A stretch of 64,000 nucleotides of DNA, taken from Felis catus (taxonomy: Eukaryota). The translations under genes and the position numbers were made by a program. The DNA lies in NCBI RefSeq assembly GCF_018350175.1, contig NC_058368.1, positions 2,108,001 through 2,172,000 of the forward strand. Direction: 5' to 3'. The notes beneath the pieces are model-generated. The model saw only the letters and a list, made by a program, of their open reading frames with translations. It had not been told where the DNA came from and did not search any database. This document shows positions 1-64,000 of this stretch, piece by piece; position 1 is the stretch's first letter; each line of letters begins with the position of its first letter.

Positions 1-9
1 CGGGCAGAA

Positions 10-850
10 TAAACATAGTACAAAGGCTCAGGGCCAGAAGATGGAATATTTGGGGGCCTGGCTAGAGAGACAAGGTATAGCTAACGACGTAGGCAGGAGC
101 CAGTTACAGAGAACTTAGAACACTGCATTAATTGATCTGCGTTTTGTCCTGAAGGCACAGGGGAGCCATTGGAAGATGACCTATTTCCATCATCTATTTT
201 TTTAAGTTCGCTGCTTTATTAATTAACTAAATCTACAGCTAAATTGCCAATGAAAACTCTAAGATATAAAGTAATCACAAAAAGGTCGGGAATTAACATC
301 ACCAGAGTTATTGTTAAGGCAAGAATGTCACATCATTGAAACTAAAATGTCAAAACCAATCAACCATTTAGGATGTGATGACAATAACATCATTGAGAGT
401 TTAAGATGACTAAGGGGCACTAAATGATTTGAAGCAGGGAATGCCATGACTAGCTTTATGTATTTAAAAAAACACACACACACACATAAGAGCACTCGGG
501 CTGTTGTGTGGAGAAAGGAATGGAGGCGGCAAGCCTGGAAACAATGAGACCAGGCAAGAGAGCTGGAGACCCAAACCGGGCTAGAAACTAGGGCAACCCT
601 ACATCCTATTCCCCAGACCCGGGTTTGCCTAGAACTGACCAAGTTTATGCCTGTTGTCCTCTCTTGCCATCTGTTGGAGCACCTTTCACTCTTCAACACA
701 TCCCAGTTTGGAAGCTCCAATAGTGGTTGGCAGTTGAGGGGGAGAGAAGCCATTCGAGAGCCCTTTGGGACATGGAACTGACAGGGCTCGGTGATGGGTC
801 AGATGTGGGGGTGAGGCAGGATGACTCCCAGGGCTGTGGTGTGAGCAGTG
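10..850 (-). mobile_element. L2 LINE fragments (ancient)
   Basis: Typical L2 antisense motifs such as ggggagccattggaag and ggtgatgggtcagatgtgggggtgaggcaggatgactcccaggg. Confidence 0.6.
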
Positions 851-2864
851 GGTGCTGTTCAGGATATAGGGAGCACTGGTGTAGTAGGTTTGCTACTTCA
901 GGGGCCCTCCCACCTGGAGGGATGAGTAGGGCTTGGCTTTGGCAGGGGAGGAGGAGTTTTCCAGCCGGGAGAGCAAGTACAATGGCACAGAAGCAGGAAG
1001 CAAAATGTCACCTTTAGAGACAATTCAAGTATTTTGTTTTACAGGGGAAGCGAGCATCCTGGTGTGAAGGGGGGAGGAAGGAATGGTCAGGGGCCTGGGG
1101 TACGGAGTTTAGCAGGGTCCTGCATGGGCAGCCTGAGACTTGCCGTGGCTCTGTGTTAGGTTCTCACCCTGGGATTCCCACACTTAAAAAACACTGGGTG
1201 AAGCCTTCCTCTATCTCTTTTTTCTGCTTTTCTCTAGCAGGAAAACATCAACAACCAGAACCTTCATCAAACGTGGGATGGCAAACTGTCCCACAAGCCT
1301 AGACTACTATATCTGGACTCTTATATGAAAAAGAAAGGAACATCTGTATCATTTAGGGCTTTGTTTTTTAAATCTTTTTGTTATAGAAATCTAACCTGTG
1401 TACTAAAAAACAGTAGGTGTTAATAAACCTATTTAGACATTTTAAATAGAAGTCCCTGCTATTTACTGACATGCTACCCTTAAATAATTCTAATCTCTTC
1501 AGTTCCCAAAGTCCTGGGCCTTTAGCTGAAAGCCTGGACTTTGGCCAAACAGCGCAGAAGATGAGCTCCTCATTGAGGGCTCGGGGAAACCAGGAAACAG
1601 AAGGGAAGAACGTAATGCTGAGAACTGGCCTTCAGGGCAGAGCCAATCCGATGGGGACCCCAGGGTTGGAATGAGCCAAGTTTCCCTTCTAAGTGTCTGT
1701 GGATGTGCTGAGCCACACTGGGGACCCACAGTGGAAAACTGCTCAAGTTTGGGCCTCTCTGTTAGGCTCAAGAGACAAATCATTAATAAGTAATGAATGA
1801 TGAATGGGCTTCAGGAGGCTCTGGAGAAAAACACAGATGCCCATCTACTTGTAGGACCCACAGGGGAATGTCTCTCCTATGATGAAGTCCTCGGGGGATT
1901 GAGAAGTTTCTTAAGATCTCCAACTATGCACACTCTATGTATTGGGCACTAACTGGGTGCCAGACAAAGGATCAGGTATGAAAAATTAAATGCAGAGTCG
2001 AATACAATGATTCCCCTACCATCAATTAGCTAACCTGGAATCAGGGAAACAGGCCAAGAACTATAGTGTGATCCCAAGGAAATTCCACATCTGTGGACAG
2101 CCCTATCAGTCCTCTTGATGCACTGATGGAAAGCATCCTGGGAATCCCACCCTTGTCTGGAGTGCTATCTACTGGGCTCATGTGGTACTCAGGGATGAGA
2201 TCACTGTTGCACTCCGTAAAGAAAAACCCACTTTTAGAGACAGTGCAGCCCACCCTTCAAACTCAGAGAAACACTGCACACCATCAATACCGTTAGATGT
2301 GCTGGCTCTGACTTCAGATACTCAGGTGGAAACTCACCCTGCTCAAGTGGAAACTAACCCTGCAATCTTTCCCTGCCCTTCTCATTCATCAAAGCACCAA
2401 TTCTCAGAGTCTGAGTGTCTCACAAATGCCTCCTAATGGATCTATCCCATGGTTTTGTTTACTGTGTTTATCAGAAGAAGCTCCAATGGTATATTTTTAT
2501 CCTTAATAGGCCTCCTTTAAGGCATGTCAACCTCTTAATTTACGTTGCCTTAGGAACTTTTTCCTTTTTCAGACGGTGGGCAACCAGTTCAAAAGACTAG
2601 GATCTGAGCATGGGTACAATTTGTGTGGGTCGACCCAGGAGTAGCCTACATCACGAATGCTATACTTCCATCCTTGGCATCTCCAGCCACGAAGAAAAGA
2701 TGTGAAATGCATTAAAAGACCATTCTTTTTCCCTTGGTTTGTAATGGATGACTGAAGAAGAAAAAGAAGAAGGAGTATGCCTATAAAATTTTGTACATAC
2801 AGGTGCATAAAATGTATACGTATAAATAAATGCATATACATAAGATGTGTATTTATATATAAAG

Positions 2865-3020
2865 TCTGGCTTTGGTATCAGAATACTGCCAGCCTCATAA
2901 TATGAGTTGGAAAGTGCTCTATTTCCTAGAAAAGTTTGTGTATAGTTGGTCTTTCTTTCTTCTTTAATGGATGGAAGAATGCACCCGTGAAACCATCTAG
3001 GCCATGTAGACCTGGAGTTT
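2865..3020 (-). mobile_element. Old L1 ORF2 fragment
   Basis: tctggctttggtatcag...gcctcataatatgagttggaaagtg...ccatctaggcc, a typical antisense L1 segment. Confidence 0.65.
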
Positions 3021-5844
3021 ATTATATGTAATAAAACATCCTTTCTCCTTTCAGAGGTCTTTACTTAGTATTCATCAGCTTACTTAAACATTGAATTAGG
3101 AGCGCTGTGTGCTTTGGGCACACGATGAAGATCTCCAAGTCAATTGAACCCAACTGAAATGACATGTGCTTAACTTCTGAGTCACCTTAAAAAGCTCTTT
3201 CGTCTTCAGATTGTTTGTTTTGTGGGATTTTTTTTTTTGTTACATAGTCTTATAAATGACACACAGATTGGCTGAAAACAGCTACAGTTTGACACTCCAT
3301 AATAGTTTAAAACCACATGCCTGGCCAAAAAGCATATGAAAAGATGCTCAACATAGCTAATCATTAGGAAAATGCAAACCAAAACCACAAGATATCCCTT
3401 CACATCCATTAGGACGGCCACTATTATAAAAACAAAAAAACAGAAACAGAAACAGAGAAGCCTGAGGGGCAGGCTTTAGATTTGGCAGATGTCTTATCGC
3501 CTACGGGGCTGCTCTCAAGGAGCATAGGCTGTAGATGCCATCTTGCCACTTTTCTTCTGTCTTGCCCCAGCTTGCTAGTATCTCCCACAAAAGAGGTTGT
3601 ACTCTCATGTGGAGCCCCAATTTTTGTAATTGCCACCCAGAAGACACCTCTGGATCTCCTGGCTCTGGTGGCCAGTGGGGCTTATGATTGTGGTAACTAC
3701 AGATTGTATATATATTTGCAAACAATTAAAAGCTGATGACTGAGGGTCTGACTTCCAATCAGCCTGAATCTAGGTGCTAAGATCCTCCCCTTTGGGATAT
3801 TGACAAGTCTAGGCACATATGTAACTATAAGGAGCTACTAAAAATATAATAGACTGCTTGGACAAACACAAAGGTTTGAGAGACAACCATGAGATGGGAC
3901 AGGGTTGAACAAAAAGGTATATCTCCTATACAAGGCCACTCCTTCAAGACTGGGAGAGAAGTCTCAACAGCATAGAAACCAATACGGAGAGTCAAGCAAA
4001 ATGAAGAAATAAATGAATAGGTGCCAAACGAAAAAACAAGATGAAACCAGAGAAAAACCTTAATTAAACAGAGATAAGTAATTTACCTGATAAAGACTTT
4101 AAAGTCATGGTCATAAAGATGCTCACCAAACTGGGGAAAGGAAATGGATGAACATGTGAGAAATTCAACAAACAGACAGAAAACATAAGAAACTATGAAA
4201 TAGAAGTCACAGAGCTGAAGAACACAATGACTGAAATGAAAAGTACACTAGAGGGGTTGAACAACAGACTAGATGAAGCAAAGAAAGGATCAGTGAACTC
4301 AAAGACAAGGCAGTGGAACTCACCTGATTGGAGCAGCAAATAGAAAAAAGGATGGAAAAAAAAGTGAAGACAGCTCCAGGGACTTATGGAGCAACGTGAA
4401 ACCGATTAAATTTGTATTATAGGGCTCCCAGAAGGAGAAGAGAGAGGAAAGGAGGAAGAAATCTTATTTGAATAGTGGCTGAAAACTTCCCTGACCCAGA
4501 AGAGGAAACAGACATCCAGAATGAGGAAGTCTAAAGGATTCCAAACAAGAGGATCTAAAGAGACCCACATCAAGGCACATTATAATTAAAATGTCAACAA
4601 TTAAACAAAAACAGAGAATCCTAAAAGCAAGGAGAGAAGAAAAATTCTTACATATACAAAGGAATCCCCATAAGACACTCAGCAGATTTTTCCAGCAGAA
4701 ACTGTGATGGCACAGGTGAGCGGCACGATATATTCTAAGTGCTGAAAGAAAAAACTTCCAACCAAAAAAACCTTCAACCTACTCTACCTGACAAAGTTAT
4801 CACTCAGAATTGAGGGAGAGATAAATAATTTTCCAGACGCAAAAGATAGAGGAGTTCACCATTAAACCAGCCTTACAAGAAATGTTAAAGGGAATTCTTT
4901 AAGCTGAAAAGAAAAGATGATCATTAGTAATAAGAGAACATAGAAAAGAATAAATCTCATTGGATAGGTAAATATATAGTAAAGATAATGTACTAATCAC
5001 TTATTAAGCTGGCATGCAGGTCAAAAAATGAACTAGTAAAAATAACTATGAATATAATAATGAGTTAAGGGATATACAAGATAAAAAGATGTAAACTGAC
5101 ATTAAAAACATAAAATGTGGGGAGGGAAGGAGAGCAAAAATGTTGGGCTTTAGAATTTGATCAAATTTAAGTTGTTATCCACTTAAAATAGATTATTATA
5201 GATATAAATTCTTGTATGTAAGCCTCATGGTAACCACAAGTCCAAAACATATAGTAAATACAAAAACATAAAGAGAAAGGAATCTAAATACATCACTAAA
5301 GAAAGTCATCAAATCACAAAGAAAGAGAGCAAAAGAAGAACAGAGAAGAACTACAAAAACAACCAGAAAACAATTAACAAAATGGCAATAAATACATACT
5401 TATCAAAAAAATATATGTAAATGGACCAAAGTCTTCAGTCAAAATACATACAGTGGCTGAATGGAAAAAGAAAAAAAACAGACTCGATGTTGTTTACAAA
5501 AGACTCATTTTATTTTTTTAAAGTTTTTGCTTATTTTGAGAGAAAGAGAGAGAGAGAGAGTACAAGCAGGGGGAGGGGTAGAGAGAAAGGGAGAGGGAAT
5601 CCTCAGCATTAACAGTGTGGAGCCTGATGCAAGCAGGGCTCGATTCCACGACTATGAGACCTGAGCCAAAATCAAGAGTCAGATGCCCAACTGACTGAGC
5701 CACCCAGGCGTCCCTACAAAAGACTCGCTTTAGATGTAAGGACACATGCAGACTGAAAGTGAAGGAATGGAGACAAATATCCCATGCAAATGGAAACCAA
5801 AGGAAAGTTGGGTAGTTATATCAGATAAAATTGACTTAAAATTT

Positions 5845-6330
5845 TTTTAATGTTTATTTATTTATTTTTGAGAGACAGAGAGAGAGAGGGCACAAAGTGG
5901 GGGAAAGGCAGAGAGAGAGAGAGAGTGAGAGAGAGACAGAATCCACAGCTGGCTCTAGACCCTGAGCTGTCATCACGGAGCCTGATGTGGGGCTCGAACT
6001 CATGAACCATGAGATCATGACCTGAGCCGAAGTTGGACACGTAACCAACTGAGCCACCCAGGTAACCCCAGACAAAACTGACTTTAAAACAAAGACTGCA
6101 GGGGCGCCTGGGTGGCGCAGTCGGTGAAGCGTCCGACTTCAGCCAGGTCACGATCTCGCGGTCCGTGAGTTCGAGCCCCACGTCGGGCTCTGGGCTGATG
6201 GCTCGGAGCCTGGAGCCTGCTTCTGATTCTGTGTCTCCCTCTCTCTCTCTGCCCCTCCCCCGTTCATGCTCTGTCTCTCTCTGTCCCAAAAATAAATAAA
6301 AAACGTTGAAAAAAAATTAAAAAAAAAAAA
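5845..6330. mobile_element. Head-to-head CAN-SINE pair: older (-) 5845-6070 and young felid SINE (+) 6101-6327
   Basis: tRNA-derived head GGGGCGCCTGGGTGGC, (CT)n and A tail; TSD AAAACAAAGACTGCA at 6086-6100 and 6328-6342; another (-) SINE at about 5510-5714. Confidence 0.93.
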
Positions 6331-8769
6331 ACAAAGACTGCAATAAGGCAAAGAAAAGCATTACATAATGCTAAGGTGGTCAACACAACAAGAGAATACA
6401 GCATTTGTAAATATTTATGCACCCAACATAGAATAACCTAATATATAAAGCGAATATTAACAGACTTAAAGGGAGAAATTGACACAATACAATAATAGAG
6501 GGGACTTTAACACTCCACTTACACTGGACAGATTATCCAGACAGAACATCAGTAAGGAAACATTGGCCTTAACACATTAGACCAAGTGGACTTAACAGAT
6601 ATATGTATATATATATAGAACACTCTATCAAAAAGCAACAGAATACACATTCTTTTCTGGCACACATGGAACATTCTCCAAGATAGATCATGTGGTAGGT
6701 CACAAAACAAGTCTTAATTGATTTAAGAGGATTGAAACCATATCAAACTTGTTTTCCAACCACAATGATATGAAAGTAGAAAACAACTACATAAAGAAAA
6801 CTGGAAAATTCACAGATATGTGGAGATTTAAAAATATGTTACTGAAAAACCTACAAAAGAGAAATAAAAAAAATACCTCGAGACACATGATAGTGGAAAT
6901 ATAACATAATCAAAATTTATGATGCAGCAAAAGCAGTTCTAAGAGGGAAGTTCATATCAATAAATGCCTACTTCAAGAAACAAGAAAAGTCTTAAATAAA
7001 CAATCTAACTTTACCCTTCAAGGAACTAGTAAAAGAAGAACAAATGAAGCTCAAAGTTAGTAGAAAAAAAGAAAATAACAAAGATTAGTGTAGAAATAAG
7101 TGAAATAGAGACTAAAAAGATAATAGAAAAGATCAAAGAAGTTAAGAGTACGTTCTTCAAAAAGGTAAACAAAATTGACAAACCACTAAGATTAATCAAG
7201 AAATAGAGAGGACCGAAACAAAATTGGATATGAAAAAGATGTTACAACTGATGCCACAGAAATACAAAGGATCATGAGAAACTACTATGAATAATTATAC
7301 ACCAACAAATTGGACAACATAGAAAAAAATGAATAAATTCCTAGAAACATACACCCCACCAAGACTGAATTAGGAAGAAACAGAAAATCTGAATAGATAG
7401 ATTATTAGAAAAGAGATTGAATCAGTAATCAACAAACAAACCGACAAACTTCCAGGACCAGACGACTTCACTGGTGAATTCTATCAGACATTCAAAGAAT
7501 TGATACCGATCTTTCTGAAACTCTTCCAAATAATAGAAGAGGAGGAAACGCTCCCAAAGTCATTTCATGATGCCAGCATTACCTGATACTAAACCCAGAC
7601 AAGGATGCCACAAGAAAAGAAAATTTGAGGCCGTTATCCCTGATGACCGCAGACGCAAATATCCTCAACAAAGTATCAGCAAACCACATTTAATAATGCA
7701 GGAAAAGGATCATATACCAGGATCAAGTGGGACTGATTGCAGGGATGCAAGTTTGGTTTAACATTCACAAATCAACCAATGTGACACACCACGTTATCAA
7801 ATCGGAAGACAAAAATCATTTGACAAAACTGAACATATATGCATTTATATATTAAAAATTCTCAAAGCAAGTAAAGAGGAAATGTACCTTAACATAATCA
7901 AGGCCATATATGACAAGCCCCTGGCTAGCATCATACTCAATGCTGAAAAGCTAAAAGCTTTTCTACTAATATCAGGAAAAAAATAAGGCTATACTCCCTC
8001 TACTTTTACTCAACATAGTAATGGAAGTCCCAGCCAGAGTAATTAAACAAGCAAGGGAAATAAAAGGCATCTAAGTTAGAAAGGGAAGAGTAAAACTGTC
8101 ATTAATTGCAGATGACATATGACATATAGAAAACCCTAAAGACTCCATAAAAAAGTGTTAGAATTAATAAATTTGGTAAAGTTGCAAGATACGAAAGCAA
8201 TACACAAAAATGTGTTGCATTTCTATTTACTCACAATAAACTACCAGAAAGAGAAATTAAGAAAGCAATCCCATTTTCAATCACATCAGAAAGAGTAAAA
8301 TACTTAGGGATAAATTTAACCAAGGCTGTGGAAGATCTATACCATGCTCACAGATTGGAAGAATCAATGCTGTTAAAATGTACACACTACCCAAGGCAAC
8401 GTACAGATTCAACACAAACCCTACCTAAATACCAATAGTATTTTTCACAGAAATAGAACAGAAAATCCTAAAACTTGTATGGGACTGTAAATGACCTTGA
8501 ATCTTGAGGAAAAAAAAAAAACCCAAAACTGGAGTCATCATGATCCCTGATTTAAAGTTTTATTACTGAAAATAATAGAATAGAGACCCCCAAAATAAAC
8601 TCATGGATGTCAATTAGTCTTCAACAAAGGAGGCAAGAATATATAATGGGGAAAGGATAGTGTTTTCAATAAATAGTGCTGGGAAAACTGGACAGGCACA
8701 TGCACGGAATGACTGGACCACTTTCTTACACCGTACACAAAAATCAACTCAAAATGGATGAAAGACTGA

Positions 8770-9620
8770 GGGTACCCGTCTGGCTCATCAGTAGAGCATG
8801 TGACTCTTGATCGTGGGGTCATGAATTCGAGCCCTGTGTTGGGCACAGAGATTACTTTAAAGAAAAGAAAAGAAATGGATTAAAGAATGGAAGACATGGG
8901 GGCACCTGGGTGGATCAGTTAGTTGAGCGTCAAACTCAATTTCTGCTCAGGTCATGATCTCACGGTTTGTGGGATCAAGTCCTGAATCAGCCTCCAAGCT
9001 AACAGTGTGAAGCCTACTTGGGATTCTCTCTCTCTTCTTCTCTATCTGCCCCTCTCCGCTCACATGCACTCTCTCTCAAAATAAATAAAACTTACAAAAA
9101 GAGAGAATGGAAGACTTGAAACTATAAAAGAAAACATAGACAGTGAGCTCCTTGACACAGGTCTTGGCAACGGCTTTTTGAATCTGACACCAAAAGCAAA
9201 CGCAACAAAAACGGAACTATACCAAACCAAAAATCTTCCACACGGCAAAGGAAATAATCACCAAAATGAAAAGGCAACCTATTGAATGGGAGATATATTT
9301 GATCTCGCAAATAACATATTTGATAAGGGGTTAATTTCCAAACTATGTAACAAACTCATACAACCCAACACCTAACAATCTGATTAAAAATTAGAGGGGC
9401 ACCTGGGTGGCGCAGTCGGTTAAGCGTCCGACTTCAGCCAGGTCACGATCTCGCGGTCCGTGAGTTTGAGCCCCGCGTCAGGCTCTGGGCTGATGGCTCA
9501 GAGCCTGGAGCCTGTTTCTGATTCTGTGTCTCCCTCTCTCTCTGCCCCTCCCCCGTTCATGCTCTGTCTCTCTCTGTCCCAAAAATAAATAAACGTTGAA
9601 AAAAAATTAAAAAAAAAATT
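8770..9620 (+). mobile_element. Three CAN-SINEs within L1 (about 8770-8875, 8897-9100, 9396-9620)
   Basis: SINE heads with A/B boxes, CT-rich region and poly(A). Confidence 0.9.
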
Positions 9621-10699
9621 AGAGAGAGGACTAAATAGACATTTTTCCAAAGAAAGCATCCAGATGGCAACAGGCACATTAAAGTATGTTCAACTTCATA
9701 AATCATCAGGGAAGTGCAAATCAAAATTGCAATGAGCTATCACCTCACACCTGTTAGAATAGCAATTATCACAAAGACGAGAAATAACACGTTGGAGAGG
9801 ATGTCAAGAAAAGGGAACCCTCTGCACTGTTGGTGGAGATGTAAAGTGGTGCTGCCGCTATGAAAAATGGTGTGGTGACCTCCCCCACAAAGTAAAAACG
9901 GAATTACCGTATGATCCAGTATTCCCACTTCCAGTTCTATACCCACAAGAACGGAAAGCAGAATCTTGAACATATATTTGCAAGTCCATGTTCACAGCAG
10001 CATGTTTTACAACAGCCAAGGACCCAAGCGTCCACTGACAGATGAACAGGTGAAAAGCAACGTGATATATACATACAATGGAATATTACTCAGCCTTGAA
10101 AAAGGAGGGAATCCTGTCACAGGTTACAGCACAGATGAATGTTGAGAGCATTATGCTAAGTGAAAATAAACAGTCACAGAAAGATAAAAGTGCTTGATTC
10201 CACTTACAGGAGGCACCTTGAGCAGCCAGATTCATAAGAGACAGAAAGCACAAGAGTGCTTGCTGGGGGCTGGAGGGAGGCAATATGGAATTTCTGTTTT
10301 GAAAGATGAAAAATTCTGGAGATCTGTAGTACAACAATATGGCTATACTTAACACTATTGAACTGTATCCTTAAACATGGTTAAGATGAGAAATATTATG
10401 TGGTTTGTTTTTTTTTTTTGCCACGATTAAAAATAACCCAGATACCTAATTTTTAAGTTTTGATCCCTTGTGAACTAATTAATATCATACATGAACTATT
10501 ATTAGTTCCTCTATGTTTCACACCCTTGATTTACATACCCAGGGTTGCTTGGAGTTTCAAATAGATGACAAATACAATCCAGTCACCATCACAATGCACT
10601 CAGTGGAAGAAGTTCAGACATGTGTTAGCTTCACTCGTTGTTTAGGATTTGAAACTCTCTCTCCAGTGTCATATGAAATGTCAAATTTTGTATTTTCTT

Positions 10700-11755
10700 A
10701 AAGATTTTATTTTTTTATTGTTATTTTTTAATGTTTACCTGTCTTTGAAAGAGAGAGAGAGAGAGCGAGCGAGTGGGAGAGGAGCAGAGAGAGAGGGGGA
10801 CAGAGGATCGGAAGCAGGCTCTGTGCTGACAGCAGAGAGCCCGATGTGGGGCTTGAACTCCCAAACCTCGAGACCATGACCAAGTCAAAGTCAGATGCTC
10901 AACTGGCTAGCCCCAGGTGCCCCTAAAATTTTTATTTTTAAGTCATCTCTATACACAACATTAGGCTCAAACTCACAACCTCGAGAGCAAGAGCTGCAAG
11001 CTCTACCGACTGGGCCAGCCACATGCCCCTCAAATTTTGTGTTGTTTTTTTTTTTTTTTTTATTTTTTTTTAAATTTTTTAACGTTTTTATTCATTTTTA
11101 AGACAGAGAGAAACACAGCATGAGCAGGGGAGGGGCAGGGGGAGGAGACACAGAATCCGAAGCAGGCTCCAGGCTCTGAGCTGCCAGCACAGAGCCTGAC
11201 GCGGGGCTCAAACTCACGGACTGTGAGATCATGACCTGAGCTGAAGTCCGACACTCAACTGACTGAGCCACCCAGGCGCCCCTGTGTTTTTTTTTTTTTT
11301 TTTAATTTTTTTTTTCAACGTTTATTTATTTTTGGGACAGAGAGAGACAGAGCATGAACGGGGGATGGGCAGAGAGAGAGGGAGACACAGAATCGGAAAC
11401 AGGCTCCAGGCTCCGAGCCATCAGCCCAGAGCCCCACACGGGGCTCGAACTCCCGGACCGCGAGATCGTGACCTGGCTGAAGTCGGACGCTTAACCGACT
11501 GCGCCACCCAGGCGCCCCTAAAGATTTTATTCTTTTAAATTTTTTTTTCAACGTTTTACCCATTTTTGGGACAGAGAGAGACAGAGCATGAACGGGGGAG
11601 GGGCAGAGAGAGAGGGAGACACAGAATCGGAAACAGGCTCCAGGCTCCGAGCCATCAGCCCAGAGCCCGACGCGGGGCTCAAACTCCCGGACCGCGAGAT
11701 CGTGACCTGGCTGAAGTCGGACGCTTCACCGACTGTGCCACCCAGGCGCCCCGCC
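10700..11755 (-). mobile_element. Stack of five same-orientation CAN-SINEs
   Basis: Copies at about 10720-10925, 10930-11030, 11060-11283, 11300-11520 and 11537-11752; last two nearly identical young felid type. Confidence 0.93.
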
Positions 11756-11810
11756 TGTGTTGTTTTTAAACAATCAAACACAGCATAGAAATTCAAAATA
11801 ACAAATTTCA

Positions 11811-12025
11811 AAAAAAAAAAAAAAAAAAAAAGAGGTTAGAGTGGAAGAGAGCCAAAGCATAAGAGACTCTTAAAAACTGAGAACAAACTGAGGGTTGATG
11901 GGGGGTGGGAGGGAGGGGAGGGTGGGTGATGGGTATTGAGGAGGGCACCTGTTGGGAAGAGCACTGGGTGTTGTATGGAAACCAATTTGACAATAAACTT
12001 CATATATTGAAAAAAAAAAAAAACC
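11811..12025 (+). mobile_element. Young 5'-truncated felid L1 3' end
   Basis: gaggttagagtgg...gagcactgggtgttgtatggaaaccaatttgacaataaa plus poly(A); TSD CAAAATAACAAATTTCA at 11794-11810 and 12026-12042. Confidence 0.93.
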
Positions 12026-12996
12026 CAAAATAACAAATTTCAGTGAGATGTACTATTTCAGCAGTTTTGATTAAAAATAGTAATTTTCTCTTAGTTTTTC
12101 AAGACTTTCACTTTCAGTCATAGCACTGTCCTCAATTCGTGTCGCTCTGACGCACGCACATCGAGGCCGGTGGAAGTAGATGGAGGCCGGTTTGCCAATG
12201 TGCAAGATATTCCAGTGGTTCTTAGTACAAGTGAATAACAGCTGCCATGTCCCCGGCTTAAACAGGTAGAGCTCGGAGGTGAGGGGGAACAGCGTTCTGA
12301 GAGGACAGGAAGAAGACGAGGACGTCGTCCACCCGCGTCCCTTCTTGAGTAGGAGGCACATGGAAGTCCTACACTTTCAGAGACTGTATTGTTTTATGTT
12401 ACGGTTCAATAGCTGGAAATGCTTTTCTCTGGGGACGCTGGCTATATTTGGTTCACGGTATTGCTTTGCAGGCATTTCTTCCCAATTTCTTTTATTAGTT
12501 AAGTAGACTTTGGTTAAGACCAAACAGTTTACAGGAACAGATTTCCTTGACAATTTATTTAAAAAGGAGTTGGGGAGGTCAGCTTGTAGTCAGGCTAGAT
12601 GGGACACACGTGTCAGTTAAAACCCATCAGGAAGCTAAGGATAAAACCACACAAATCAGCAGCCTTGTCTGATGGCAAAAATTACTCGACTCACGGTGAG
12701 GAGACTATAATTTTCATTTCAAGTCAATTACCAACCAGCAAGACATTGGGGATATCTTTTAAATTCCTTAAGTTGCATTGATTCATCTATAAAATGGAGG
12801 GTGGGACTATGTGATCTCTTAAGGTCCTCTCCTGCTCTAAAATCTTATGGTGTAATGAATCCAGAGACCCACTGGACCTCCCAGCTTCTGGCCCCAGTCA
12901 CTCGCGCAGGCTTCTATGTAAGTCCATGTGATTTGGCTGCCCTCCACGACTCAGATCACTTCAAACAGGAGTCACTAACAGCCCCGCAACAAACGG

Positions 12997-13086
12997 TCCT
13001 CCCATCTCCCCCTCCCTGACCTCCCTCGTTCCTCCCATCTCCCCCTCCCTGACCTCCCTCGTTCCTCCCATCTCCCCCTCCCTGAC
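12997..13086. repeat. 33-bp minisatellite, about 2.7 copies
   Basis: Unit TCCTCCCATCTCCCCCTCCCTGACCTCCCTCGT repeated exactly. Confidence 0.95.
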
Positions 13087-13369
13087 ATCCCCAATGTAGT
13101 TTTCCTGCTTGCTCTGCATTTAAGGCCACCAGGAGGTCAGGATTTTCAGTCCTCACTGTTTACCCTCCAGTCCTCTGAGAGCAGAGTGTGGGCGAGCCCA
13201 GTAATGCTTGAGGTTCAGATTGTGTGGAGTAGAGTGCAAAGAGCAGGGATAAACAGACACAGAATGTGGCTCCACCTTTAACCCGCTCTCAGACGTGTTA
13301 AGTGCGGTAATGAGCACAAAGGACCGGGATCTGACACATAGAAATATAACCAATCCCTTTCAAGTACAA

Positions 13370-13592
13370 TTAAAAAAAATTTTTTTAAGGTGTATGTATT
13401 TTTGAGAGAGAGGGGGAGACTGAGCGTGAATGGGGAAGGGGCAGAGAGAGAGGGAGACACAGAATCCGAAACAGGCTCCGGGCTCTGAGCTGTCTGCACA
13501 GAGCCCGACGCGGGGCTCGAACTCACAGACCGCGAGATCATGACCTGAGCCGAAGTCGGACGTTCAACCGACTGAGCCGCCCGGGTGCCCCA
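13370..13592 (-). mobile_element. CAN-SINE
   Basis: Antisense SINE with poly(T) and (GA)n. Confidence 0.9.
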
Positions 13593-14129
13593 AGCACAAT
13601 TTTTAAAGCATTTCTCATACTGTGAAACCCTCCTTGGCCTTCTCCCCTCCTCCTCCCACACCAAGCAGGGAGCCCACCCTACCCGGCAGACGTCCGATTC
13701 CCTACAGGACCACTGGCTAAGCCTGCTGGCGTCAACAAACTGGAAGCGGGCTGGATTACCGTGTAGACGAGAGCAAGGAATCCTATCCACCTGGGCCAAA
13801 CACAGAAAAGCCCAAAGTATATAAGTTTGCTAAGGGGGTGCCGAGTTGACTCAAAAACAAGCACACGCCAACGTCTCGTCCAGACACAAGGGATGAAGTC
13901 GAGACTCAGGACTAGATGTCACTGAAAAGGAAGCAGGGCAGAATCAAGGCGGGAGGGGGGGAGGGGGTCCCTAAGTTAGGCGGATCAATAAGGATCCATC
14001 TGACCTCTCTTACAATTCAATGAACATCCTTAAAAAGTTCATCTTCAGCAAAGAGGAAAAACCAAGTAAAAGAAAAAGCAAAGAAAAAAGAGGCAAAGGA
14101 CGTAAAAATCCAATTCAAAAGGCTGACAC

Positions 14130-15490
14130 TTTAAAAAATCAACTTCTCTACGATACAATTTACATACAACAAAATGCACCTATTTAAGCGCAATTCAAAT
14201 AAGAAACATTTCCACCATTGGTTCCATAAGGAACCCAAAAAAGTTCCTTATTCCCCATCTTTTGTTGAAACCTCTCCTTACCCTCAACCCCAGGCAACCA
14301 CCGATCTGTTTTCTGTCCCTTAGAGATTAGAATGCCTTTTTAAGAAGAATTTCTTACAAATAAAATCAAATGCTGGGACCCCTGGGTGGCTCAGTCGGTT
14401 GAGCGTCGATCTCTTGATTTCCAGCTCAGGCTGTGATCTCGCTGTCACGGGATCGAGCCCCGTGTCCAGCTCCGTGCTGAGCATAGAGCCTGCTTGGGAT
14501 TCTCTCTCTCTCTGCCCCCCCCCCCCCGTGTGTGTCTCTCTCTCAAAATAAATAACTTAAAGTTTAAAAACAAAAAAAATGATATCAAATGCTATGTACT
14601 TTTCTGTTTCTGTTTTTTCATTCTGCAAAATATTTTTGAGATTCGTCCATGTTGTTGCACGTAGCTGAGTATATTCCATTGTATAAATATACCACAAGTT
14701 GTTGACCTACTCACCTGTGAATAAATATTTGGGGTCTTTCTAATTTGGGGCTGTGAACGTCTGTGCACAAGTTTTTGTGTGGACAAATGTTTTCATTTCT
14801 CTTGGGTGCGTACTGAGCAGCGGAGTTCTGACACGCAAACCTGGTAAGAGATTGCCAAACTGGTTTTCGAAGTTGTTGTACCCTTTTACACTCCCACCGG
14901 CAGTGTATTCAAATTACAGTTGCTCTACATCATTGCCATTACTCGGTATTGTCCTTTCAGTTCTAGTCATTTTAATGTGTGTGTAGTCATTTTTATTTGC
15001 TTTTTCCTGAGAATAATAATGCAGAGTGTCTTCATGTGGTTACATTTTTTTTGCACATGTTTTTTTTGCAAAATCCTTTGTTCTGTTTGAGCTGTTTATC
15101 TTGCCGAGCTCTCTTAGAAGTACTAGTATTTTGTCCATCAACTTCCTTAAATGTTCCAGGTAGATCATCGTATCATTGGCAAATAATTACAATTTGGATC
15201 CTCCGTTCTGATACGCACACATCGGTTATTTTTCTTATTGTATTGCATTAGCTAGAATTTCCAGTAAAATGTACTATAGAGAAATTATAATAAGCATATT
15301 CATCTTGTTTCTGACTATAATGAAAATTTTGCACTGTTTCACCATTAAGTATGACGCTTTTGTATGTTTCTGATAGCTATACTTTATTCAATTAATAAGA
15401 AATCTTCCTTCTGTTGATAATCTCATAAGTGTAGCAAAATGCTTTTAATGCAAGCAAGGCTGTAAATTTCTTTCTGAATACAATGCTGCA
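14130..15490 (-). mobile_element. Old L1 (L1ME-like) 3' fragments, with a (+) SINE at about 14375-14580
   Basis: ccccaggcaaccaccgatctg...gagattcgtccatgttgttgc...ttacactcccaccggcagtgtat motifs. Confidence 0.75.
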
Positions 15491-15494
15491 CATT

Positions 15495-16040
15495 TTTTTT
15501 CTTTTAAAGTTTACTGATGTACTTTGAGAGGGGGTGGGGTGGGGAAGGGCAGAGAGAGAGAGGGAGAGAGAGAATCCCAAGCAGGCTCCGTGCCATCACC
15601 ACTCAATGCCACAAACCATGAGACCATGACCTGAGCCGAAATTGAGAGTTAGTTGCTTAACCGACTGAGCCACCCAGATGTCCCTGGACATTTCTAGAGA
15701 TATATTTTTACCTAGAAAATAAATGTGATGCTTTAATAAGATCACATAACTATGGAATGTGATGTTATTAATTTGATTTAAACATAAATTAGTGTCAGTT
15801 TAGGGGCGCCTGGGTGGCTCAGTCAGTTGAGCCTCCGACTTCAACTCAGGTCACCATCTCACAGACTGTGGGTTCCAGCCCCACGTCGGGCTCTGGGCTG
15901 ATGGCTCAGAGCCTGGAGCCTGCTTCCGATTCTCTGTCTCCCTGTCTCTCTGCCCCTCCCCGTTCATGCTCTGTCTCTCTCGGTCTCAAAAATAAATAAA
16001 CGGTAAAAAAAAAAAAAAAAAAAAAAAATTAAAAAAAATA
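15495..16040. mobile_element. CAN-SINEs: (-) about 15495-15685 and (+) about 15802-16040
   Basis: SINE consensus features. Confidence 0.9.
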
Positions 16041-16229
16041 AATACACATAAAGAAGTGTCAGTTTAAGACACAACTTCTTCTGGTCACGTGTTACAAAGA
16101 GTAAACAAGCCAAAGACCCCAGATCTACCGGCTACAGACCTAGAAGGGGAGGGAATGAGGAGGATATATTTTAACTGGCTTCCCGAAGAAAGGGCCCTTG
16201 TAAGAGAAAGCGACAAAAGTAATGAGGCC

Positions 16230-16780
16230 CAAGTGTGCGAGGCCAACCGGATCTCAGATTGCACTTGGCGACAGCAATGGCTGTAACGGGCTAGTCTCAC
16301 CTGAGAGACTGCGATACCGTGAACTTCCCGACTTCTTCCAAGTGCACGGCGACACGCGGCCCGTGGCAGGCGGCTGCGGAGACGTCGTGGACCCGCCGGG
16401 GCAGCCGGGCAGCCCGTGCAGGTGGCCGGGCAAACAGGCGCACTCGCACCAGCAGCCGGACAGCCCTCGCACCGCGACCGCGTCGCTCCTCCGCCTTGTA
16501 ACCCCTCGGCGCTTCCGGAAGCTTCCGCCCCAACAGCCGAGGCTCCTCACCAGCCAATCGCCTTTACCCAACGAGACTAAGGGAGCCCTCCTCCACCCCC
16601 CACCGCCCCTTGCGGGAGAAGCATCAGGAGTCACTGCGCCATTTGCAGACAAGCTACGGAGATCCCAGGAGTGGCGCGAAGCTGGGTTCGTGCCCCTGTG
16701 AGCATCTTATGTTGTCTGTGCCGTTTTCTGAGTCTGCAAGTGATCTTTCCGAGACCCCCGGACCCTGCCGTCTTGGCAGA
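16230..16780. promoter_or_regulatory. Orphan CpG-rich island
   Basis: High CpG density; palindromic ETS site CTTCCGGAAG about 16512-16521, GC box and CCAAT nearby; minus-strand donor at 16301. Confidence 0.55.
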
Positions 16781-16804
16781 CTGACATTGTACAAGTGAGC
16801 AGAT

Positions 16805-17260
16805 CTTTTTTTTTTTTAGTTTTCAGAAAGAGAGGGAGAGAGAGACAGCGCCAGCCAGGGAGAGCGGCAGAAGGAGAGAGAGAGAAAAAAAAATTTTTTT
16901 AACTTTTTTTTAATGGTTATTTATTTTTGAGAGAGAGACAGTGTGAACCAGGGAGGGGCAGAGAGAGAGAGAGGGAGACCCAGAATCGGAAGCAGGCTCC
17001 AGGCTCCGACCATCAGCACAGAGCCCGACGCGGGCTCGAACTCAAGAACCGTGAGGTCATGACCTGAGCTGAAGTCGGACGCTTAACCGACTGAGCGCCC
17101 CCCCCCCCCCCGCCGGGCGCCCCAAGAGAGAGAAAGTCTTAAGCAGGCTCCATGCCAGCATGGAGCCCATCGCGGAGCTCGATCCCTCGACGGGGAGATC
17201 GTGACCTGAGCTGAAATCAAGAGTTGGACACAAAAGCAACTGAGCCACCCAAGCGCCCCA
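16805..17260 (-). mobile_element. Nested CAN-SINEs (one copy about 16893-17122 inside another)
   Basis: Outer copy split at its (GA)n region. Confidence 0.85.
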
Positions 17261-17409
17261 GCGGATCTTTCTATTCCACACCATGATGTCAAAGCCAATA
17301 AAAGGCCAAAACCAAGCTCCCCAGACTGTGTCTCGCAAAACTGCTCTCACACAAATACGAAAAGCAGCTCCCCCATGACCCTCATGCCAAACACACATCA
17401 CTTACACAC

Positions 17410-17640
17410 CCTCGCTAAGTGCCAGGCCCTGTGGCACATGCTTCACCGATACCAAGTGGTCCCATTCAGGCCTCTGGGCAACCTCGCAAGGCTGCTGTGA
17501 TTCCCCCTCTGTCACAGATGAGGACGAGGCTGGGAGGGGCTCACTAGCTTCCCCCAAGGTCACACACCGGCTGGTGACTGAACCAGGAGCAAATCCAGGC
17601 CGTGGGACTCGGAGTCTCTGCTCTTAATCACTACAGGATA
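17410..17640 (-). mobile_element. MIR SINE
   Basis: acagatgaggacgaggct...cccaaggtcacac...tgctcttaatcactac core. Confidence 0.75.
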
Positions 17641-17822
17641 CTTCCTTTTATCCAAAAGTAAAAGGGAAAAAATGTCACCAGGTAGGGATGTACTTAAAAC
17701 CAAACAATGCATCGTCCCTCTGGGCTGCAAAGTGAATCCTCAGCACATCCTGAGCAACTTGCATAGGCAGCACTGGATGGGGACGGGTCACCATCCGGAT
17801 ACAATCAGAACGGTTTACATAG

Positions 17823-18270
17823 AGGGGCGCCTCGGGGGCTCAGTCGGTTGAGCGTCTGACTTTGGCTCCGGTCCTGACCCCACGGTTCGTGGGGCTCTGT
17901 GCTGACGGCTCGGAGCCTGGAGCCTGCTTCGGATTCTGTGTCTTCTTCTGTCTCTGCCCCTCCCCCATGCTCGCTCTCTCTTTTCTTTTCTTTCTTTTTT
18001 TTTTTTTAACATGTATTTATTTTTGAGACAGAGAGAGACAGAGCATGAACGGGGGAGGGGCAGAGAGAGAGGGAGACACAGCATCTGAAACGGGCTCCAG
18101 GCTCCGAGCTGTCAGCAAAGAGCCTGACCAGGGGCTCGAATTCACGGACCGCGAGATCATGACCCGAGCCGAAGTCGGAGGCTCAACCGACTGAGCCCCC
18201 CAGGCGCCCCCCCCCCTCTCTTTCAAAAATAAATGAACATTAAAAAATTTTTTTAATTAAAAAAAAAAAA
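17823..18270. mobile_element. (+) CAN-SINE with a (-) CAN-SINE (about 17995-18210) inserted before its tail
   Basis: Plus body 17823-17980, tail resumes at about 18215 (ctctctttcaaaaataaat). Confidence 0.85.
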
Positions 18271-18299
18271 AGATCAGTTACATGGAATAGCAGCCAGCA

Positions 18300-19100
18300 G
18301 CCCACACTGTAGTTGGAAGCGGTTGACCCCGTTCTTCCGAAAACGCCCACTGCCCGCTGGTGTAGGGGTCGGGGATAGTGGCCACGGGCGGGTCGCGCGT
18401 GACACCAAATTCGTTGGCAGCAAGAGCCACGGTTGAGACCGCGGGGAAGCGGGGAGGCGCCGCAGCCGGAGCCCCAGGCGAGACGCAGCTGTTCGGGGCC
18501 CCCGCGCGGCGAGGGCACGTTGGATCTTGCCCTTGGACGTCGCGGGACCGGGCGCGGGAGCCCGAGCCCCCAGGCCGGGGGGGAAACGTGCGTCGGCTCC
18601 CGGGCGCGGGTCGAAGGAGCCTTGCCACCCACGAGGGGCAGCGGCCGCGGCACCACCGCCCGGAGGCCCCAGGACCCTCGGGCCCCGCTCGGGCCTCCGC
18701 CGGCACGTAAACCCTCAGCAGATTCTCCCGCGGTCCCCGATCCGATCCCGGCTGGACACCTAGAGGAGGCGAGCGGGAGCCGGGGACTGGGGGGACCGGG
18801 CCGGGGCCCCTGCAGCAGCCCCGGGGAAGGAGGCGGGCAACCTCTGTCACATGGTCTGTGGCAGCTCTTGTCCAAAACGTCGCTCCCTTCCGCCTCCCCA
18901 GTGACGGTGTGAGTCGTGGGCCTCCCAGCACACGCTTGGAAAAACTGCGTTTCAAAGAGGGCGGGTAATGGGCCCAAACTGGCAGGAGCGGGGAGTGCTG
19001 CAGCTGCCCTTGAAACCCAGGACGCTGAAGGCCACACACAGACCTTCCCGTTGTGTCCTCCTGTCCAGGTGAGTGTGGATGGAGGCGGGGCCTGCTGTCT
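18300..19100. promoter_or_regulatory. Orphan CpG island
   Basis: Very GC/CpG-rich, non-repetitive; perfect plus-strand donor CAG|GTGAGT at 19068/19069. Confidence 0.6.
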
Positions 19101-20189
19101 ACACTAGCTCAGAAACCGGGGAGTTTCCCAACCAAGGCCACCGCTTTCTTTCTTCCACTCCACGCATATGTTGAACGGCTTTTCCTTTTCACGCGACCGA
19201 CGTAACCACCAGTCTCAAATGACCTCTGTATAGGAATCGTAAGCAGGTATGTTTTTTCGAGCTTGTTCAAGTCGACGCAAATGGTGTTGGCAGAATGAAG
19301 AGTGGGAGCAAAATTTAAATGACTGCAAATGTCGTGTCGGTATCATCTGGATTGCAGAGCGAAAGTCTGGGGATTCGGCATGGGCTTTATTCAGACTAAG
19401 GGTCTGAAAAGTGCCGCACTCGGCATTGCCTGTCACTGCCGTGTCACTCAACTCAGCCCTGACCCGCTGGGACTGACCCCCACCCCGGGAAGGGGGAGGA
19501 CTCGCTCAGCTTCCTGTCTGGGAAGCGGTGCCCGGACCCGGAGCCACTCCCTGGGGGCCGAGCCCTCCCTCCGTTCTCAGCTTCGCCTTGACTCTGTGGC
19601 AGGCCACCCGGAGCCACCTGGACTGGAGTCAAGACAGCCTAATGATGCCAAACCTCTGTAATTACTACTTGTTCGTTTTACCTGCCCTTTTAAGCACGGT
19701 CCAAGAAACTAGGACATCTTTTGTAGTGGATTCAAAACTAAAGCATAACCTCTTGGAAATTCCCATTGGAGGCCGTTCTATTTATAAGGTTCTGATGACA
19801 TCATGGCCTCAGCAATGACAGGTCCTGTGCACATGAAATTTGGAACGTGGACCAAGTTTTGGGGATTTTCTACGCTGCTCCCAGTACAAGACTAACTCAA
19901 GATGTACCTGAAATAACCACCTTAGCTTTATATTTATTTTCCCATATGTTCTAAAATGTATTGGTCAGGGCCAATTTGTTGTCATTCATTCATTCATACA
20001 GTTTCAGCCAACGCTTGTTGAGTGTTAAACTCAGGTACAAGCTGGGCCTTGAGACACAAGGGAAAAAACATACACCCTACTGTCTGGAAGAAAGAAAGAA
20101 AAGAAATAACACTGGCTAAGTGCGAGTCAACTCTGTGCACTGAGTTAGAATGACAGATGTGGTAACAAATAATGGAAATAGAATTAAAA

Positions 20190-20403
20190 ATTTTTTTTAG
20201 CATTTATTCATTTTTAAGAGGCAGAGAGAGACAGAGCACGAGTGGGAGAGGGCAGAGAGAGAAGGAGACACAGAATCTGAAACAGGCTCCAGGCTCTGAG
20301 CTGTCAGCACAGAGCCCGACAAGGGACTCGAACCCATGAACCGTGAGATCATGACCTGAGCCAAAGTCAGAGGCTTAACCAACTGAGTCACCCAGGTGCC
20401 CCT
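20190..20403 (-). mobile_element. CAN-SINE
   Basis: Antisense SINE. Confidence 0.9.
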
Positions 20404-20414
20404 GAAATTGAGTT

Positions 20415-20477
20415 AATAGAATAGAATAGAATAGAATAGAATAGAATAGAATAGAATAGAATAGAGTAGAATAGAAT
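20415..20477. repeat. (AATAG)n microsatellite
   Basis: About 12 pentamer units with one variant. Confidence 0.95.
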
Positions 20478-20789
20478 TTTGGAGAGCGGTCACTCAAGAT
20501 CCTATGGGTGCATGGGAAGGGGAAACGAGGTGTCCTTCCGATGGAGGTGGCCAGCTGGCACCTGCAAATGTAGGCAACACGTTATCTTTCCTAATTCTGT
20601 TCTTCTTCCCTGTGTTCCAATACTGTTCTTTCCTCCGCCACCCAGGCATCTCTTGGGCGTAAGGGGACTGTTAGCACAGACGATAAACAATTGACCTAAC
20701 TCCCAAGTAGAGTCTCAGTTTACTCAGTTAGCCTTGTTTTGCTTATCTAAAAATTTATTTCTTGAGTGGTTAATATACTTACATGATTC

Positions 20790-21927
20790 ATGTTAGCAGG
20801 CGTTTGGTAGAAGTTGATTCCCACCCTCGGGGATGACTTTGGGGGGGTTCGGGAGGTTGGTGGAGGCAGTCGCTGCCGATGTGGTGGGAACAGCGAGAGA
20901 ACCAGGACTAGAAGTGGGGCCTGAAGGTGGATGGCGTTGCCGGGATCTTGTGACAGGACACGAATGGGTGAGGACTGCTCACGGCTGAGCAGAGAACATG
21001 GTTTCTCGAGCTGGAATCCATCCCGCTGACGATGCTGTGAAGGTTGTTGAAGTGACCACTTGGGATTTGGAATATGACACACACTTAGTAGTTAAAGAAG
21101 GGGCAGGGTTTGAAAGAACGGACTCCGAGTTTGAAAGCGGTTCTACTATGGGTGAAACGCTCTCAAACAGTGTCGCGTGCACGGGGAAGTCGTTCACGAA
21201 AGGAAGTCAGTCGATGCGGCAAACTTCACTGTTGTGTTATTTCAAGAAATTGCCGCGGCCACCCCAGCCCTCAACACCCACCACCCCGATCGGTCAGCAG
21301 CCATCAACATCGAGGCAGGACCCTCCAGCACACAAAAAATGTCGCTTGCTGAAAGCTCACATGATGATTATTAGCACTTCTTAGCGATACAGTAATTTTA
21401 GGTTAAGGTACAGGGAGCCTGGCTGGATCAGTCGGGAGAATCCGTGTCGGTTGGTCTCAGGGCCACGAGTTCAAGCCCCACGCTGGGGGTAGAGATTACT
21501 TAGATAAATAAATTTAAAACTTAAATTAAATTAGGGGCACCTGCGTGGCTCAGTTGGTTAAGTGTCTGACTTCCGCTCAGGTCATGATCTCGCAGTTTGT
21601 GGGTTCGAGCCCTGCATCAGGCTCTGTGCGGACAGCTCGGAGCCTGGAGCCTGCTTCGGACTCTGTGTCTCCCTCTCTCTCTGCCCTTCCCCTGCTTGCA
21701 CTCTGTCTTTCTCTCTCTCTGTCTCTCTCAAAAACAAATAAGCATTAAAAAAATTAAGGTACATATACTGTTTTTTTTAGACATAATGATATAGCAGTTA
21801 AGACTACAGTAAACATAACTTGTATATGCACTGAGAAACCAAAAAATAATTTGACTTGCTTTGTTGTGATATTCACTTTGTTTTAGTGGTCTGGAACTGA
21901 ACCTGTAATATCTCTGAGGTATGCCTG
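20790..21927 (+). mobile_element. Tigger1 DNA transposon 3' portion, interrupted by two SINEs (about 21413-21755)
   Basis: Transposase C-terminal remnant (QSMRQTSLLCYFKKLPRPPQPS...STSRQDPP); terminal TIR gaggtatgcctg plus TA at 21928-21929; SINE TSD TTAAGGTACA at 21403-21412 and 21754-21763. Confidence 0.9.
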
Positions 21928-23984
21928 TATATTTACTTGTTCATCACCGTTTCTTTTTTCAAAAGACTATAAACTTCACTGGGTCAGATTTTTTTTTTTC
22001 TGGTTTATTGAACAGCCTCAGCTGTACAGATCCGCAAATACAGTAAATGTTCATTAATATTTATTGAATAGATGCACTAAATTTTCATTTTATTTTTCTG
22101 TAAGAATTTTCATCTTTTTTCTTATGAATTTTTCACATAGTTCAAATATTAGCCCTTTATGAATATGCTGTAAATATTTTCTTAGAATATCTGTCTACAG
22201 TTTTATGAATTTTCTTACACTATTGATAACATATTTTGCATACTGTATTATAGACTTTTCCAACTTGTGACTATAGATGTTTTCTCATATCTTTAAAAAA
22301 TCTTTTGAAATCAGGACTACCGGGCGGTAGAAGCAGAAATCTGTTGTGTCTGGGCACGTCTTGTGACCTGGAAGAACGTGCTAGATGATTTGTATGAGAG
22401 AGAAGGTCCCTCCTGGGAAACAAGGAATTCTGGGGGTGCTGGCTGGCTCAGTCTGTAGAACACGCAACTCCCGATCGTGAGTTTGAGCCCTACGTTGGGC
22501 ATAGAGATTACTGAAGTAAATAAAACTTAAAAACGAACCAAGGAATTCTGAGGAGAGGAGCCACGTCCAAGGAGCTCGATTTACTGGTTTCCTTCCATTC
22601 TAAGACATGCTTTTGTTTTTTTCTTTTCACATTTTCCCACTCTGGACCAGGATGTATCTTATAATCGATGGCACCTTCCAATTACAGTTGGCAGTGTTTT
22701 TCCCCCTTTTAATAGCACATAGAATAACAACGTGCCTCACAACTGGTAAGTCTTAGATTTGGTGAGATTCAAAAAGACTTGGTCACCTAAGGAGAGTGCG
22801 GTTGAGACCACAGCATGGTCCACAGCATGCAGTCCCCCCCTCCCAGCTGTCTCTTCGCTAGTCTCCCTGGACTCATTTTTAATTCAATGGAGAACGGGAA
22901 CAGTTAAAAGGAAAAATGAAGGAGGTGTTCCAAGTACGAGGGGATGACCGGCACACGAGAGGGACTGGATTCCCTTATATGAGGACGTGACACTCTGGGG
23001 GTGGGGGGCCAGGCTGCACCTTGGCCTACAGGTGTTCAGGGGCATTGGTAGCACTTGGCCAAGCAGACCTGCTCTCGGGAATGTTGGAGACCTTCTCTGG
23101 AAAGACTTGGGAGATCGTAAATGGTCCCGGGTTCCACCGACATCTCGTAGTCCCCTCAGTGAGCACATCTCTCTCCCTCCCTGGGTCAGATTTGAACCTC
23201 CGGGGTGCGGGTGGGGGCGTGGGGGAGGTTGGCTATTGACTTCGGTTACAGTCGGGAGAAAATGAGGAGATGGGTTAGAGCTCAAGGAGAATCAACCTTC
23301 CCTTAAAATGTATTCACTTGAGAAGAGATTACTTAGGGCTTCAGGCACGGTGGGGTGAGTCTCCTCAGACCTACGAGGAATTCCAGCTACTTCTGCTGGC
23401 AAGAAATAATCAGCGGGGTTTGCGAGTATTCACCTCCATCCAAATGCACCCAAATGCCCTCATGACGGTGCATGGGGCACCTCCCTTTTCCTGTCAGGTC
23501 CCTCAAATTCATAGACCATTGGGCAAGGCTGTGGATGCGATGTGTGTTGTAATTCTGAAATCCACAGGTTTGACCTTTGGGCCTCTTGGGGACAGTTTAC
23601 TGGCCCTGCAGCCCGAAAATACAAGAGTTTCTTTTAGAGCCGTTACTGAAAATCTCTGGTTTTCTGACTCTGCCTTGAGTTGAAAGTGATAAGCCCCAAG
23701 CATGAAGTTGGAAGTTTTCTTTTGATAAGCATTCCACGCAGCCGCTCTGCAGGCCTTATGAGTAGCATTCCTGTCCCTGTGCCCTCGCAGTGGCCACTGG
23801 CCCTCAAAGCATCACCTTCGTCCCTGGCGCCCGCAGATACAGACTCAAGCAACTGTGCGGTCCGGGTGTTCTGCACCTGCAGGGGCCCATTTCCACTGCC
23901 GCCCGACCCATTCAGCTTAGACAATGAATCCCAGACCCCCACCTTTGCGGGTCATTTCCTGGAGCCACTTCTGACGCCAAATAG

Positions 23985-24410
23985 TTCATCAGTCAGGGTT
24001 CTATCGAAAAAACAGAAGCCATTCCAGATATTTTAAGCAGAAAGGAATTTAATTTGTAGAATCAGATACTTAAAAAAAAAACTGATGGAAGTTCTAAAAG
24101 AACAAAAGTCAAGGAAAGCAGGCATCAGTTTCCAAATTCATCATGCGAGCTGTGCGGCAGAGACTTAGGAATCTGTTGCCATTTGTTTCCTGATCGAGAA
24201 CCTCCGCCAACGGTCAGACACCTGGAAGCAGGGGGCCTCACAAGGGAGCCTGGTGGCTGTGCAGATCCTTGGCTGTTCTAGGGTCCACACATCAGCCCAC
24301 TACGTCTGTGCCTCGTTGCCTTTCAAATAATGCACGAGTGCCCGTCGTGGGCAAAATGTAAACCCTAGAACCCTGAAGGCAAGGGTTTCGGGGAAATATA
24401 GTTCTTTCCA
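23985..24410 (-). mobile_element. Old ERVL/MaLR-type LTR fragment
   Basis: atcagtcagggttct...aacagaagccattcc...aggaatttaat start and gcaagggtttcggggaaatatagtt motif. Confidence 0.5.
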
Positions 24411-25323
24411 TGGAAGGCGGCAGTGATAAACAGGGTTGAAGATTAAAAAAAAGAGGGAGAGAAAGCCTCACTATGTCTAGCACACCCCATAAAAATAACC
24501 TTTTTTGTAATCAGGAATTCACCTCTCTTAATTAGACTCTTCCTGTGGAAGGCTCCTGCCCTGGCCATGACCAGAGTTTCTCAATGACTGACCCCCAGGC
24601 CAACTGCATCGGGTCAACCCGGGAGTTCCCTGGGCCCCACCCCAAACCTACTCTCTGGAGGCGAACTTTCTGGAACACTTAAGTACATTTACTACTAACA
24701 TTAGGGGCAGTCCATGTTGCCTTCTGGGAGGCTTTTCTTTTCCTCCTAGCTATGAAGCTAGCTAAGTTTTAGAAAGCCCACAGAACTCAATGAGCATGTC
24801 CAGGTCCCAAGAGCATTCTGTTCAGCCAGAGGGGGCACTGACTTGCTCAGAGTGGCAGCTTGTGTTGTCAGAAGCAGGTGGGGACCTTCCACCCACTGGA
24901 GGCATCTGAGACTGGCCCAGCCTCCCTGTAAGCCCCAGTGCGTGTGTCCAAGTACAAAACAGGAAGCTGCCTTTGTCCTAAAGAATGACAAGTAGTCCAC
25001 TGTAGGCTTCCAGCTAATCATCCCCAATCATTACCCTCGGTAGAAATGACACATTTATAGTTACATACCTTTATACCTTAGCAGAGAATAAAATTACGCT
25101 GAGTTACAAATCAGATGGATATTAAAATTCTAAAGATGATGGGTACGAAGACAAATATACCATTATAAATGCTCGAGACTTAACTATTTTTTCTTTTTAA
25201 GGACAGGCAATTAAAAATTAAATTGGTAAAGAACAACAACAACAAAAGAACAGAGGCAAGTTATCTTGCCCACCAAAATAGTTGGAGCAAAAACGGAATC
25301 TGGTCTTAAAAATTCTTTGAACT

Positions 25324-25547
25324 GGGGCGCCTGGGTGGCGCAGTCGGTTAAGCGTCCGACTTCAGCCAGGTCACGATCTCGCGGTCCAGGAGTTCGAGCC
25401 CCGCGTCAGGCTCTGGGCTGATGGTTCAGAGCCTGGAGCCTGCTTCTGATTCTGTATCTCCCTCTCTCTCTCTGCTCCTCCCCCGTTCATGCTCTGTCTC
25501 TCTCTGTCCCAAAAATAAATAAAAAACGTTGAAAAAAATTAAAAAAA
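25324..25547 (+). mobile_element. Young felid CAN-SINE
   Basis: Near-consensus copy; TSD AAAATTCTTTGAACT at 25309-25323 and 25548-25562. Confidence 0.95.
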
Positions 25548-25664
25548 AAAATTCTTTGAACTTAGGGGCCTGGGTGGCTCAGTCAGTAAAGCGTCTGACT
25601 TCAGCTCAGGTCATGATCTCATGGCTCGTGAGTTCGAGCCCCATGTTGGGCTCTGTGCTGACGG

Positions 25665-26547
25665 CGTTATGCCCAGAATTCGTGATCCCCAAAGACCACC
25701 AGGGAGCCGAGTCCGATGCAAAAGCAAAGAGCCTTCATTCGAGCTAGCTCGAGCTCAATCACCTACCTGCACCGACGCAGCAGTGAGATGCCGGAGAGAG
25801 AGAGAGAGAGCGAGTTTCAAAAGCAAAGTTTTTAATGGGATCATGGCCTTAGCCGATTGGCTGGGGAAGGGTCATGGCCTCAGCCGATTGGCTAGGGAAG
25901 GGTTGTGGCCTCAGCTGATTGGCTGCCAAAGTGTGGTCCCAGATCTGCAATTATCAGCATCACCTGAAACTTGTTAAAAATGCAAATGTTGGGCCTGGTG
26001 GTCATAGACCCATTGAATCAGAAACTCTGGGGGTGGGGCTCAGCAATCTGTGTTTGAACAAGTCTTCCAGGAGATTCTGATGCACCTGAAGTGTAAGAAC
26101 CACTGTGTCTGAGGGTCTCTAACATGTTTGGCCTCAGTGTATACAGAACGTTTCTCACTGGTCACCTATGAACCATTGGCTGTCAGCCTTGCTGTGCTAT
26201 ATAAATACCTAGCACCAAACACCATCCCCAGAGACTCTGATGAGTTGGTTTGGGGAGGGGTAAAATGCTCCCAGGTCATTCTAAGCCTGGACAGGGTTGA
26301 GGGCTCCTGCCTCTGGCCCCTACCTGAGAGAAGCCCTCCCTCTTCCACTCACACTTTCCACGCCTCTCACGCTCCCCTTCCTCCCACCTCAGACTTCGGA
26401 AGAATGCATCAATCGGTAGCCTGCTTTCTTAGAAAACATAAGTTACTCAGGGGGAGGAGGTGTGGTCTGAGGTTTGAGCGGGAACCTCTTTCTGCGGCCA
26501 TGTTGGGGACACAGTCACTAGTCGGCCGGCCTAGGTCTGGTCTTTCA
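25665..26547 (-). mobile_element. Gammaretroviral-type (ERV1) solo LTR with internal host-derived segment
   Basis: Minus strand starts TGAAAGACC and ends CATAACG; 4-bp TSD ACGG/ACAG (25661-25664, 26548-26551); three tandem CCAAT units; degenerate TATA and poly(A) signals. Confidence 0.85.
25926..26105 (+). mobile_element. MER5A (hAT-Charlie) inside the LTR
   Basis: caaagtgtggtccc...atcagcatcacctg...gaatcagaaactctgggggtggggc...gaaccactg; left TIR clipped. Confidence 0.88.
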
Positions 26548-26604
26548 ACAGCTCAGAGCCTGGAGCCGGCTTCAGGTTCTGTGTCCACCTCTCTCTCTGC
26601 CTGC

Positions 26605-26635
<31 letters not shown>

Positions 26636-28305
26636 AAAAATTAATAAACATTAAAAAGATTAAAAAAATCTTTGAACTTAGAACCGTACAAATGACAAAG
26701 AAGGGGTGTCTGACACATTGGTAGCCTTGTACAGAGATTCCCCAGCCTCTTGAATTTCAAAGCTCATGAGCTTTTTTTGCTTGTTTGCTTCCCATGTGAC
26801 CCTAATGTGTAGCCAGGATTAGAAACTTCCGGTTTAGAGGTTTGAAAAAATACCACCTAAATGTAACACGCCAAGTCACCATTGTTGAAGTGATACGGAG
26901 TCCCCATTGTTTTCACAGCACGTCTCCACCGTCACAGCACTGCCGACAGCCCTCTGCTGTTTCCTGTCCCACAACGGTGTCTTCCTGGACCCGTGCCAGG
27001 GACCGTTGTCTTCACCTGGCCTGTAACCGCCCCCCTGCTTGCCGCCTTTCGGGAGCCTGGGATTATGGCTGATCCCCGCTCCTGAAAGGCGGCGACTTTC
27101 CCTGGGCGAAACCAGGGGTGCCCACTAGTTACCGTCTTCTCTCTTGGCCGCCATCTGGAAATGTCTTCCGACAAGCCTACCCGTTTACTTTTCCTCTTTT
27201 CCCGGCTGAGACCTTAGGATTTTGAAAGAAACCGATTTAAGTATATATTCTCAGGAACCTGAATTGGTTGCCAAGAATGCTGAGTCACACCCCCGATGAG
27301 GAGGATTTTCAGCAGGAAGAAATTTGCTCCTTCGCGTGCCTTCCTGTAACAGAAAACGTGACCGTTGCAGTAGGTGAGCAAATGCTTCCATTTTGAATAA
27401 GTTATGCCTCAATTCCGTACCACCTCATATTTTAAAATACGTTGTAACGTTTAGTCTCGGAACAAGACAGTGTCACAACCGTCAGGGTGATATTTGTGAT
27501 GCGGGAACGAACAAGAACACCCAAAGCTATCTTCTTTCTTGTTGAGAACAAAAGATACAAAGTGGGTGAATGACTCAGGTGGCCGGTGAGTAATGCCTGG
27601 CCTGGAGTGGTTGTTGCCATCCTTTCAACGTCCCAGGGGCACATTTGGTGCAGACACTGCATTTTTGGCGGTCCTGTGGCTGAAGACTCTTTCTCTATTT
27701 CCCTCCATCGGAGGCTACCGGGATCCGTTAGAGGCACTGCCCTGGACACCGGTCTGGGGCTGTAGGTGGCGTGGAGGCGGGCCCGCGGGGTCCACTCTGC
27801 TGGCGGCCGGTGTTCCTCCACACTAGTTCTGGGACACGTCCCGCCTCTTCTGCCCACCGCCCGCCTCGCTGGGCAGCTGCCCATTTTCCAGACCTGACTC
27901 ATCAGGCTTCTTGGTGGTCCTGCGAGTTTTCCAACTTCTTTTCGGTCAGTTCCTTTTCTTAACTTGGCTGGAGTCTTTTTTTACTCGCAGAAGAGCCCCA
28001 ACCACTACAGTTTCCTATTCCAATGAAAATAAAACTCACACTCCTGCCGTGGCCTCCAGCAGGTGAGTTGGTTCCCTGCCCACCTCTCAGCCTCATCTGA
28101 TTCCTTTCTCTGCTCTGTCCTCCCTACTCCCTCCTGGCTCTTTTCGGTCTCCAGTGCACTCTGGCTGAGGCACCCCAGCTCCATCCCGGAGCTCTTCTGC
28201 CGGGAACCCTCATTTTCCGGGTCTGCTCCCTTTGCCTCAACCAGTAGAATTTCAGAGCGCTTTGCCCTATTTGTTTCCGTGTGAAGGCACCATGATCTAA
28301 AATCC

Positions 28306-28309
<4 letters not shown>

Positions 28310-28348
<39 letters not shown>

Positions 28349-28350
28349 GT
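28310..28350. repeat. (GT)n microsatellite
   Basis: Direct observation. Confidence 0.95.
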
Positions 28351-28903
28351 CTTTGTGGTGTCTTTGTTGTCCTTCACTTCTTTTCTGTCTCCTCTACCCT
28401 AAGGTCCTCGTGGACAGGGAAGTCATCCTTCTTCACTACTCTATGCTTAGCACCTACGATGGTAGTAGTCATGCATAGGAGAAGGTGCTTAGTAAATAGC
28501 TGTTTAAATAAATGAGTCGGTTTCCAGTGTCACAGTACTTTTATTTGATCTTCACAATAATCTCGTGAGGTAAATGTATGCTTTATCATATCCATTTCTC
28601 AGGGAGGCCATGAGGCTTGCCTTCAGTCGGCAACTAACAGGGGAAGAACATGGCTCATATTAGTTTCGATTTCATTCCTTTTAAAAACCTTATGGAAAAA
28701 ATCTGATATTCTTCACACCATACCATACTTGATAAACATTAAAAAAAAGCATCGTAAAAAAGATATTACTTTTTCCTTCAAAATAGAAACTTCTAAAATA
28801 CCTAAGCACCAAATCCTCTCTTCACAATGTCCATGAAAACAATGCCAATTGTTCAAGCCATATGTTTTGGGACCTGCCCATTCATTAGATTAAAATAATG
28901 GCA

Positions 28904-29770
28904 GGGGCGCCTGGGGGGCTCAGTCGGTTAAGCGTCTGACTTCAGCTCAGGTCATGATCTCATGGTCCGTGAGTTCGAGCCCCGCATTGGGCTCCGTGCT
29001 GACAGCTCAGAGCCTGGAGCCAGCTTCGGATTCTGTGTCTCCTTCTCTCTCTGCCCTTCCCCCGCTTACGCTCTGTCTCTATCAAAAAATGAATAAACGT
29101 TAAAAAAATAAATAAAATAAAATAATGGGAGCAGATATGGAAAGAAGTAAAGGGATTTGAAAATGAAGGGCAGGACCAACATGGCTTGCTGATAGGTTGG
29201 ATACAGAAGATGAGAGGCATCCAGGCTATACTAACTAGGTTGCCTGTTTCATGACAGTAATTTGGGACCGTGTTCTGAACCACAACTTGGCCTGCTCCAT
29301 TTCTGTTTGTTTGTTTGTTCATGACAGTAGATAAATTCTGAAGACTATCAAAACTCTCTGCTCTGCCTCTGTGATCCTAATATTTGTAGTGTAGGAGAGA
29401 TCTTACATCAAATATTTCATTGATAACACAGATAAATGGAGGTTTTATATTAAAGGAACATTTTTGCCTGACAACTTCAGATTTTAATGGTGGTGGTAGT
29501 ATGGACCTAATTTTTAAATTGAATGCCATTTAATAAAATGCAGATACTGAGGCACCTGGGTGACTCAGTTGGTTGAGGGGCCAATTTTGGCTCAGGTCAT
29601 GATCTCCTGGTACATGGGTTTGAGTCCAGCATCGGGCTTTGTACTGACAGCTCAGGGCCTGGAGCCTGCTTCAGATTCTGTGTCTCCTTCTCTCTCTGCC
29701 CTTCCCCCCCACTCACACTCTGTCTCTGTCTCTCAAAAATGAATACACATTAAAAAATCAATCAATCAAT
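28904..29770 (+). mobile_element. Two CAN-SINEs (about 28904-29125 and 29550-29770)
   Basis: SINE consensus features; unique sequence between them. Confidence 0.9.
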
Positions 29771-29845
29771 AAAACACAGATACTGGCATTATGATTATAT
29801 AGGAGAGAAAATAAATTTTGAGATACTTACAAAGTTTTAAAAATA

Positions 29846-31889
29846 CAATAAAACCTTGGTTTGCCAGAGAAACATGGTTGTGATCTGAGGCACTTGTATA
29901 TCAAAGTGAATTTCCCCATAAGAAATAATGAAAACTCAGATGATTCATTCCACAACCCAACATAGTCATATAAAAATTATTAAATACTGTAATATAATAC
30001 AAACTAATAAAGTACAAAATATAAAGAAAAATAAACAAATTGACCTACACTTACCTTTGAAAACCTTTGTGGCTGGTGTGAGGGAGGCAAGAGAGGAGGG
30101 TAATCGGGTAGGACGGCTTTCACTACCACTAACAGAATCACTGCTATCTATTGCTCAATGGACTCTTTTTCTTTTTGTGCAACTTTAACAAGAAACCTAT
30201 CCAATGACACTTGCTTTTGCCTCCTTTGGAGGATTTCACGGAAATGGGACATTGCGTTGTTAAACAGATTCATCACTCGCACTTCCACAGCCTTACTCAA
30301 GTCGTGTTTTCTACAAAATTTTGCATTGTTTCCCACATTTTACACATCTCCCTAATCTCATTTGAGGTGGGGGATTCCTTTGCCTTTTTTTCCTCCTCCT
30401 CTGCAGATGAGATGCAGATGTAGACTTCGTATAAAATCTTGCAATTTCGTACAAATCAAAACCACAAAGAGATACCACCTCACACCTGTCAGAATGGCTC
30501 ACATTAACAACTCGGGCAACAACAGATGTTGGCGAGGATGTGGAGAAAGAGGAACCCTTTCCAACTGCTGGTGGGAATGCAAACTGGTGCAGCCACTCTG
30601 GAAAACAGTATGGAAGCTCCTCAAAAAATTAAAAATAGAGCTACCCTACGACCCAGCAATTTCACTACTAAGTATTTATCCAAAGGATACAAAAATACTG
30701 ATTCGAAGTGGTACATGCACCCCAATGTTTACAGCAACACTATCGACAATAGGCAAGGTACGGAAACAGCCCAAATGTCCATTGACATTTGGATAAATGG
30801 ATGAAGAAGATGTGGTATATATACACAATGGAATATTACTTGATGATGAAAAATAATGAAATCTTGCCATTTGCAACAACGTGGATGGAACTAGAGTGTA
30901 TTATGCTAAGCGAAATAAATCAGAGAAACAAATATATGGGTTTCACTCATACGTGGAATTTAAGAAACAAAACAGATGGACATAAGGGAAGGGAAGAAAA
31001 AATAAGAAAAAAAACAGAGGTGGAGACAAACCATAAGAGACTCAAATACAGAGAACAAACTCAGGGTTTCCGGCGGGGTGTTGGGTTGGGAAATGGACTA
31101 AATGCACGATGGACATTAAGGAGGGCACTTGTTGGGCACTTGTAGCACGGGGTGTTACATGGAAATGATGAATCACTAAATTCTATTCATGAAATCATTA
31201 TTACACTATATGTTAACTTAGATTTAAATTTAAAATTAATTAATTAAAATTTTAAAATTAAAATTTAAAAAAATCTTGCAATTTCAGCCACTTGTACTTC
31301 TTGATGATTTCCTTCTTAACTTCCACCGTAATCATCTCCTTCTTCTCTGCTGCCTTTCTTTTCAACCTTTTTCTGCATGGGGGGGCCACTGTATATGCTC
31401 ACATGGATGCTGACTACAGCACAGTATTCATAAACTCTTATCATATACTGTATTTAATGTAACTGGCAATAAGGCAGCAGAGGAAAGGGTCTATATCTGC
31501 AGGCGGCCTGACCTAGAATGAAGCAAAGCATTCCTAAGCTTACTCTTGTATGGAAAAGCAAAGGACTGCCCATAGGTGCTTTGAAGTGACAAAAAATACA
31601 CTAGTGCCAGTTGCAGGCACCTTCAAATGTTCTGAAAAATCACTGATTTCTGTCGAAACCGTGGTCTGAGACTGAGTGTCAGAGAATGGGAGACAATGAC
31701 ACATAATCCCACAGTGAGGGAGAGAGAGAGAGAGAACCATTGGTTCAGTTGTGATCATGTGATGTTCGGCATCACATACTTCTCATGTTGCAAGATGTCA
31801 CTCGTTTATCAAGTTAAAATTGATTAGAAATGTTCGCTCATCTTGTGGAACACTTGCAGAACAGGTTCCTCGCAATCTGAGGTTTACTG
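29846..31889 (-). mobile_element. Internally deleted Tigger/pogo-type DNA transposon, interrupted by L1
   Basis: Imperfect TIRs (CAATAAAACCTTGGTTTGC / CAGTAAACCTCAGATTGC) flanked by TA; remnants of CENP-B-type HTH (MITVEVKKEIIKKY..VAEIARFY) and C-terminus (HFREILQRRQKQVSLDRFL). Confidence 0.8.
30449..31269 (+). mobile_element. 5'-truncated carnivore L1
   Basis: ORF2 C-terminus (QIKTTKRYHLTPVRMA...[13 protein letters not shown]) plus 3' UTR; 16-bp TSD AAAATCTTGCAATTTC at 30433-30448 and 31270-31285. Confidence 0.95.
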
Positions 31890-32519
31890 TACTTGTAAAT
31901 CATAGTAAACATGCATAATTTTCTTACGGTACACCTCTGGTCTGAAAACCAAAAGTGGATTTGTGATAAGTCCTAGGAGTTAAATTTCACAATTATTTAA
32001 TGAAAGTCACAATACAAATTATACTTCATGTAATATTTAGTAAAGAAATTTGTGTCAGCCCATATACTGGTGAATAACCTGAATAATGTTTATGGTTTCA
32101 TACCCCTTATAAGATTGAAACTGCTTGTAAAGATCTAAAACAAGCAGTTTCTATTTCAGTAATTTTTATATGCTTCATAAAAAATTTCTTAAGAGATTTT
32201 TTTTGCCCTTGGGGCACCTGGCTGGCTCAGTCGGTGGAGCATGTGACTCTTGATCTCAGGTTGTGAGTTTGAGCCCCATGTTGGGTGTAGAGATTACTTA
32301 AAATCTTAAAAGAAAAATAATTTTTTTGTCCAAAATGAAATGATTTTAAGGAATTATTCCATTGCAACTTGTAATATTTTAATTTGGTAGAAGAAAAGTT
32401 TATTTACTAAGGTAAATGATATAATGATCAAACCTAAGTGATATAATGCTAAAAATGAGGAGAAAAATAATATTTATATATTTATTTATTTATTCATTCA
32501 TACATTCATTCATTCATTC

Positions 32520-35500
32520 CTTTTTAAATTTTAATTCCAATATAGCTAACATACAGTGTTATATTAGTTTCAGGTATACAGTACTGTGATTAAACAATTC
32601 TATACATTACTCAGTGCTGATAAATGTACTCTTAATCCCCTTCACCTATTTCACCCACTCCTATACCCACCTCCCCTCTGGTAACCATCAGTTTGTTCTC
32701 TATGGTTAAGACTCTGTTTTTTCCTTTGTCTCTTTTTTTCTTTGTTCATTTGTTTTTTCCTATCCTCCACAGATGGGTGAAGTCATATGGTATTTATCTT
32801 TCTCTGATGACTTGACTCCATTTAACATTATACTCATTAGATTCATCCATGTTGTTGCAAATGGCAAGATTTCATTCTTTTAATGACTGAATAATATTCC
32901 ATTTTGCATATATACCACATCTTTACCCATTCATTTATCAATGGACACTCGGGTTGCTTCCATAGTTGGCTATTGTAAATAATATGCTGCAATAAACATA
33001 GAGGTGCATATATGTTTTTGAATTAGACTTTTTGTATCATTTGGGTAAATACCCAATAGTGCAATTACTAGTTCATATGGTAATTCTATTTTTAATTTTT
33101 TGAGGAACCTCCATGCTGTTTTCCACAGCACCAGTTTACATTCCCACCAACAGTACAAGAGGGTCCCTTTTCCTCCACATCCTCACCAATAGTTGTTTCT
33201 TGTGTTTTTGATTTTAGTCATTCTGACAGGTGTGAGGTGGTATTTGTAGTGGTTTTGATTTGCATTTCTCTGATGATTAGTGATATTGACCATCTGTTCA
33301 TGTGTCTGTTGGCTATCTGCACGTCTTTTTTTGGTGGAATGTCTGTTCCTGTCTTTTGCTGATTGCTTAGTTGGATTATTTGGGTTCTGGGTGTTGAGTT
33401 TTATAAATTCTTTATATATTTTAGATATTAACTCTTCATCAGGTATGTCATTTGCAAATATCTCCCATTCAGTAGGTTGTCTTTTTGTTTTATTGTTTCC
33501 TTTCCTGTGTAGAAGCTTTTTATTTTGATGTAGTCCCAATAGTTTTTTTCCCTTCCCTTTTGTTTTCCTTGCCTCAGGAGACATATCTATAAAAATATAG
33601 CTACTGCTGTTGTCAGAGAAATTACTGCCTGTGCTCTCTTCTAGGATTTTTATGGTTTCAGGTTTCACATTTAGGTCTTTAATCCATTTTGAGTTTCTTT
33701 TTGTGTATGGTGTGAGAAAGTGGTCCAGTTTCATTATTTTGCATGTAGCCATCTGGTTTTCCCAACACCATTTGTTGAAGAGACTGTTTTTTTGGCATTA
33801 ATTAGTTAATCATATAATTGTGGGCTTATTTCTGGGCTTTCTATTCTGTTTCATTGATCTATGTGTCTATTTTTGTGCAACTACCATACTATTTTGATGA
33901 CTATGGCTTTATAATACAACTTAAAGTATGGAATTGTTATGCCTTCCAGTTCTGTTCTCCTTTTTCAGGATTGCTTTGGCTATTTGGGGCTTTTTGTGGT
34001 TCCATACAAATTTGAGAATTGTTTTAGCTCTGTGGAAAATGCTGGTGGTTATTTTGATAGGGATCAGATTGAATGTGCAGATTGCCTTGGGTAGTATAGA
34101 CATTTGCCAAAGCAAAAAAAAAAGGGGGGGGGTACATACATCCCAATATTTGTAACAGCATTATCAACAATAGCCAAATTATGGAAAGAGGCCAAGTGTC
34201 CATCTACTGATGAGTTGATAAAGAAGATATGGTATATAAATATACAATGGAATATTACTCGGCCATCAAAAAGAATAAAATCTTGCCATTTGCAATGACA
34301 TGGATAGAGCCAGAGTGTATTATGCTAAGTGAAATAAGTCAGTCAGAGAAAGAAATATACCATATTATTTCACTCATATGGAATTTAGGAAACAAAGCAG
34401 ATGAACATTTGGGAAGGGGGGAAAAAGAGAGAGGGAGACAGAAGTAACCCATAAGAGACTCTTAATGATAGAGAAGAAACTGAGGGTTGATGGAGGGAGG
34501 GAAGTGGGGAATGGGCTAAATGGGTGATGGGTATTAAGGAGGACATGTATTGTGATAAGCACTGGGAGTTATATGTAAGTGATGAATTCTACTCCTGAAA
34601 CCAGTATTTCACTATATGTTAACTAACTAGAATTTAAACAAAAATTTAGGGGAAAAAAACCCACAATATTTGTTCTTCCAATCCAGGAGCAGGGAATGTC
34701 TTACCATTTGTTTGTGTCATCTTCAATTTCTTTCATCAATGTTTTATAGTTTTCTGAATACATGTCTTTCACATCCTTGGTTAATTTATTCCTAGATATT
34801 TTATTATTTTTGGTGCAATTGTAAATGGGGATGTTTTCTTAATTTTTCTTTTTGCTGCTTCACTATAGTGTATAGAAATGCAATGGATTTCTGTATATTG
34901 ATTTTGTACACTGTGACCTTACTCGATTCACTTGCCAGTTCTAGTAGTTTTTTCGTGGAGCCTTTAGGGTTTCTGTATATAGTTTCATGTATCTGCAAAT
35001 AGTGAAAGTTTTACTTCTTCCTTACCAATTTGTATGGCTTTTATTTCTTTTTCTTGTCTGATTGCTGTGGCTAGAACTTCCAGTACTATGCTGAATAAAA
35101 TTAGTGAGAGTGGACATCCTTGTCTTGTTTCTGGTCTTAGGATACAATCTCTCCATTTTCCACCATTGGGTATGATGCTTACTGTGGTTTTTTTCATGTA
35201 TGGACTTTATTATGTTGAGGCATGTTCCCTCTAAACCTACTTTGTTAAAGGTTTTTAATCATGAAAGGATGTTGTACTTTGTCAAATACTTTTTCTGCAT
35301 CTATTGAAATGCCTGTATGGTTTTTGCCCTTTCTCTTCTTGATGTGTGTGTTTCAAACTGATTGATTTGTGAATACTGAACCACCTTTGCATCTCAGGAG
35401 GAAATCTCATTTGATCATGGCCAATGATTTTTTAATGTATTGTTGGATTTGGTTTGCTAATATTTTTTTTGAGGATTTTGCACCTATGTTCATCAAAGAT

Positions 35501-35552
35501 AGTGGCTTATAGTTCCTCTCCTTCGTCCTCTCCTTCTTCTTCTTCTTCTTCT

Positions 35553-35583
<31 letters not shown>

Positions 35584-35700
35584 TGTAGAGTCTTTATCTG
35601 GTGTTGGTATTACAGTAATGTTGGCTTCATGGAATGAATTTGGAAGCCTCCTCCTCTTTTATATTTTAGAATAGTTTGAGAGAATAGATATTAACTCTAG
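32520..35700 (-). mobile_element. Carnivore L1 (3' UTR plus ORF2 RT/C-terminus), with nested (+) L1 3' fragment about 34106-34663 and (TTC)n at 35533-35575
   Basis: ORF remnants RQGCPLS...LSLFAD and KLDHFLTPYTK.NSKWIKDLNV. Confidence 0.93.
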
Positions 35701-36369
35701 TCAGAAAAACATTTGCCTATTATAAAATAATTTTATTAGTCTATGGAACCCCAAAATATCTGTAATACTCAACAGGTATATTTTTATAAAAAAATGACAA
35801 CCCATATTAGTGAATTCCAGTTTCAAATTCTGGCCACAATTCTTAGTTTTACAATTTTGTAATTCTTGGTTTGCCAGCCTACTGGAAAAAAATCACTCAA
35901 TAGTGTGCTTGATCACTTCAAGGTATGATATTGAATCTCCCTTTAATGGACTTTGAAGTCCCCAGGCATGAGGTCCTCCATTAGTAAATTGGGCAGTTAG
36001 TGCATTGACTCCTTTAGGCTATTGGAGACTATTTAGGAACCATTTATTAAATTGCATAAGGCTAAAACATTGAGATGTTTGCTTAGACAACTAACTAATT
36101 ACCAGGAACTATATCAGACATTATGTAGAACTTAGTTAACTTAGGCTGTATGAAAGTAAAACAAAGTAAAACTGTAAAAATTGAGATTTTTTTGATATTC
36201 AATTACATTTTTTATTAATATATTTCATTTTTTCTTTTCCAGTGAGATGAGAACTCCTTATCTGAATGCAATAGCTATATGAATTTAAGAAACAATTAGC
36301 TTTTCCCCGCCCCTGTCATTTCTTTCTTTGTATGGGATAAGACTTCTTCCACCTCCTTTCAAATTTTCC

Positions 36370-39045
36370 AGGGTTACTTCAATGAAAAAATCAAAGCACA
36401 GCTGGTGGAAGGTCCAAACCACCACTATGAGTAGGGACGTAAGGCAACCAGAGTTACAACAACAGAGAGCATGCAACACATTCCAAAAACACCTCCTGAA
36501 GGGCCAGGCCCTGGACAGTGTATGACCCCTTTTTAATATAGTAGTGCTCGCCGGTGCAGGACATGTAATAAGCTATTAAAACACATAAGGGGCAGAAAAC
36601 TAGCCAAAATGATGAAAAGGAAGAATTCTTCTCAAAAGAAATTCCAGGAAGAAATGACAGCTAGAGAATTGCTCAAAACAGATATAAACAATATATCTGA
36701 TCAAGAATTTAGGATAATAGTCATAAGATTAATAGCTGGGCTTGAAAAAAGCATAGAAGACAGCAGGGAATCTATTGCTCAGAGATCAAGGAACTATGAA
36801 ATAGTCACAACGAATTAAGAAATGCCATAAATGAGGTGCAAAATAAACTAGATGCAGTGACAGCAAGGATGCAGGAGGCAGAGGGGAGATTCAGTGAAAT
36901 AGAAGATAAAATTATGGAAAATGATGAAGCCAAGAAAAAGAGAAATAAGAAAATACTAGCCCCCAAGGGGAGGATTAGAGAACTAAGTGATTCAATGAAA
37001 TGTAATAATATCTGTATCATAGGAGTTCCAGAAGAAGATGAAAGAGAGAAAGGGGTAGAAGGTTTACTTGAACAAATTATAGTTGAGAACTTCTCTAATC
37101 TGGGGAAGGAAGCAGACATCCAAATCCAGGAGGCCCAGAGAACTCCCTTCAGAATCAACAAGGTCTTCACCATGGCGAATCATAATGAAACTGGCAAAAT
37201 ACAAAGCTAAAGAGAGGATTCTGAAAGCAGCTAGGGACAAACAGGCCTTAACTTACAAGGGTAGACACATAAATGTAGTAGCAGACCTGTCTACTGAAAC
37301 TTGGCAGGACAGAAGGGAGTGGCAGGAAATATTCAATGTGCTGAATAAGAAAAATATGTAGCCAAGAATCCTTTATCCAGCAAGGCTGTCATTCAGAATA
37401 GAAGGAGAGATAAAGGCTTTCCCAGACAAACAAAAACTGAAGAAGTTCATGACCACTAAACCAGACTTGCAAGAGGTCCTAAGGAGGACTCTGTGAGTGG
37501 AATGCTGCAAAGACTACAAAGGACCAGAGACATCACCACAAGCATGAAGCCTACAGATAACACAATGACACTAAATCTGTATCTTTCAATAATAACTCTG
37601 AATGTAAACGGACTAAATGCTCCAATCAAAAGCCATAGGGATCAGAATAGATAAAAAACTAAGATCCATCTATTTGCTGCCTACAAGAGACTCATTTTAG
37701 ACCTGAGGACACCTTCATATTGAAAGTGAGGGGAGGGAGAACTATCTATCATGCTACTGGAAGTCAAAAGAAAGCTGGAGTAGCCATACTTATATCAGAC
37801 AAACTAGACTTTCAATTAAAGGTTGTAACAAGAGATGAAGAAGGGCATTGTATCATGATTACGGGGTCTATCCTTCAAGAAGAGCTAACAATTGTCAGGT
37901 GTCTGGGTGGCTCAGTCGGTTAAGCATCTGATTTAGGTTCAGGTCATAATCTCTCAGTTCATGGGTTGGAGCCCCACACTGGGCTCTGTGCTGACAGTTT
38001 AGAGCCTGGAGCCTGCTTTGGATTCTGTGTCTCCCTCTCTGTCTGCCCCTCCTCTGCTCCTTCTCTCTCTTCCTCTCTCTCTCCTTCCCTCCCTCTCTCT
38101 CTCTCTCTCAAAAATGAATAAACATTTTTTAAAAATTAAAGATAAGCTTACAAAAAAGAGCTAACAATTGTAAATGTTTATGCCCTCAACTTGAAACACC
38201 AACTATATAAATCAATTAATCACCAACATAAGCAATCTTATTGATAAGAATATGGTAATTGCAGATGACTTTAATACTCCACTTACAGAAATGGGCCGAT
38301 CATCTGGGCAGATAAATCAATAAAGAAACAATGGCCTTGAATGATATGCTGAACCAGATAGACTTGACAGATTTATTCAGAACTTTTCATCCAAAACAGC
38401 ATTCTTCTCAAGTGCACGTGGAACATTCTCCAAGATAGATCACATACTGGGTCACAAATCAGCCCTCAATAAATATAAAAGACTTGAGATCATACCATGC
38501 ATACTTTCAGATCACAACACCATGGAACTACAAAAGACCCTGAATAGCCAAAGTAATGTTGAAAAAGAAAACCAAAGTGGGAGGCATCATAATCCTGGAC
38601 TTTAGCCTCTACTATAAAGCTAATCATCTACTAATCATCAAGACAGTATGGCACTGGCCTCAAAACGGACACATAGACCAACGGAGCAGAATAGAGAACC
38701 CAGAATTGGACCCACAAATATATACCCAACTAATCTTTGACAAAGTAGGAAAGAGTATCCAATGGAAAAAAGACAGTCTCTTTAGCAAATGGTGCTGGGA
38801 GAACTGGACAGCAGCATGCAGAAGAATGAAACTGGACCACATTCGTACACCATACACAAAAATAAACTCAAAATATATGAAAGACCTAAATGTGAGACAG
38901 GAAACCATCAAAACCCTAGAGGAGAAAACAGGCAACAACCTCTTTGGCCTCAGCTGCAGCAACTTCTTACTCAACATGTCTCCAAAGGCAAGGGAAATAA
39001 AAGCAAAAATGACCTATTGGGACTTCATCAAGATAAAAAGCTTCT
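36370..39045 (+). mobile_element. Carnivore/felid L1: 5' UTR, frameshifted ORF1, EN domain, large internal deletion, 3'-truncated; SINE at about 37898-38150
   Basis: ORF1 pieces 36609-37496, EN (QKKAGVAILISDKLDF), jump at about 38520 to post-RT ORF2 ([18 protein letters not shown]). Confidence 0.92.
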
Positions 39046-39339
39046 GAGTAGTGCTAAGAAGTATTCTTTCTGCTCCTACTTTCTGGAAGAGATTGTAGAG
39101 AATTCATATAATTTCTACCTTAAATGTTTGGTAGAATTCACCAGTGAACCCATGTGAGCCTGGTGCTTCTCTTTCAGGAGGTTGCTAGTTATTGACTCCA
39201 CATCTTTAACAGATATAGGTCTATTAAGAAAAACTATTTCTTCTTGTGTGACTTTTGCTAGAAATTTACTTTTTAAAATATTACTTTTCATTTCTAAAGT
39301 AAATATATGCTTATTATGAAAAATGAGTAAAATACAAGA

Positions 39340-39745
39340 GAGTAGAGTGTCTCAGCTGCAACTCTGACCAAGAAGTGAAGTCTATTTCTCCACTTCCTTC
39401 ATTTTTGTCATGGCCTTGTCACTTGCTTTGACCAAGAGAATGTGGCAAAAGTGAAGTTGTGTAGCTAATGAGCCAAGTCTTCAAGATGCTCTTATTCTAT
39501 TGGAACCTTGAGACTATGATGTGAAGAAGCCTGAATTACCCTGGTAGAGACACATGACCCAGCACTATTACCTACCTGGGAGGCAAAGTCCTCTTAGAGA
39601 TCAGATAACTACAGTGGCATGAGGGAAGCCAGATGAGACCGGAAAAACTGCCCAGCTGAGCCCGGCCCAGATAAAATGGCTGTTGTCTTAAGCTTTTGTG
39701 TTTTCAGGTGGTTGTTACATAGCACTAAGAAGATAATTGATACAG
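39340..39745 (+). mobile_element. MLT1 (MaLR) LTR
   Basis: cttgtcacttgctttgaccaagagaatgtggcaaaagtg...ataaaatggctgttgtcttaagc...gataattgataca. Confidence 0.75.
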
Positions 39746-39854
39746 TGATCAATAAATATGAACTGATATAATTATTACCATATAAATCTAAAAGATGAGA
39801 ATACGACCTTGAGATAGTTACCTAGGCACTTTAAAATGTCTTTTATCATTTGTT

Positions 39855-39870
39855 TTGGTTTATTTATTTT

Positions 39871-39910
<40 letters not shown>

Positions 39911-41645
39911 ACAAGTGGGGGAGGGGAAGAGAGAAGGAGAGACAGAATCCTCAGTAGGCTCTGCACCATCAGTGCAGAGTCCGATGAGGGACACAAACTC
40001 GTAAACCTCGAGATCATGACCTGAGCCTAGATAAGAAGAGTCAGTCGTTCAACCAACTGTGCCACCGAGGCACACCTGTCTTTAATCATTTAATAGATAC
40101 TTTAGTGTTGGGTATATACAAAGGACTGCCTTAAATTTTATGTATGGTATTACGGTATCAATACCACGAAGACATCTATCACATGCATTTCCAAATCTCA
40201 AAGAACTGACACGTTATTGGAGATCTTTCTTCATGTGCAACCTTAGAATCAGGGCCAGAAGAGCCACCCAAGTCTCCCAAAGTATCACTCCTTCTAGATT
40301 TGATATTTAAATACCTAAACCAAATACCTTCCATAGCTTTTTTTTTTTTTTCCAATTGAATAATGCTCTTGGTATTTTGCAGCGATTTAAGATGAGCCCA
40401 TATCAGGGGCACCTGGATGGCTCAGTCAGTTAAGCATCTGACTCTGGATTTTGGCTCAGGGCATGATTTCATGGTTCGTGAGATTGAGTACTGCCTTGGG
40501 CTTTGCGCTGACAGTGTGAAGTCTGCTTGGGATTTTCTCTGTCTCTCTCTGCCCACCCCTCCCCCCTCACACTCTCTCTCAAAATAAATAAACTTAAAAA
40601 AAGATTAGTGCATATCTATTTGAATGTACATGATAATGAATTGGCAAGGATTTATGATTAAGTACTCATGAGAGCAATGCTATTTTTTTCCATGAGATTT
40701 TCATGAAATCAGCTATCCTTTGGCAATAGAGGGAATTGACAGGGAATTAGCCTCTTAATTTGCCCCCTTGCCTCTTTGCAAATGATGATGCAGTCTACAT
40801 AATGATGAATATAACGGCTCACATTTGTTAAGCATTTAGTTTATAGCAGCCACTGTGCCAACTATTTTAGATGCATTTATTCCTCATTAAGTATTATCCT
40901 AATTTATGGATCAGGAATCTTTGACTCAGAACAGTTAAGTGATTCAAGATTAACCAGCTAGCAAGTGACTAAGCTCAAATTTAAATAAAGATCTATCTAA
41001 ATTCAAAGACTAAGATTTTTAAGCATTAATTAAGCTTTTTAAAACTATTTTTTAAGTTTTTAATTTATTTTGAGAGAGAGTGCGAGTGGGGGAGGGGCAG
41101 AGAGAGAGGGAGAGATAGAGAGAGCAAGAGAGAATCCCAAGCATACTCCGTGCTGTTAGCACAGAGCCCGATGCAGGACTCGATCCAACGAATCGTGAGA
41201 TCATGACCTGAGCCAAGATCAAGAGCCAGACGCATAACCAGCTGAGCCACCCGGGTGCCCCACCATTAGGTAAGCTTTTTAGTTGCTCCCTACAATTTGC
41301 TTCTGGTGAATATGTTGTTGACACTGCAGACTCTTGAGGATGAGGATGTCTGTTTAAAAACAATTATCAATCTAATCATTCAAATGCTTAAAGTAGGGGG
41401 TAAAGTGAGAGATATTTCAACCCTCTGAAATGCCAATGTGCCCTCATTCCCTTGGCTTAAAATGTACTGTAAATGAGATGGTTCTCAGAACAACCTGAGA
41501 AGCTAGTTAAAAAGTGGATTCCAGAGGCGCCTGGCTGGCTCAGTCAGTGGAGTGTGCGACTCTTGATCTCAGGGTTGTGAGTTCAAGCCCCACGTTGGGT
41601 GTAGAAATTACTTAAAAATAAAAGCCTTTAATTAAAATAAACAAA
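39855..41645. mobile_element. CAN-SINEs at about 39855-40078 (-), 40406-40600 (+), 41050-41262 (-), 41524-41645 (+); MIR about 40810-41020
   Basis: SINE and MIR consensus motifs; unique DNA between copies. Confidence 0.85.
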
Positions 41646-42439
41646 AAAAGTGGATTCCCAAAACCATCCCCCAGAACACATTTTAGTGGGAACAGCCTTT
41701 ACAAACACTGCCTCTCTGGTTTTAGTGTGAGCAATGGCTGAAGGGGTGACACAGAGACCAGCTAGGAGTGTCAGGACAGGCTCATGGCGGCATTGCTTTT
41801 AGGGCTGATGCCAAGCAGGCATGTATGCTTATTTGTAAAAATACAACTTTTAGGGAAACATAAAACAATGTATCTTCTAAGTAGTAATTATACTGCTTCT
41901 AGGCTTAATTTTTCTAGGAATCGTTATGGAAATTCACATATTTTTGCTACTCTTGGTAACAAGCAGATGCTTTACTGAGAGTATTTACATACACTTCTGT
42001 CCAAAAAAAGAACCCATAAATATTGTGCTTATAAATGTCATATACCTAGTCTCCCACAGATGCACCTGAAGAGATTTTAAAAAGGTTTCATATTCATAAC
42101 TCCCCAGAAATATCCAGATTTACAACCCACAGCTTTTGTAAAAAAAGAGAAAATTTTATGAAAAATATATTCCACTAAATCTTTTCCAGAAACAGTTTGT
42201 ACGCGTTCATGAATATCTGTTTCCTGCCATCAGAAAGCTGTCCTTCTGAATCTCAACAGCAGAAAAAGCCATGGAGTTACAGTGATTGACTGAGGCTGAT
42301 TCTATAAAACTTCACCTTACATATTTCCGATTTTAATTAGGGTAATCTACTTGCGCCCTGATTGAAAATGCCAAAACATGTTTCAGAAGAAGAGCGAAGA
42401 GGACGGGCGGAGACACATACCTCAAATGTTCATTCTTTA

Positions 42440-45400
42440 AACATTTTTTGTTGTGGCAAAATATAATGCGGAATTTGTAATTTTAACCATTTTTAGGCGC
42501 ACAATTCAGTGGCATTAAGTATATTCACAACGTTGTGCAATTATCACCATTATTCACTTCCAGAACTTTTCATCGTCCCCAGGAGAAACTCTGTATCGTT
42601 AGACAGTAATTTCCCATCCCCCCCCCCCTCCCCAGGCCCAGGTGACATTTATTTTACTTTCTGTCTCTCTGAATTTCCCTATTATAAGTGCTTCATATGT
42701 GTGGAATCATACAATATTTGCTCTGTTGTGTCTGGCTTATTTCACTTGGCATAATGTTTTCAAGCTTTATCCTTGCTGGCATGTATCAGTCCCTCATTCT
42801 TTTTTAAGACTGAATAATATTCCGTTAATGTGTATCAATTCATCGGTTGAGAGACACTAGGTTGTTTTCACCTTTTGACTATTGTGACTAATGCTGTTAT
42901 GAACACTGGTATTCAAATACTGATTGGAGTCCCTGCTTTCAATTCTTTGGGGCATATACCTACAAGTGTAATACTCATGCGTGTGAATTCTAAAGAGAAC
43001 GGACGCATATACTTAAATATTATAATTTGTGTTCAGAGCTGGATCTAGAAGCTCAAGTAGGTGGATTGAAGCATGCTGAAATCCACCTTAACTTCTAAAC
43101 TGTACCTGCGGTTCCACTGCTTCAAGGTACTGGGAAATTCTGTTTTGATGAGGGCCTGTCATTTGGAAAGGTCCAAATGAGAGCTTACGTCTAAGAAACT
43201 AAACCTCCCCAATAATGCCAATAATACGTTGTGAGGTTCTTCATTTCCCCACTTTCATTGTTGTTCCTTTAATTGATTGATTACAGTGCCCTCATGTGTC
43301 TATATTTTTATACTATGGAAGTTCTGAAATAAGTGATGGGGAGAAAGGAGCATATTTGTGATGAGCCCTGGGTGATGTATGGAAGTGTTGAATCACTACA
43401 CTGTAACACTTGAAACGAACATGACACTGTATGTTAACTGGAACTAAAATAAAAGCTTAAGTAAAAAAAATTAAATTAAGAAAATAGAATCATAAAACTG
43501 GGGAGAAAATTTAAAGATCTTTTTAAAAACTGAATATTCACTTCATGCAAGGACCCATCTCTAAGCAGTTAAAACACTTTTTTTTAACAGAGATCTAAAT
43601 CACACACACAAGAGTATTTAAAACGTATGGCCACAATGTGACCAATGAACACCCCCCCCCAAAACCCCTCTAGTGAGAAAATGCTAGCTAATCCACTAGA
43701 AGCTCCCTAGGTGCCCTTCATAAATTGCATTACCCTAGCTTACACTCAGAAGTAACACCGTCCTGAATTTAGTGTAATCACTGCCTTGCTTTTCTTTATA
43801 GTTTTACCACTTTGTGTTTGTTCTCCTAAACAGCATTTGGGGGATGGGGGAGAGAAGGTTCCTATTTTTTAACTTTCCACAAATTGAATCCTATTGTATG
43901 TATTGTTCTGTGACTTGCTTTTTTTAGTCTACTTTTTAAATAAGCATATGGATGCATTCATTCATTTTCAAATCTTTATGAAATTTCATTTTATGAATAT
44001 ATTCTGGGTAGACATTCAGATTTTTTCTAGTTATGAAGAATAAATGTTTCAGTGTTGTTCAACATGTTGCCTGGTGCTCACGTGTGACTATTTCTCTGGG
44101 TATACAAATACAAGTGGTATACCTGGGTCTTAAGTTGTGCATATATCCAATCTTTCTAGGTAACACCAGTCTTTCCACAGTGGATGAGAGTGGTCTATAA
44201 GAATTCCATTTTCTCCATATCCTTGCCAGAACTTGGTTGTCAGATTTTTACATTTTGGCCAATCTGAGTAAAATGTAGTTGTGGTTCAAACGTGCATTTC
44301 TATGATTATTCATGAGGTTGGGCAGCTTTTCAAATGTTTACATGTAATTTGTGTTTCTTCTCTCCTATGAAATGCCCATGATGACTCGTGCTCATTTTTC
44401 TAACGGACTGTTTGAAAAATTTTTTTTATCAATTGATAGGCATTCTTTTGGGGTGGGCTTTTTTTTTTTTAAATAGCAAGATATAGTATTCATACAGAAG
44501 AGTATAAAACATAAACATACTGCTTAAAGAATAATTTAAAATCTAACAACTGTGTAACCACCATAAAGGTAAAAAAAAAAAAATAGAATGTTGCCAGTAC
44601 TTCAGAAGCACCTTCTTTGCACACACCCCCATCACCGTACTCTTCTTTTCTCAGAGGTAATTCCCATTCTGACTTCTGTGATTAGTTCATTGCTTTTCTT
44701 TTTATAGTTTTATCACCTGGGGATGCATCCTGAACAGTATAGTTTAGTATTGTCTGCTTTTGAATGTTATGAAAATGGATTCACACGGTATATAGATTCT
44801 TCTAGCTTTGATGCCATACAGCCACTATGATGTTTGCGAAATTCCTGTTGTTTCACATAGTTGTAGTTTCATGTAGCTGTAGTTCATTTTTGTTGCCATA
44901 CGGTGTTCCGTTGCTGTTCGGCACTTTTGTTGCTGTACGGTATACCGTGACTCACTGAACTCATGATTCATTGTACTCGTGACGGAACTGGGGTTGTTTC
45001 TAGCTTTTTGTTCTTATGAACAAAACTGCCAGGAACATTATTGTAATGTTTCTGGATATACTTCAGCAAGATCTTCTCTAGGGCATATACCAAGGAGTGG
45101 AATTATAGATCTAAAGTATACATATATTCAACTTTACTAAATAACCCTAAGCCACTTTCCAAAGTAGGTATACCAGTTTACACATTCATCACCAGCATCG
45201 GAGAATTCCCATTAAGTCTGCCAGCAAATGTCAGAGTTTCTAATTTTTGCCAAGCTAGTGAGTGTAGTTTGTTTCGAACCAATCAATTCAAGCCAATTAC
45301 TATGGTTTTAACGCATTCCCTGGATAATTATTCCTGAGCACCTTATATGTTTATTGGCCATTTGGAATTCTTCATTTTAAAAGCACCTGTTCAGTTATTT

Positions 45401-45760
45401 TGCCCATTTTCTATTGGGATGTCTGTCCTATTCTTTATATATCTTGGACACTAGTTTTTGCCAATCACATGCATCACAGATATTTTTTCCCACTCTGTGG
45501 TTTATGTTTTTCTTTCTTTATGATGAATTTTGAAGGTCAGGTTTTGTTTTGTTTTTCCAATTTAGTCAGATTTATCAATCTTTTCTGATTTAGTATCACG
45601 TATCCCAATCCATAGGTCACGAAGATGGTTTATGACGTTATATCCCAAAAGCTCTAGTTCTGCTGTTCATATTCAGGTCTTTGATCCATCCGAAATCGTG
45701 TTATTGTGGTGGGGGAATGGCTCACTTCACTTTTCCCCCATACAGACAACTATTCCGTGA
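42440..45760 (-). mobile_element. Old L1 (L1MB/L1ME-like) 3' fragments (42440-42970, 43570-45760), with a small (+) L1 3' end about 43350-43470
   Basis: caattcagtggcattaagtatattcaca..., tgtctggcttatttcacttggcataatg, ttccaaagtaggtataccagtttacac motifs. Confidence 0.75.
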
Positions 45761-46179
45761 GCATTTACTGTTCAAGGGTGTGTTACACAACTTGTTATTC
45801 CTTTACTAAAGAGTTCGATACTTTGCTAATAAAGTCATGTTTTTGCTTACTTACCTCCTGTACCACTCGTAAGAGTTTTGCGTTTGTTAACTTATTCATT
45901 ACATGCGAAAAGTGCCACCGCAGGCTCCTTCGGCCCGCGAATATTTCAGGTAATAAATTCCCAGGCTACCAACGGCCTGCGAACGACCGCCTCCCTCAGA
46001 AGCTCCGCCCCGCGGACGCCAATGCCCGCCTTTTTCCTGAGGACGCAACACGCAGGCGCGGCCGGACCCGAGCTCCCGCGCCGCACAATGAGTTGCGCCT
46101 GCGCCGGCAAACGCCCCGCCCCTCCTCCTCTGGTCCTCTATAAAGCCTCGAGCTTCTCCTCGCGAGAGACTTCGTTCTC

Positions 46180-46308
46180 ATGCTCGCTGCAGGGGTCGGA
46201 GGTCAGAGCGAGCGTCTCGCGGGCCGTAGGAGGAAGATGGCGGTGGAGTCGCGCGTTACCCAGGAGGAAATTAAGAAGGAGCCGGAGAAACCGATCGATC
46301 GGGAGAAA
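46180..46308 (+). CDS. SAP18: SAP18 coding exon 1 (Sin3A-associated protein 18 kDa; ASAP/PSAP complex subunit)
   Basis: ATG 46180 gives MLAAGVGGQSERLAGRRRK-MAVESRVTQEEIKKEPEKPIDREK, matching the known SAP18 N-terminus; second in-frame ATG at 46237; donor AAA|GTATGG, phase 0. Confidence 0.97.
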
Positions 46309-46490
46309 GTATGGGGTCCGGAAAGAGGTGGAGGTGGGCCTGGCGGGGCGGAGAGCGCGGCCTGTGCCCGAAGGCGGCGGTATTCCAGCTCCCCGGGCGG
46401 TTCGGAGGCCGCGACGCCTCCGGAGGGGAAGGGAGCTCTGGGCTCGCAGCCGCTTTCTTTAACTTCTGCCCTTCCTCCTTTCGCCCCCAG

Positions 46491-46600
46491 ACGTGCCCGC
46501 TGCTGCTGCGTGTTTTCACCACCAATAACGGCCGCCACCACCGAATGGACGAATTCTCCCGCGGAAACGTACCGTCCAGCGAACTGCAGATCTACACTTG
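46491..46600 (+). CDS. SAP18: SAP18 coding exon 2
   Basis: Pyrimidine tract plus CAG acceptor; encodes TCPLLLRVFTTNNGRHHRMDEFSRGNVPSSELQIYT(W); donor TG|GTGAGA, 110 nt. Confidence 0.98.
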
Positions 46601-47234
46601 GTGAGAGTGCTGGGGCCGCGGGGGGCGCGGCCCTGGGGGGCGGTCGGACATTAAGTAATTCTCTGTGCCAGGAAAGAAGTGAACTCCGTGTTTTCGCTTT
46701 TTCCCCTCCACTCGGGGCCTTTGGGCCCAGCTCTCAGAAAGTTGGAGGTTTTACCTGGTAGGTAAAAGGGGCCTGTCTCGTAACACGTTTAAGGTGCAAA
46801 CTTTTTTGAGTTGTGAAAAATTGACAGACCCAAGATTACTGTCGCTTGTTGTGGCTGCTGGGTACAGAAATAATACGTAAAGAAAATGCGGCGGCCTTCT
46901 TTAAGGGGCTCATGGTCATGGGATAAAGGGAAGTAAAGGGAAGTCATGGGATATTTATCCTCGAGAGCATTTATGTGTGATATTAATCCTTAGGTGCCAT
47001 GCATTTAAAAAAAAAGAAGACAAAAAGGTTGATTTTTGATCTGGTGCTTAATGGAAAAGATTGTGATGCGTGTTCTGTAAAGCCTGCCCCTGAATATTTC
47101 TCTCATGGGTGGGTACCTTCCATACCCCCAAGTCTGTCCGGGGCCGGTACATACTGCAGACTTCTCTTTAGTGCTGCACGTATTTCCTTAGTTTCACATC
47201 ATAATGGCTGTTTAGTAGCAGAAAAAGGTTAATA

Positions 47235-47770
47235 ACTCTTAAAACGATGCCTTTATTGTGATAAAGATGTATGTAGCGTTACATTTGCCACCGTAAGGAC
47301 TCCGTTGCATCAGCTATATTCACATTGTGCAACTCTTAACCTGTTAGCAAAGCTTTTTCATTTCCCCCAACAGAAGTTCTACACCTAATAAGCAGTAACT
47401 CCCCATTCCTTTCTTCGCCCTGGTAGTCTGTATGAATTTGCCTATTCTAGATATCTTAAACAAGTGGACTCATAACAGTGTTTGTTGTGTTTGCCTTATT
47501 TCACTTAGCGTGATATTTCGTTCTCTTTTTATGGCTGAATAATACTTCCTTGTAGGATATACCACATTTTGTCCACTTATCTGCTGGTAGGCGCTTGAGT
47601 TTCCATTTTTTGGCTTTTGTGAATAATGCTGCTATGGACCTGGATCTGTTTAATCCCTGCTTTCAATTCTTTTGGGTACATACCTAGAAATGGGACTGCT
47701 GGAACGTACAGTTATATGTTTAACTTTTTGAGGAACCACCAACCTTTTTCACAGCAGCCGCACCATTTTA
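47235..47770 (-). mobile_element. L1MB-like 3' fragment in SAP18 intron 2
   Basis: tatgaatttgcctattctagatat...ttttatggctgaataata...tttttgaggaaccacc. Confidence 0.8.
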
Positions 47771-48627
47771 TAGTCCTGGAAGGGTATGTAATTTTAAACT
47801 GTGAGCCCAGCACAGTACAACTTGATTCTTTAAACATTGGGACCTTATTTGTCTTTTTGGAGGTACCCTGTAGTGTGCTTCCAGTTCAGCATCATTCCGG
47901 GATAAAAGTTCCAGGGAGATTGATTTAACTTACAGGGAAGAACTGTTACTAAAGGGTTGATGAAAATCTCTATTCAGGGATGAAAGTGTATGCTTCTTCC
48001 AACAAACAAGAGTTCCTGTTTGCCAGGTGCTATGCTTAGATTCTGAGGGTATGAAGTAAAGAAGGTATCGCGGTTTCCTACAGGAAGCTCAGTCTAGCGG
48101 AGAAAGCCCGTGAAGAAATACTAAGTATACTTCAGGGTGAAGATGGCAGAGTGAGATTTTACCAAAGACCTTCTGCTCCTAATCCAGAAGAAAAGTTACA
48201 AAAAAATTCTGCCCTAGACTGTCCTGTCCTTAAAGTACAACCAAATAAGGAAAGACCACCCATGTTGTATCTCAAAGTGACGGCCAAAGACAGATTCTGA
48301 AAGACTGAGTAGTTGGTGTCATAGTAGCACAGATCCCTGCCCCCTCTGCCTAAGAGCAGTACTGAAGGAAGATGAGTGAATAAATCTTGGGACTTCTTGA
48401 TTTGTACAAGTAGACTGAGGGACTAAATAGGCAGCCCTAAGATAAGTCTAAGAAAGAAGAGTGCAGTCCAGAAGACCCTAGCAGAAGCAAACTGAATGTG
48501 CCGAAGTTCAGGGCACTGTATGGAGTTGGGGTAATAATAATAAGCCAGATGCCACGGGAGTGGTAAATCTCCTGTGCTTGTATGGTCATTTAAACAGGTT
48601 ATTGAAAGAGAAGTAGTTAGGTAAGCT

Positions 48628-49050
48628 GTATCAGGGTTCGGTCAGAAAAACCGAACCAGCAGGAGATCTGCATGAAGGGCTTTGGTTCACGTAATTATGG
48701 AGACTGCCTAGGTACCTAGATCCCGATCTGCAGGGCGAGCTAGCAGGAAGGGCCAGGCTGGAACTTGAGCAGGAGCTAAAACTGCCCACAACAGCCTGGA
48801 TTTCTTATTCAGGGAAGCCTCCCCTCTGTTCTTAAGGCCTTTCAACTGATTGAATCGGGCCTACTCTGATTGATTGAATGAAGCTTACTCAGATTATCTG
48901 GGATAATCTCCTTAATTTAAAGCCAACTGGTTATAGACTTTCATCACATACACAGAATACCTTATAGCAACACCTACATTAGTGTTTGATTGAATAACTG
49001 GGGCTGTAGCTTTCCCACATTGACACATAAAACTGACTCTTACAGTCACA
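48628..49050 (-). mobile_element. MLT2 (ERVL) LTR in SAP18 intron 2
   Basis: ttaaggcctttcaactgattg...acattagtgtttgattgaataactggg...ttgacacataaaactgac. Confidence 0.8.
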
Positions 49051-51182
49051 CAGCAAAGTCTCTTCCCAAGAGAGCTCTTTCTTCATCCATGCACTCAAGC
49101 TTCGGACTGGTGGTCAGAAAGCAATGCTTGGCATTCCCAGCTATTAGTTTAGGGAGACGGTCGTCGGCAGGTTGGAAGCTTGTAGGAGATTTACTGTCAG
49201 AACTGATAACGGATGTAAACCAGATTCCCTCAGTTCGTTAGGACAAGATGACAGTATGGGAAGTATTTTCAGAAAGGAAGAAAGAACTCTTTGTGGTGCA
49301 CAGCATTAGTATATAAGGTGTGCCAGGGAATAATTAACATCAGGTGAAAAAAAAGGTCACCTCCAAGACATTAAAAAATCAGCTTGATCTCAGACTTCAT
49401 GGGGACAAAGTTAAAACAGGCAGGGAGTTGTTGCAGAACAGAGTAGAACTCTGACCGTTAAAAAAGAAAAAAAGCTACAAAATTAGGAGGTGATAGGAGG
49501 GTAGCAGTGTGACTCTTTATCTGAAATTTTGTAATTCCTTCTATTTTACTTGTTTTTTCTTCTGTTAAATTCAATGGTGACTTTCGTTAAAAATACGTAT
49601 AATATTTGAAGAATGAATTATATTTTTGAATTATAACTTCATAGTACATATCAAGTATAATGTGCTTGATAATCTTCAAGGTGTCTTTTTCCTGCCTCAT
49701 TGTGTATGTGTACAAGAAGATGCCTACAGTGGTGTTAACATCACTGGTCATTTCTGGCGGGTGAGATTTGGGATATAACTTCCTGCATCCGTGCATGCAG
49801 CTTTTCCTCCTCTGTAAAGTGTGTCAAGTGGAGAAAGGCAGTCATGCGCAGCCTCTCGCCCCATCCTTGCGTGGCTGCATAAGAGTGTCCTGGGCCTGGA
49901 GCTTTTTTACTTGTTTGTTCGTTTGTTTTCCCCAAAGAGATAAGAACCCTCACAGCCTGTGCTGGACGTGTCTCTTTGGCAGTACCTTTCCCTGTTCTGG
50001 GTTTGATGTGCCGTTGTCTGGCACCTGACCGGCCCCACTGCAGTGTCTGTTCCCAGGGGTCCCTTACCTGCAGCACAGGAAGGGTGCGTGCAGACTGTCG
50101 GCGCATCAGCTCCAGGGCGGGACCTGCTGGCGCTGAGGGACCCGCACTCAAGCCAGTCTTGTGCTGTCTTTTCTCTGTGCGAGTAAAGCATCGTTCCCTC
50201 CGTGGTCTGTGTGAGTCGGGTCCGTCTGGGCAACCCCAGTACCCACACAACATGCAGTAGGTTGACATCCTGGGCCTACTGCTCCTGCTGGAAGGCACGG
50301 GTGTGCTCTGTGCCGTCCTCCACGTGATTGGACTCTTCCCCTGGAGGTGGGAACAGCTGTCACTTCTGTGACAGAAGTTTTATACAGAAACGTTTAGAAA
50401 CCGAGATGGAGAGGAGTTGAAGGCAACATATACGGAGTTCCGTAATGAGGTGAAAATAAGGCAGTGGTGGTGGGGAGTGGAGAAGACGATTCGATCTGTG
50501 TTTAGGAGGCAGAAACAACAGAGATGGGAAGAACTTAACAGTGCTTTTAGGTTTATGACCTGAGCGGCTGAGTGGGTCTTGGTAGTTTCAGTGGTAAGAG
50601 GGCAAGGGCATTGTTCTGGGGGTGATGCTTTTGAAGAGTGTCTGGGGTCCTTGTTTCATTTTATAGCACCTTATAGGCAAAGTTGTTTCAGTTCCGCATC
50701 ATCCATTAAGTTCTGAGTTCACATCGTTTCAGGGCAAGAATATGTATTGTCAAAGGAGCCTCTGCTTAGTCTAAAGAAAATTTCATGTTTCATTGGCCTT
50801 CTGGCTCCGTCATCTATAGAACTCTTAAGATTCCATCTTCGAAAGAAAAAACGTTACATGTTTACAAAAACGCTTTCCTGTCATTGAGCCTAAGATGCAT
50901 TTCAACTTTAGACATGATAAAATGTGGAAAAGTATATATGCTTTAGAAACAAGGAAATACAGTTATTTTAAGTGTTTAGGTTAATTTGGATTAGTTATTC
51001 TTAAGGAGGTAAATCACTAGCCCAGAAAGACGTTACATAGCAATGAAAGATAGCAGGTGTAATCCCTTAAAGTCCCTTTTGGCACTAAAAGTCTGACTTT
51101 AGTTCATCAAAATTTCAATCATTGAGGCTGGTAAGGGGCGTTTATGGGGCAAATAGTATTAGCCGCTTTAAAATTAAGTATA

Positions 51183-51300
51183 GGGGGCCCGGCTGACTCC
51201 GTCGGTAGAGCTTGTGACTCCTGATCTCAGGGTTCTGAGTTTGAGCCCTGCGTTGTGTGTTTTGAGAATGCTTAAAAATAAAATCCTAAAAAAAATAATA
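51183..51300 (+). mobile_element. Short-type CAN-SINE upstream of SAP18 exon 3
   Basis: tRNA-like head with A-rich tail. Confidence 0.8.
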
Positions 51301-51435
51301 AGACCTTGACAGCCTCAATTCTAACAGGTCACAATCCAGACACACATAATTAACTCATTATATGTCAATATCCTTGCTATATTACTGTTATATTGTTGAT
51401 TAATCAAATGTAATGTTTTTTTAAAAAAAATTCAG

Positions 51436-51558
51436 GATGGATGCAACTTTGAAAGAACTGACTAGTTTAGTAAAAGAAGTCTACCCAGAAGCTAGAAAGA
51501 AGGGCACACACTTCAATTTTGCAATTGTTTTTACAGATCCTAAAAGGCCTGGCTATCG
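51436..51558 (+). CDS. SAP18: SAP18 coding exon 3
   Basis: ttcag|G ATG GAT GCA...; encodes MDATLKELTSLVKEVYPEARKKGTHFNFAIVFTDPKRPGY(R); donor CG|GTAGGT, 123 nt. Confidence 0.97.
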
Positions 51559-51817
51559 GTAGGTAACTTTTAATTTTTTAATTCCTGTAATCTTTTTGGC
51601 TTTGATATGTTTTAATTGATAGGGATAACCCCTTTTAATGGGCCTCCTATTGGGCAGAAAATAAATTTATATTATCTTAACGTCTGGTTCAGCTTAATGT
51701 AGTAATTAATTTATAACTGTGCCGTAAGATAACGGAGCGAATCCAGTCCAGTGTTTACTTTGCATATTTAGCTTCGTTGGTCTGTGATCCATTAACAGTT
51801 GGTCTCCTTTTCTGCAG

Positions 51818-51974
51818 AGTAAAGGAGATTGGCAGCACCATGTCTGGGAGGAAGGGGACTGATGACTCCATGACCCTGCAGTCGCAGAAGTTCCAAATAG
51901 GAGACTATCTGGACATAGCAATCACCCCTCCAAATCGGGCACCGCCTCCTTCAGGGCGCATGAGACCATATTAA
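51818..51974 (+). CDS. SAP18: SAP18 coding exon 4 (to stop)
   Basis: ttttctgcag|A GTA AAG...; encodes VKEIGSTMSGRKGTDDSMTLQSQKFQIGDYLDIAITPPNRAPPPSGRMRPY*; exons sum to 519 nt = 172 aa plus stop. Confidence 0.98.
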
Positions 51975-52019
51975 ATTTTATTTACTATTCCTTGAATTAT
52001 TTTTCGTTCAGTTGTGTAA

Positions 52020-52025
52020 AATAAA
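52020..52025 (+). terminator. Candidate proximal poly(A) signal of SAP18
   Basis: AATAAA about 45 nt after the stop codon; a variant AATACA lies at 52203-52208. Confidence 0.55.
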
Positions 52026-55000
52026 CTTTTTCCTCCCCTCGTCATTGCCATTAAGCCTTTAAACTCTAAACGAATTGTAATGCGTCTCCTTAGGAATTAG
52101 ATTTGGCTGTGTTGGGTATTAACAGAACGTCCATGTTTCTGGTCCTTCCATAAAATAATGAAGAAAAGTGCTCTTAGCATCCGATGTAAAACTGTATTGT
52201 CAAATACATGTGTGCAATCAACCGGAGTGTGAAAGTTCATGGCGATGGGAACAGGGTTTAATTAGCATTTGGGGTTTATGCCGAGTAGTGGAGGATGTTG
52301 TGTTGAAGCCCGAGTGGGGCAGAGTGACACAGCCGTGGTATGGCACGAAATAGAGTGCGAGCTCGTGGCCCGGCCGCTCCGTGCAGGTAGAACTAGGGTG
52401 AGGTGGCTGGCAGAGGCGTCTTGCGGGAGCACGAGCCGAAGCGAGTTGAAGAAGCCATGTGTGCTGGAAGAGATCGCGCCGTCTGAATCAAGGTACGGTG
52501 ACATAACAAGTTAGAGGAGGATGGGTGCCACGGGGCGTTTTCTGTTTTAAAAATGGGGAGAATAGGCATTTTGAAGACAGGAACCCCTAGCGAGGAAATC
52601 AGGGTGAGAACTTAGGTGAGGGTGGAAAGGTTTCCCTTGAAGATCTGAAAATGGAGGGAGGGATGAAAGCAGAATCTTGAGACCTGGGAGCAGAGCCAGG
52701 GAGGAGGCCCAGTGGAACGAGTAGGAGATCGTCTCGCGTGCCGGTGAGGGGCCGGGGGGACGGGCTTGCGTCTGAGTATGTGGTTGGAGGGTCCGCGAGC
52801 GTGATGCTAAAGACCGGCTGGGATGACGTAATCTGGTTGCACCAGGAGCTCCGCAGCCGCGGACCCGTTGCTTGAATCTGTGTGTGTTTGTAAAAGAGGG
52901 ATGATGGCACACAGGATTAGGTGTCTGCAAAGGCCTGACCTGTAAGCCACCGTAAATCCTACCTGTTTTCCGTAAGGTCGAGTTTAGTCACACCTGGAAC
53001 CGGTCTTCCGTGGCACTCTTGTTCCCGTCTTGAAGTGTATGGACCATGTGGCCGCTGGGGAATAAGCCTAAATTAGGTTAGTGGATTACAGGAGGAAATG
53101 GAAGGCGTATATTCCAGAATGAAAGACGGGGTGCTGGCAGTGGATTTGAGAGTCCAACTGCAGTTTTGTACACACAGAAGCAGCCTTTTAAATGTGACGG
53201 GATGGGCCCCCCATCGCGAAGGCCGTCACCAGGCGGCAGAGACCAGCTTGGAGCTTAGATCTAATCTCGGGCCTCTTCTCTGAAGTTTACCCCAAACTCT
53301 TAGATTCTGTATTCATTCAGACTAGATGGACTTGAGTTCTGGAGATCATAACAGTAATTTCAACCTTTTTTTTTTTTTTTTTTTTTTTGAGAAGAAGAGC
53401 CATGGTCCCTTCCTGTGTGTGGGAAGAAACTGATTTACTGTGCAGACGGCAAAAGCAGGAACTAAATTCAGGACCTTCGTAAGACAGTGTTTCCCATGAT
53501 GTGAACCGCAGTGAGGGCTCTCCTGTAATTCCAGGTTATTGTCTTAGTAGTCTTAAAGTGGTTTATTTGCTTGGTTCCAACGTGGAATTTTCCCTTTAAA
53601 GATTGCGGTCTTCCACCGAAAGTACAGTTAAGGACTATCTAATGAACTTATTACTGACTATAATACTAAGAATCAGAAGACTTGTACTTAGTCCTTGTTT
53701 ACGTTTGGCTTTGGTAAGTATGGCTTTGGGTAAGTAACTGAGCCGCTTCCTTAAATACAAAATAGAAATAAATGGTCACCGTGACAGCACCGTGCTCAGT
53801 GCGTAGCATCCTGACTGCCTCGCTTGCTCTTAGGGTATTTTGGAGTTGAAATTTTCCCTTTGGAGTATGTGTTGTAGTTCACGTGTTGCCTGTAATAACT
53901 TTCCGGTTTCCTCACAGTGTATGTGAACTTGGCATTTTGAGGTATTTACCAGATGTTCAATAGGGAGTCTCGCCATTACATTCTATTTAGGTTTTACGAA
54001 ACACGACTGGGACCGTCCTATCCATAGTGATCCCTGGCTCAGGTGATGTTTGAGACAGCAGTGTGCACGTGTGTGTGAGCACGCGCAGGCCTGTGAGGGG
54101 GAGAGAGCTATTAAACTGTTAGCTTAGGTTGAAAATTCTAAAATTTAAGCGCTGTTATTCTTAAATAAAGAGCTGAACTTAGCCTGCCTCTTTCTATTCA
54201 ATCAGACACGAATTCCAGACTTGGTTTCGGGGAAACTGAGGAGGCAGCACCCGGAAACAGCTTCTCAGAATTACAGTCAGTGCTGGGCTGTGCCCGGCAC
54301 GAGGAACTTGACTGCGTTTCCTCACTGAACCTTGACAGCCAAGCTACGGAGACCGTGGTTCCATCTAGCGATCAGGTGGGGGCCTGCTTCAAGCGGGCAC
54401 CGCTGTGGGGCACGCGCATCCAGGTACCCAGCCAAAGGAAATGTACGTTCCCCCAAGTAGGGTTCTTTGGCGGTTTCTTTCGTTCTCGCCTCTGCAGCCT
54501 GGCTCCCACTCACGTTGCAGGGCTGCTTCCTGCAGGAAATCTCCCCGCCACAACTGGTTTCTCCCAGGGGCCAGTCGTCTGGAGTATGTAGACCGGTTTC
54601 AGTGTTTGTACAAACCAAGCCACCCATCGTGAGTGAAACCAGAGCTCCCAGCCGAGAGTTTCAGAGCAGCCGGACGGGGTCCGTGTGTTCCGATTTGTAT
54701 TTTGCTGCTTGACTGCGGGTGGTTTTGCCGATAGCTGTAGTTTCTTGGAGCCCACAGTGGAACCAAACCCGAAGGAAGTCTGTTTCTCAGGGATTTTCTC
54801 CCCCCCCCCCCCCCCCGTAATCCCTGGCAGGGGAATAAGCTCAAGCCTAAAAAGCAATTTTAATACTAAATACTAAGAAAATAGTTTTGTTAAACAGAAA
54901 TCCTGATCCTGGGAATGTTATGCAGAATTTATTATAGAAAGGTGTTATTACAAAACCAACCTTGAGTTGTGGGGAGGAGCCAATGAAATGCTGCTGAGTG

Positions 55001-56179
55001 TGCGTCATGGTGAATATTCAGTTAAAGTGCTGTTTACTAAGGAAGAAGAAAAAAAGCATTTGTGGCCCCTTGTTTTGTGCCTTCGGTGGTCAGAATTTCC
55101 TGTCCAGGCTAGCAGCTCCTAAGAAAAGTGCAGATGGGAGTTGATGAAATTAAAGCAGTTTCAATTGTGAATGAGGTGAACCTCCCGAGGCATTTTTCAC
55201 ACCTGTAAATTGTAGAGTCCCTGTTGGGAGTTGTTGGAATCTGTGCTGTTCCTGATTACTTCAGCTCCCCTCGTGCTTCTCAGTACTTTGCCGGGACAAA
55301 ATACATGTAAGAGTGCCCGTCGGATAGCAGGTGCCGTGGGCCTGGCAGTACACCAATAAACCTGAGCCACATACGGATCCTTAGAGAGTCTTCCAGTCTA
55401 GGGGTGCCTGGCAGCCGAGTCAGTTGAGCATCTGGCTTCGGCTCCGGTCACGATCTCACAGCTCGGTTTGTGAGGTCGAGCCCCGCGTCGGACTCCGTGC
55501 TGAGCGCTCGGAGCCTGGAGTCCGCTTCCGATTCTGTCTCCCTCTCTCTCTGCCCCTCCCCCGTTCACACTCTGTGTCTCTCTTTCTCTCTCTCTCCTTC
55601 AAAAATAAAAAATTTTTTTTAAAACTCTTCCAGTCTAGTCACGGAAGTGTAACTGGTAACAGGTGGGTCGGAAGGTGTCACGACGAAGGTAATCACTGCT
55701 GAAAATGGCACTGGAGCTTGTCCAGCTCCTAAGGGCAGCTGGGTCGGATTTCTGTTCCCCATGTGGGATCTGGCAAGGGCCAAGGCACGGATGTGAGGAG
55801 GTAGGCGCTGAAGTGCCTGGTGGCTGGAGTAGATACAAAGGAAATGTCTGATGCCACTGCGGTAACTTAGGTGCGAATCGCAGTAGCGGCAGAGGGCAGA
55901 GGGGAGGGAACACGTCCAGAGATGTGAGGCCAGCAGAAAGAGTTGGAAGCGGGATCTGGGCTGGGACGCGGGACCTGGCAAAGGAAAGTCAGGCACTAGA
56001 GTAGAGCCACGGTTTACTCGTGTGCAAGTTGGCATGAGAGTACTCGATCCTTCGTAGGAGTTGATCCAAGAATTGGTTCACGTGTTTAGAACTGTGCCTC
56101 GCATGGTAAGACGTTTACCACTGTTTCAGTAGCTTAAGTTGCTGGGTGTCTACATGACGAACAAAAGCAACCAAGGTAC

Positions 56180-57210
56180 TTGCCGTCTTCGAGCTCGCGG
56201 TCCGTTCGTAGCCACAAAAACGTACACCCAAGCATACCACAAATTCTGCCGCCCGTCGTGAAGGGTGAAAATACGGTGTCAGAAAGAACCAGGCGGGAGG
56301 GCCTCCGGGACCGGGGAGAGAGTGACACTGACCCCGAGACCTGAGGCAGATGGCCCCAAACGCCTCTGAAATGGCCAGGAAACTCCAGCTAGCGAGGCAG
56401 AGGAGCTTGCGAAGCATTTAACCGAAAGGCCCCAGGCCGGAGCTGGCCGGCTGCAGGCCCGGCCGGAAGATCGGGCTCGGCGCCGCCACCCCGCGACTCG
56501 CGCTCTCCGGCCGGGGCTCCGTCCCCTTCGCGGTGAGAAGATGGCGGCTGGCAGCCGCGGCCGTGCGTCCCGGCACGTCGAGGCAATGGGCGCGCGGTTT
56601 TGTTCACCGGCGGTTCCCGGAAGTCCCGGGATCGGCCCTCGCAGGCTTGACGTGGGCCAAAGGCCCGGCGCCGGCCGCTGTGGCCCGGGGCTCGGCTGTG
56701 AGTTCTTCCGGGAAACCTGGAATGCCGTTTCCCCTTAAAGGCCGGTGGTGGGCGGACTGACGCGGAACCTCCAGCCACCGGAGGGCATGCGCTAAGCGGG
56801 GCGGCCGGGGAAAGTTCCTTCGAGAGCAGTGTGTGGGGGGCCCCGCGGCAGGAAGGGGCGGAAAAGGCGAGTTGGCCTGTGCGGCGAGAGCACGAGCTGC
56901 GAGCGAAGAGGGAGAAGTGGCCCGAGGTCAGATCGCATAGGGCCGCGGAGGCCGCCTCAGAGATCTTGGGTTTCATTTCGAAAGCACAGGGGGACACTGA
57001 AGGGTTTTAAGCCAGGAGACAGGCTTGCCGGATCCTAACCCTCGGAGCTTAATACACTGGAAGCATCGCAGCGCGAAGTAACGGGAACTAGGGCCATGGG
57101 GGAAAAGTGGAAAGGGTCGGGGGGAGAAGTTTCGGGCACATGGAAGTCGAGGGGCCGCCGCGAAAAAAGCAGGCGACCGGAAACGCTTACTTCGCTCTTT
57201 ATTTCGCATC
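56180..57210. promoter_or_regulatory. Orphan CpG island between SAP18 and SKA3 3' ends
   Basis: About 1 kb CpG-dense; several CCGGAA ETS cores, GGGGCGG boxes, GAAGATGGCGGC (YY1/TISU) near 56537-56548. Confidence 0.65.
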
Positions 57211-59066
57211 TTAAGACACCTGAGGCTTCTCACCCCCACCCTCTCTCCAGTCCACTGCGAACTTCCTTCCCTGGGTCCCCGTCAATGTTAGTGCTGTCGG
57301 GGGCTCCTGGGTGGCTCAGTGGGTACAGCATCCAACTTTGGCTCAGGTCATGATCTCACGGTTCACGGGTTTGAACTGTGTGTCCGGCTCGGTGCTGACA
57401 GCTGGGGGCCTGGGGCCTGCCTCGGATGCTGTGCCTCCCTCTCTGCCCCTCCCACGCTCTCTCAAAAACAAAGGTAAAAAACAAAAAAAACTAGTGCCGT
57501 CAACGACCTGTTTCGCCAAGCCCAGTGGTCGCTTCTGTCTTTTCACTCGGATCCTCAGCAATGTTGATAGAGTTGATCACTCTCTGTGAAATATTTTCTG
57601 CCTTCACTGGCCCCTTCTCGACCTCCTTTGCTACATTGCTCCACCTCTTTCCGTCTTCCAAAGTTAGGGGAACCCCAGGCTTGAGTCCCGAATATGCTTC
57701 AAGTCCACCCCTCCCTCCTTCGACCGTCTCGTCTGCTCTTCGATCTATGTGCGTGTAGCTCCAGAAAACCGCCAACAAGAGCTTGACAGCAATTCGGGAG
57801 TCATATATAAAATTGACCAGAGCTTTCCCTTGAAAAATAAAACTGAAAAACTTGCAGATAATTATGTTACACTACATTTAACAAAAATTAAGTTATAACC
57901 ACATAGTAATTCCTAGAACAAAGAATCATCAAGTGTTGTTTTAGGGATGATCTTCTAACAGGATGAAAAGAGCACAGTAGGACAGGTCTTCACATTGGAC
58001 TTCCGAGGCACAGGCCTAAGAGAGGGTCGGGTAATCTTTCCTGCGTCAAATTTCCCAAACCTAAGCCTTTGAAGGTTAGTAGGTTTGGGACACTGAAGCA
58101 CCTTGTCAAGATACTTGCAAACTGCTGCTTCTCAATTTTAACTGGTGTCCACAGAGGACAGGCCCTTCTTTTCCCTCTGGTTGTAATCTGGAGTTCGCCA
58201 GCATTACTTGCATGAATTTAGAACTACTTCCTGGGCTTGGACAGGGAGGCCTGAAGCTATCAGAGGGCTCAAGAGACAAGGGTCTCTGCCTCCTGGGGTC
58301 CCAGGTGACAGTCCACAGAAGGGCACCTGGCCCAGGAAGAGTCCTCAAAACCTTCCACATAGAGGCTCAGGGTGTGCTGGGTGGCCAAGCTGGAGAGAGG
58401 GAACGCTGAGAGGGTCAGCAGCCACGTGGCGGATGGAGTGGACTGGAGAGGACAGAACTGACGCGCACCAAGAAGCTGTGAGTAAAAACAAAAGGCACGC
58501 GTCCTGATGGGTGAGCCCCTGGCTCTGGTGGTCCGCCCGAGGCCGTCCGCGGTATAGTCACCCAGGCCTGCGGCCTCCTCCTTCTTCCTAAATTAACTTA
58601 AGCTGTCATCTGTAGACAACAGTCTTAAGAGAGCGCTGCTGAACTAAAAGGTGTGAAAGGCTCAGGGACAGTCGTGAGAGGAGACAGGAGAAGGACAGAG
58701 CCAGAATCAAGGGAGGAGCCCAGCTCTGGCTGACGGCACCACCACCCCGCCACGAGAAGATCAGGATGGCCTTGTCGGAAGTCACAAACACTTAAGAACT
58801 TTAAACTTTTTACCCTGCGTCCTAGTATCTCTCAACCATTTTGTTAGATCAGGCAGGTGAATGTGAAGTCAGTGCAGTTGTAACGACAACTTTAACGACG
58901 GAGGTTAAATGGAGTCAAATCTTAACAAAAAGCACATCTGTGTCCGTGTTCATCTTTACTCTGGGCTGGTCTGGAAAAAGGGGGAAGATGTGGGGCTACA
59001 CGACGAGTCCATCCCGCTCCGCTTCCACCGCCTTCTGTTCTGTGTCTACAAAACTTGCAAAGTTTT
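57180..59066 (-). other. SKA3: SKA3 terminal exon / 3' UTR (3' end uncertain)
   Basis: Strong acceptor ctttgtatctttttgcag|A at 59066 completing a TG|A stop; first canonical minus-strand AATAAA I found is at 57203-57198. Confidence 0.6.
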
Positions 59067-59372
59067 CTGCAAAAAGATACAAAGTTTAAGAAAAATCCGT
59101 GAGCTATAATAGACATCAACAACACAAATGACAGAACACTGTGACTATATATTTTTGCACTTAGAAAATCGTGTGCCCAGTGACATCCTACTTGCTAGTG
59201 TGGGGATCTGAACTGCAGGGACAGCAAGCTCAGTATCCCGAGAGCTAGAGTTGGGCTGTTAACCTGTTAAGCTGGCAAATGTCAAAACATTTTACTACCA
59301 TCTGAATGCTCATTTGTAAGTGTCTTCCTCCAATAACACAGGTGATTTCTCTGGAATGGCGCCTACCTTCAC

Positions 59373-59497
59373 CAGTTTTCTTTGTTGCCAGCACTTTGAA
59401 CACTCGGTGCTCCGTATTTGGCGAGGAACGCTTTGCCGGGTGGCACGGCTCTCACTGCCACTGGAGTAGCTAGGTTCGAGTTGTATTTTGATAAAAT
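59373..59497 (-). CDS. SKA3: SKA3 last major coding exon
   Basis: ttttgtttcag|ATT TTA TCA...; [41 protein letters not shown] matches the SKA3 C-terminus ([11 protein letters not shown]...NKEN); tandem donors at 59373 and 59367. Confidence 0.93.
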
Positions 59498-61235
59498 CTG
59501 AAACAAAACAAATTCCTTTTTATCAAGTCCCAAGAACTACACAACAAACTTGGAAGGTGTTATAAAATACTCAAGAAAAGCCAAGAAAAGGGGCTCAGCT
59601 CAGTCGGTTAAGTGTCCGACTCTTGGTTTTGGCTCAGGTCATGACCTCACGGTTTGTGAGTTTGAGCCCCGCGTCGGGCTCTGTGCTGACAGTGTGGAGT
59701 CTGCTCAGGATTCTCTCTCTCCCTCTCTTTCTGCCCCTCCCCCACTTTTTCTCAAAAAATAAACTTACCGCCCCAAAAAATCTTTAAAAAAAAAAAGCCA
59801 AGAAAAATGTAAAAATATGGGTTATTTGAAACAGTTATTTTTCAGCAGCACAGACATTCAACAGCAAAGAAAGGATGGAGTTTGAAATTGAACTTTGATG
59901 TAGAGGCTTGACTTCTGAAGCCTTCTAAAATGTACTCTAAGATTAGTGGAAGTAAAATAAGCAGCAACATATCCCCGAGAGCAAATTAAGCCTTTACAAC
60001 ACTGTCAGGGAAAATGTATCTAGGAAAGAGGCAAAATATGTGTTCAAAAGATGATCAGCTATTAAAGATTATGAAAAGGAGACTCTGAAATATCAGCTAT
60101 GATTTTTTTTCACAAAGAGGTGATACATGAAATACAAGGATCCCCCCCTTTCACGTAGAAATAAAAAGGAGGATCGACCACAGCAAAGTAGAAACTCTAG
60201 ATAAACTCCTATAAAGATAGAAGACGCTCACCCGATTTTCTAATGTCCAGAAAAACAGAGAAGACCGAAAATAAAGGGTAGCAAATACTTTCTTGATATC
60301 ACAGGATGAGTCCGCTCTCTTGGCATTTAGGTATTACTCCAAGTAGCCACGGCTCTCCACAAGCTAGGTAGTTTGCGAGAACGGTTCTGAACGGCTCCAC
60401 TTGCCTAAGTGACAGCTGCCACTCTAACTTCTATTAGGGTGGGGATGACTGGTGGTGATGGGGTAGAGTTGGTAGTCCTTACAGATCAGTAGTAGACTAG
60501 AGGTAAGTGGTGTACAAAACAATCAGACATTCTTGGGGCGCCTGGGTGGCTCAGTCGGTGAAGCGTCCAACTCTCGATTTCGGTTCAGGTCATGATCTCA
60601 CAGTTCGTAGGACAGAGCCCTGAGTCGAGCTCTGTGCTGACGGCGCAGAGCCTGCTTGGGATTCTTTCCTTCCCTCGCTCTCTGCCCCTCCCCCGCTCAC
60701 GCCTGTGCACTTGTGTGCTCTCTTATAAATACATAAACATTAAAAAAAAAGAATCAGATATTCTAACATGTAAGTCAGTGTTTCTCAAACTGATGTCCAA
60801 GATGTCTCAGGTTCAAGAAACACTGATATGTATCCATGATACCCTACCCTGGAGAATGGGGGGGTACGTGGCATTTCCGATTTTGCCAGCCATACCTCCA
60901 ATGGAAAAAATGGTCAACGTGGCAATGGCAGTTGAACAATTATTATAAAATATTATAAGAGGACATTTCAGAACATGAAGTTGAAGGTAAAGAGAAAATG
61001 CACCATGAGAAAATAAAAGTATGATGAAATCCTGAGCCCATGCTCAGTCTGAAGAGCCTTATCCAGGTACTCTCAGAAGGGACTGAGAGCCCAGAATTCG
61101 GATTTTCTCAGTACACAAACCAGCACATTAGCCCGATGAGAAATAAGATGGTTTTTATACAGTTTCAGGTCGTTAATATAAATGTCTAATTTTGAAAAGA
61201 ATGTATCAGAGAAAGAAACAGCCTGGGAAAATAAC

Positions 61236-61439
61236 CTGAAGAATATCTTCTGGAATGGTAGTGACTTCTGGAGGTGTAGGTGTTCTCAGTAGATTCTCGT
61301 AAGAAGAAATTACAGGAGAAGAGGGATCCGCAAAACTCTCAAAACACTTCTCCGAATTTAAAACTAACGATGTACAGTCTTTCATTTCCAAATCGTTTGA
61401 TGAACTATTTGTTTCCGATAATGGATAATTTGTGGATCC
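61236..61439 (-). CDS. SKA3: SKA3 coding exon (204 nt)
   Basis: caatag|GGA TCC ACA...; [68 protein letters not shown] with the conserved TPTPPEVT motif; donor CAG|GTTATT; phase 0-0. Confidence 0.96.
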
Positions 61440-61989
61440 CTATTGAACAGAAGTAAGTCATTAAATTATGATGGCATAAAATACAGTAAATAAAAATTAG
61501 TCAATTTTAGTTCTGTCGCACAAAAATGACCCGCTCTTCCTCGACCGATTACTAAAGAAAATGGAGGAAACAAAGAAATGGCACATGGAGAACAAAATAC
61601 TCTCTTCTTACTAATAAAGGCTAAGCTACAGCTTATTATGAAAACTAAACGGGCCTGACTGAACAAGGTTAGAGGGACTCACCCACCCAGTTTCAGGCAA
61701 CACTAAGCTGTCCCAGGTAAGAGTAACACCATGGATGAGCAAAAGTGTGACCACACGCCCTCACTCTTGACACAAAGAAAGCCCGTGTGAGGTAACCTTA
61801 GCATGCAATTCGTGCTAACCTGAACAACCCAGTAAATCACTTCCTCTCTCTAGGGTCAGAGTTAATAGAGTCACATCAGCAGGGGGCCTTCCACAAGAAC
61901 AGGAACACAAGGAGTGAATTCATTGTAAGTGGCAAGTACTAGCAGGAGATAACCTGATAGGTACTTCAACTGATACTAGTATTTTGTCC

Positions 61990-62130
61990 GTCTAGCTATT
62001 CCGTCCAATAGAGTAGCAACAAGCCACACGGGTCTATTTAGATTTAATTTGAAATTCATCAAGTTTTTAAAAGTAAAAATTAGCTTCTCAGATGTACTAG
62101 CCACATTTTACGGATAGCCCAGCCTACTGT
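61990..62130. mobile_element. MER3/MER33-like hAT-Charlie fragment
   Basis: gtccaatagagtagcaacaagccacacgggtctattta...actagccacattt. Confidence 0.6.
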
Positions 62131-62315
62131 GTTGGTTGTCTTAAGTGCTCATAGTGACTTCAAAAAAGGGAGGAGGTATGATTATATTAATTTGTTCATC
62201 GAGTAATATTTGGAAAAAGCATAAAAATCACCCATGAATCTGTGACCTGGAGACAATCACATTTTGGTGTGTTTTTATCCATTCTTTTATTCTTTTTACT
62301 TGAAATAAAATATAT

Positions 62316-62318
<3 letters not shown>

Positions 62319-62350
<32 letters not shown>
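62319..62350. repeat. (GT)n microsatellite in SKA3 intron
   Basis: Direct observation. Confidence 0.95.
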
Positions 62351-62353
<3 letters not shown>

Positions 62354-62438
62354 CATGCACATGCATGTCATTTTCCATCATTAAGTATTTTTAAAACATT
62401 CTTTTTATGTTCTTATCTGTGCTTTAACACATATGTTA

Positions 62439-63494
62439 GGGGTGCCTGGGTGGCTCAGTGGGTTCAGCATCCAACTCTTCTTTCGGCTCAGGTCATGATC
62501 TCATGGTTCGTGAGTTTGAGTCCCGTATCCGGCTTTGCACTGTCAGTGCGGAGCCTGCTTTGGATTCTCTCTTTCCCCCGGCCCTCTCCCACTCTCTCTC
62601 TCAAAATAAATAAATATTTTAAAAAATAATAAAAACATACGCTAGTTACAGAACACCATACACAGCCTAGTGTAGTTTGCTTCTATGCTACCACTTGACA
62701 TCTAGATTTTTCCCATGCTTTGCTCTTATAAATAATGCTGTTCCTTCCTCTATAAACTCCTTGTTATAATTCTTTGTGCCAATGTACCTTAGAGTAAATT
62801 CTGAGACACGGTTAAAGGGCATGGAAATTTTAAAGCTTTTGCCAAATGCTACCAAATTCCCCTAAATTCCCCTCTAGAAATATGTAAATGTACTCTTAAA
62901 GGCTGCAGTAGTCTAAGTGGTTTTTTTTCCTTTTTAACTGAAGTATAGTTGACAGACAATATTAAAACAGACTGCGTCTAGAAATAGTAGCGTATATAGG
63001 TCATCAGGAAAAAAATCAGAGCTTTCAAGGTTATGGAAACGTACCAAAGCTATACTGTTCTTTGTAGAAGGAATTTTCAAACCAGGAGTGCAGAACGTGG
63101 GTGCCAAGGGGGAATCTGTATAGTCGCCATCTAAGAGACACAAACAATGGCATGAAAATATACATTTGAAAATAAAGTTGAGGGGCACCTGGGTGGCTCA
63201 GTCGGTTGGGCGGCTGACTTCGGTTCAGGTCATGATCTCAACTTGTGAGTTCGAGCCCCATGTCAGGGCTCTCTCAACTATTTAAAAAAAATTTTTTTTA
63301 ATGTTTATTTATTTTTCAGAGACAGAGTGCGAGCAGGGGAGGGGCAGAGAGAGAGGGAGACACAGAATCCGAAGCAGGCTCCAGGCTCTGAGCTGTCAGC
63401 ACAGAGCCTGACATGGGTCTCAAACCCACGAACCGAAAGATTATGACTTGAGCCGAAGTCAGATGCTTAACCGACTGGGCCACCCAGGCATCCC
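62439..63494. mobile_element. CAN-SINEs flanking the SKA3 86-nt exon: (+) 62439-62635, truncated (+) 63182-63270, (-) 63285-63494
   Basis: SINE consensus features; the span is a grouping. Confidence 0.88.
63045..63130 (-). CDS. SKA3: SKA3 internal coding exon (86 nt; spindle and kinetochore-associated protein 3)
   Basis: Minus strand tctcttag|AT GGC GAC...; (D)GDYTDSPLAPTFCTPGLKIPSTKNSIAL resembles human SKA3; donor TTG|GTACGT. Confidence 0.93.
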
Positions 63495-63734
63495 AAGATT
63501 TCAACTTTTACGTTCTAGTCAATATAATTTGTGTACTTTATGTTTAAGAACTCAAGAAATTAGCTACAGTGTGTGCTTGACTAGATAGGAAGAAACAAAG
63601 CTTCATATTCGCTTATCATCGGCACTAATAAAAGTTCAGCAAGGCTGCAAGGTATAAGGGCAATATACAAAAACAAAAATCAGTAGCTCTACCAAAAGAG
63701 CAACAAGCAATTAAAAATATAATTTGATAGATCT

Positions 63735-63873
63735 TTTTCTTAATATGAAATTTATTGTCAAATTGGTTTCCATACAACACCCAGTGCTCATCCCAACAGG
63801 TGCCCTCCTCAATGCCCGTCACCCACTTTCCCCTCCCACCCACCCACCCACCCACCCATCAACCCTCAGTTTA
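63735..63873 (-). mobile_element. Short felid L1 3' end inside an older (+) L1 fragment (about 63625-63965)
   Basis: tttattgtcaaattggtttccatacaacacccagtgctc...catcaaccctcagttt. Confidence 0.85.
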
Positions 63874-64000
63874 TGAGAGAAGACATTTTTTACAACAGCA
63901 ACAAAGAAGACAAGACGCCTACAGGTAACTCTATCAAAATCTGTATGAACTTTCTGGAGAAGATCAAATTTCTAAAGAAGAAAAGAGGGAAGGAAGAGGA

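Follow-up and report, generated by a model that had tools for sequence, protein, structure and literature searches.

Templated insertions of distant host DNA have been described as a class of genomic event (TSI/TSIP; Onozawa and Aplan, PMC5110952). Those of class 2 are defined by the absence of both a poly(A) tract and a target-site duplication, and their donors lie at distant, often intronic or intergenic, loci; inserts of 73–414 bp were recovered in experiments, and some 25–30 templated insertions, both classes together, are reported per person (PMC5110952). Endogenous retroviruses (ERVs), for their part, integrate with target-site duplications of 4–6 bp (PMC13756887), and both CCAAT/NF-Y boxes and length change have been described in the LTRs of the pig gammaretrovirus PERV (PMC10968565). 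Among old DNA transposons, MER5A1 is a palindromic eutherian element of 160 bp (PMC5424272), and MER5A and MER5B are listed with hAT-group repeats (PMC5753468). One study describes, in sirenians only, a MER5A insertion that interrupts a solo LTR (PMC3758187). Here we describe a locus in a 64-kb stretch of cat DNA (the window) at which a retroviral LTR lies inside a carnivore SINE and itself encloses a segment of old host DNA with MER5-type remains.

Two carnivore tRNA-derived SINEs stand in tandem on the plus strand from position 25324, and the second of them, which begins at 25565, is interrupted exactly by an 883-bp insert (25665–26547). Its 5′ half (25565–25664) is collinear with other SINE copies, and its 3′ half (26548–26670), which carries a CT and A-rich tail, opens with the 4 nt that form the right copy of the target duplication of the LTR. 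The type is probably that of the felid CAN-SINE. When a single copy of these 4 nt was retained, the halves aligned gaplessly across the junction with 19 of the 25 junction-spanning SINE hits of the window, and when both copies were retained a 4-nt gap at the junction was required in 21 of 23 hits. Moreover, the split SINE has a 15-nt target-site duplication of its own on the plus strand (25548–25562 and 26664–26678; 14/15 identical), which brackets both halves, and the halves are therefore those of a single copy. An origin of the halves from different SINE copies, which the earlier note had named as fatal to its reading, is ruled out by this shared duplication together with the gapless, collinear alignment. 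Thus, a single integration event that duplicated 4 nt brought in the insert, and the earlier placement of 883 bp inside one SINE is confirmed. The 4-bp target duplication proposed at the same time is present in imperfect form, since only three of its four bases agree (ACGG on the left, at 25661–25664, and ACAG on the right). Other SINE copies show the one form or the other, and the difference is the pattern expected from CpG decay. With 4 nt, 3/4 identical, the duplication falls in the ERV range of 4–6 bp given above.

The split SINE differs from the majority of 21 SINE copies in the window at 15 of 139 positions, its nearest copy being 87.8% identical. The other, younger SINE of the tandem, which lies directly 5′ of it in its 5′ target site (25324–25551, plus strand), has a nearest copy at 94.9% and is 95% identical to the copy at 6101. 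The two share a target-site word: the same 15 nt occur three times, at 25309, 25548 and 26664, and because of this threefold occurrence one L1-endonuclease site is concluded to have served two SINE insertions, the older SINE being struck later by the LTR. Elsewhere in the window, at 11065–11752, three SINE copies, of which two are 93–96% alike, lie head to tail on the minus strand, spaced 237 and 234 bp apart.

On both sides the insert is flanked by SINE sequence only, and it is therefore a solo element. Its minus strand opens with TGAAAGACC, in agreement with the earlier description of a gammaretroviral-type start, and its ends resemble those of a gammaretrovirus-type (ERV1-like) LTR, to which they are provisionally assigned. 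The distal part of U3 (26391–26547, minus strand; CpG o/e 0.58) begins with this word, and the opposite end of the insert (25665–25925, minus strand; CpG o/e 0.62) was provisionally assigned, from motif order, to the promoter-proximal U3, R and U5. Along the minus strand, these last 261 nt of the insert present three CCAAT boxes (25922, 25891 and 25860), an AT-rich TATA-like word at 25836 and a degenerate poly(A) signal at 25739, which is the order of U3, R and U5. The CCAAT boxes belong to a 31-bp unit repeated in 2.7 tandem copies (25841–25925, minus strand; period 31, 88% matches), and the array is cut at the junction with the host segment. A perfect 14-nt palindrome (25739–25752) is located in the R-U5 part, beside the poly(A) signal.

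The LTR had been called young in the earlier note, which overstates the case. Its target duplication is imperfect, the poly(A) signal is one base off consensus, and of the terminal dinucleotides that of the U3 end is canonical and that of the U5 end is off by one base; of the 12 terminal bases, 4 are complementary. Since the duplication, one end, the poly(A) signal and the array have all decayed, the integration cannot be very recent, and "young" presumably means of felid-lineage age rather than recent. Words taken from the LTR gave no match in viral contigs, where a 17-nt word led to 26 loci with a longest alignment of 32 nt, at the level of chance, and none in metagenome contigs. Six such words were also absent from the paper texts searched, and four were absent from the 8 readable supplementary files of the FcERV-gamma6 paper (PMC4643047).

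The middle of the LTR differs sharply from its ends. The segment at 25926–26390 (no strand assigned), whose right border is uncertain between 26350 and 26390 and which thus amounts to about 430–460 bases, has a CpG o/e of 0.10 and occurs once in the window. It holds 3 CpG in 464 nt, versus 18 in 419 nt for the two LTR ends together (Fisher p 5e-4), and the stretch 25927–26350, a width picked after the data had been seen, holds a single one (P 0.0003 under uniform placement). Because of this composition, a CpG-poor middle between CpG-rich ends, the conclusion is supported that the middle is foreign in origin, old host DNA copied into the LTR. The earlier claim that host DNA was captured into the LTR is thereby upheld, on the CpG-poor middle, the clipped MER5A-type element and the further old DNA alongside it. 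Neither a second copy nor a donor of any part of the insert was detected within the 64-kb window. Furthermore, the interval 25920–26420 contains no A/T run of at least 6, and no duplication beyond chance was found at the edges of the middle, where the longest shared word is 6 nt, a length reached by 59% of 2000 random pairs. A search of 25990–26547 against Rfam returned three matches with E values of 2–5, far below gathering scores and attributable to chance, and a 203-aa frame over 26113–26724 matched no Pfam family. One Rfam match, at 26300–26337, covers the opening 10 nt of the mir-378 model and a portion of its 3′ arm; it scored 15 bits where the cutoff is 80 (E 4.9), and it was likewise taken as chance.

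Within this segment, the interval 25927–26105 (no strand assigned) comprises 179 bp with no CpG, and its halves are palindromic, with a score of 31 that none of 500 block shuffles equalled. Size and palindromy fit a short MITE-like body of about 160–190 bp, and the interval is a putative MER5A-type non-autonomous hAT element from which some 10 bp are absent at the left end. The left-clipped MER5A placed in the middle by the earlier note is therefore present as a palindromic, clipped element, with MER5A as its putative name. A second, more decayed MER5-type piece, putatively MER5B-like, is tentatively placed by this likeness at about 26174–26309 (no strand assigned), a wider interval than the 26200–26290 first proposed. 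On the opposite strand it matches the first element at 17 of 20 nt (1 of 500 shuffles as good), which weakly suggests kinship. On the same strand 130 of 500 shuffles were as good; its own halves are non-palindromic (383 of 500 shuffles) and its ends complementary at 11 of 20 positions. An nhmmer search of the window with both pieces yielded no further copy, the best outside matches having E values of 1.5–4.1. A third short element at about 26111–26178 was considered and rejected, its terminal matches of 9 and 10 out of 14 being within the background of the window.

MER5A is far older than felid SINEs, and an element of this kind that had transposed would show a terminal repeat at either end and a target duplication of 8 bp. 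At this locus, the 14 nt at the left-end position match the element's own right end at 7 of 14 only, the first 10 of them being the CCAAT unit of the LTR; there is no 8-bp duplication, and the element is accompanied by about 280 bp of other CpG-poor DNA. On the clipped left end, the old DNA alongside and the lack of CpG in the element, transposition of MER5A into this place is rejected, in agreement with the earlier note, which had argued from age. The age given in support of that argument, before the placental radiation, may be too strict; since a MER5A insertion in a solo LTR is described in sirenians only (PMC3758187), a MER5A within an LTR has a precedent and the activity of MER5A may have outlasted the first placental splits, and what stands is the great age relative to the felid SINEs. 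Nor is the inversion of ages surprising in itself, since the templated insertion of host DNA from distant loci is already on record (PMC5110952).

On balance, we favour by some measure an origin of the segment as a one-off class 2 templated insertion, made by break repair after integration of the provirus, over its capture by the virus. The carnivore SINE inserted first, as the sequence records. A gammaretrovirus-type provirus would then have integrated into it with a 4-nt duplication, of which the split and the duplication are seen directly, and would have collapsed to a solo LTR, as established ERV biology leads one to expect. Later, a germ-line double-strand break in U3 would have been repaired, probably with loss of some U3, by a patch of 430–460 bp copied from some distant place in the host genome where two old MER5 fossils chanced to lie. 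The timing and the repair pathway are what we infer, and the foreign origin is given by the composition. That the patch starts 10 bp inside MER5A would reflect copying from an arbitrary or weakly homologous point rather than from a transposon end, and the outcome would be a single-locus fossil of which no function is expected.

Several observations bear on this repair origin. The segment has neither a poly(A) tract nor a target duplication, the two absences by which class 2 insertions are recognized, and because such events are common, one of them would be expected in some LTR of a genome. At the left junction the CCAAT unit of the LTR stands in register with the terminal repeat of the element (7/14 to its own right end), a weak hint that switching may have been guided by homology; this patchy likeness fits repair and template switching by reverse transcriptase equally. 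Against repair, the segment lies in U3, just upstream of the intact CCAAT/TATA block and adjoining the tandem array, which is where viral LTRs vary most, and it is somewhat longer than the experimental inserts (73–414 bp).

The main competitor is capture by the virus itself, which we consider possible and clearly less probable: while copying U3, reverse transcriptase would have jumped from the viral RNA to a host transcript packaged with it and then returned, and the LTR thus lengthened would have spread as a subfamily. That this longer LTR was reproduced at either end of the provirus, so that the present locus is one solo LTR of this subfamily, is proposed with the same reserve. The position of the segment in U3, with both LTR ends, the CCAAT array and R-U5 still in order, agrees with such a course. 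A host-derived insertion in U3 has reportedly been described in polytropic mouse ERVs. This precedent was looked for in the accessible text of PMC6116186 and was not found there. ERVs do take up host RNA (PMC4299795), feline gammaretroviruses recombine with unrelated endogenous sequence, as in the FeLV X-region (PMC10878261), and envelope-less felid ERVs attained hundreds of copies (PMC4643047). However, two switches would be needed, to a non-coding, CpG-free host RNA that replaced enhancer DNA; the ERV captures described in the available text of PMC4299795 concern mRNA taken up into the internal region, and the authors regard them as uncommon; no such felid LTR was found in the literature searched; and the window, which is a weak test, contains no second copy. 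The weighing of repair, to which we incline, against capture, which we hold at a distinctly lower level, follows from base rates rather than from a direct test.

Capture might have taken a milder or a bolder form. The milder one, capture in felids followed by a multi-copy subfamily, carries about the whole of the limited credence that we give to viral capture. In the bolder form, a replicating virus would have captured the segment, possibly in an earlier host species, and then brought it into the felid germ line, which we regard as improbable. It is equally doubtful that a stretch of non-coding host DNA, with its two extinct DNA transposons, was multiplied by means of the LTR and perhaps carried by it from one mammal species to another. 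Gammaretroviruses related to this type did cross between felids, vesper bats and pangolins (PMC4643047), and if cross-species capture were true, the segment should be closer to the orthologous locus of another mammal than to that of the cat.

Ectopic gene conversion or break-induced copying, in which a broken LTR invaded a truncated relative, copied its host flank and returned, appears unlikely, if marginally less so than the cross-species form just mentioned. It would account for a host flank inside an LTR without any RNA; however, the left junction lies inside U3 rather than at an LTR end, neither a primer-binding site nor a polypurine tract has left an identifiable remnant, and the process calls for either a special donor or two deletions. 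The latter applies to a variant that we rate as equally unlikely, the collapse by two deletions of a provirus that contained host DNA internally.

We give little credit to an artefact, whether an assembly chimera of an LTR copy and another locus or a middle that is simply native U3. The provisional repeat names, and junctions that are known from the assembly, would leave room for it; both outer junctions and the target duplication of the SINE are nevertheless consistent, and the sharp contrast in CpG and the palindromic element speak for a foreign middle. Additionally, 260 words sampled from 24900–27300 were sought in 24 public DNA runs (11 studies, one organism), and the region was present in 22 of them, the other two being unindexed, the share of sampled words being 0.75–0.80 in 20 runs and 0.52 in two. 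Of the 31-mers of this region, a share of no more than 0.62 falls to the unique flanks and the SINEs, and because 0.75–0.80 exceeds this figure those 20 runs must contain some of the insert, a result that argues against an artefact and concerns the words present and not the junctions. If even sampling is assumed, the shares fit three models, namely loss of the words touching the SINEs (0.78 left), loss of those touching the middle (0.79 left) and a divergence of 0.7–0.9% (0.80–0.76 left).

Finally, an L1-mediated insertion in trans into the LTR (a class 1 templated insertion or an orphan 3′ transduction) is the least probable origin. Traces of L1 and SINE activity are plentiful in the window, yet the segment has no poly(A/T) run of at least 6, no target duplication around it, where one of 5 bp or more would be expected, and no TTTT/A site at its left junction.

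Other features of the window may be recorded here. A 243-bp inverted pair (33557–33799 and 38761–39003; 78% complementary) lies in an AT-rich, CpG-poor zone with its members about 5 kb apart, and these are possibly L1 fragments in opposite orientation. An L1 ORF1 piece (36800–37207) is located between them and was the sole match when 24 of the 54 long frames of the window were compared with Pfam. The CpG o/e of the whole window is high (0.49), and CpG-island-like stretches (o/e 0.6–0.98) with long open frames that lack a Pfam family occur at 16001–19000, 46001–47000, 52001–53000 and 56001–57000. A strong excess of T over A marks 27800–28500, where the AT skew falls to -0.53.

In the literature searched, no felid LTR with MER5A in U3 was found; Repbase and Dfam entries and subscription papers lay outside this search and may already hold one. 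If the segment is single-copy, the locus would provide a clean and datable case, from a carnivore, of templated insertion in the germ line, and would caution that the nesting order of repeats does not always equal their relative age. If it is multi-copy, an LTR subfamily would have spread fossils of DNA transposons around a genome long after the death of their transposase, and from the captured segment one could read in which tissue, and perhaps in which host species, the virus had replicated.

Compared with described systems, the sirenian case shares with the present locus a MER5A inside a solo LTR. There, however, the LTR is ancient and the MER5A is described as an insertion (PMC3758187), whereas here the host of the LTR is a carnivore-specific SINE and the MER5A is clipped and accompanied by flanking DNA. 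The solo LTRs of felid gammaretrovirus-like ERVs (FcERV gamma, e.g. FcERV-gamma6; PMC4643047) resemble the insert in their short target duplication, CCAAT repeats and felid-type genome, but the insert is about twice the length of its LTR parts alone. Host captures by ERVs, such as crocodilian KIT-ligand and nectin3 (PMC4299795) and the FeLV X-region (PMC10878261), likewise place foreign sequence inside a retroviral element. Those captures concern the internal region and are multi-copy or in a replicating virus, while here the sequence is in U3, non-coding and known in one copy. The closest likeness in kind is to class 2 templated insertions (PMC5110952), with which the segment shares a size of a few hundred bases, distant non-coding host DNA, arbitrary ends and the lack of both poly(A) and target duplication, these last two negative features being the sole ground for its tentative assignment to the class. 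It differs from them in being felid, probably fixed and old, and in having as acceptor an LTR inside a SINE. In summary, the nested structure is real and would work like a templated insertion, a known kind of event.
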